Position numbers and translations under genes: made by a program. This document shows, one piece after another, positions 1 to 38,953 of a stretch of DNA of 38,953 bases. The stretch's first letter is position 1; each line of letters opens with the position of its first letter. Origin of the DNA: a virus (lineage: Duplodnaviria > Caudoviricetes); the IMG/VR virus record IMGVR_UViG_3300048838_001824, positions 1 to 38,953 of that record. The stretch is one strand, 5' to 3'. Below the pieces are notes generated by a model. That model saw nothing but the letters and a program-made list of their open reading frames with translations, did no database searches and had not been told where the DNA came from.

Positions 1-1041
1 TCAGTCCGCCTTTCCGGGGTGAATCCCGAAGCCAGCCAGGGTGTCCCGCAACGCGGCCCGATCGCCGGGCAGGTACGGGTCAATCTCGTGTGAGGTGTAG
101 AGGTCGGTCACGCTGCGCATCCCGTGACCGAGGTAGAGGCGGATCCGACTCGGCGGAATCCGCGCGAGCTCGCAGAGGTGCGCGAAACCCCGCCGGAGTC
201 CGTGGGGCGTGCAGTTCGGTGCGTCGATCACGGCGCGGATCGTCTCGGACCAGCGCTTCACCGACAGGCCCGGCGGCACGGGCGCGCCCACCAGTGGTAC
301 GACGCGGTGCCGCCCCCGACGCTTCAAGCCGCGGATCTCGACGCGGTCCGCGTGCACGACGAAGCCATCCTCCCAGTATTCCTTTCGGCCCATCCCCGTC
401 AGGTACATGGACCAGAGCTCGGCCGCACGCGCCGGGGGCAGCATCCCCGCCCACGTGGCCACCTCGGTCGGCCGCGGTGCGCTGATGGACGCCGAGCGCC
501 GCACGGTGAGCGTGGGGACGGCTTGCACCTCGACGTACAGGCGATGGGCGCGCGTGAGCGTGTCGCGGACGAACGCCTGGGCGTGCGCGCGCGCGAGGTT
601 CACGGTGCGAGGGTGATGGGCATAGCTCTTCCGCAGCGCAAGCAGTGCGGTAGCCAGATGCGCGACAAGCACTGGAGCGGGTGCCACGGTGAGCAGCAGC
701 GCGAGCGTCCGACGGGCAGCACGGCGGTGAGCCTCCCCAGTGACGCCCTCGAGCCACGATCGCCATGCCTCGTCCAATGGCACGAGCAGCTCGGCCGACG
801 GGAGTCGATGCACCTCGCGGCGACGCCAGTACGGAAAGACCTCCAGCGGTGTGAGTACGCCGTCGCGGATCGCCTCCAGTATGTCGGCGTGTCCGCTCTC
901 CCAGAGGTCGAGTAGCATCGCATCGAGCTGGTGGAAGCGCCGCAGCTCGCGCGTGCCCGACGCGACGCGAATGCGGATGCGCCCACCGAACACCCGGCGG
1001 AGCTCCAGCGTGCCACGGCCCGATCCCGAACGGCTCGGCAT
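1..1041 (-). CDS. int: Tyrosine recombinase / phage integrase
   Basis: 346 aa with box II HGLRRGF, LGH and a downstream Tyr (DLY). Box I-like LTGMGRKEY and catalytic Lys region RGLKRRGR are present. Confidence 0.9.
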   Translation of the reverse strand: MPSRSGSGRGTLELRRVFGGRIRIRVASGTRELRRFHQLDAMLLDLWESGHADILEAIRDGVLTPLEVFPYWRRREVHRLPSAELLVPLDEAWRSWLEGVTGEAHRRAARRTLALLLTVAPAPVLVAHLATALLALRKSYAHHPRTVNLARAHAQAFVRDTLTRAHRLYVEVQAVPTLTVRRSASISAPRPTEVATWAGMLPPARAAELWSMYLTGMGRKEYWEDGFVVHADRVEIRGLKRRGRHRVVPLVGAPVPPGLSVKRWSETIRAVIDAPNCTPHGLRRGFAHLCELARIPPSRIRLYLGHGMRSVTDLYTSHEIDPYLPGDRAALRDTLAGFGIHPGKAD

Positions 1042-1286
1042 CAGGCGGCATCCGCGCGTGAGGGGGCCATGACGGCGAGCAGGTCACCCACACGGTAGGC
1101 GTGTGCACTGCCAGGGACGTTGGCCGGCTGGAGTCCGGCAGCGTGCCGCGCGAACCACGAATGCATCGCCGACAGCCCACAGCCCGCGAGAGCCGCCAGC
1201 TCACGGCGCGTGATCAGCGCGTCTACGCCACGCGCGCGCAGCTCCACGAGCAGATCGCCACGTACGGCGGAGCAGCGCTTAGGCAT
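1041..1286 (-). CDS. Small HTH DNA-binding protein, putative excisionase
   Basis: 81 aa from ATG 1286. LITRRELAALAGCGLSAMHSWF...AYRVGDL resembles a MerR/HTH_17-type Xis. Its stop overlaps the int start (TGATG). Confidence 0.65.
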   Translation of the reverse strand: MPKRCSAVRGDLLVELRARGVDALITRRELAALAGCGLSAMHSWFARHAAGLQPANVPGSAHAYRVGDLLAVMAPSRADAA

Positions 1287-1497
1287 CGCTCGTCTCGGAG
1301 GTGGGGGTGGGATGCTCGCGCCGTTCCTGCCAGAACTTGAAGGCGGCGAACCCAACCAGTAGCGGCCAGAACGCCACGACGAGAACCAACCCGCCGAGTC
1401 CCGGCTCGGCTTCGTCGAACTCCCCCACCACAACCATCAGGACGCCGACGTAGCAGGACAGGCCGATGACCAAATAAAGGGCCAAAATCGTCATCAC
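1279..1497 (-). CDS. Small two-TM membrane protein
   Basis: 72 aa with two hydrophobic stretches, overlapping both neighbours. Confidence 0.65.
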   Translation of the reverse strand: MMTILALYLVIGLSCYVGVLMVVVGEFDEAEPGLGGLVLVVAFWPLLVGFAAFKFWQERREHPTPTSETSDA

Positions 1498-1940
1498 CCC
1501 TCCCCGGTGAGTGCGGCGAGGCGGGCGTACTTCTCAGCAGTGGGATGTCCGTCCCACTTGCGCCCCGCCTCCCGTGGCAAGTGCGCGAAGTTCGGTAGCT
1601 CGCTGTCGTGTATGTGCCAAGTCGCCTGCCCCGTCGGTAGGTCGATGAACACGATCCACCGCCAGTCGTCCTCCCATTCCTCCTCGGCAGGGTGACGCTC
1701 AAGCGAGGCGGGGAACATCTTCGAGAGCGCTGCGACCAACGCGTTGCGCTCGGTGTAGGCGGCGTTCTTGGCGGCATCCAGCTCCAGCACGCGGCGTGCG
1801 AGCGCGACTGCCTTGAGGTGCCGCTTCCAAACCGACACCGGCTCACGCGAGAGGATGATCTTCGAGCTGTCGGTCGGCAGCCCCGCGTACTCCCGCACCT
1901 CTTCCATCGTCAACTCATCCATCTCGTCCCCCCAGGTCAA
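1494..1940 (-). CDS. Phage WDGH-motif protein
   Basis: AYTERNALVAAL...WIVFIDLPTGQATWH...WDGHPTAEKYARL matches the widespread phage WDGH-type family as I recall it. The exact start is uncertain (1940 or 1922). Confidence 0.75.
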   Translation of the reverse strand: MTWGDEMDELTMEEVREYAGLPTDSSKIILSREPVSVWKRHLKAVALARRVLELDAAKNAAYTERNALVAALSKMFPASLERHPAEEEWEDDWRWIVFIDLPTGQATWHIHDSELPNFAHLPREAGRKWDGHPTAEKYARLAALTGEG

Positions 1941-2562
1941 TCAGGATTGTCTCGCGCGCGCGATTGACCGCGGCCATGCGCTCCTCGGTACCACCGACAT
2001 CGGGGTGCGCGACCTTCGCGGCCTCCCGGTAGTACAGATCGAGGTTCGCCCGCGTGCGGTGCTCGCGCGCCATCTCGTAGTCAGGTTCGCCGGTTGCGAT
2101 GTCGATCAGCAGGCGCCACGCAGCTTCCACCTTGGTTGTCATCGACGTGCTCGCCGGGATCGCCGTCCACCCGCGGTACTGCTCTCCACGAACCGAGCAG
2201 CCGTAGCGATCGACCTTTCGCAGCGCTTCGAGTGAGAGCGCGATCGCACGGATGTTGTCCTGCCATGAGGTGTAAGTGCCGCACGGCATCATCAGCGGGC
2301 CGTGCACCGTGTCGGCGTAGAGGACAACGCGCCGGCCCTGCGACTTCGCGTTCGCCCGGAGCGTTCCATCGAGCCGGAGGTCCTGCGAGCGGACGTCGAT
2401 CTCGAGCACCACGTTCTTCGCGTTGAGGTGAGCCAGCTCGCGCAGCAGCAGGTCCTCGCTCTGCGAGTAGTTGGCCTTGAACGGCGAATGCGTGGGATGC
2501 TCCGGCATCCCCTGCGGCCACTCGGAGATCGGGCGCACGGTGTAGCTCACAGTGCTACGCAT
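1915..2562 (-). CDS. Phage protein with C-terminal truncated J-domain (HPD motif)
   Basis: From ATG 2562. DNIRAIALSLEALRKVDRYG core, then YREAAKVAHPDVGG...MAAVNRA. Confidence 0.85.
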   Translation of the reverse strand: MRSTVSYTVRPISEWPQGMPEHPTHSPFKANYSQSEDLLLRELAHLNAKNVVLEIDVRSQDLRLDGTLRANAKSQGRRVVLYADTVHGPLMMPCGTYTSWQDNIRAIALSLEALRKVDRYGCSVRGEQYRGWTAIPASTSMTTKVEAAWRLLIDIATGEPDYEMAREHRTRANLDLYYREAAKVAHPDVGGTEERMAAVNRARETILIDLGGRDG

Positions 2563-2722
2563 CGCGGCCTCCTGGCTGATCCACCTGCTCGGGGTCGGTC
2601 TCGTCGAGTGCGACCATGCCGTCCCAGTTGATGACCCCGTCGAGCACCCAGCGGAGCAAGCGCCCGATCGCGCAACCGGCCACGAAGGTGAAGACGACCC
2701 ACCAGACCCAGCTAATCCGCAT
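2555..2722 (-). CDS. Small membrane protein
   Basis: 55 aa MRISWVWWVVFTFVAGCAIGRLL with an acidic tail. Overlaps both neighbours. Confidence 0.55.
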   Translation of the reverse strand: MRISWVWWVVFTFVAGCAIGRLLRWVLDGVINWDGMVALDETDPEQVDQPGGRDA

Positions 2723-2975
2723 CGTCGGCCTCCGGTGGTGCGTCGGCCGCAATGACTGGGAGGCCGAGGAAGGTCGAAGGCTCCAGCGTGCCGGTGCACT
2801 CGTGCAGCACCACGCGCGGGACGTAGAGCACCCCGCGCCCATCGATCATCAGCTCGCTCCGCCGCGCCGTCGGGCGCACTTCGACGGGGGCGATGCCATG
2901 CACCCGCTTGTGCTCTGCGACCAGCGTCCGAATCTCTCGGAAGACCGGCAGCTCCTGCGTCGTATCGTCAGACAT
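2712..2975 (-). CDS. Hypothetical protein
   Basis: 87 aa from ATG 2975 (MSDDTTQELPVFRE), filling the gap between coupled genes. Confidence 0.6.
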   Translation of the reverse strand: MSDDTTQELPVFREIRTLVAEHKRVHGIAPVEVRPTARRSELMIDGRGVLYVPRVVLHECTGTLEPSTFLGLPVIAADAPPEADDAD

Positions 2976-3846
2976 GGGGCACACTCGTCGGTGTCGCGTA
3001 GCCCAGATCCAGCATCCGCTGGATCTTCTCGCGCGTGAAGTCGAGCGCGTCGCCGAAGTCTTCGGGTGGGGCGACGACCGTGGACCGGATCGTCGCGTAG
3101 CCAGGGCGGTGATTCTTTGCGCGCAGGCTCGCGAGGTCCTCCTGGTAGACCTCGTTGAGCGTGATCGCCAACGAGCGCTTGGCGACATCCAGCGTGCGGC
3201 GCCATGGCCCCCTCGCTGGTGCGAGCGTCAACGGTGACGCGAGGTAGACCCAGAGCTCCTTCTCAGGGTCCGGGTGATCCTTCAGCCAGGTGACCGCCTC
3301 CTTGAGTGGGGTCTGGTCGCGCAGCCCACCGTCGATGTAGTGCCACCCGGCGATCGGTACCGGCGGGAAGTACACCGGCATGCTCGCGCTCGCGAGGATC
3401 GCGGCGTGCACGTACCGGCTGCTCCCGTCGAAGCGCGCGTACTCTCCCGACTCCAGCTCGACGGTGCCGCACGAGAAGTGTGCGCCGGCCGCGAGGCGCA
3501 TCGGGTCGATGTGCTGGCGGATCAGGGCGTCCAGCGGCGCGGGATCGAACAGGGCTGCGCCTCGGACGGCGCGCCACGCCATCGCGGGCCACCAGCGCGA
3601 GCCGCGGTAGATGTCTCCATTCCCCTGGATGCGTGCATAGATCTTCGTGGCGCGCCCGAGGAGTCGGTACTGCCCGCCCCGGGTCCGGCTCTGGGCACAC
3701 AGCGCCGCCGTGAGGTTGCCAGTCGAGACGCCGAACCACGCATCCCCATGCAGATCGGGGTGATCGTCGAAGGCGCGGCGGAGGGCGCCGACTTGGAAGG
3801 CACCCTTCACACCCCCGCCGCTCAGGACCATCGCACGGACCGTCAT
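2968..3846 (-). CDS. Patatin-like phospholipase
   Basis: Oxyanion loop LSGGGVKG, nucleophile elbow GVSTG, ASASMP and catalytic DGG are all intact. Confidence 0.93.
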   Translation of the reverse strand: MTVRAMVLSGGGVKGAFQVGALRRAFDDHPDLHGDAWFGVSTGNLTAALCAQSRTRGGQYRLLGRATKIYARIQGNGDIYRGSRWWPAMAWRAVRGAALFDPAPLDALIRQHIDPMRLAAGAHFSCGTVELESGEYARFDGSSRYVHAAILASASMPVYFPPVPIAGWHYIDGGLRDQTPLKEAVTWLKDHPDPEKELWVYLASPLTLAPARGPWRRTLDVAKRSLAITLNEVYQEDLASLRAKNHRPGYATIRSTVVAPPEDFGDALDFTREKIQRMLDLGYATPTSVPHV

Positions 3847-4094
3847 CGGATCGCTCCTTCCGTGGCCACGCGCTCCGTCCGCACCAGTCGATAGCCGGAC
3901 TCGCGGGTCCGGAAGACCGAGCGCACCCCGCGAAAGACGCAGGGTGCCTCGACCGTCACGGTCGCGCGGCCATAGACGTACCGAGTACCGCCGATCTCAC
4001 GGCTCCATTCGTCGCCACGGTCGACGGTCTCGGTGTTGTGCAGCGGACCGCCGACCACCGGGAGGAGCGTCTCCTTGGTGCCTCCCGGATTCAT
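3843..4094 (-). CDS. Hypothetical protein
   Basis: 83 aa with a VGGPLH motif typical of small phage beta-proteins. ATGA overlaps at both ends. Confidence 0.65.
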   Translation of the reverse strand: MNPGGTKETLLPVVGGPLHNTETVDRGDEWSREIGGTRYVYGRATVTVEAPCVFRGVRSVFRTRESGYRLVRTERVATEGAIR

Positions 4095-4687
4095 TCCTCG
4101 TCGTCCTCGTCTTCGGTGGACTCGCCCGCCGGATCCTCGGCATCGGTCACCCGCGCCACGCCGCCGGCGAAGAGCGGACCATGCTCCGTCTTGAGCTCGT
4201 GCTGCTCGGCGAAGAGCGGGCGGATGCGCTCAAGCAGGACCGCCGCGTCACCCAGCAGGGCGCGCGCTTCGGCGTCGCGGCTCATGTCCTGGAGGCGCTT
4301 GGCCTCCTTGGTCAACATCTCGCCGTAGTTGGTGATGGCGACCCGGAGCATCGCGCGCTCCTTGCCCGTGAAGGGCTCCTGCGCCCGACGCGACGCCTCC
4401 TCACGCGCATCGATCAGATCCTCGCGGTACCGCTCACCGAGACGACGGACCCGCGTCTCGAGACCGCGCGCAATCCCCTGCATCGTTTGCGCATCCCGAT
4501 ACGTGAGCCCGATTGCCTCGGCGCCGTCCGGCTGGCGCTGCTCGTCGGCCACCTTGGTCTCGTACTCTTCGATCGCGATCAGCAGCTCGTCGTACCCACG
4601 GTCCAACGTGTCCAGCACCTCGAACTCCAGATCCGTGATGGGCGACTGTTCGGCGTTCGCCTCAGGCGAGGATTCCTTCGTGGTCAT
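4091..4687 (-). CDS. Hypothetical acidic helical protein
   Basis: 198 aa from ATG 4687 (MTTKESS), with an ATGA overlap with the upstream frame. Confidence 0.7.
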   Translation of the reverse strand: MTTKESSPEANAEQSPITDLEFEVLDTLDRGYDELLIAIEEYETKVADEQRQPDGAEAIGLTYRDAQTMQGIARGLETRVRRLGERYREDLIDAREEASRRAQEPFTGKERAMLRVAITNYGEMLTKEAKRLQDMSRDAEARALLGDAAVLLERIRPLFAEQHELKTEHGPLFAGGVARVTDAEDPAGESTEDEDDEE

Positions 4688-4984
4688 GATCCAGCCTCCG
4701 CGCCCCGGGGGCGCATGATGGGAGAGACCGCTGGCCACGATTCCGGACCGGCGGCGGGAGTGATGTGTTGATCGGGGAAATGGTCACGGGCCCCGGCCCG
4801 TTGCAGGTCGTCCGCGAGCGCGAAGCAGAGGTCGACCGAATACTCCGGTCGGTGCGCGCGGATCATGCACGCGCCGAGGAAGCGAACGTCACGCGCGGTC
4901 AGCACGAGGACCTCCCGGGCGGATGACGCCGATCCACTGGTGCGGGGCGCCGGCGGGGCACGTGACATAGATGGTCTGGGTCAC
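4684..4984 (-). pseudogene. ~100-codon gene with a 1-nt frameshift near 4914-4919
   Basis: GTG 4984 overlaps the upstream TGA and TGA 4684 overlaps the downstream ATG. The span is 301 nt, and the two frames join as ...WIGVIRP/EVLVLTARDV.... Confidence 0.55.
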
Positions 4985-5184
4985 GGGGTCGCCCCTTCCG
5001 GTGGCGGTGCGGGCGCTTCGAGATCCACCCCGGCCGCGAGCGCGACCCGACGCAGGAACGCCAGGTATTCGTCGGTCTTCGCGAGGTCGGCCGCGAGACG
5101 CGCACGGCGATCGACCACCTCCGCGTGCGCCTCGGGCAGGGTGTCGTGCAGGAACCGGGGGAGGTTGCCGGTCGCGGTGGTCAC
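4981..5184 (-). CDS. Hypothetical protein
   Basis: 67 aa helical ORF with GTGA overlaps at both ends. Confidence 0.6.
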   Translation of the reverse strand: MTTATGNLPRFLHDTLPEAHAEVVDRRARLAADLAKTDEYLAFLRRVALAAGVDLEAPAPPPEGATP

Positions 5185-6218
5185 GGGGCGTCACCGTCCT
5201 CGGCCGCGAGCTGACGATCGAGCTCGAGGTCCTCGTCGGTCGGCTGCAACGCTTCGGGGACCTGCGCGAAGGACGCGGCGTCGGTCGAGGACGGCGCCGG
5301 CTTCTCCGTCTCTGCCTGCTGCACCTTCTTCGCGACGCGCTCCTTGAGTCCCGACGTGCCGCGCGCGCTCTTCGTGGTGGCAGCGCCCTCGCCGTGCTTC
5401 GCCTCCATGATCTCGACCCACCGCGCCTCGCCGTCCTTGAGCGCGGCGTACACGGTGCGGAGCTCGAGGAGTTCTGGCTGCGTCATCTGGTCGAGCGGGT
5501 GGCCGAGGTACTCCACGATCTGATCCGGCCCGACCCCCTGCGCGAAGAACGCATCAACCAGCTTCTTGCGTGCGGTGGTCGGGTCCTTGGCGTCCTCGTC
5601 CCGGAGCGTGGCGACGACCTGCTCCATCGCCTCCTCCAGGATGTCCGCCGGGAGGATGCGCAGGATGCCATTCCGGATGTGCTTCGAGATCGCCGCCTGC
5701 TGCTTCGTGAGGATCTCGTCCTCGGTAGCTTCGACCAGGTACGTGACCTCACCCTGGCTGTTGGTCCGCGAGGAGATGGCCACCTGCCCGCGCCGCAGAC
5801 TCTTCCGCTCGACGACCTTCTGCAGGGCGATGTCGGCCGAGTAGGAGAGGTTGCTCTCGAGGTCCGTGACGGTGACGCGCACGACGCGCCGCGTCTCGTC
5901 GTCGAAGAGCGTCGGCGTCTCGACGAGCAGGTTGCCGAGTGCGCGGCCCGCCTCCTCGGCGAAGCGGATCGACGCACCGACCACGCGCCCGTTGCCGACC
6001 GGCTTCGCGTAGCGCGCCGTCGAGGCGAACCCCGGACGCTTCGCGGCCTGCATCAGTCGCACACGCACGGTGTCGATGTTGCGCGGCCGGAAGAGCGCCA
6101 TCTGGTAGCGGGCCTGCACGGCGGCACGAGCTTGCGCCGCGGCCGCCGTCACCGCCGTCTCGCCGCTCGGCGCAAGCTCGGTGTCCTCGCCGAGGTGCTC
6201 CATGGCGGTGCCGGTCAT
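5181..6218 (-). CDS. Putative single-strand annealing/recombination protein (YqaJ partner)
   Basis: 345 aa from ATG 6218. RYAKPVG..GASIRFAEE motif, coupled directly downstream of the YqaJ exonuclease, with an acidic C-terminal tail. Function inferred from context. Confidence 0.65.
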   Translation of the reverse strand: MTGTAMEHLGEDTELAPSGETAVTAAAAQARAAVQARYQMALFRPRNIDTVRVRLMQAAKRPGFASTARYAKPVGNGRVVGASIRFAEEAGRALGNLLVETPTLFDDETRRVVRVTVTDLESNLSYSADIALQKVVERKSLRRGQVAISSRTNSQGEVTYLVEATEDEILTKQQAAISKHIRNGILRILPADILEEAMEQVVATLRDEDAKDPTTARKKLVDAFFAQGVGPDQIVEYLGHPLDQMTQPELLELRTVYAALKDGEARWVEIMEAKHGEGAATTKSARGTSGLKERVAKKVQQAETEKPAPSSTDAASFAQVPEALQPTDEDLELDRQLAAEDGDAP

Positions 6219-7243
6219 GCGGCACCACCCTGCGCAGCCGTGAACCGGAACGGCCGCGAACCGGCCTTGATCGTGGTGTGCGCGGCGATCAGCTCGGCAG
6301 TCGCGCCGGCTTCCTTCGCCACGGCCTTCCAGTCGGTCGCCTGCCCCTCGCGGTTCTGCTTCCACGAGATCTTGCCCCACGGCCCGACGGCGCCGGCCCG
6401 TTCACCGATCCGCGCCTTGATGCGTGCTTCGATCTCGTCCGCCTGCTCCTGCGCGACGGCCAGATCGGCGCGCGCCTGGACGAGGGCGACGGCGAGGTCG
6501 TTGACGTCCGGATCGTTCTCGAGCAGGTCCTCACGCGCCTGCCGGAGCATCTTCCCGATCAGCGCGTTGTCTGCCGCCATCGGCTCCGGACGGATACCTG
6601 CCTCGACGCCGAGCCAGAAGACGCCGAGCTCGGGAAGGAAGGTGTCGAGCAGTTCCTGATCACGACGGAGCGTGTACGTGCGGAAGTCGTTGCCACCGAT
6701 CAGGACCGCGACGTCCCACCGATCGAGCCCGGTGACATGCATCGCATAGTGGCATTGCAGGGCGTAGGCGTCAGGCACCTGATCGGTGCCGTCCTCGCCC
6801 CAGAGGTGCGCGACCGCGCGATCGGCCGTCTTGCACTCGAGGCCATAGAGCCAGGAGGCCGGGTTCTCGCCATTCGCGCTGGCGAGATGGACCATCCCGT
6901 CGGGAGAGCAGACCTGCCAGTCGATGGACGGATGCTGAATGCGGCCGACCACCGAGCCCGGCACGACATCGAGACCGCCAGGTGCGGCGATCTTCTCGAT
7001 GTAGGCCCGACGGACGGCGTCTTCAAGCCGGGTGCCCCATTCGGTGAAGGCGGAACCCTCGAACTCCGGGACCTCGCCGCGCTTGCGGAGGTGTACCACC
7101 AGCGGGGTGGCGTACTTGGAGAGGCCGAGGACAGCGGCGATCTCGCTGGCACCGAGGAAGGCGCGGCGATCGCTGTCGAGGGGGAGCCGCCGGATGGCAC
7201 GCCCGAGGGGCGCGTAGGCGGGGTGCACTGCGGGTGACGTCAT
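6215..7243 (-). CDS. YqaJ-like (lambda-exonuclease family) recombinase nuclease
   Basis: LGASEIAAVLGLSKY, WGTRLE, SPDG, LECKT and Y.LQC.YAMHVTG motifs. Confidence 0.93.
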   Translation of the reverse strand: MTSPAVHPAYAPLGRAIRRLPLDSDRRAFLGASEIAAVLGLSKYATPLVVHLRKRGEVPEFEGSAFTEWGTRLEDAVRRAYIEKIAAPGGLDVVPGSVVGRIQHPSIDWQVCSPDGMVHLASANGENPASWLYGLECKTADRAVAHLWGEDGTDQVPDAYALQCHYAMHVTGLDRWDVAVLIGGNDFRTYTLRRDQELLDTFLPELGVFWLGVEAGIRPEPMAADNALIGKMLRQAREDLLENDPDVNDLAVALVQARADLAVAQEQADEIEARIKARIGERAGAVGPWGKISWKQNREGQATDWKAVAKEAGATAELIAAHTTIKAGSRPFRFTAAQGGAA

Positions 7244-7358
7244 CTGGACTTTCCTCGCGTGCCCACGTAGGATGTGAGGGTCGTCGGTTCCGTGGGCTAA
7301 CTCCCCGGCGACCATGCCCCCGGCTGCTCGATACAGCGCGGGGGTGTTTCATTGGGTG

Positions 7359-7559
7359 TCAGCTCGTGGGCGGACCGTCGGGCCAAAGGGCCTGGTGGAT
7401 CACGTCCGCGACGGTGACCCGCGCGCCCGCTTCCACCGTCGCCGCTCCGGCCCGGCGGTGGAGGTCGGCGCGCATGGCCTCGGTGAGGGGGACCGGGTAC
7501 GGACGGACGCGGCGTGAACTCTGCGTCTCGGGCGCTTCGGCCTCTGCGGTTGCGGCCAT
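7359..7559 (-). CDS. Small DNA-binding protein (Cro-position, ribbon-helix-helix-like)
   Basis: 66 aa from ATG 7559. The strand-helix-helix pattern PYPVPL-TEAMRADLHRRA-VTVADVIHQAL is divergent from the repressor. Confidence 0.6.
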   Translation of the reverse strand: MAATAEAEAPETQSSRRVRPYPVPLTEAMRADLHRRAGAATVEAGARVTVADVIHQALWPDGPPTS

Positions 7560-7602
7560 CGTGTTGTACCTTTCGTGGGTTGTGCCGAGCGCGTCGGCGT
7601 TG

Positions 7603-7633
7603 TGTACGTTGTCGTAATGTACGATAGCGTACA
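7603..7633. promoter_or_regulatory. Tandem operators TGTACG-N4-CGTA(C/A)(A/T)
   Basis: Perfect-arm palindrome TGTACGatagCGTACA at 7618-7633 and a variant TGTACGttgtCGTAAT at 7603-7618. Confidence 0.65.
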
Positions 7634-7644
7634 CCCCACGTCAA
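7616..7644 (-). promoter_or_regulatory. sigma70-type early promoter TTGACG-N17-TACATT
   Basis: On the minus strand, -35 is at 7644-7639 and -10 at 7621-7616 with exactly 17 nt spacing, upstream of the Cro-like gene. Confidence 0.75.
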
Positions 7645-7659
7645 GAGGAGGCGTACCCG

Positions 7660-8130
7660 TTGGCTGACCGTGACACGCATCTCGCTATATGGCAACGTGT
7701 TAGGTCGCACCTCGAAGGGCGTGGCCTCGACAAGGCCCAGATCGCTCGGGAGACGGGTTTCCCTTACCCCACCGTGAACCGCTGGTGGAGCGAGCGACAC
7801 CTACCCGACCCGTCAGGGCTGCAATCGCTGATTGTTGTGTACGGCCTGAATGGGCATTGGGTGATGACGGGCGAGGGCAGCCCTGACGCGGCCGTGCAAC
7901 AGACTGTGGACAAGGCCGATATCGTCGGCTCAATGGCCTACCAGGCGGGCGGGCGGGCTGCGTTGGCGATGATGGCTGGGGAGATCGAGAAGGCAGTGGC
8001 CGTCGCAAAGAAGGCGTGGAGCGCGCCGGCGCCCGACCCGGACCAGCTGCGCCGCGTGCGCGACGCGGTGGACGTCGTCACCGAGATCCTCGACAAGCCG
8101 CAGACCAAGAAGGGGAGGAAGGCGGGGTGA
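7660..8130 (+). CDS. XRE-family HTH repressor (CI-like, no peptidase domain)
   Basis: LDKAQIARETGFPYPTVNRWWS...P...YGLNGHWVMTGEG. SD GAGGAGG lies 8 nt before the TTG, and the gene is divergent from the early operon. Confidence 0.85.
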   Translation: MADRDTHLAIWQRVRSHLEGRGLDKAQIARETGFPYPTVNRWWSERHLPDPSGLQSLIVVYGLNGHWVMTGEGSPDAAVQQTVDKADIVGSMAYQAGGRAALAMMAGEIEKAVAVAKKAWSAPAPDPDQLRRVRDAVDVVTEILDKPQTKKGRKAG

Positions 8131-8166
8131 GCTGGTGGTGCTACCGGCTCACCCCGCCCGACAGCA

Positions 8167-8685
8167 TTACCGTGTAACCGAGATCGCCCAGGTGATCGTT
8201 GTCGGGACGCTGAATGCCTGCCCACCCTGGGTGTAGTTGCATGGCATGAGGAGATTCCCGGTCAACTGGAGCTGCCCGTTGCTGAGTGACCCCGAAAAGC
8301 CCGTTGCACCGGCAAGCGCGACATTGCACCAGTTGAAGAGGTTCGCGAGCACTGCGTAGCTCTGGGCCGGAGACGCGGTAGGGTCACCCCACTGTGTGAT
8401 CGTGATTCCCCCGTCGGTCCGGATGACGCCGGCGATGGTGCCGCTACCACCGCCGTTCGCCACGACGTAGCTGCCGGTGAAGGCACCGCTGGATGTAGTG
8501 CTCCCAAGGGTGACCGTGATTCCCACCGCCTCCGCGAGATTTTCGACAGAGTTCTTGAACGCCATCGCGGTGCCACCTTGGTAGCTGCCGGCCACGTTCG
8601 GATAGGAATTGCTGGGTCCGCTGGGGCTGTCGCCGCCGCAAGCCGCCAAGGCGAGCAGCACTGCGGCGATCGGGACATATCGCAT
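8167..8685 (-). CDS. Lipoprotein (moron; beta-rich)
   Basis: MRYVPIAAVLLALAA|CGGDSPSGPS lipobox. SD GGAGG upstream and visibly lower GC than the flanks. Confidence 0.85.
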   Translation of the reverse strand: MRYVPIAAVLLALAACGGDSPSGPSNSYPNVAGSYQGGTAMAFKNSVENLAEAVGITVTLGSTTSSGAFTGSYVVANGGGSGTIAGVIRTDGGITITQWGDPTASPAQSYAVLANLFNWCNVALAGATGFSGSLSNGQLQLTGNLLMPCNYTQGGQAFSVPTTITWAISVTR

Positions 8686-8781
8686 TGGGGTTGCCTCCAT
8701 GAGGGTGTGCCTCAATTTTCAGCGGCTAGGAGCCGATTCGGCAAGTCCCTTGGCGAGGAAACCATTGAGGCCGATGACCCC

Positions 8782-9063
8782 ATGACCGTGACTTACCCGG
8801 TCCGAGTGCCGCGGAGTCCGAAGCGCGGGCAGTCGGCCCGCGCCAAGGCCGAACGCGCGCGATACAACGATGATGCCGAAGCGATCGAGCGGTACATCAA
8901 CGACGAGGTGAAGAACAAGGAGCCGGGTGAGTACATGATCCCCTACGCCTCGATCTCACACGTCGTCGGGCTCGACGACCTGCGCGTGATGCATCTGCTC
9001 GGCCGCCTCAGCGGAGGCGCGCACACCGCGATCACGGTGCGAGTCCCGTCACCAGCTGAGTGA
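8782..9063 (+). CDS. Hypothetical protein, possible winged-helix
   Basis: 93 aa from ATG 8782 with good codon bias. YASISHVVGLDDLRVMHLL looks HTH-like. Confidence 0.6.
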   Translation: MTVTYPVRVPRSPKRGQSARAKAERARYNDDAEAIERYINDEVKNKEPGEYMIPYASISHVVGLDDLRVMHLLGRLSGGAHTAITVRVPSPAE

Positions 9064-9083
9064 CTACTCCCAGCGACCAACCG

Positions 9084-9359
9084 TTACGCCCCCTCCACCC
9101 TGATCACTCGCAGCCCCCCCTCCGCCGGCGGGTCCATCGACTCTACGAGCTCAATGTGCCCGTCGGCTATTTCGTGCAGGAGCGCCCCGGTGGCCGCCCC
9201 GATCCCGAGCGGCCGCACCAGAATGAACCGCCGCTCAGGCGCCACGGCCGGATCATCTGGCCCGGTGTCCACGATGAAGTCCCCCCGCTTGGCACCCCAC
9301 TGCTTGGTCCATCGCCCCAGCGTCCTGACCTGGTAGGCCTGCCCACGCCGCTGCCGCAT
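9084..9359 (-). CDS. Hypothetical protein
   Basis: 91 aa from ATG 9359 with GAGGG upstream and its own promoter-like sequence. Confidence 0.55.
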   Translation of the reverse strand: MRQRRGQAYQVRTLGRWTKQWGAKRGDFIVDTGPDDPAVAPERRFILVRPLGIGAATGALLHEIADGHIELVESMDPPAEGGLRVIRVEGA

Positions 9360-9390
9360 CGCTGCCCTCGATTTCGGTTTCTGTTCGGTG

Positions 9391-9418
9391 ATTCTACCCC
9401 GGATTGGCAATCCCGCAA
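9391..9418 (-). promoter_or_regulatory. Putative promoter TTGCGG-N16-TAGAAT with internal palindrome GGATTG-N-CAATCC
   Basis: Hexamers at 9418-9413 and 9396-9391, with the palindrome at 9401-9413. Confidence 0.5.
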
Positions 9419-9492
9419 GAGGGCCACCGGGGACGGACCCGCGGAGGTTAGGGCTCGGGATTTCGGGCAACAACAGGTGGCGAGGCGGGGAA

Positions 9493-9508
9493 GTGGCAGA
9501 TCTGCCAC
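9493..9508 (-). terminator. Perfect 16-bp palindrome after the last late gene (possible terminator hairpin)
   Basis: GTGGCAGATCTGCCAC lies 4 nt past the TGA of 9513..10163, followed by only a two-U tail. Confidence 0.4.
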
Positions 9509-9512
9509 CTGG

Positions 9513-10163
9513 TCAGAAGAGGCGGAGGGACTTTCGGACGCCGAGACGGAGGGCTCGGCCGGTGGGTCCTTCTTCGACGCTCACGAACCATTCCCGGAGC
9601 GCGAGACCTGCCTCGGCGCGCACCCCACCGGCACCGACGCTGGCTTCCCCGAAGACCGCCACGCGCGGTGCATCGGCACCCCGGAGGGAAGCCGCTCGCT
9701 CGGCCGATTCCGCGATGTCTCCGAAGGCATCCGAGGCCGCAACGAGTGCTGGCCGAAGGGTGTCTGCAACCGCAGCGAGATCGCGCAAGCTGGCCCGCTG
9801 GCTGCCGAGAACGGCAGTCCCGGTATCGAGCGCCGTCCGTGCGGTCGTGAGGGCGCCAGCGAGGCTGTCGGCGCGCGCGACCCATTCGCCGCAGCCCGTT
9901 GGGATCGGACCGGCAGGGCGTGGCGGGATTGCCACCAACCGCTGCTCAAGTACATCCAGGAGCGAGTCTCGGACATGAGTCAGCCGCCTGATCGTATCCG
10001 CGCGGGCGGCCACCACCTCGAGCAGGGAATCGGCGGCGGGTAGGGTGGCAGCGATCAGCGCCTGGCCGAGCCGCGCCGAGCGCTCGACCTCTCCGAGCAC
10101 GCGCCAGAGCCGAACCACCTGGACGGCCGCGAGGACTACCGCCAGCGCCAGGACCCCGCCCAT
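9513..10163 (-). CDS. Spanin-like protein (N-terminal TM, coiled coils, C-terminal beta-strands)
   Basis: 216 aa from ATG 10163, directly after the endolysin. TM GGVLALAVVLAAVQVV, Ala/Leu heptads, a single Cys in a Pro-rich hinge, ending LGVRKSLRLF. Confidence 0.65.
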   Translation of the reverse strand: MGGVLALAVVLAAVQVVRLWRVLGEVERSARLGQALIAATLPAADSLLEVVAARADTIRRLTHVRDSLLDVLEQRLVAIPPRPAGPIPTGCGEWVARADSLAGALTTARTALDTGTAVLGSQRASLRDLAAVADTLRPALVAASDAFGDIAESAERAASLRGADAPRVAVFGEASVGAGGVRAEAGLALREWFVSVEEGPTGRALRLGVRKSLRLF

Positions 10164-10174
10164 CAGCCGCGGAC

Positions 10175-10690
10175 CTATGCGGCGTCGCGCCACAGGGCGA
10201 TCTCCCCCTCGCGTCGATTCGCGAGCCCGCGCGATCGGATTGGCGGCTGGCCGGTGTAGACCCAGCGGCGCATCTGGCCCGGGACCGCAGCGTAGTCGCC
10301 GGCGTTGAGCAAGCGCCGGAGGGTGCTTCGGTAGAACCCTCCCGGCTTGCTGGGGTCGGGTGAGCCCGGCCCGACGTTGAAGACGAACGACACCAGCGCG
10401 TCGAATTGGTGTTGGGTGAGCGGCACCGTCACCAGCTTGCGCACCGCTGCCTCGGCCCAATCGAGATCCTGATCGAGCAGCCGCATGGCCTGATCCTCCG
10501 TCAGGCCGCGCTCGCGCCACGCCACGACCTCCTCGCCGATCCGAAGCTGGCCCGTCCGCAGCTCCTCTTCGGTCAGCAGATGCCCGACGCCGATCGTCGG
10601 ATAGCCGCCTTGGTCGCGGTACATCATCAGCCGCAGTGCCTCGAGCTCGACCAGGCGATCGAGTCCGCGCCTAGAGATCGTCTGGGTCAC
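10175..10690 (-). CDS. Endolysin, GH24 (T4/P21-type) lysozyme
   Basis: E-x8-D-x5-T triad (EALRLMMYRDQGGYPTIGVGH), plus QFDALVSFVFNVG and GLANRREGE. Confidence 0.95.
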   Translation of the reverse strand: MTQTISRRGLDRLVELEALRLMMYRDQGGYPTIGVGHLLTEEELRTGQLRIGEEVVAWRERGLTEDQAMRLLDQDLDWAEAAVRKLVTVPLTQHQFDALVSFVFNVGPGSPDPSKPGGFYRSTLRRLLNAGDYAAVPGQMRRWVYTGQPPIRSRGLANRREGEIALWRDAA

Positions 10691-11018
10691 GGATCTCCCT
10701 GTAGCGCAGCGGGGAGGTGAAGGGCAGGGACGGTGCGGACGCGGCCACGCCGCGACTCACCTCGCCGACCATACGACTCTCAGCGAGCAGTCGCGCGCGA
10801 GAGATCGTGGCTCCCGCGATGAAGGCGAGGCCGGTCAGCGAGCCGTACCACGACCAGGCCGCGACCGAGATGGTCCAGATACCGGCGGCCGCGAGATCGA
10901 AGGCGACGATGCCGTTGAGGAACGCGACCGCGAGGATGGCCCACCCGAGATCGAGCTCGATCGTGCCGTCGCTCCGTTCGACGAAGAGCAGCCGGAAAAG
11001 AAGTCTGCGCGGGGTCAT
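10671..11018 (-). CDS. Putative holin
   Basis: 115 aa from ATG 11018 with two TM segments, immediately upstream of the endolysin. Confidence 0.6.
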   Translation of the reverse strand: MTPRRLLFRLLFVERSDGTIELDLGWAILAVAFLNGIVAFDLAAAGIWTISVAAWSWYGSLTGLAFIAGATISRARLLAESRMVGEVSRGVAASAPSLPFTSPLRYREIRDPDDL

Positions 11019-11254
11019 CCGACCTTCGTCTCCACGCGCACCATCCGCTCGCGGACGTCGGCCACGTCGTCTTCGACGCGGATGAACCGCGCCTGCACGT
11101 CGGCGTGGTGGGCATCGATCTTCGTCTCGATGCGCTTGACCGTGGCACGCGTGCCGTTGAGGGCGGCCTTCACGCCGCCCCATGCCGCACCAGCGGTAAG
11201 CGCGGGGAGGATGATGGTGACCAACACCTGCAACGTGGAAAGGTCCTGCATCAC
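11015..11254 (-). CDS. Small TM plus coiled-coil lysis-region protein (holin/antiholin-like)
   Basis: 79 aa with an N-terminal TM, ending ERMVRVETK, as is typical of small lysis-cassette membrane proteins. Confidence 0.65.
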   Translation of the reverse strand: MMQDLSTLQVLVTIILPALTAGAAWGGVKAALNGTRATVKRIETKIDAHHADVQARFIRVEDDVADVRERMVRVETKVG

Positions 11255-14200
11255 GGACTGACCTCCGCTCGGCCGAGACCGAGCCGGGTGAAGTGACTCC
11301 GCGCGGCCTTGACCGCGTCCTCGATCTGGGTGCGTTGCAACTCCTCGACCAGGCGCCGCCGCGCGGCCGATCCCGGCGGATACTCACTGGCCAGACGGGG
11401 GTCGGCGTCGAGTCCGGCATCGAGCTGTGCCGGAAGATCCGCGTACTCCGGTGACGATACGGAGGCCTCGACGACCGCGCGAAGGATCTGGCCCTCCTCA
11501 CGCAGGCGCCGCTCGAACTGTTGCGGTGATTCGTCGCCCTGACGCTTGCGGCGCGTGATCGTGACGCCCAGCCGCTGCAACTCCGCGGCGATCGGGTCGT
11601 CGGCCGTCCGATCGCGACGACTGTTGGTGAAGTCCAGGAGCGCAGCGGTCGCGCCACCGTCGCGTGTGATCGGTTCGCCGAAGCGATCAATCTTCGCCGG
11701 CAGCGTCTTCGAGAGGCCCGGGATGCGGGCCGTCACGGCGTCCACCACGCCTTCCGTCTCCCGCTGCACTGGATCCACCGCGCGCGCGACGGCGCCGACC
11801 ACCGATGGAACGGTCATGCCGGCCACGTTCTCGACGAACGACATCGCACCACGCGAGGGGTCGCGCACCGCATCGAGCGAACGATTCACGCCCTGGAGGA
11901 ACGATTGCTCCATCGCATACTTGCCGATGTCGCCAACCGCCTGCACACCGGCGAGTCCGGCGGCCGCGGTCGGGTCGAGCGGGTCGAGCTCCTCTCGCAA
12001 CGGATCGAGGTTCTCGCGCAGGTGGTGCACCAGCGACGCCCCGATCGCCATCAGGTTGCCGAGCGGGCTGATCCGCTCCATGGAGTACCACCGATCGCCG
12101 AGTCGGACCGCGTTGGGGATCTTGCCCTCGGCGGCCCACTGGTCACGCGTGCGCTGATCGGTCGGGAAGGTGCCGGTCATCCGGTCCTTCGAGGCGAGCA
12201 TCGCCCCTGCGACAATGGCGGTGCTGGAGCCGACGACCGACCGCCCGAGGCGATCGGCAATGCGACGCTGCTCGGCCAGCGCTGGAGCGCCCTGCATGGC
12301 CTTCTCGACCAACCGCCAGACATCCGGGATCGTGCCCAGCGCCCCGAGCGGTGAGTACTCGACCGTGCGACTGACCACGTTCGCGGGTGTCCGGACGAAG
12401 GGCATGAGGACCTCGCCCACTACGCGCCCAGTCGACCCACCACGGTCAGAGAGGACCCCCTTCGCGCGTGACCCGAGGTCCGCGAGGAGCCCGCGGTTCG
12501 TGAACGTGGCGACCTCCGCGTCGGCCATTGCCTGGAGCACCATGTCATCGGTGACGGACTTCGCGCCTTGGCGCAGGTCAGAGAGGTCCGCCACGCGCGC
12601 GGCGAGTGCGTCACCGGCGAGCCCCTCTCGCTTGGCAAGGAGCGTCGCCTGCTCGGTGAGGGAGCGCTGGAACGCGGCGCCATAGAAGATCCGGTCACCC
12701 GCCTGGAGCGCGCGGAAGACGGTCTTCGTGAACCCGTCGAGAATGGCGTTGTCGAAATTGGTCTCGCGCGAGAAGTCGTACTTCTGGAGCGCACCCTCGA
12801 TCGGCACGCCTTGCATCACGGCACGCGCCTCCTCGAGCCCACGCTTCGCGCCCGCGACTGAGGCGCGGACCTGAGCGGCAGGGTCGAAGTGCTTCGTCGC
12901 TTGTCCAGTGACACGCCCCTTGCTCACGACCTGCGCAAGTCGGATCAACATCCGGTCGACGAGCATCGCGGGCGCATCCTTGGCCGTCTCCAGCATGGCC
13001 ATCGAGGTGTTGCCCACGAGGTTCGCCAAGTGCGTCTTCGGCGCCGTCAGGAGGGCGGCCTTGAGTAGCGTCGTGCCCTTCTCGGCGAGGGTGGCCTCCC
13101 GCATCGCGGCCACCTGGCGCGCGAGGGCCTCCGCCTTCCCCTCGTTGGCGAGGCGCGTGATCGCCAGATGCTCGTCGCTGGTGAGCGGCCTTCCGGCCGT
13201 CTCCATCGCACGTGAGAGCCACACCGCAGGATCCGTGGTGCGCGCCGCGAGGATGCGCAACGCGGCCAGATCCCGTCCTGCCTCGGAGCGCTGCCGGATG
13301 AACATCCCGAGGTAGTGCTCCTGCTGCCGCTCCAGCGCCTGCACGCCGCGCTCGACGATCGCTCGCTGGTCCGGCGCGAGGGTGCGATCATCGAGTCGCT
13401 TGCGGCCCTCCGCGATGGCGTCCGCATTCGTCACGATGCGATTCCGCACCGCGAGCAACTTGTCGCGGCCGAGGCGCTCCCCGGCCTGCGGGGCGATGTC
13501 CTCCGGGTCGATGCCAAGCGAGCGCGCGATCACCGTCGCATGCGTCTCGCGCCCCTTCGGTGCAAGACCCTGAGTCGCGGCCACGCGCTGCACTTCCTCG
13601 CGCAGGACCGCCTCACCACTTGGGTCGAGCATCGCGCGGCGAAAGTTGAAGAACTCGTCCGCATCCACGTCGGCGGGATCGACGGCGCCGGACGTCGGCG
13701 TTGGCGCGGCCGGAGTCTCCGACGGCGGTTGCCAGCGACTCGGCGGCAGCTCGTAGGTGCGCGCCGGGGCAGCGACGGCAGCTCCGCGATCGGCGGGTCG
13801 ACGCACCAGTTGACCAGCAGCGTCCGCGCGATGGAGCAGTGCCTTGAGCCCCGCCTGTCCCAACGCGCCGGCGGTGAACCCGGTCGCGGCCCCACGGAGC
13901 GGGTTCTCCTCGTCGGCGACCATACCCGCCGTTGCACCGGCCGCACCACCGAGCAGGTTGTCGGAGGCTGCACGTACGGCGGCGGCCGGGAGCGGTGTCG
14001 GCAGGCCACCGAACAGCAGATCCTCCGTGCCCTCGGGCGGGGGCGGGAGTTCGCGCGTGTACGGCCCACCACTCTCGCCAAAGGCATAGGTCGGCCGACG
14101 GCCGATCTCGTCCGGATCGAGCGCATTGTAGCGCCCAGCCAGCTCCGCTTCGACGCGTTCGAGCTGCCGGTACACCTGATTGGCGCCCGCCTTCGCGCGC

Positions 14201-16287
14201 CCAAAGCGTGCGCCCTTCGCGATCCCGCTCCGCTGCTCGGCAACGTCGTCGTCGTACCGGGTCCATGGCGTGATCGAGTTCTGCTCCTCGAGCGCGAGCG
14301 CCTGATACTCGTCGGCCAGGCGCCGGTGCATCGCCTCCAATTCCTCGGTGCCGGTGCGCCGAAACTTCGCGTCGCCGCCCTCCCACGAGACGCGTCCCGC
14401 ACGCCGCACCTCGCGCACGGGCTGCACGTCCGGGAACATCAGATCGGCCGCATTGACGGCACCGGGTCCGGACCCTATCGTTTCGTCAGGTGAACGGCTC
14501 GTCGCTGGCCTCCCCGGCCCTCTTGCCGGATCGACGTCCAGGGAAGTCGTCTCACCGAGAGGTCGGCTCGTCGCGGGCGCCCCCGGCCGAACAGATGCCG
14601 GATCGGCCACCCGGGAAGTCGGCCCATCAACCTGACGCGTAACTCCAGGGACCCCCGGCAGATCCACAGCCGGATCGGTGACGGGAGCCGTCGGGGCCGG
14701 CCCCAGTGAGCCCTTCGAGGACTTGCTGGGGTCGTTGATGTCCAGGTCCCAGTAGAACACGCGTCGGGCCTGTGCGCCCTTCGGCGCTCGCTCCTCGGTC
14801 AGTGTCAGGCGGAACTGCTGCGGCTTACCATCAACCACCGCATCAGCGGTGAAGTAGTGGTACGCCTCGACGTTCGTCGTCGACCCCTTCCCGCGAGGAG
14901 GAACATCCAGCATCACGGGCTCGGCGTCCTCGATCAGCTCGTCGAGGACCCGCATCGCGGCCACCTTCTCGGGTGTGCTGCTGTGATGCCGCGCCTTTCC
15001 TATCGCCGACTTCCGGATCTCGGCCTTGAGGCCCGTCGCCTGATTGGTGAAGGCCTTTCCGCGTAGGGTCATCAAGTAGTCGCGCGCGCGATCGCGTGCC
15101 GCGGTCATGGCCTCTGGTGTATCCACCGGCCCGAACTCTGTGCGCGAGATCGTCCGACGATCGGGCGAGCTGCGCGGGAACGGGTCCGCAATCGGAGTCG
15201 GTTCCGGCGCGCGGGGTGCCTCGACCTCAGGGGCTGGCGCGCGACGCTGTGCGGCCTTGCCGACGTCCTGCTGAAACCGCGCGAGAGCATCGCGCACTGA
15301 GTTCGTCATCGGATATCGCAGCTCGTCGGGATCCTTCGCCGTGCGGGCGGCGCGCAGCAGCTCCTCGTCGTGCGCCTTCGCGAGGTCGAACGTCTCGCGG
15401 CTCTTGGCCTGCGCTGCTTCGCGCACGGCATCGCGTCGAGCGAGCACGGCAGCCACCTGATCGGAGAGCCGCTCGTCACTCGCCGCACTGGCCTTCGCGG
15501 TGGACTCGGCGGCGTCGAGGCGATCCATGCCGCCTCGGATCGCGGGCGTCTGCTCACGCATGCCATCCACTCGCGCACGCTCACCCGTGAGCACATCCTC
15601 ACGCAGTGCATCTGCACGAGCTCCGGCGCGCTTCGCACCGCGCTTGGCCAGCGCGCCCGCTGCCGCCTCCACCAAGCCGCCCGCGCCAGCGTCAAGCGCG
15701 AGCTCGAAGGCGAGTCGGCCGCCGGTATTGTCGGCCACCGCGCGCAGGCGATCACTATCGAGGAGCTCCGCGAAGTTCCCTGCGGCGGACTCCTCGCGCT
15801 GGATACCGGCCGCGAGATTGACTGGTGCATTGAGGACCAAATCGCGCGCGACCCGACCCTTTGCCGTCGCTGGTGCGGCGACCTTGGCAAGTCCTGGGAG
15901 CGACTTCGCGAAGGCGGGCAGCTTGGCGATGCGGTTCAGCAGACCACCAGGCGTGGCGAACTGCGCGGCGTCGCCAGCGAATCCGGCCGCACCCGCAGCC
16001 ACCTTCCCGGCAGTGGTCTCGCTGTCGCGGTAGAAGGCATCGGCCTCGTCGCGGCTGGTGCGCAGGCGATCCGCGGTGCCATCGGCGCCGACGAGATCGG
16101 CGAGACCGATGGCCGTCCGGTATCCCGAGCGCGCGAGGCCCCGGCCGACACCGCCGAGCACGTCGCGCACCACGCCGCGGCGTGGCGGGGAGGGAGGAGG
16201 CGCGAACTCCGCCTCGAGGTCATCCCACGATGACGCCGGAGCGGAGAAGTCGCGTTCCAAGTCGGACCACGAGAGCGGGGTCGTCAC
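11251..16287 (-). CDS. Large internal virion/ejection protein (polyvalent type; LPD3-like insert, LPD38-like C-terminal region)
   Basis: 1678 aa from GTG 16287. It is Ala/Gly-rich, carries PFVRTPAN and RIPGLSKTLPAKIDRFGEPI motifs, and has an FTNQATG..I.K...YHYF.A.AVVDGK domain. It is the last gene of the ejection cluster. Confidence 0.8.
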   Translation of the reverse strand: MTTPLSWSDLERDFSAPASSWDDLEAEFAPPPSPPRRGVVRDVLGGVGRGLARSGYRTAIGLADLVGADGTADRLRTSRDEADAFYRDSETTAGKVAAGAAGFAGDAAQFATPGGLLNRIAKLPAFAKSLPGLAKVAAPATAKGRVARDLVLNAPVNLAAGIQREESAAGNFAELLDSDRLRAVADNTGGRLAFELALDAGAGGLVEAAAGALAKRGAKRAGARADALREDVLTGERARVDGMREQTPAIRGGMDRLDAAESTAKASAASDERLSDQVAAVLARRDAVREAAQAKSRETFDLAKAHDEELLRAARTAKDPDELRYPMTNSVRDALARFQQDVGKAAQRRAPAPEVEAPRAPEPTPIADPFPRSSPDRRTISRTEFGPVDTPEAMTAARDRARDYLMTLRGKAFTNQATGLKAEIRKSAIGKARHHSSTPEKVAAMRVLDELIEDAEPVMLDVPPRGKGSTTNVEAYHYFTADAVVDGKPQQFRLTLTEERAPKGAQARRVFYWDLDINDPSKSSKGSLGPAPTAPVTDPAVDLPGVPGVTRQVDGPTSRVADPASVRPGAPATSRPLGETTSLDVDPARGPGRPATSRSPDETIGSGPGAVNAADLMFPDVQPVREVRRAGRVSWEGGDAKFRRTGTEELEAMHRRLADEYQALALEEQNSITPWTRYDDDVAEQRSGIAKGARFGRAKAGANQVYRQLERVEAELAGRYNALDPDEIGRRPTYAFGESGGPYTRELPPPPEGTEDLLFGGLPTPLPAAAVRAASDNLLGGAAGATAGMVADEENPLRGAATGFTAGALGQAGLKALLHRADAAGQLVRRPADRGAAVAAPARTYELPPSRWQPPSETPAAPTPTSGAVDPADVDADEFFNFRRAMLDPSGEAVLREEVQRVAATQGLAPKGRETHATVIARSLGIDPEDIAPQAGERLGRDKLLAVRNRIVTNADAIAEGRKRLDDRTLAPDQRAIVERGVQALERQQEHYLGMFIRQRSEAGRDLAALRILAARTTDPAVWLSRAMETAGRPLTSDEHLAITRLANEGKAEALARQVAAMREATLAEKGTTLLKAALLTAPKTHLANLVGNTSMAMLETAKDAPAMLVDRMLIRLAQVVSKGRVTGQATKHFDPAAQVRASVAGAKRGLEEARAVMQGVPIEGALQKYDFSRETNFDNAILDGFTKTVFRALQAGDRIFYGAAFQRSLTEQATLLAKREGLAGDALAARVADLSDLRQGAKSVTDDMVLQAMADAEVATFTNRGLLADLGSRAKGVLSDRGGSTGRVVGEVLMPFVRTPANVVSRTVEYSPLGALGTIPDVWRLVEKAMQGAPALAEQRRIADRLGRSVVGSSTAIVAGAMLASKDRMTGTFPTDQRTRDQWAAEGKIPNAVRLGDRWYSMERISPLGNLMAIGASLVHHLRENLDPLREELDPLDPTAAAGLAGVQAVGDIGKYAMEQSFLQGVNRSLDAVRDPSRGAMSFVENVAGMTVPSVVGAVARAVDPVQRETEGVVDAVTARIPGLSKTLPAKIDRFGEPITRDGGATAALLDFTNSRRDRTADDPIAAELQRLGVTITRRKRQGDESPQQFERRLREEGQILRAVVEASVSSPEYADLPAQLDAGLDADPRLASEYPPGSAARRRLVEELQRTQIEDAVKAARSHFTRLGLGRAEVSP

Positions 16288-16288
16288 G

Positions 16289-17182
16289 TCAGCGCACCTG
16301 CATCGCCTCGGCGCGCGCCTGCTCCGGGGGCACACCACGCGCTCGGAGCTCGCGATACTTGGCCGCTTGCGCCGGTGTCGGCGGAACGTCGAGTGCCGGA
16401 GCGGGGGCCGTATCCCCGTTGACTGGAGTTCGGGCCGGCGGCGCACCATTGCGCAGCTGATCAATCAGGCTGGCAACAGGACTGCCTCCACCGGCTGTGC
16501 CCTTCGGCGGTGCGCGCAGCGGCGACCCATCCGGGCGAGTGAGCGGTTCGGGTTGGCCGTTGACGACACGCCAGTACGATCCGTCCTCGGCCTGAATGAT
16601 CGAGCCCTGCGGCTCCGCGCGTGGCTGTGGCGGTGCGGCGAACCGTCGCTGCATGCGCTCGCGGTGCTCGATCTCTTCCAACGTACGCCGATGCTTGAGG
16701 TCGTCAGCTTCCGCGTCACGCGCCGCCTTCGCTGCCGCCGCACGGGCCGCCATCGCGTCCGGGGTGGCTTCGGTGTTGAGCAGCTTCCCCTCAACCCCGG
16801 GCACGGCGCGATGCCGGGCGATGTCACCCAGCGCACCAGAGGCGCGACTCAGCAGGTTCGTGCGGTGATCCTCGCCGAGGATCGGATCGAAGAGCGCCGA
16901 AGAAAGCTCGAGCCCGCCCATCGCCGCCCGCCCCTGAATGGGAGCGGCGTCGCGAAAGCCCGCGTCGTGCATCTGGATGGCACGATTCTCGGCGGCCACA
17001 CGCGCAGCCTCTTCTGCCGCCGAGGCTGCACGTGCCTCGCCCGCCTTCGCCAGGTCGAGACGCTCCTGCTCCATGCCGAAGCGCTTCTCGCGTTCGGCGC
17101 GCTCTTCGTCGTCCTGGCGCCGTCGCACAGCACCGCGCGACCAGCCTGCGGCCATCGGGAGGATTGCGTCGATCAGACTCAC
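16289..17182 (-). CDS. Putative ejection/internal virion protein
   Basis: 297 aa, helical and Ala/Arg-rich, positioned between ejection genes. Confidence 0.6.
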   Translation of the reverse strand: MSLIDAILPMAAGWSRGAVRRRQDDEERAEREKRFGMEQERLDLAKAGEARAASAAEEAARVAAENRAIQMHDAGFRDAAPIQGRAAMGGLELSSALFDPILGEDHRTNLLSRASGALGDIARHRAVPGVEGKLLNTEATPDAMAARAAAAKAARDAEADDLKHRRTLEEIEHRERMQRRFAAPPQPRAEPQGSIIQAEDGSYWRVVNGQPEPLTRPDGSPLRAPPKGTAGGGSPVASLIDQLRNGAPPARTPVNGDTAPAPALDVPPTPAQAAKYRELRARGVPPEQARAEAMQVR

Positions 17183-18411
17183 GTGCGCTGCCCTCCGAGG
17201 TAGTAACCCGCGTTGGTGGCGAGGTCACCGAGCCAGCCTCCGGCCTGACCGGCCTGCTGACCGTATTGGCCGGCCTGATCGCCATAGGCCCCATAGGCGA
17301 GGCGAAGGGCATCCATCGTCCCGTCGTCCTGCCCGAGGCCGAGGCTCAGGTACCGGTAGAGCTGGTCATCGCGACCCGTGCGGACCTGCTCCGCCAGCAA
17401 GGCTTCCTGGATCGCCTGATCGCGCGCCGTTGTCCGGAGGCTGTCGACATAGCCGCGCTCGCCCCGGAGCTCCTGACGATCCCGGTAGCCGAGGTCCTCG
17501 TTGGTGCGCCGCACGTCCTCACCGAAGCCCAGATCGAACCGCCGTGTGTCCTCGCCGAAGTTGAGGTCGTAGCGCCGCGTGTCTTCGTAGCGGTCGAAGG
17601 TGCGCCCCTGCCGGTCCATCTCGGCGAGTGCCGCCTGGAAGGCCATCTGGGCGTTTGTTGAGCTGGCGCTATTCGCGGCGCGTGCTGCTTCCGCCTGCTG
17701 AGCCTGCTCGAGTCCTGCGAGCGACAGGCCCGCTTGCGTGGCAGCGTTGCGGTTGGAGGAGATCATCTGCGCGCGCTCGCGCAGGAGCGGCACCATCGCC
17801 GCATTGAAGTTCTCGACCTTCCCCTTCGCCAGCGTGCCGAGTTCGCTCGCGGCCGTGCTGCCCCATCCGAGGCCACGCTCTGCCAGTTGCGCCTCGAGCG
17901 CCTGCTTGTCGCGCGTGTACTGGCCGTCGATCGACTCCTTGACCTGCGCCTCGGTGGCCTTGAAGGCCTCGTCGTCCCAGGGCGAAGGGTTCGCCAGCTG
18001 CGCGCGAATTTGCCCCAACAACTCGGCCATCATCGGGCTCGAGCCGGGACCCGCCGCACTCACCTGGGGCATCCATGACGCGCCGCCACCTTGGAAGCCC
18101 GCCATGATCTGCTCGAGCGTCTGCATCTGCGGCCGCGGCGTCGCCGTCGGAGCGGGCTGGGCGCTGTACGATCCCGCCCCCGGGAGCGTGAACACATCGC
18201 GCGCCGGCGGGAGGACCTGGGCGGGCTTCTCCGCCCCCGTGATCGGCTGCACGGTCGGTGCACCGGGTGCCGATGGCGCCGCGGTGGGCGGAAGGATGAC
18301 CGGCTGCGAGGTCGTCGTCACACTCGTCGTCGACGGGGCAGGCGTGGCGGCGCCTGCCGGGGCGGTGGTCTTCCGCGGGTCGATCGGGCGATAAGGGAGC
18401 GTCTGTTGCAT
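17179..18411 (-). CDS. Putative ejection/internal virion protein
   Basis: 410 aa with a Pro/Thr-rich N-terminus, a LAERGLG..S motif and a Gly-rich C-terminus. Confidence 0.65.
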   Translation of the reverse strand: MQQTLPYRPIDPRKTTAPAGAATPAPSTTSVTTTSQPVILPPTAAPSAPGAPTVQPITGAEKPAQVLPPARDVFTLPGAGSYSAQPAPTATPRPQMQTLEQIMAGFQGGGASWMPQVSAAGPGSSPMMAELLGQIRAQLANPSPWDDEAFKATEAQVKESIDGQYTRDKQALEAQLAERGLGWGSTAASELGTLAKGKVENFNAAMVPLLRERAQMISSNRNAATQAGLSLAGLEQAQQAEAARAANSASSTNAQMAFQAALAEMDRQGRTFDRYEDTRRYDLNFGEDTRRFDLGFGEDVRRTNEDLGYRDRQELRGERGYVDSLRTTARDQAIQEALLAEQVRTGRDDQLYRYLSLGLGQDDGTMDALRLAYGAYGDQAGQYGQQAGQAGGWLGDLATNAGYYLGGQRT

Positions 18412-18418
18412 CGGTCGC

Positions 18419-18892
18419 TCAGCCCGGGAGCATGCCGGCGAAGGACGCCGCGTTGCGGAGCTTGTCGCTGATCTTCATCTTCGCGCCGTCCGGAATCTTC
18501 AGCTGCGCAATGCCCGCGAGCGCCTGCTGGATCTTGTCCATCCGCGCGCGATCGGGAGCGGCCGCGGCCGGTGCGGTCGGCGCTGGCAAGGCCGCGCGTG
18601 CTGCCACGGGGGCAGCGTTGCCAAAGTTGGCGCGGAACGGGTTGCTCTGGTCGCGGAAGGCACCGGGATCGAACCCGGGCGCGCCCTGGCCGAGCAGCTC
18701 CATGAAGCGCGCCTGGGCGGCCGAGCGCATGGGTGCATTCTCCGCCCGGCGGCCGCGCGCCTCCATCAGGATCTCATCGATGATCCGCTGCTGGTTGCCG
18801 AGCGCACGGTTCTGCGACTTGGAGGCATCGCTCTGCTTCTTCGCACCGAGCAGGCCAGCGCCAATGGAAATTGCGGGGAGAATCCAGCCCAT
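18419..18892 (-). CDS. Small ejection (pilot-type) protein
   Basis: N-terminus MGWILPAISIGAGLLGAKKQSDASKSQ is typical of the first podovirus ejection protein. Confidence 0.7.
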   Translation of the reverse strand: MGWILPAISIGAGLLGAKKQSDASKSQNRALGNQQRIIDEILMEARGRRAENAPMRSAAQARFMELLGQGAPGFDPGAFRDQSNPFRANFGNAAPVAARAALPAPTAPAAAAPDRARMDKIQQALAGIAQLKIPDGAKMKISDKLRNAASFAGMLPG

Positions 18893-18895
18893 CGA

Positions 18896-19267
18896 TCAGC
18901 CCTCCGACGACTTGAGTGCGCGAACCTTCGCCACCATGTCCTCGAGTGAGTCGGCCCCGAGCTCCTCCCGGAGTGCCACCCACGCCGTCGCGGCCCGCTG
19001 TTCCGCCGGGGTGGCGAACGCTGGGGCCAGCTGATCGAGATGCTCGGATGCATAACGTCCGAAAAATGCGTCGAAAGTCTGCCAGCTCATCTCGATCCGA
19101 GGCACGGGCTTCTGCAAGAGCTGCTCGAGGAACGGCGAGAGCACGCCGGTCGGGATCGGTCGTCCGGGGCCCAGCACACCGGCGACGATGTAGACGAGGA
19201 CCGGCGGGTCCGCATCGCCAACGTAGGCGCCAGTGACATCATCGATGCGATCATTCTCGGTGGCCAT
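18896..19267 (-). CDS. Hypothetical protein
   Basis: 123 aa with SD GAGGAGG upstream. Confidence 0.7.
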   Translation of the reverse strand: MATENDRIDDVTGAYVGDADPPVLVYIVAGVLGPGRPIPTGVLSPFLEQLLQKPVPRIEMSWQTFDAFFGRYASEHLDQLAPAFATPAEQRAATAWVALREELGADSLEDMVAKVRALKSSEG

Positions 19268-19288
19268 GATGCCTCCTCTGGGGGGTCG

Positions 19289-21253
19289 TCATACGGTGAT
19301 CACCGCGTAGGTGTCGTAGGTCGTCGTCGCGGTGGCGATCACGGTGCTGCCGTTCTTGAGGCGGAGCGTGAACGTGTAGGCGGCCGCGACGTAGTCGGTG
19401 GTGAACTTCGGGACGAGATCCACGTTTGGGTCGTGGGTGTCGGTGTCGAAGACATAGGGACTCGTGGTGCTGATGCCGGTGATCACCCCCTCGGCCCCGT
19501 CATCGGACGTGCGTGAGCGCCGACTCCAGGCGAGGTCCAGCGTATACCCACCCGGCGCGTTCTCCACGGCGAAAACGATGGTGATCGTGTCGGCCGCGTT
19601 GTCCTGCTCGGTGACATACAACGCGGGAATGCTGGCGGGCACTGAGCCCCCCCCCGCGTCCTGCGGCCGCACGATGACGTAGGTGCTGATCGCCTGCGAG
19701 TCCAACGTCGCTCGGATCTCGACCGTCTTCGCGTCCCCGCCTGCGCTGTTGCGACTGACCGAGAAGGGAGAGGCCGGAGGCGTGGTCCAACTCCCCCCGT
19801 CGATGCGGTAATCCACTGCCCCGATGGCGTCCCACGCGATGCTGACCGTCGTCGCGAGCTCGGTCGGCGAGACTTCGAGCGAGGGACCGAAACCCTGCGG
19901 CAGGACGGTACGCTGTATGCGCTCGATCCCACCCCCGGTGAGGGATGCGGTGAACTCCACCGTCGCTGGCGCGGCTCCGGACGCAGGGCGGTTGATCGTC
20001 ACGACGTCGCCGTCCGGGATCGGCACCTCGACTCCTGCGGTGAGGCCGCCATACCCGAGCGTGGATCCATCCGTGCCGCGCGGTCGAACGCTCAGCGTCG
20101 GCGGACTTCCCCCCGCCTTCGGATTGGACCCGGTGACGGTGAACTCCTGCGAGGTGGCGCCCGGGGTTGCCGGCACGACCGTCAGGTTGGGGGTCACGGT
20201 GTCCGCATCAAGCGGCGGGATCGTGACGATGTTGGTCACGGACTGGCCGTTCGCCGTGCCGCGGAAGGTGTACTCCTTGAACGCCCCGCCCGCGGCGTTG
20301 CGCGAGACGGAGATGGGCGAGGCCGGAGGCGTCGCATACGCGGCGCCGTCGATCGAGAGCTCGACGTTGTCGCCACCCCACGTGATTGAGCTGCTCGTGG
20401 GTCCGGTCGCCACGCGCACGTCGAGATCGGGGCCAGATCCCTCCTGCTCGGGTACGTCGATCGCCTCGACCGCGTCCAGGCGGTTGGTGAGCGTGGCCGT
20501 GAAGGTGATCCGACGCGGCCCACCGCCAGGGCTGCTGCGCGCGATCGTGAAGGTGTCGTCGCCGTTGTCCGTCACACTCGCCGTCGGGTCCCATGTGAGG
20601 GCCGGGAGCCCGCCGTACGGATCGACGGCCACCACCAACACCGTGACCGACGTCGCGTTCGCACTCACCAGCGCCATCCCGATCGTGAGCTGCGGCAACT
20701 GCTTCCGGTAGAGTGCCCCGTCCTCCAGTCCGTCGAACGTGTCGGGATCTCCTGGCAATCCCTTGGCGAGGAAGAGCCGCAGCTGGCGACCAGCGAAGTC
20801 CTCGAAGGCGCTGCCGGCGTGACCTCCGTCCGTGAGCTGCGCGATGATGTCCACGAGTGCCGCACCGCCGGGCTGCCGCAACAGGTGCTCGGCGAACTTG
20901 TTCACCACACCGATACCCGCGAAGTCGATCAAGCCATCGATCAGTGCGGTGATAACCGCCTTGCCGTAGAGCAGGCCATCCGGGATCGAGTCGAGGTGAT
21001 CGGGGTCCGCTGTGATGCTCTTGGCGAAGAACGCGCTCGCAAGGCGGCCGAGCGCGTCGCTCGCCGTCGGCACGAGCTGGCCGCCGTAGTCGAGGAAGCC
21101 CGTTCGGGCGAGGTCCACCCCCACCGAGGTCTTGCGCGGCTCCGCGCTCGGGGGTGCATTGACGCGGGGATCCGGCGTGCCGAATGGCACCACGCGCGAC
21201 GGCGGGTCCTCGCGCTCGGCATAGCCGTAGCCGCGGCGGGTCGGGTCACTCAT
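19289..21253 (-). CDS. Tail fibre/receptor-binding protein with repeated beta-sandwich domains
   Basis: 654 aa, Thr/Val/Gly-rich, with the internal repeat IDG...TPPASP.SVSRN.AGG..K. It follows the nozzle gene. Confidence 0.65.
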   Translation of the reverse strand: MSDPTRRGYGYAEREDPPSRVVPFGTPDPRVNAPPSAEPRKTSVGVDLARTGFLDYGGQLVPTASDALGRLASAFFAKSITADPDHLDSIPDGLLYGKAVITALIDGLIDFAGIGVVNKFAEHLLRQPGGAALVDIIAQLTDGGHAGSAFEDFAGRQLRLFLAKGLPGDPDTFDGLEDGALYRKQLPQLTIGMALVSANATSVTVLVVAVDPYGGLPALTWDPTASVTDNGDDTFTIARSSPGGGPRRITFTATLTNRLDAVEAIDVPEQEGSGPDLDVRVATGPTSSSITWGGDNVELSIDGAAYATPPASPISVSRNAAGGAFKEYTFRGTANGQSVTNIVTIPPLDADTVTPNLTVVPATPGATSQEFTVTGSNPKAGGSPPTLSVRPRGTDGSTLGYGGLTAGVEVPIPDGDVVTINRPASGAAPATVEFTASLTGGGIERIQRTVLPQGFGPSLEVSPTELATTVSIAWDAIGAVDYRIDGGSWTTPPASPFSVSRNSAGGDAKTVEIRATLDSQAISTYVIVRPQDAGGGSVPASIPALYVTEQDNAADTITIVFAVENAPGGYTLDLAWSRRSRTSDDGAEGVITGISTTSPYVFDTDTHDPNVDLVPKFTTDYVAAAYTFTLRLKNGSTVIATATTTYDTYAVITV

Positions 21254-22668
21254 CGCCGCAGATAGGCCGTCGCGAGGAGGCCGGTGACGAGGATCGGCAC
21301 ACCGTTCTGCTCACGCACCCGGATCGTGATCCGTCGTCCCCGCGCGCCGAAGCGCCAGGCGTAGTCGCGGATGCCAGGCCCATTGCCAGGAAGCGTCTCT
21401 TCCCCCTCACCGAGCTCACTCCGCCACTGCACCGTCAGGGCGGCGCCGACGGGTACCTCTGCTTGCACACTGAGTGCGCGGACCGTCTTCACCTCATCGG
21501 GCGCACCGAAGAGCAACGGCGGGAAAGTGATCGCCGTCGGGATTGACACGCCGCCCGTCCCATTGCGCAGGACGTCGTCCGCGGTGCCCACGTCCAGCTC
21601 ACGCACGCGACCATCCGCGCCGCCGGCCAGGAGGGTGTCCGTGCCATCCGGGCGCTCGTAGGTGGCGAGCGAGCGAATGGTGAACGGTACCGACCACGGT
21701 CCGCTCCATGCCTGCGGGCGTGTGGCCCAGACCAGCGGGCCCGAAGGCGTGACCACCCATGCCTCGCGCGCCGTGCGATGGAACGCGGCGAGGATACCGC
21801 TGCGCTCGCTCCCGGGGATGGCGTCGAAGGTTGCCTCGACCTTCTGGCCGATCTCCTGAAGCGACGCTTCGTTCGCGAGGTAGGGGCCACGATCGGTTAC
21901 CACCAGCAGGAGGTCGTCGAGCTGCGTGAGCGCACCCGGTCCGACGAGCCCGAGGTTCGGGCTTACCCCCTCGGTGTCCGTGTCGATCCGAATCTGCGTC
22001 TTGTCGACGCCGGTGAAGCGGGCGATCGTATCGCTCTTGGCCAGAAGGAGCGAGGAGCCCACCCCAGCCATCGCGATCAGCGGTTCGGTGTCGAACGTCT
22101 CGACGTCCTCGAAGCCGCCGTCCGGGATCTCCCAGACGCCGAGGTTCTGGACCTTGGAGAAGTAGAGCGTCTTCCCACCACCGTGTGCGAAGCCCCGCTG
22201 CTTGTAGAGCTCGATAAACTGCACGCCAGCCGGAGCTCCAGCGACGGGGGCCAGCGTGGTGCCGTCCCACGTGAAGAGCCCATCGGAGGCGACATAGAGC
22301 ACGATCGATGCGCCCGTGCGATAGGGCAGCATCACCGTCGGACGGACCGCCGAGAGCGCCGGGCTGTCTACCGTCGTGAACTCCGTCGCACCTTCGAGCT
22401 TGTGGTGCAGCTTCCCGCCGGCAACCGCCACGACTTGCTTGCCACCCGGGCTGTCCCATTGGGTGAGCCCCAGCACAGGTGCACCGCTCGCCAGCGCCGA
22501 GTCGTGGATGCGTCGCGAGCCGGGCCGCGTCTTGAGCGCGCCGTAGGTGGTGAGGCGGACGTTGAGGGCCTCGCGCAGCTCGCGCGCGTCGAGCGTGTCC
22601 TCGGCGAACGTCGTATTCAGGCCGCCGCGGAAGTCGAAGCGCACATCGCGCACCGTTGGGCGCGCCAT
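21250..22668 (-). CDS. Tail nozzle / packaged-DNA stabilisation protein (P22 gp10/T7 gp12-like)
   Basis: DFRGGLNT...ALNVRL...GALKTRPG N-terminus, LYFS motif and a beta-propeller-like pattern. Confidence 0.75.
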   Translation of the reverse strand: MARPTVRDVRFDFRGGLNTTFAEDTLDARELREALNVRLTTYGALKTRPGSRRIHDSALASGAPVLGLTQWDSPGGKQVVAVAGGKLHHKLEGATEFTTVDSPALSAVRPTVMLPYRTGASIVLYVASDGLFTWDGTTLAPVAGAPAGVQFIELYKQRGFAHGGGKTLYFSKVQNLGVWEIPDGGFEDVETFDTEPLIAMAGVGSSLLLAKSDTIARFTGVDKTQIRIDTDTEGVSPNLGLVGPGALTQLDDLLLVVTDRGPYLANEASLQEIGQKVEATFDAIPGSERSGILAAFHRTAREAWVVTPSGPLVWATRPQAWSGPWSVPFTIRSLATYERPDGTDTLLAGGADGRVRELDVGTADDVLRNGTGGVSIPTAITFPPLLFGAPDEVKTVRALSVQAEVPVGAALTVQWRSELGEGEETLPGNGPGIRDYAWRFGARGRRITIRVREQNGVPILVTGLLATAYLRR

Positions 22669-22988
22669 CAGCCACGCACCTTGACCAGGACGGGGTCATC
22701 GGTGTTCGGGAACGAGATCCGTCGACCGTCCGCGGTGCGCGTTGCCTCGATCTGCACCCGGTAGTCGCCCGCGGTATCGAGGTCGGTGGCACCCCAGTCG
22801 TGGCGCACCCACCCCGTCGCGGCATCGACGATGGTCGGGCTGCTGTTCGACACTTTGGTCGTGCCGTCCGGGTTCAACAGCTTGACCGTGACGTTGTGGC
22901 CTGCGAGATCGTAGGCGCGACCGTCATGGTAGCAGCACTGCATTTCGAGGGAGGGGAGTCGGTCCCCGACCCGGAACTCGTGCGTCAT
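22668..22988 (-). CDS. BppU N-terminal-like virion protein
   Basis: 106 aa from ATG 22988: GDRLPSL...DL.G..V...GWVRHDW...DLDTAGDY...ISFPN. Confidence 0.7.
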   Translation of the reverse strand: MTHEFRVGDRLPSLEMQCCYHDGRAYDLAGHNVTVKLLNPDGTTKVSNSSPTIVDAATGWVRHDWGATDLDTAGDYRVQIEATRTADGRRISFPNTDDPVLVKVRG

Positions 22989-24136
22989 CGGCGGGACTCC
23001 AATCGCGTCGCGGTCGCCCGCGTGGTCAGCTGTGTCGCAGTCGCGCGCGACCGCAGCATCGTGGGATACAGGATGGGGATGGGCTCGAAGGACCCGACCA
23101 GAGCGGCGGTACCGGTGCCGACACCCGCGCCGCTCGCCACGAGCTGGAGGATGAATCGCAGATGCGCCGTGCCGGCACCGATGCCAGGACCCGGTGCCAC
23201 GAGCCGCTGCACGAATCGAAGCGTGGCAGCGCCCGACCCCACGCCAGCGCCAACAGCACTCCACCCACCGCCAACAGTGAGGTTCGCCGACCCGGCACCG
23301 ATGCCTACGCCCGCCGCACCGAACGCCTGGAGAAACCGGAGGGCGGCGGCACCTGCACCGACACCCCCGCCGGCCGCAGCGAGACGCGTCGGCAGTGTGA
23401 GCGCTGCGCCACCCGCTCCGACACCGGGACCAGTCGCCGACATCCGCGTCGGCAGCGTGAGGTGCGCGGTGCCAGCACCTACGCCAACACCGTCGGCCTC
23501 GAGGACGGTGCCACCACCGCCGACCGAGGGGTTGTAGATGCCCAGGACATAGCCGAAGCGGATGCCGCCATCGCAGTCCCAGTCTCCTCCACCGACACTG
23601 CCAGAATCCACGGCGAGATAGCCGCCATGGAAGCAGTAATTCTGCGCGCCCGCGCTGAAGAGCTCATACCCTGCTGGAGCCGCGGTGACGGATCGCGCGG
23701 TGGAGACACTGCTGGCGAACGACGTGAAGGCCATCGACCCGTCGACCGTGCAGGTCCCGTCCGTGATGTTGAATGGGTCCGCCGAGATGTCGCCCCCAGG
23801 GGCGACGACATCGTCTGGCGCCGCACCATCCCATCCGGTTGCGCGGACAATCTGTGTGCGCCACGCCCCGCTCGGAACGCTTACGGTCGGCGTGTCGCTA
23901 CCCGTCGCGTTGCCCTTGTCGCGGTAGTAGGTCGAGATTGTGAAGCTGCCGAACCAGAAGATGCGGGCACCCTCCAGCGTCCAGCCGTCCGGGGTGGTTG
24001 GAGGCGTGCTGGAAGAACTCAGCACAGTCAGCCGGAGCAGGTCCCCGGTCGAGCCCCCAGCCGGAGCCGAGGTTGTCGCCGCGGTGCCACTCCCCGACGA
24101 GACCGCGCCGATCGCGCCAATTGCGATCGCCATCAC
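22985..24136 (-). CDS. Virion fibre-like protein with ~20-aa Gly-rich repeats
   Basis: N-terminal TGDLL...TTPDGWT domain followed by about six A.G.G[VI]G[AST]G.A.L repeats. Confidence 0.65.
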   Translation of the reverse strand: MMAIAIGAIGAVSSGSGTAATTSAPAGGSTGDLLRLTVLSSSSTPPTTPDGWTLEGARIFWFGSFTISTYYRDKGNATGSDTPTVSVPSGAWRTQIVRATGWDGAAPDDVVAPGGDISADPFNITDGTCTVDGSMAFTSFASSVSTARSVTAAPAGYELFSAGAQNYCFHGGYLAVDSGSVGGGDWDCDGGIRFGYVLGIYNPSVGGGGTVLEADGVGVGAGTAHLTLPTRMSATGPGVGAGGAALTLPTRLAAAGGGVGAGAAALRFLQAFGAAGVGIGAGSANLTVGGGWSAVGAGVGSGAATLRFVQRLVAPGPGIGAGTAHLRFILQLVASGAGVGTGTAALVGSFEPIPILYPTMLRSRATATQLTTRATATRLESRR

Positions 24137-24217
24137 CCACCCTCGTGCGAAATCGCCCCGCCGCGAGGGCGACGAGGCGAGGGAGACTGCGCGCGCAATG
24201 GGCTGCGATTCATCAGG

Positions 24218-25582
24218 TCAGAGGCTCCGCAGTCGCACGGTGAACTGGCCGGGCACATCGCCGCGCCAGCAGAGGTGGTCATCGGGCGTCTGCCACAGAG
24301 TGAGACCAGTGGCGTCGGTCGTCGCGGCCCAAGAGGCTGACGCTCCGATTACCCCGACGCACTGTGTCGCCCCTGCCGGGCTGGTGAGGTTCGCCAGCAC
24401 GAGGGGCGCTGGCGGAATGACGAGCGCGAGCAGCCGCGGCACGTCCACGAGGCCGCGCCCATAGTCGGGATCGGGGCCAGCCACGCCACCATCCACCGCA
24501 CTCGCGTGCAACAGCGCCGTGATGCTGTCGAGGGTGAGCGCGGGCCGCAACTGCCGAAGCAATGCCACAACCCCGGCGACATGGGGGGATGCCATCGAGG
24601 TGCCGCTCTTGCTCCCCGTGCCGCCACTCGGCAACGAGGACACGATGCCAGAGCCGGGGGCCACGAGGTCGAGGTCGGGGTCGCGGTTGCTGTAGCTCGC
24701 GCGCCCGCCGCCGCTCGTCACCGCGCCCACGCTGATCACACGCGCGTAGCGCGCCGGGTAGAGCGCCGTCGCCCCGCCTGCATTGCCACTGGACGCCACC
24801 AGCACGCCCGCGGCGGCTTGGTACGCTTGGACGGTGAGCATCATGGCCCCCGTCGCCCCGCCACCAATCGAGGCGTTGACGACGAGGATGCCCTGCTCGC
24901 GTGCCCAGTTGAGCGCAGCGGCCTGCGTGCCACCCCATGCGAGGCAGTCGCCGTTGATGTCCTCGAACACCCGGAGCGCCACCAACTCGACGCCCGGTGC
25001 CACGCCATTGACGGACGATCCGACCGACCCCGCAACGTGCGTCCCATGCCCCTTGCATGGCGCGAACGTGTCGCCCCACGCCTCGGGGCCACCGTTGCTC
25101 GCCGGGAAGTTCCGGCCCGCGACCACGTTCAGGTGAGGGTGGTTCGGCATGATGCCGCTGTCCATGATGCCGACCTTGACGCCCGCGCCGGTGACGCCGC
25201 GATCCCACGCGCTGTCGGCGCCGATCATCGCGAGGTTCCACGGCAGCGCCATCGGCGCCGACAGATCACTCAGGCCAGCGAGCCCCGTGGAGTCAGGAAT
25301 GGGGAGCGAGGTCGTCGCATCGTACTCCGCATACACTGGGGCGGGCCGCAGCGCGCGCAGCGAGTCGAGGAGTCCTGGGCGGCCCGTGAAGGCCAGAACG
25401 GGCCCGTCTCGGAACGCCACCGCCATGCCCCAACGCTTCGCCGCCAGTAGCAGCTGCGCGGTGTCGCGCTCGGCCTCGAGCACGACCGCATAGCGCACCG
25501 TCGGCGCCTGGGCATCCAACGCCGTGACCGCGCCGGCCCCGAGGAGGAGCAGCAGCGACGCGGCGAGACGATCGGCGCGCAT
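24218..25582 (-). CDS. Secreted subtilisin-like serine protease (S8)
   Basis: From ATG 25582. Signal peptide MRADRLAASLLLLLGAGAVTALDA|Q, a prodomain, the triad MDSG / HGTHVAG / GTSMASPH, and oxyanion SSGN. Confidence 0.93.
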   Translation of the reverse strand: MRADRLAASLLLLLGAGAVTALDAQAPTVRYAVVLEAERDTAQLLLAAKRWGMAVAFRDGPVLAFTGRPGLLDSLRALRPAPVYAEYDATTSLPIPDSTGLAGLSDLSAPMALPWNLAMIGADSAWDRGVTGAGVKVGIMDSGIMPNHPHLNVVAGRNFPASNGGPEAWGDTFAPCKGHGTHVAGSVGSSVNGVAPGVELVALRVFEDINGDCLAWGGTQAAALNWAREQGILVVNASIGGGATGAMMLTVQAYQAAAGVLVASSGNAGGATALYPARYARVISVGAVTSGGGRASYSNRDPDLDLVAPGSGIVSSLPSGGTGSKSGTSMASPHVAGVVALLRQLRPALTLDSITALLHASAVDGGVAGPDPDYGRGLVDVPRLLALVIPPAPLVLANLTSPAGATQCVGVIGASASWAATTDATGLTLWQTPDDHLCWRGDVPGQFTVRLRSL

Positions 25583-25584
25583 GG

Positions 25585-26361
25585 TCACGGGTCCGTGGGA
25601 ACGACTGTGACCGTGATCGTCGTGATCGAGTCGACCACCGCGACAGGGGGAGCCTGATCGTTCCGCACGTACTTCCATCCCTTCGCCGCACTCCATGATG
25701 CGGAGGGAATGCCGGTCGGACTCAGATAGCGGAGGCGGGCGGTGTAGACGAGCGAGTCACCCACCTGCGGCTGCGGGGCCGACACCACGAAGGTGAGGCC
25801 ATCGGGCACCGGGATCGCTGTGCCGTTCGCGAAGACCTCCCAACGACAGTTCACCGCCCCGGGGACCAGCTTGCAGCCGCCCTGGCTACGGACGGCGGAG
25901 TCCGTCACGGAAGCCGTGACGACGATCGCATTCGGACTGGGTATCGGCATCGGCCGATCGACCGGTGGACGAGCAGCCGCACACGCGATGAGTGTGATGG
26001 CCGCGAGCAGGGGGAATGAGGATCGAAGGCCCATGGTTGGTCCCTTTGGTGTGGTGATGGGTGGAGTGCTCCGCCCCAGCCGGAAGGCGAGGGCGGCAGG
26101 TGCAGCGGCAGCACTGCCCCCGAGCGTCAGCAGGCCGAGGCCGGTCAGGAGGTCGGGGTGCGGTTCGCCGCCGATCCACCGGACAGCGAGGAGGATCAGG
26201 CCGGCCGACAGCGCCAGGGCGATCCGCTTGGCCCAGTCGCCAAGCTGGCGGACGAGGGCGACGCGTTGCAGCTGCGCGAAGAGCCACGAGGCCAGCGCCG
26301 CCGCGAGGGGGAGCTGCGCGTCGAGCAGCAGGTCACGGAGGGGAGCGAGGGCGTCCATCAC
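25585..26361 (-). CDS. Membrane protein with an in-frame internal lipoprotein (second start ATG 26034)
   Basis: N-terminal ~95 aa with about three hydrophobic helices, then AAAGGGA-ccaacc-ATG and MGLRSSFPLLAAITLIA|C lipobox, then a beta-rich Fn3/Ig-like domain. Confidence 0.7.
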   Translation of the reverse strand: MMDALAPLRDLLLDAQLPLAAALASWLFAQLQRVALVRQLGDWAKRIALALSAGLILLAVRWIGGEPHPDLLTGLGLLTLGGSAAAAPAALAFRLGRSTPPITTPKGPTMGLRSSFPLLAAITLIACAAARPPVDRPMPIPSPNAIVVTASVTDSAVRSQGGCKLVPGAVNCRWEVFANGTAIPVPDGLTFVVSAPQPQVGDSLVYTARLRYLSPTGIPSASWSAAKGWKYVRNDQAPPVAVVDSITTITVTVVPTDP

Positions 26362-26753
26362 TCTTCCGAGACGGTGAGTTCACCGGTGGCAAACGTGGGG
26401 GGATCGGTCAGGTTGAGGACCCGGGAAGAGGCGAGCGCGATGACCTTCCGCAGGTTGCCACCCGATGAGGCATCGTAGATCCCGACGTGCGTGATCGTGG
26501 GCGTCCCGCCGGTCGACACAGGGAAGGCCACCAGCGAGGAGTTGGCGACTTGGCGCTTCCCGCTCACTGTCGACGGCGCCGCGAAGGTCACTGCCTGCCG
26601 CGCGTAGCTTGTGTAGGTCGTCTCGGTGACGGTGCCGGCCAGCAGGTCGGTGACCCCCGTCAGCAGCGCGGCGTACGGGGTATAGTCGAGGTAGTCCAGC
26701 CCTCGCATCGTGTTGAGCTGGGCATCAGCTTCGAAGCTGGTCTTGATCGGCAT
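26358..26753 (-). CDS. Virion structural/fibre-associated protein
   Basis: E.T..SYARQAVTF...V.FP...G..TITHVGIYDASSGGN motif of a common small phage structural family. Confidence 0.75.
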   Translation of the reverse strand: MPIKTSFEADAQLNTMRGLDYLDYTPYAALLTGVTDLLAGTVTETTYTSYARQAVTFAAPSTVSGKRQVANSSLVAFPVSTGGTPTITHVGIYDASSGGNLRKVIALASSRVLNLTDPPTFATGELTVSEE

Positions 26754-26755
26754 CG

Positions 26756-27121
26756 TCAGGCCTCGTCAGTCCAGGCGACGTGCACCACGGCTGCGCCGCC
26801 CGTGCCGCCGCTCTTCGCGCGCACCCGTGCGCCGTACCAGCCGGCCGGAGTGAGCGTGGCGTTGAGTCCGGCCGCCGTCAGGGACAGCACCGGAGGGGTG
26901 AGCCAGTCGCCGTTCGCGGGCGTGGCAGCGTTGGGGGCATCCGCCTTCAGCAGGTCGACCTCGATCGCGCACGAGGCCGGGAGGCTCGCCACGAAGACGG
27001 CGATTCGTTGCAGGAAATCGAAGGTCCCGCGGTCGTTGTCCTGGCGGAGGTAGAGGACCTCCGGCGCGTAGGACCCGGATCCCGCCGGTACCGTGAATGA
27101 GAGCGCGCGTCGTTGCCGCAT
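26756..27121 (-). CDS. Putative virion protein (beta-rich)
   Basis: 121 aa ending in an RVRAKSGGTGG..V motif, located in the structural block. Confidence 0.65.
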   Translation of the reverse strand: MRQRRALSFTVPAGSGSYAPEVLYLRQDNDRGTFDFLQRIAVFVASLPASCAIEVDLLKADAPNAATPANGDWLTPPVLSLTAAGLNATLTPAGWYGARVRAKSGGTGGAAVVHVAWTDEA

Positions 27122-27129
27122 AATGATCC

Positions 27130-27783
27130 TCAGTAGAGTTCGTCGCCGTGATGCTCGCCATAGCTCGCGAGCATCGCCTCGCGCAGCTCTCCGCCGCCCT
27201 GCCCGTCGAACGTCGCGAAGCGGTCCTCGAGCTGGGCCATCTCGCGCTCGTAGAGCTGCAACGCAATCCGCCCATCGCTCCGATCGTCCTTCGATTGCGC
27301 GAGGAGCGCGGCCAGCTTCCCCACCGCGCGATGTGCCCAGGTTGGCACGCCGATCGCCAATTCCGCCGTCTGTGAGTTGATCGCGCCGAGATCGAGCGTC
27401 ACTTCCAGTTCAACGCCCTGGCCGATGTCGACGTGCTCTCCGATCAGCAGCGTCCGCGGATCTCGCCACTGGTAGTCACCGCCATCCTGATCGAGCGACG
27501 CGCTCGGCCGAAGTCGCCGCTTTGAGGGCAGGACGCGCACGGCCTCGACCGCGATCGGGTCTCGCACGTCGCTTGGCACCACATACTCACGCGTGCCGCT
27601 ACCGGCCTCCAGCGTCACTGACACGAGCTGCAACCGCGGGGCGGCCATCGAGAGACGTCGGCGCACCTCGTCGCGCGCTTCGGTCAGGTAGTCGTACAGC
27701 TCCTCCGGCCCCAGATCGTCGTCTGGCGTCGTGTCCACCCCGAGGCGGCGCTCGAGGTACCGGAGGAGCTGTTCACCGGTCAT
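27130..27783 (-). CDS. Head-to-tail adaptor (P22 gp4/T7 gp11-like)
   Basis: 217 aa from ATG 27783: MT..QLL...RRL...ELYDYLTEA...YVVPSD...VPTWAH.A. Confidence 0.7.
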   Translation of the reverse strand: MTGEQLLRYLERRLGVDTTPDDDLGPEELYDYLTEARDEVRRRLSMAAPRLQLVSVTLEAGSGTREYVVPSDVRDPIAVEAVRVLPSKRRLRPSASLDQDGGDYQWRDPRTLLIGEHVDIGQGVELEVTLDLGAINSQTAELAIGVPTWAHRAVGKLAALLAQSKDDRSDGRIALQLYEREMAQLEDRFATFDGQGGGELREAMLASYGEHHGDELY

Positions 27784-28148
27784 TCCTCGGTCAGGCCCTT
27801 CTCGGCGAACGCGGCGAGCACGGTCTTGCGCTTGCCGTGGGCCAGCTCGTACTCGAACCATTCGGCGAGCTGCTCGAGATGCTCGGGGGTCTCACCCATG
27901 GCCTCGATCGCCGCGATGGCGTCCGCCGCGTTGGCCTCGGGGAAGACGAACGTCTCGTCGCTAACACCCGGCGTGTCGTACTCTTCCGGCCACTGCGCAC
28001 GCAGCCGCTCGAGCTCGTCTGCCGTCGGCTCGACGAGCTGGTCGGTGGGCCGCAATTCGTCCTCCGGGACATGCCCACGGTACGGCGTGCGAATGACCCC
28101 GTTGCCGGGGCCGGTGTGCTCTTCAACGACACGAGCGATGAACGGCAT
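27780..28148 (-). CDS. Hypothetical acidic protein
   Basis: 122 aa with a C-terminal ELAHGKRKTVLAAF motif and SD GGAG. Confidence 0.7.
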   Translation of the reverse strand: MPFIARVVEEHTGPGNGVIRTPYRGHVPEDELRPTDQLVEPTADELERLRAQWPEEYDTPGVSDETFVFPEANAADAIAAIEAMGETPEHLEQLAEWFEYELAHGKRKTVLAAFAEKGLTEE

Positions 28149-28156
28149 AGCTACTC

Positions 28157-28687
28157 CTACTGGGTGAAGGCGGCACCTTGGACCAGCGGCTTCCGCTCGT
28201 CCCAGTGGCCGGAGGTAAGGGCAGGGAGGTATCGAGCGATCTCGCGGAATCCCTGCGCCATTTCGCCCGCGACGAAGCGCCGCTTCCGGAGACGCGCCTG
28301 CCGGAGGATGGCCGCCTGGCGATCGTGGTACCGGGCGACGCCGAGCTCTTTGAACTCGAAGGCTTCGCGGATGCGTTGCCGCACGAACCGATGATCGAAG
28401 TCGCGGAACAGCTTGCGGACCCGGGGTGAGCCGGTGCGGATCAATTCGGCCATCTCCTCCTCGGAGACCGGCGTGCCGTCATCATCGAAGACCGGGCTGT
28501 ACCAGAAGACGTATTCGTAGAACTCCTCGGCGCCGGTGGCCTCGTTGCGCTGCCACACCTCCCACAGCTGCCGGCCGACGTTCCACCGCAGGAACCGACG
28601 CGGAAAAGCCCGCAGATACTCCTCCAGCGCGGAGGGATCGGCGTGCATTTCCGAGGCGGGCATGAAGCGGATCGGCCCAACGAGCAT
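28157..28687 (-). CDS. Hypothetical protein downstream of capsid
   Basis: 176 aa with a natural globular composition, in the operon direction. Confidence 0.7.
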   Translation of the reverse strand: MLVGPIRFMPASEMHADPSALEEYLRAFPRRFLRWNVGRQLWEVWQRNEATGAEEFYEYVFWYSPVFDDDGTPVSEEEMAELIRTGSPRVRKLFRDFDHRFVRQRIREAFEFKELGVARYHDRQAAILRQARLRKRRFVAGEMAQGFREIARYLPALTSGHWDERKPLVQGAAFTQ

Positions 28688-28706
28688 CAGGAGAGCGCCC
28701 CCGATG

Positions 28707-28736
28707 GTGGGGTGGCGCCCGAAGGCACCACCCCAC
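28707..28736 (-). terminator. 13-bp stem with cUUCGg tetraloop after the capsid gene
   Basis: Minus strand GTGGGGTGGTGCC-TTCG-GGCGCCACCCCAC with one G-U pair and no U-tract. Confidence 0.6.
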
Positions 28737-28743
28737 GCACCGG

Positions 28744-30027
28744 TTACCGGAGGATGGTGACGTCGTCGACCAGGTCGCCGATCGCATAGTGCGCGTTGCG
28801 GCTGAACCAGATCGCCTGGTGAGGGAACCAGAGATAGGCGACGTAGACGTGCCGGTTCTCGACCCGGTGGAGCTTGGCGCCGTCAAGATCGACGTAGCCC
28901 ATCTTCACGAGGTCCACCATGCCGACGGCGTCCTTGTCGGTGTTGACCCCGAAGAGGAAGCCCTTCGGACACCAATCGCCCTCGATCAGCTTCCGGCCGT
29001 TGATGCTGATTGCATCGAGGCCAGAGTCCTGGAGGCCGCTCGTCTCGCCGAGGTAGCGATGCCGGTTGGCGAGGGCCGCCTGGTACTCGATCGCGATGCC
29101 CCGCGTCGTGTAGAGCAGGTCCGGCTTCTTGCCGGCCTTCGCCTTGGCCGTCGCGTCACCCTGCGCGAGCAGCTTCTCGGTGATGGCGCGTGGCGTACCC
29201 GAGTTGAGCAGTCGGCGCGCGTTCCACCGGGAGTAGTCCCCCCCGTTGATGTTCTCGAACGTGTCGCCCGAGTTGATCGCGGCGAGGAGGCCGGAGGCCT
29301 CGGCGAGGTAGTTCGTCGCCTTGTCGCTCCCGGTGGCATCGACCGCGTTGCAGAGCACGACGTAGTCGCCGATCGCACCACCGGCCGGGGAGGCCGAGAG
29401 CTCGAACGTCTCCGCGTCGTAGTCGACCGCGTTGACCTTTGCTCGTCCACGCTCGGTGCCGTTCGCCGGGTTGATGAAGGCGACCTCCATCCCCTCGACG
29501 ATCAGCATCGTGCCGGGGCCAGCGCTCACGCCGAGACCGTAGGGCCGCTCGAGCGCGTACGTTGGCGCACCCACGACCGTCTTCACGAGCGCGAGGATGC
29601 CGCGCCCGTCGCCGTTGTACTGGCGCTCGATGTCGAGGGCGACGCGCGTCATCCCGTCCTCGAGCTGGTCCTCGAGGTTCGAGACGAACGCCTTCGAGGT
29701 GTCCTTCGTCAGCGGGATCGACTGCCCGCCCACCGAGACGGTGGTGTAGGTGTGCGCGAGGCCCACCTTGCCCTGCTTGCGCTTCGGCGCGCTGGGGCTC
29801 GGCAGTAGCCGTCCCTCAGGGACGTTGGCGACCGTCCCGCCGGTCTGGAGCTTCACGTTGAAGTAGAGCCCGTCGGGGCCAGCCTTGAACTTCTTGGTGC
29901 GACCCAGCGCCTGGGTCAGAGCGGTCGCATCCGGCACCGCATCCACCGCCATCAGGTAGGCCCGCTTGAAGGTCTCCTGGACATCGGCGAGGTTGGTGCC
30001 CGCGACCTGGTCGAGCGCGATTGGCAT
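28744..30027 (-). CDS. Major capsid protein
   Basis: 427 aa after the scaffold, with strong codon bias and a downstream hairpin. Motifs DIERQYNGDGRG, ENINGGDYSRW and SRNAHYAIGDL. Confidence 0.8.
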   Translation of the reverse strand: MPIALDQVAGTNLADVQETFKRAYLMAVDAVPDATALTQALGRTKKFKAGPDGLYFNVKLQTGGTVANVPEGRLLPSPSAPKRKQGKVGLAHTYTTVSVGGQSIPLTKDTSKAFVSNLEDQLEDGMTRVALDIERQYNGDGRGILALVKTVVGAPTYALERPYGLGVSAGPGTMLIVEGMEVAFINPANGTERGRAKVNAVDYDAETFELSASPAGGAIGDYVVLCNAVDATGSDKATNYLAEASGLLAAINSGDTFENINGGDYSRWNARRLLNSGTPRAITEKLLAQGDATAKAKAGKKPDLLYTTRGIAIEYQAALANRHRYLGETSGLQDSGLDAISINGRKLIEGDWCPKGFLFGVNTDKDAVGMVDLVKMGYVDLDGAKLHRVENRHVYVAYLWFPHQAIWFSRNAHYAIGDLVDDVTILR

Positions 30028-30049
30028 GATTCAGCTTTCCTGCGGCCGG

Positions 30050-31267
30050 TTACTCGTCGTCCCCGATGCCGCTACGGAGGGTCTGTCGAATCGCCGCCAT
30101 GTGTTCGCGGAAGTTCCGCGGCCGGCCCGATTCGTCGGTGGCCGGTGTCCCCGTGGCGGGCGGAGCAGGCGTCCGGCGCAGCGTGACCGATTCGTCGCGC
30201 CGCTGGAGCCGCTCAGTGGTCTTGGCGTTGTGGGCCGCGGCATCCGCGGCGGCCGAGGTCGCCTTCACCCGCTCCACGTGCGGGCGAACCCGCGTCTCGT
30301 AGCGCGCGTTGAGCTTCTCGAGGACCTTCACGAGGTTGTCGGTGGTGAGGACTTGCAGGGCTTCGCGCTCGATGGTGGCGGCGAAGTCCGCGTCGCTCAA
30401 TCCGACCTTGGACTGCATGGGCTTGTACTGCTCGAGGAGACTGTCCCGGGTGGCGACGAAGAGGCCGTGGAAGGTCTGAAGCGCTTCCTCGGTGTCGTCC
30501 GCGGTCAGGAACTCGAACTCCCCCAGGCGCTCCGCGACGACCTCGCGGGCCGCGCCCCAGAACTGCTCGTGCTGCGATTGCTCCACGGCCGTCCGCTCAC
30601 GCGCCTCGTCGGCCTCTCGACGGGCGAGGTCGGCCTTGAGCTTCGCGTTCTCACGAGCTTCGGGTGAGAGCTGTGGCGCGAGCTCGCGCGCCACCTGGTC
30701 GTACTTGTCCGGGTCGCTCAGGATCTCGTAGAGGATCTCCTCGGCCCGGTCCGCCCGCTGTTCTGCGGTGCTGACGCGGCCGCGCTCGTGCTGGAGATCC
30801 GACTCGAGGCGCCCCTTCAGGACCCCGAACTCACTCCGGACGCGCTGCGCGTGGACGCCCTGCTGCGCGAACTCCACGAGCTTGTCGAGGGTGGTGACCT
30901 CGACCTGCTTGCCGTCGCCCTTGAAAACGATCTTCGCGCCTTCGGGGAGGGCCATCGGCACCGGCTTGCCATCGGCGCCGAGGACCTCGAATCGGGGCTT
31001 CGCGGGCGCATCGTCTGCCGGTGCGGTCGGCTGTTCCGTGGGAGAGGGAGTCGGCGGCGCGTCAGGCTTGGCCGAATCCTCAGGCTGGGTCGCAGGTGGC
31101 GTGGACTCGTCGTCCTCGTCATCGTCCGCGGTCAGCGTCGAGGCGATGTCGCCCCAACGTGGACGGGCAGGCGGCTCGGTGGCTGCCGGGGTCGCAGGCG
31201 TGCCGGCTTCGGGTGGCTCGATCGCAGGGGCGGTCTCGAGCGTCTCGGTCGCGGTGGCGTCAGACAT
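30050..31267 (-). CDS. Capsid scaffolding protein
   Basis: Acidic Pro-rich N-terminus, KGDGKQVEVT.LDKL motif and coiled coil, located between portal and capsid. Confidence 0.75.
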   Translation of the reverse strand: MSDATATETLETAPAIEPPEAGTPATPAATEPPARPRWGDIASTLTADDDEDDESTPPATQPEDSAKPDAPPTPSPTEQPTAPADDAPAKPRFEVLGADGKPVPMALPEGAKIVFKGDGKQVEVTTLDKLVEFAQQGVHAQRVRSEFGVLKGRLESDLQHERGRVSTAEQRADRAEEILYEILSDPDKYDQVARELAPQLSPEARENAKLKADLARREADEARERTAVEQSQHEQFWGAAREVVAERLGEFEFLTADDTEEALQTFHGLFVATRDSLLEQYKPMQSKVGLSDADFAATIEREALQVLTTDNLVKVLEKLNARYETRVRPHVERVKATSAAADAAAHNAKTTERLQRRDESVTLRRTPAPPATGTPATDESGRPRNFREHMAAIRQTLRSGIGDDE

Positions 31268-31273
31268 GCCTCC

Positions 31274-31295
31274 ACGCTACGGGCCGAAAAATTCC
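31274..31295 (-). promoter_or_regulatory. Late promoter motif copy 1 (GGAATTTTTCGGC-CC-GTAGCGT)
   Basis: 20/22 identical to 36616-36637. It ends 6 nt before the scaffold ATG. Confidence 0.7.
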
Positions 31296-31311
31296 CCGCG
31301 AGGGGGGTGAC

Positions 31312-33705
31312 CTACACCGGCGGGGGTGCGTCCGGCATCGGGGGCTCGCCCGGCGGGGCCATCATGCTCTCGGCCATCTGCGCCATGGCTTCCGCGCCTG
31401 CGGCCGGCACGCCGGGCTGACCGTTCGCCCCGATCGGTTGTCCCGGTTGCGGTGGCATTCCCCCACCCCCAGGCTGCGGCGGTTGCATCTGTGCCATCTG
31501 CGCCTGCACGAGGATCTGCTTGAAGGCCTGCCAGCGTCCGGTGATCGCCTGCTTGACTGGATCGGGGAGGCGCTCAAAGCGCTGGGCGAGGAGCGCCTCC
31601 TCAAGGACGCCGAGGTGCACGGCGGGATCTTCCCACGGCTGCGGCGGGTCGACCTCGCGACCCTGCTCGATCGCCATCAGCTGGCGTCGCGCCCGGGCGT
31701 ACTGGAGCGAGTAGCTGTTGCGGAAGGCGTCCGGCACCGCGGTCGGCAGCAGCTTCTTGACCGTGACCTGGTCGATCAGCCCCGCACCCATCAGCGTCAT
31801 CAGCTCATTCTTGATCGCCTCCTTCTGGCGCGAGAGCATCGAGCCGGGCACGAAGGCGTAGTCCACCTCGACGTTCATGTGATCGGCCGTGATCTCGGCC
31901 TCGACCTGGTAGAGGCGATCGTGCCCGACGACGCGCACCTTCCGGAGCTCCTTGTACTCGACTGAGGTGATGGCGTCGAGCGCCTAAGCGAGGTGACGGA
32001 GCGCGATGTCCTGCATGGTCGAGACTTCGGCGATCGAGCGCTCGTCGGCGTACTGGAGGGCGTAGACCGCCTTCGCCGCGAGCCCGGCGCTCGGGAGCTT
32101 GCCCGTCGACGCGTCGTTCATGTAGCCGACGTCCTGCGCGGCCGCCATCGACGCGTTGTAGAACTCGCCCACCGCCCGCGACGGTTCGCCGAGTTGCATC
32201 GGGGAGATCTGCGTCCCTTCGCGCGTCGTCACCAGCACGCCTGGCATGTCGCCGAGGGCACGGATTCGCATCTGGTGGTTGTGCGGCGCGGTGAGGATCA
32301 GGCGATCCCGGAGCGCGATGCCCTCGGCGGTGTGGCTGCGGGTCCGGTTGATGTCGTCCTGGAGAGGGATCAGGTCGCGCAGGAACGTCCGACCGTAGTG
32401 GTTGCCCTCCTCCGGGATGTCGACGAGCTGCACGAACGGCGACGCCTTGAGCGCCCACGCGGGCAGTCCCGCCTTGTGGATCAGGATGCCACCCACGGTG
32501 ATCAGGTGCGCACCCTTCGCGCCCCAGAGCTTCCGGAGATACGGCGTCTTCGGCCAGATGAAGGTCTCGCGGACGAGGTATTCCTGCTCGAGGACCTCCT
32601 GGAGGTTGCTCCCCTGATCCCCCACTGCTCGCCGCCGGAACATCGGCCCTTCGGAGTAGTCGCCACGCGCCACGCGCCGCACCAACCCGCGCCACTGCAC
32701 GAGCTTGTCCGCCTCGGTCGCCGGGGTCGCCTCCTTCAGCTTGTCGAGCGCGTCAGGGAACATCGCCAGAATCGCCGTGGTCGGCATGATCTCGGCATCC
32801 TGCACGTACCACGAGTCGGTGATCTCGTCCTCGTAGGGGTCCCACCGCACGTTGAACGGCGTGCGCACGTCGATGAAGACTTCGCCCTCGTGGAGGTAGT
32901 CCGTGCCCTCGGGCGGTGGCAGCTTCTTCACCGTCTCGGTACCGTCGTCGAGCACCGTCGTCTCGGTGACGAGTCCGACTGGCTCGCCCTTCGCGTTGAG
33001 GTACTCCTCCTTGATCCCCACGAGGATCTGCTGCGTGATCGGCTGGCCATCCGGCCCGATCGCAGGCTGGCCCGTCGTCGGATCGACCTGCGGCTGCGCC
33101 TCGAAGACCGGAGACTTCCGTGTCACCGGGATCGGAGGCCCGGCATTCGGATCCCAGCCGCACTTCAGGATGCCAGACCCGCACTTGCTGGCCCAACGAC
33201 GTGCACGCACAAGCCGCTGATGCACGTCGAGCTTGTCCCAGAGCGCCCAGAAGAGCGTCTCCTTCATCTCGGCGCGATCGAGATCGTCTTGCTCGGTCGT
33301 GCGGGCCTGCACCGTCACGGTGGGCTTGTTCTCGGTGAGGCGTGAGACGCGGATGCCGACCGACTTCGCGGTGACATTGTAGGTCGAGCGAACCCGGCCC
33401 GGCACGGTGCGGCGCACGAGCCACCCGCGTTCCCGGTGGTAGGTCAGGTGCTGGATGCCGGCGGTGTAGTACAGGTGCATGCGCCACTCACGCGCGAGTT
33501 CGTCGACCGCGTCGTCCTGATCCGACCAGAGCCGCTGCTCCCACTGGGCGATTTCCTCGTCGCTCGACGTGGTGCCGACGACGACGATGCCCATCTGCGA
33601 GCCCTGATCGATCGCCTTCTTCGCCTCGCGCGAGGTCGGCGCCTTCATGCCGGTGAACCCGCGCTCGATGGCGCCGGTGAAGCGCTGCATCAGGGAATCA
33701 GCCAT
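31312..33705 (-). CDS. Portal protein, interrupted by one in-frame TAG at 31984-31986
   Basis: The 573-aa and 208-aa ORFs share a frame (797 codons if read through). P22-like portal features include CGSGILKCGWD, TPFNVRWDP, LIPLQDDINR and a Q/P-rich tail. Confidence 0.85.
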
Positions 33706-34066
33706 CGATCAGCTCCTCGGCGACGCGCGCCGGGTCGGCGAGAGGGTCCACACTCAGCCGGAGCCGCGCACGAGCGCGCATCTCCTCCTGGACGTCAGGG
33801 TCGACGAAGCCGTCGACGAGCTCTTCGATCTCCGCCGGGAGCGGCGGGGGTACCTGCTCCGGTGGCGGAGGCGGCAGTGGCACGACCTCGGCCCGTACGC
33901 GATCGAGCAGCTCGCCCAGGTGGTCAGCACGCGCGACCGCCTGCCGCGCCGTCTCGTACAGGGTCGTTCGCGCGGCTGCGAGCTCGCGATGCAGCACGAC
34001 GACCGCGGGCAACGCGATCGCCACGCCGATCGCGAGGCCGAGCAGGAGCCAGAGGGCAGGGGTCAC
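33698..34066 (-). CDS. Membrane-anchored hypothetical protein
   Basis: 122 aa from GTG 34066 with an N-terminal TM and poly-Pro. It overlaps both neighbours. Confidence 0.65.
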   Translation of the reverse strand: MTPALWLLLGLAIGVAIALPAVVVLHRELAAARTTLYETARQAVARADHLGELLDRVRAEVVPLPPPPPEQVPPPLPAEIEELVDGFVDPDVQEEMRARARLRLSVDPLADPARVAEELIDG

Positions 34067-34452
34067 GGCACAACCAGTTCGAGCGAGAGAGCCAATGCCA
34101 TCGCACGCACCACCGCGACGAAGACGTGATCCTTCTGCTTCTGCGCGTCGGGGAGCTCGTCGTACGGCACGAAGCAGGGATGCTCCTTGTTCACGACGTC
34201 CTTCACCGGCCCATACTTCCACCCGTCCGCCACCTTCTCGGCAAGCCAGCTTTCGTGGCTCTCCCGCGGGCCATTGCCGCGCAGGACGCCCTCGACGCCG
34301 AGGAGTGCACTGCGGCGCTGCCAGTCCGGGGCGTCATCCCAGCCCACCTGCGATCCGTCGCCGAGCGCAGTGCAGTAGGCGCGGTTGGCTTCGTGCGCGG
34401 CCCTGGCGCAGGCGGTGATGCGCGGGTCGATCGTGTTGCTGCCGTCAGTCAT
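34063..34452 (-). CDS. RyR-domain protein
   Basis: From ATG 34452: AHEANRAYC...HESWLAEKVADGWKYGPVKD...HPCFVPYDELP..QKQKD. Confidence 0.88.
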   Translation of the reverse strand: MTDGSNTIDPRITACARAAHEANRAYCTALGDGSQVGWDDAPDWQRRSALLGVEGVLRGNGPRESHESWLAEKVADGWKYGPVKDVVNKEHPCFVPYDELPDAQKQKDHVFVAVVRAMALALSLELVVP

Positions 34453-34471
34453 CGTCGTGCTCCTCGCAGTT

Positions 34472-36025
34472 TCAGGATTCGAACAGGTCAGCGGTGGTGG
34501 GGAGTCCGCCCTCGAGTACTTCGAGCAGCGGGTGGTCGTCGGTCGGCAGCACGTCGTCGTCCTCGCCGCGGTTGTGGGCGGCGAGCGCACGCGCCATGCG
34601 ATTCGCGACGTGCGCCGCGATGCGTTGGTGAGGCTGCGGTGCTTCGATGTCCTCGAGGGGAATCTCCGAGAGCGGAGGCCGCCCCATCAGCAGGTATCGC
34701 AGTGCATCGGGTGCGTGGTCCGGCCCGCCCTTCGCTGCGTCGCCCGTGCCCTTCTTGTCGTGCTGCAGGGCCGGGAGGGAGCCGATGAGAATCGGGCAAC
34801 CGAGACCGCGCGAGGGGTCGGCGGTGCAGACGCGGAGCCACGGGGCAGGGGTGCCGGGCGCGGCAGGGTTCGGGCGACGTGGATCGAGATGCTGGTGGAG
34901 GCGCATCCAGCCATTGAGCCGGTCCTTGTTCGCCTGCACCAACACGATGCCGAGGCCGAGCTCCGCCCACCGGTCGTTCATCTCCTGGGCGATCGAGACG
35001 CCGCGGTCAGGTTGCGGGGTCCACATCTGCGTGTCACCGCGGATGATCATGCGACGCTCGACCTCCGTCGTGCACCGTTCGGCGATCATCTCCGCCAAGC
35101 GACGCGGCGCCGTCTCGCCGATCACGAGCTCCTTGTAGGCCCATGGCCGGCCGAACGGGTCGAACGCGGCCCAGACCACCGCCGCCGGGTGCGGGGCATA
35201 GCCCCAGTCCATCCCGGCTTCGACCTCCCAGTACTCCGGTGGCACGAACGGCTGGCAAGTGTGCAGCTCGTGGCGCCACTCGGCGAAGTACTGCCCCTCG
35301 AACGCGTCCCACGAGCCTTCGAGCCACGCCTTCCGGAGCGCCTCGGGCAGGGTTTCCAGCGTCTGGAGGTACACACGGCCGTTGTGCGGGTTGTCGGTGG
35401 CAAGGGCGCGCACGAAGGCGAACCGATGGGCGATCGGCAGCAGCTCCTCGGGGAAGGCGCGGTCGATCCAGAGCTGCTTCACCCACGCGTGCCCGGGACC
35501 ACCGGGGTTCGTGCCGGCGATGAACGGCGTGTGGTCGAGTCCGGGCCAGCGCAACGAGCCGCGCAGCGTGTGGAGGAGGCCGACCTCGGCGTTCTTGGTG
35601 AGCTCATCGACGCCGATCGCTGCGAACTCGGCCGACTGGTACTTCGACGGGTCGTCCAGGTTGCGGAATGCGATCACCCCGCCACCGAGCCCGGCATCGA
35701 GACGGAACTCCTTCGCCGAATCGTGCCAGAAGCCGAGCCACGCGGGCATCTCGGTCTCGAGCTTCGAGATGTGGCGATCGCGGAGCGCGGGGTAGTCCTC
35801 GCAGAAGAGCCCGACACGGACGTTGCGGAGACGCGTCTGCGCGTAGGTGCGGATCAGGAAGCGCGCGAGGTAGTACCGGATCCAACGCGACTTCCCACCA
35901 CCGCGCGCACCGCCGTAGAGCGTGAAGTCGTGGGCGTCGGCCGTCAGCGTGGCTTCCGCCTGCCGAGGCGTCGGGTCGAGGATGTCCTCGAGGCGCACCT
36001 GGCGCCGCTCCGCGATGCCGGTCAC
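34472..36025 (-). CDS. terL: Terminase large subunit
   Basis: Walker A GGARGGGKS, Walker B IGVDELT, TNPGG, and nuclease motifs GMDWGY and DHAPDALRY. Confidence 0.95.
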   Translation of the reverse strand: MTGIAERRQVRLEDILDPTPRQAEATLTADAHDFTLYGGARGGGKSRWIRYYLARFLIRTYAQTRLRNVRVGLFCEDYPALRDRHISKLETEMPAWLGFWHDSAKEFRLDAGLGGGVIAFRNLDDPSKYQSAEFAAIGVDELTKNAEVGLLHTLRGSLRWPGLDHTPFIAGTNPGGPGHAWVKQLWIDRAFPEELLPIAHRFAFVRALATDNPHNGRVYLQTLETLPEALRKAWLEGSWDAFEGQYFAEWRHELHTCQPFVPPEYWEVEAGMDWGYAPHPAAVVWAAFDPFGRPWAYKELVIGETAPRRLAEMIAERCTTEVERRMIIRGDTQMWTPQPDRGVSIAQEMNDRWAELGLGIVLVQANKDRLNGWMRLHQHLDPRRPNPAAPGTPAPWLRVCTADPSRGLGCPILIGSLPALQHDKKGTGDAAKGGPDHAPDALRYLLMGRPPLSEIPLEDIEAPQPHQRIAAHVANRMARALAAHNRGEDDDVLPTDDHPLLEVLEGGLPTTADLFES

Positions 36026-36609
36026 GACGGATCGCCCTCCGCCGCGCGACGCTTGAGCGCATCCGTGTCATCGGCCATCACCAGCTCGACACGACCGACG
36101 TGCTCATGCCGATTGACCAGCAGCCCGCGGTGCATCAGGGCGAGCTTGAGCGCCCCGAGCTTGTCCCAGAGCCGGAAGTCCACGACCTCCTCGACCGTGA
36201 CCTCGCCCCCCTCCGCGGTGGTTTCTCGGCGCCGGACCTTCATCGCCGACAGCATCCGCCGCCCAGCCTCGCTCATCTCGGAGGCCGCCTTGAGGCGCAC
36301 CGTCGGCCCGGAGAAGTCGAGCACGTCGTCCATCCGACCGAGAGCCAGCGCGTCGATCTCGGCAAGTAGCAGGTCCACCGTCGAGGCCGTCTTCGCCGCC
36401 AGTTTCGCCTCACCCTCGGCGATAGCGGCCGCTACTTCAGGGTGCTTCAGGAGATCATGGCCCTGCGAGTAGGCCGAGCGCTTGGAGTACCCGGCCCGGA
36501 TCGCCGCCTGCGTGGCGTTGCGATCCACCAGGTACTCGCGCACGAACCGATCCCGGCTTGGACCAGTCTTCGTGCGGGGCGAGCGACGGGAGGAGCTCTT
36601 CTTCGCCAT
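36022..36609 (-). CDS. terS: Terminase small subunit
   Basis: FVREYLVDRNATQAAIRAGYS...DKLGALKL signature. Confidence 0.95.
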   Translation of the reverse strand: MAKKSSSRRSPRTKTGPSRDRFVREYLVDRNATQAAIRAGYSKRSAYSQGHDLLKHPEVAAAIAEGEAKLAAKTASTVDLLLAEIDALALGRMDDVLDFSGPTVRLKAASEMSEAGRRMLSAMKVRRRETTAEGGEVTVEEVVDFRLWDKLGALKLALMHRGLLVNRHEHVGRVELVMADDTDALKRRAAEGDPS

Positions 36610-36615
36610 GCCCCG

Positions 36616-36637
36616 ACGCTACAAGCCGAAAAATTCC
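36616..36637 (-). promoter_or_regulatory. Late promoter motif copy 2 (GGAATTTTTCGGC-TT-GTAGCGT)
   Basis: 20/22 identical to 31274-31295. It ends 6 nt before the TerS ATG. Confidence 0.7.
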
Positions 36638-36643
36638 GCACCG

Positions 36644-37156
36644 TCACGCCGAGGGACAGTTTGGGCACTCGGCGCCCGTGTAGGGGGCGAGACAGCTTGG
36701 GCACCGGCGCTGAGGCGCTGAGGTCGCTGGGGTAGTTGGGGTGAGTTCGTCCCGCCGGTGAAGGATCGCGACCACGGACACGGTCGAGATACCGAGGCGT
36801 CTCGCCACCGACACCGGCACGGCCGCTGGCACGGCCAGCGCGTCGAGGACACCCGCGATGGAGGGCGTCGCGCGGCGTGCCGCCGGGGGGTACACCCCCC
36901 GGGCGCGGCGGGCGAGCCCCACCGCGGCCACCAGCTCCGACACGACGGACGGTGCGAGTCCCGTGACGCGCCGGATGTCGTGGAGCTTGAACCGGTCCTC
37001 CCACATGGCGACAGCAATGGCGAGTCGATCCCCGCGGAAGGGGCTGCTCGCGGAGGCGCGTGCTTTCGCCAGTCCCCGAGCGCGGGCAACGGCTTCCGCC
37101 TTCGCCCGACCACGCGCTCTTGCAGCGGCGAGCTTCGCAGGATCCCAGTGGGTCAT
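36644..37156 (-). CDS. Double-HTH plus C-terminal Zn-ribbon protein, candidate late-gene regulator
   Basis: From ATG 37156. HTHs LHDIRRVTGLAPSVVSEL and VARRLGISTVSV, then CPSC-x8-CPNC. It sits just before terS. Confidence 0.6.
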   Translation of the reverse strand: MTHWDPAKLAAARARGRAKAEAVARARGLAKARASASSPFRGDRLAIAVAMWEDRFKLHDIRRVTGLAPSVVSELVAAVGLARRARGVYPPAARRATPSIAGVLDALAVPAAVPVSVARRLGISTVSVVAILHRRDELTPTTPATSAPQRRCPSCLAPYTGAECPNCPSA

Positions 37157-37560
37157 CGTCGAGTCATCTCCAAGAGGCCGAGTGTTTGGAGCAGGGCGAT
37201 CGCGGCAGGCACTCCACCGCGCGCGTAGGGGATCCCGGCGGCGCGACACAGTTCGGCATAGCGATACTGGGCCTGCGCGCGCTGCCACTTCGGGATCTGC
37301 TTCGGTGGGATCGAGATCAGCTTTCGGCCGAGGAGACGTCGCATCTCGCGCTCACCCGCCGGCGTTTTCACCTCGTGTTTGACCAGGAGGCGGCGCTGTG
37401 CGTGCCAGCACTCCAGGTCTGCGAGGCCCGGAGTCTGGCGCGTGCCGCCGGGCTCCTTCCGGAATCCCTGCGACAGCCGGTAGACCACGAACCCCGCTGC
37501 CTGGTACGTGGCGATGACGTGGCGCTCGACCACCGCTTCGGTGGGGCCGCGCGAGCTCAT
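37153..37560 (-). CDS. VRR-NUC-like PD-(D/E)xK nuclease
   Basis: From ATG 37560: TE..VE...TPGLADL...HEVKT...Q. Confidence 0.75.
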   Translation of the reverse strand: MSSRGPTEAVVERHVIATYQAAGFVVYRLSQGFRKEPGGTRQTPGLADLECWHAQRRLLVKHEVKTPAGEREMRRLLGRKLISIPPKQIPKWQRAQAQYRYAELCRAAGIPYARGGVPAAIALLQTLGLLEMTRR

Positions 37561-37817
37561 GGCAGGATCCCCATCGTGCGGAGGACAGCCTGTCGCAACT
37601 CCGCAGGCAACCCCGCCCACCGACGCGCCGCAGGCTCCCATCGCGCGGTCGCGGGCGGGACGGCGATCCGGAGCTCGCCACGCTGCATCCTGAACAGCGC
37701 CACCACGACGCCGTCCGGGCGGACCGCCCTCAAGACCTCGGCGCCGTTGAGCGTTGGCCTGAACCACCTCAGTGTCGTCCCGTCGGTGAGCTCCGTGACC
37801 TGGCGAGATCGGTTCAT
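37557..37817 (-). CDS. Hypothetical protein
   Basis: 86 aa from ATG 37817 with ATGA overlaps on both sides. Confidence 0.6.
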   Translation of the reverse strand: MNRSRQVTELTDGTTLRWFRPTLNGAEVLRAVRPDGVVVALFRMQRGELRIAVPPATARWEPAARRWAGLPAELRQAVLRTMGILP

Positions 37818-38953
37818 GCGAGCTCCCGGCCGAAGAGTCGTGGGGCGTCGGTCCACGCGACGAGGCGTTCGGTTCCCGACACCTGGAGGCGTACCGACTT
37901 GTGCCGTGCGCGCCCGCGCCGGCGGTGCTTCCGGCAGGTGACCACCATGCACCCCTGCCGCTCGATCTCGCTCGGCAGCATGCGCTTCGCGCGCACCGCG
38001 CGCAGCATCCCCTTGTCGACATCGGGTCGGATGTCCCGGGAGAGCATCAGCACGCCGGCGGCTTCTTCCGCAATCGCGCCCGCCTCCTTGATCCGATGCG
38101 AGCCCGGGGGCGTGTAGTCGTCGAGCGGATCGCTGTCCCGGTTCAGCTGGACCGCGCAGACGATCACGACGTCGAGCGCGCGCGCCACGTCCCGCAGATC
38201 GCGCGCGAGGTTCGTCATGGCAACCCGGAAGGCGCCCGCATCCCCCCCGGGAACCTGGAAGCGGTGCAGGTGGTCGATCACGATCACCTCCGCGCCGCAC
38301 TTCTCGACGCCCCACCGGATCCACCGATGCAGCTCGTCGAGCGTGATCTGCCGCGGTGGGGCGACATGCATGTGCGGGTTCTTCGCCAGATCGTCGAGGG
38401 CGACCGCGACCCAGCTCCGCACGTCCGCCTCGGTCGCCTGCAAGGCGTCCCAGTCGTGGCAGACCACCGAGTCGAGATCGAGGTTGAGCTGCCAGCACGC
38501 CGTCCGCAGCCGGAAGTACTCGGGCTCCACCTCGAGCGGGAAGCAGAGGGTCGTGACGCCGCGCTTCGCGAGCCCTGCCTGCCAGTTGTGGAGGAAGGTG
38601 CTCTTCCCGTTGCCCGTCGTGGCGCCCACGATCCAGAGCTCGCCTGGGAGCATCGGGCCGAGGAGGGTGTCGAGCGGTTCCCACCCCCAGCTCACCGCTC
38701 GCGACAGGTCGCGCGTGACCAGGTGCATCGCCTGGTACGACTGCACGAGCGCGAGCTCGAGCGGGTCGACCTCGGTGCCGAGTGCCGCGATGTGCTCGAC
38801 CACGTCCGCCGGCAGGGGGCCCGAGATCGCGTCGCCGGCGCGCAGCCCGAGCTCGTGGTTCACGAGGCGGAACTCCTCGATGCGTTCCCGCAGGGCGGTG
38901 CGAGCCCGGGCGCGCGCAGCGTCGTCGGGGGTGAGCAGCGCGGTGCCGGTCAT
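37814..38953 (-). CDS. dnaB: DnaB-like replicative helicase (short N-terminus)
   Basis: Walker A GATTGNGKS, IVIDHLH, VQLNR, IKEAGAIAEEA and KHRRG. Confidence 0.9.
   Translation of the reverse strand: MTGTALLTPDDAARARARTALRERIEEFRLVNHELGLRAGDAISGPLPADVVEHIAALGTEVDPLELALVQSYQAMHLVTRDLSRAVSWGWEPLDTLLGPMLPGELWIVGATTGNGKSTFLHNWQAGLAKRGVTTLCFPLEVEPEYFRLRTACWQLNLDLDSVVCHDWDALQATEADVRSWVAVALDDLAKNPHMHVAPPRQITLDELHRWIRWGVEKCGAEVIVIDHLHRFQVPGGDAGAFRVAMTNLARDLRDVARALDVVIVCAVQLNRDSDPLDDYTPPGSHRIKEAGAIAEEAAGVLMLSRDIRPDVDKGMLRAVRAKRMLPSEIERQGCMVVTCRKHRRRGRARHKSVRLQVSGTERLVAWTDAPRLFGRELA

What the first reader, a model, noticed from the sequence alone, without database searches (positions are those of the whole stretch)
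9513..10163. Candidate new single-protein spanin anchored in the outer membrane by C-terminal beta-strands
Seen: the gene after the endolysin has an N-terminal TM helix, two long Ala/Leu coiled-coil segments split by a Pro-rich hinge with one Cys (PPRPAGPIPTGCGEW), and about four amphipathic strands (VAVFGEASVG / GVRAEAGLAL / EWFVSVEEG / ALRLGVRKSLRLF) ending in Phe. I found no embedded or downstream lipobox ORF. Known: Rz-type i-spanins need an Rz1 lipoprotein, T1 gp11 u-spanins have the opposite polarity, and coiled coil plus four strands plus terminal Phe is the trimeric-autotransporter/Bam-signal layout. Inference: this protein may bridge the inner and outer membranes alone through an oligomeric beta-barrel. 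Similar C-termini may exist in Bacteroidota phage lysis genes, so novelty needs checking.
Basis: partly seen in the sequence, partly recalled or inferred. Interest (0 to 1): 0.75.

Follow-up and report, generated by a model that had tools for sequence, protein, structure and literature searches.

The report
One-piece spanin with beta-strand outer anchor
The gene that follows the cell-wall-cutting enzyme in this prophage encodes a protein with a greasy helix at one end, two long coiled coils and four predicted outer-membrane-type beta-strands at the other end, with no lipid-anchored partner gene in the cassette, so it likely pulls the two bacterial membranes together on its own and would be a third, lipid-free type of the outer-membrane-breaking 'spanin' proteins.

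Summary
Confirmed, with corrections. The gene likely starts 30 bases earlier (GTG 10193, 226 aa, basic N-terminus). Six full-length family members (33-48% identity to the query, one from a Gemmatimonadales assembly) keep the helix, coiled coil, Pro/Cys hinge, coiled coil and terminal Phe. AlphaFold2 with them gives four C-terminal strands at pLDDT 53-65, with one greasy and one polar face. The layout mirrors lambda Rz plus a beta anchor. No lipobox lies in the cassette; the nearest lipoprotein starts 828 bases downstream, beyond two other genes. Against: 5 of 6 lack the canonical beta-signal, the N-terminal helix might be cleaved, and no homolog's neighbourhood could be fetched. Best reading (0.5): a one-protein spanin held in the inner membrane by a helix and in the outer membrane by oligomerising strands. 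I found no paper on it in 8 searches; this scan reported the same architecture before on other DNA. New here: a Gemmatimonadota family, and look-alikes beside the amidase of two cultured 'spanin-less' Croceibacter phages, one single-chain and one split.

The parts
9513..10193 (-).
   Evidence: homologs
10202..10209 (-). Ribosome-binding site AGGGGGAG, 8 bases before the GTG, inside the endolysin gene
10107..10163 (-). Residues 11-29: hydrophobic helix preceded by 4 Arg; predicted inner-membrane anchor (N-in, C-out); cleavage not excluded
9930..10106 (-). Residues 30-88: coiled coil 1
9891..9929 (-). Residues 89-101: Pro-rich hinge ending in the invariant Cys101 (P90, P93, P96, C101 invariant in 6 of 6)
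9687..9890 (-). Residues 102-169: coiled coil 2
9516..9662 (-). Residues 178-226: four predicted amphipathic beta-strands ending in Phe; predicted outer-membrane anchor
10175..10690 (-). Endolysin, phage lysozyme PF00959 (E 4.9e-35), no signal anchor seen
10671..11018 (-). 115-aa protein with two hydrophobic stretches, holin candidate (no family hit)
11015..11251 (-). 78-aa protein, one hydrophobic stretch and a basic coiled-coil tail; holin or antiholin candidate (weak phrog_689 holin, E 0.0055 over 19 residues)
9084..9359 (-). Next gene downstream: 91 aa, no Cys, no signal, no Pfam hit; not an o-spanin
8167..8685 (-). 172-aa lipoprotein (LAAC lipobox), beta-rich, no C-terminal helix; the only possible separated o-spanin nearby, more likely an accessory gene beside the repressor

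Best explanation
This is the last large gene of a holin-endolysin cassette in a prophage that likely infects Gemmatimonadales, and its protein is likely a one-piece spanin, predicted to sit in the inner membrane by an uncleaved N-terminal helix and in the outer membrane by four C-terminal beta-strands that would oligomerise into a small barrel. Steps: (shown) gene position, overlap with the endolysin, domain order, family conservation, no cassette lipoprotein. (Predicted) two long helices split by a Pro/Cys hinge, and a four-strand meander with one greasy and one polar face. (Inferred) Sec inserts the helix N-in; the stalk (127 helical plus 21 non-helical residues, about 19-26 nm) is threaded through the peptidoglycan; the host Bam machine inserts the strands while the chain stays tethered; several chains close a barrel (trimer by precedent, even number if Cys101 forms homotypic disulfides). 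(Inferred) Once the endolysin removes the wall, coiled coil 1 and coiled coil 2 zip into an antiparallel hairpin about the hinge, bring the helix and the barrel side by side and fuse or tear the two membranes, as proposed for lambda Rz-Rz1.
For: Follows and overlaps a lysozyme gene, behind two membrane-protein genes. Anatomy matches lambda Rz as given in PMC5295617 (passages: TMD 1-24, CC1 27-87, hinge 89-120 with C99, CC2 121-150; complex 25.5 nm): here 11-29, 30-88, 89-101 with C101, 102-169. Weak PHROG hits to the Rz-like family phrog_89 in 2 of 4 homologs scanned at E<=0.05 (P0006 E 0.0033, residues 4-85 on profile 3-85; P0005 E 0.014). Coiled coil 1 has the same length in 5 of 6 members and the hinge in 6 of 6. 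In the hairpin register lipid-face residues average KD 2.1-2.8 and lumen-face residues -1.0 to -1.8 in the 5 alignable members, with F181 facing invariant G196 in 5 of 5 and an aromatic residue facing G218 in 2 of 5 (the aromatic-Gly pair as a barrel motif is recalled knowledge). P0007 keeps the stalk but carries a different tail that ends in a canonical beta-signal, so the Phe-ended strand tail outlasts its sequence. No lipobox in the cassette, whereas the same kind of scan finds one within 1.5 kb in 63 of 79 loci of related lysozymes and a helix-plus-strand gene in 0 of 79. The helix-plus-strand filter hits 1 of 169 ORFs of the window, this gene, and 4 of 931 ORFs in 11 other phage genomes, one being a true outer-membrane barrel protein of lambda (its name Lom is recalled). 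The model's best structural matches are fold-back coiled-coil hairpins (1qu7 Z 10.2, rmsd 3.8, 162 aligned), showing the monomer model is already folded back. Host has an outer membrane: homolog P0003 (45%) and the nearest named capsid protein (79%) come from Gemmatimonadales assemblies. Look-alikes directly after the amidase in P2559Y (single chain) and P2559S (split), both listed as spanin-less in PMC6139136 Table 10.
Against: No function shown. Strand confidence is low (pLDDT 53-65) and vanishes without the alignment. Query amphipathy alone is within chance (220 of 2000). 5 of 6 members lack the canonical C-terminal beta-signal; K/H/R221 sits on the lipid face; strand 3 has only three lipid-facing residues. 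A small-x-Ala motif ends at the invariant A22 in 5 of 6, so signal-peptidase cleavage is possible. A lipoprotein lies 828 bases downstream, inside the ~1 kb that PMC6139136 accepted, with doubts, for B40-8. No detectable homology to lambda Rz (hhalign probability 0.1%), to P2559Y gp23 (1.1%) or to the P2559S ORF (0.4%); phrog_89 hits may reflect coiled-coil bias. The filter was tuned on the query family and the two Croceibacter genes. Only 2 of 11 spanin-less phages checked carry such a gene. No homolog's neighbourhood was seen other than a 100%-identical copy.
Confidence: 0.5

Rival explanations
1. The N-terminal segment is a cleaved signal peptide, so the mature protein hangs only from the outer membrane: either the outer half of a lipoprotein-free two-part spanin (as the P2559S pair appears to be) or a small autotransporter-like surface or periplasmic rod.
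For: Basic n-region, short hydrophobic core in P0006 (15 residues), small-x-Ala ending at invariant A22 in 5 of 6. The split layout exists in P2559S.
Against: P0007 has no such motif and ends its helix in LLLLW; the query and P0005/P0008 stay hydrophobic to residue 26-29. The only single-helix coiled-coil neighbour (11015-11251) has its basic residues after the helix, which points its coil to the cytoplasm. The chain already holds two length-matched coils and a hinge.
Confidence: 0.15
2. One-protein spanin, but the strands are not a pre-assembled Bam barrel: they stay folded or loosely bound in the periplasm and insert into the outer membrane only at lysis, like a fusion loop or a self-inserting pore.
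For: Non-canonical C-terminal signal in 5 of 6, a basic residue on the lipid face, short third strand. Inserting a barrel while tethered to the inner membrane is mechanically awkward (inference).
Against: Strict two-faced pattern, aromatic-Gly pairs and terminal Phe in 6 of 6; canonical signal in P0007; all six fit the relaxed hydrophobic-x5-hydrophobic-x-hydrophobic signal of PMC10945584, though that motif is loose.
Confidence: 0.14
3. An ordinary i-spanin with a soluble C-terminal beta-domain that docks on a separated o-spanin, the lipoprotein at 8167-8685 (or the one at 25585-26031).
For: Rz-like anatomy and weak phrog_89 hits; a clean lipobox 828 bases downstream on the same strand; ~1 kb separation was accepted once, for B40-8.
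Against: Two genes, one on the opposite strand, lie between; the lipoprotein sits beside the repressor, is 172 aa and beta-rich; the curator's own note doubts the B40-8 pair (supplement row); a soluble four-strand domain would not need one wholly greasy face and a terminal Phe.
Confidence: 0.12
4. Not a lysis protein: an envelope accessory (superinfection exclusion, receptor masking or envelope tether) that happens to follow the endolysin.
For: No significant family hit in Pfam, PHROGs or NCBIfam; no homolog context seen.
Against: Start codon and ribosome-binding site lie inside the endolysin gene, which couples the two; the cassette has no other spanin; look-alikes hold the same slot in P2559S and P2559Y.
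Confidence: 0.09

Closest known systems
Lambda Rz i-spanin of the two-component spanin Rz-Rz1 (PMC5295617, passages; PMC6139136, passages)
   Same: Last gene slot of the lysis cassette; N-terminal helix, coiled coil ending at residue 87-88, hinge with a Cys near residue 100, second coiled coil; similar total span.
   Different: Second coil is 68 rather than 30 residues, is followed by four strands, and no Rz1-type lipoprotein is present; no detectable sequence homology, no PF03245 hit.
Unimolecular spanin, phage T1 gp11 (PMC6139136, passages)
   Same: One chain that would link both membranes.
   Different: Opposite polarity: gp11 has an N-terminal lipobox, a beta-rich stalk, a C-terminal helix and no periplasmic Cys (0 of 58 u-spanins); this has an N-terminal helix, a helical stalk, one invariant Cys and a strand anchor.
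Trimeric autotransporter adhesin anchors such as UpaG (PMC5670179, passages)
   Same: Coiled coil followed by four C-terminal strands and a terminal aromatic residue; Atlas structure row 1 is a cluster automatically named YadA-like anchor, TM 0.47 over 49 residues (below the bar).
   Different: Autotransporters have a cleaved signal, thread three helices through the pore and display the coil outside; here the lumen face carries R, E and F, the coil would stay periplasmic, and no PF03895 hit appears.
Croceibacter phage P2559Y gp23 and the P2559S gp29 plus overlapping longer gp30; uncharacterised, listed as spanin-less
   Same: Directly after the endolysin; N-terminal hydrophobic segment and C-terminal amphipathic strands with a near-terminal aromatic residue.
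   Different: gp23 has a beta-rich stalk; P2559S is split in two; homology not detected.
DUF6549 (PF20186) proteins of Bacteroides phages, e.g. B124-14 ORF016 and the B40-8 'i-spanin'
   Same: Same slot, N-terminal helix and coiled coil; language-model neighbours of the query include DUF6549- and DUF6550-named viral clusters (scores 0.87-0.92).
   Different: They end without an aromatic strand signal and carry a basic-aromatic loop instead; the query has no PF20186 or PF20647 hit.

Membership tests
Two-component spanin (Rz/Rz1 type) | i-spanin: N-terminal TM helix, N-in C-out, periplasmic coiled coils, in the lysis cassette | tested here: met
   cleavage of the helix not excluded
Two-component spanin (Rz/Rz1 type) | Embedded, overlapping or adjacent o-spanin lipoprotein | tested here: not met
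   six-frame scan; next gene has no Cys or signal; nearest lipoprotein 828 bases away beyond two genes
Two-component spanin (Rz/Rz1 type) | Periplasmic Cys for homotypic disulfide near the junction | tested here: inconclusive
   C101 invariant in 6 of 6 at the hinge; bond not testable
Two-component spanin (Rz/Rz1 type) | Sequence homology to Rz families | tested here: inconclusive
   phrog_89 E 0.4 query, 0.0033 and 0.014 in two homologs; hhalign to lambda Rz 0.1%
Unimolecular spanin (T1 gp11 type) | N-terminal lipobox | tested here: not met
   no Cys before residue 101 in the query; only P0006 has an early Cys, after A-R-A
Unimolecular spanin (T1 gp11 type) | C-terminal TM helix and beta-rich, Cys-free stalk | tested here: not met
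   no second hydrophobic helix (next best KD 1.0-1.6); helical stalk with Cys
Spanin (functional class) | Needed for outer-membrane disruption; complements lambda Rz-Rz1 loss | not testable with these tools
   bench test
Trimeric autotransporter anchor | Four C-terminal amphipathic strands per chain after a helix | tested here: inconclusive
   predicted at pLDDT 53-65; amphipathy beyond shuffles in 4 of 6 members at <=85 of 2000
Trimeric autotransporter anchor | Trimer closing a 12-stranded barrel with helices in the pore | tested here: inconclusive
   lumen face charged and bulky; no fold match at E<=0.001 in PDB or BFVD, where the long helices dominate the search
Trimeric autotransporter anchor | Cleaved signal peptide and surface passenger | not testable with these tools
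   SignalP and DeepTMHMM not available; motif check ambiguous
Bam substrate | Canonical C-terminal beta-signal polar-x-G-x-x-hydrophobic-x-hydrophobic (PMC10945584) | tested here: not met
   0 of 1 for the query, 1 of 6 in the family at the C-terminus (P0007); 6 of 6 fit the looser nine-residue form; the paper notes many substrates lack the canonical form
DUF6549 / DUF6808 | Pfam match PF20186 or PF20647 | tested here: not met
   B124-14 ORF016 rang PF20186 at E 8.6e-29 as a positive case; PF20647 rang nowhere, so its absence is weak

The most novel reading that the evidence does not exclude
A third spanin type: a single chain with an integral anchor in each membrane, an alpha-helix inside and an oligomeric beta-barrel outside, built like a class I fusogen with a hinge between two length-matched coils. 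The outer anchor is a swappable module (two different tails on one stalk within this family), the design also occurs split in two genes, and it fills the spanin slot in cultured phages that were listed as spanin-less.
Probability: 0.45. Interest if true: 0.8.

Novelty: new variant of a known kind. Interest (0 to 1): 0.62.

Why it matters
Both spanin types described in PMC6139136 reach the outer membrane through a lipoprotein, and about 13% of the phage genomes surveyed there had no spanin; the authors name 'an OMP could act as an o-spanin' only as an untested possibility (section 15). A helix-plus-barrel spanin would explain part of that gap, extend lysis biology to Gemmatimonadota, and give a minimal single-chain bacterial membrane-fusion machine with two protein anchors. 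It would also test whether Bam can insert a barrel that is still tethered to the inner membrane. P2559Y and P2559S are cultured on a named host, so the idea can be tested in a native system as well as by lambda complementation.

Tried and rejected
Trimer prediction of residues 140-226 with the 6-row alignment: no answer, score 0.01 against a mark of 0.42; not used as evidence either way; dimer and tetramer could not be run. Single-sequence AlphaFold2 gave low-confidence helices at the C-terminus. Foldseek on PDB and BFVD: 0 matches at E<=0.001; VIA rows cover residues 3-175 only and Z<=11.5 is common for helical rods; PDB sequence search best E 0.061. Homolog neighbourhoods: IMG/VR scans gave only an identical copy or nothing; GTDB scans nothing; metagenome scans nothing; annotated phages no match; two related phage contigs found by capsid protein are 12-17 kb fragments, and the one searched (G003) has no match. 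A Gemmatimonadota genome survey could not be set up. Sequencing runs: none was listed. The first strand filter used greedy windows, missed the query itself and was replaced; its shuffle numbers are not used. The loose filter gave 4 off-target hits besides the query's own copy. Overlapping plus-strand ORFs 9060-10043 and 9388-9978 were rejected as shadows: the minus frame has the homologs. Promoter scan found 0 sites and one terminator-like site at chance level. Literature searches that returned no paper on a helix-plus-barrel spanin among the rows listed: 30 of 32 listed; 25 of 181 listed; judged from listings only, and most subscription journals are not in the library.

Full report
Setting. 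The window is a provirus record, 54% complete by CheckV, with terminase, P22-like portal, capsid, a 1737-aa internal virion protein, a RecE-like exonuclease, repressor and DnaB. The nearest named capsid relative (79%) and the only named homologs of the finding come from Gemmatimonadales assemblies, so the host likely has an outer membrane (diderm status of this phylum is recalled knowledge); weaker capsid relatives carry other labels. On the minus strand, two small membrane-protein genes (11015-11251, 10671-11018) precede a lysozyme (10175-10690, PF00959 E 4.9e-35), followed by the candidate.

The gene. An in-frame GTG at 10193 lies 8 bases behind AGGGGGAG and adds four Arg before the hydrophobic stretch; homolog P0005 begins the same way. 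I take 9513-10193, 226 aa, as the gene; it overlaps the endolysin by 19 bases. A search of 1.84 billion representatives gave 5 proteins at E<=0.001, the query among them; cluster look-ups added full-length P0003 and P0008. The six full-length members (five clusters) are 221-226 aa and 33-48% identical to the query, with P90, P93, P96, C101, W104, G187, G196 and F226 among the invariant residues. No Pfam or NCBIfam family fits the query; PHROGs gives only phrog_89 'Rz-like spanin' at E 0.4, and 0.0033 and 0.014 for P0006 and P0005.

Anatomy. AlphaFold2 with the six rows gives helix 6-88, a loop, helix 102-169 and strands 178-187, 190-199, 202-209, 212-219; pLDDT is 81-95 over most of the helices and 53-65 in the strands. 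Without the alignment the tail was helical at pLDDT 42-54. Each member has one hydrophobic segment at the N-terminus and no second. Coiled coil 1 has the same length in 5 of 6 and the hinge in 6 of 6. Lambda Rz has TMD 1-24, CC1 27-87, a hinge 89-120 that holds C99 and tolerates Gly-Ser replacement, and CC2 121-150, and Rz plus Rz1 span an estimated 25.5 nm (PMC5295617, passages). The candidate repeats this plan with a longer second coil; 127 helical and 21 non-helical residues give about 19-26 nm (my arithmetic). Direct homology to lambda Rz was not detected. The model's best structural matches are fold-back coiled-coil hairpins, which tells only that the model is folded back, the state a fusogen would end in.

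The tail. Reading the two hairpins in register puts V178, V180, G182, A184, V186, V191, A193, A195, L197, L199, W202, V204, V206, L215, L217, V219, K221, L223 and L225 on one face (mean KD 2.1-2.8 in the five alignable members) and mostly R, E, S and G on the other (-1.0 to -1.8); the register was read from the query, so this is partly circular. F181 faces G196 in 5 of 5; position 203 is aromatic opposite G218 in 2 of 5. An unbiased shuffle test gave 220 of 2000 for the query, 12-85 for four homologs and 1055 for P0007. The canonical beta-signal (PMC10945584, passages) is present at the C-terminus only in P0007; the other five end in L/F/I-R-L-F with a basic residue where a hydrophobic one is expected, fitting only the looser signal. 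P0007 matches the query over residues 5-172 only, so one stalk carries two different Phe-ended strand tails.

Partner search. Of 8 lipobox-like motifs in six frames of 8000-11300, one is credible: a 172-aa beta-rich lipoprotein starting at 8685, 828 bases after the candidate's stop, beyond a 91-aa Cys-free gene and an opposite-strand gene, next to the repressor. A second lipoprotein lies in the tail region (25585-26031). As a control, 63 of 79 IMG/VR loci of related lysozymes have a lipobox-like ORF within 1.5 kb (a noisy filter) and 0 of 79 a helix-plus-strand gene. PMC6139136 accepted a 1-kb separation once, for B40-8, and the curator's note in its supplement doubts that pair. I could not see any homolog's neighbourhood except an identical copy.

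Beyond the family. I examined 11 of the phages that PMC6139136 Table 10 lists as spanin-less. In P2559Y the gene after the amidase encodes an N-terminal helix, a beta-rich stalk and four amphipathic strands. In P2559S a helix-plus-coil gene is overlapped by an ORF, longer than the annotated gp30, with a signal-like N-terminus, a coil and strands ending in Trp: a split form. Neither is detectably homologous to the query. B124-14 has a DUF6549 gene in the slot, without an aromatic end. The other eight (RM378, KHP30, IN93, P23-45, A-4L, Petty, BA3, phiKT) gave no convincing case: with lambda, SPP1 and crAss001 added, the filter hit 4 of 931 ORFs, one a genuine lambda outer-membrane barrel protein and three that by reading are unrelated; I did not map the endolysins in these genomes. 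The filter was tuned on the query family and the two Croceibacter genes, and hits 1 of 169 ORFs in the window, 1 of 68 in P2559S and 2 of 57 in P2559Y. Language-model neighbours of the query are unnamed viral clusters, some labelled DUF6549, DUF6550 or DUF6808 at low share: leads only.

Mechanism. Most likely the helix stays in the inner membrane, the strands of several chains form a small outer-membrane barrel, and the stalk waits in the wall mesh until the endolysin frees it to fold back at the hinge and join the membranes (0.5). Known four-strand-per-chain anchors are trimers (PMC5670179, passages), while one Cys per chain favours pairs, as in Rz; the number is open. Rivals are a cleaved signal (0.15), insertion only at lysis (0.14), a distant lipoprotein partner (0.12) and a non-lysis role (0.09).

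Novelty. It works like a spanin but fails the membership tests of both described types. PMC6139136 (passages, section 15 in full, supplement rows) and PMC12596118 (passages) know only lipoprotein-based types; the cationic peptide route of phiKT was seen as a search listing only (10.1101/515445). Eight searches listed no paper on a helix-plus-barrel spanin; bioRxiv supplements and most subscription journals could not be seen. This scan has noted the same architecture several times in other lineages, unreviewed, with no sequence look-alike to this protein; I did not test those families. Verdict: new variant of a known kind, interest 0.62; 0.8 if complementation and outer-membrane assembly are shown.

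Noticed in passing
L126:27508-28065 (Croceibacter phage P2559S, JQ867099): Annotated gp30 is the last 79 aa of a 185-aa ORF that overlaps gp29, with a signal-like N-terminus, coiled coil and strands ending in Trp: a candidate two-gene spanin whose outer partner is a strand-anchored protein, in a phage listed as spanin-less.
   Followed up: partly
L133:22998-23621 (Croceibacter phage P2559Y gp23): Single-chain look-alike after the amidase with a beta-rich stalk; matches phrog_25644 (E 9e-11, unknown function).
   Followed up: partly
L124:6765-7370, L127:2483-3049, L128:2489-3076, L129:1047-1661, L130:2450-3094: DUF6549-type genes close Bacteroides phage lysis cassettes (122 records matched) and share a basic-aromatic loop near the C-terminus (R/K-F-L/W-x-F) that could be a membrane-inserting tip: another possible lipoprotein-free spanin.
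   Followed up: no
window 24218-26031 (-): An S8 subtilase gene (E 3.2e-46) preceded by a lipoprotein gene sits among the virion genes.
   Followed up: no
window 2968-3846 (-): Patatin-like phospholipase (E 3.8e-25) in the early region, about 5.7 kb from the lysis cassette; an earlier scan note links such lipases to lysis elsewhere.
   Followed up: no
window 8167-8685 (-) and 8782-9063 (+): A beta-rich lipoprotein of no known family and a small opposite-strand gene lie between the lysis cassette and the repressor; likely accessory genes expressed in the lysogen.
   Followed up: partly
window 9084-9359 (-): Unannotated-looking 91-aa gene with a good ribosome-binding site and GC3 0.86, no Pfam hit.
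   Followed up: partly
window 11251-16464 (-): 1737-aa internal virion protein carrying an LPD3 polyvalent-protein domain (E 2.2e-15).
   Followed up: no
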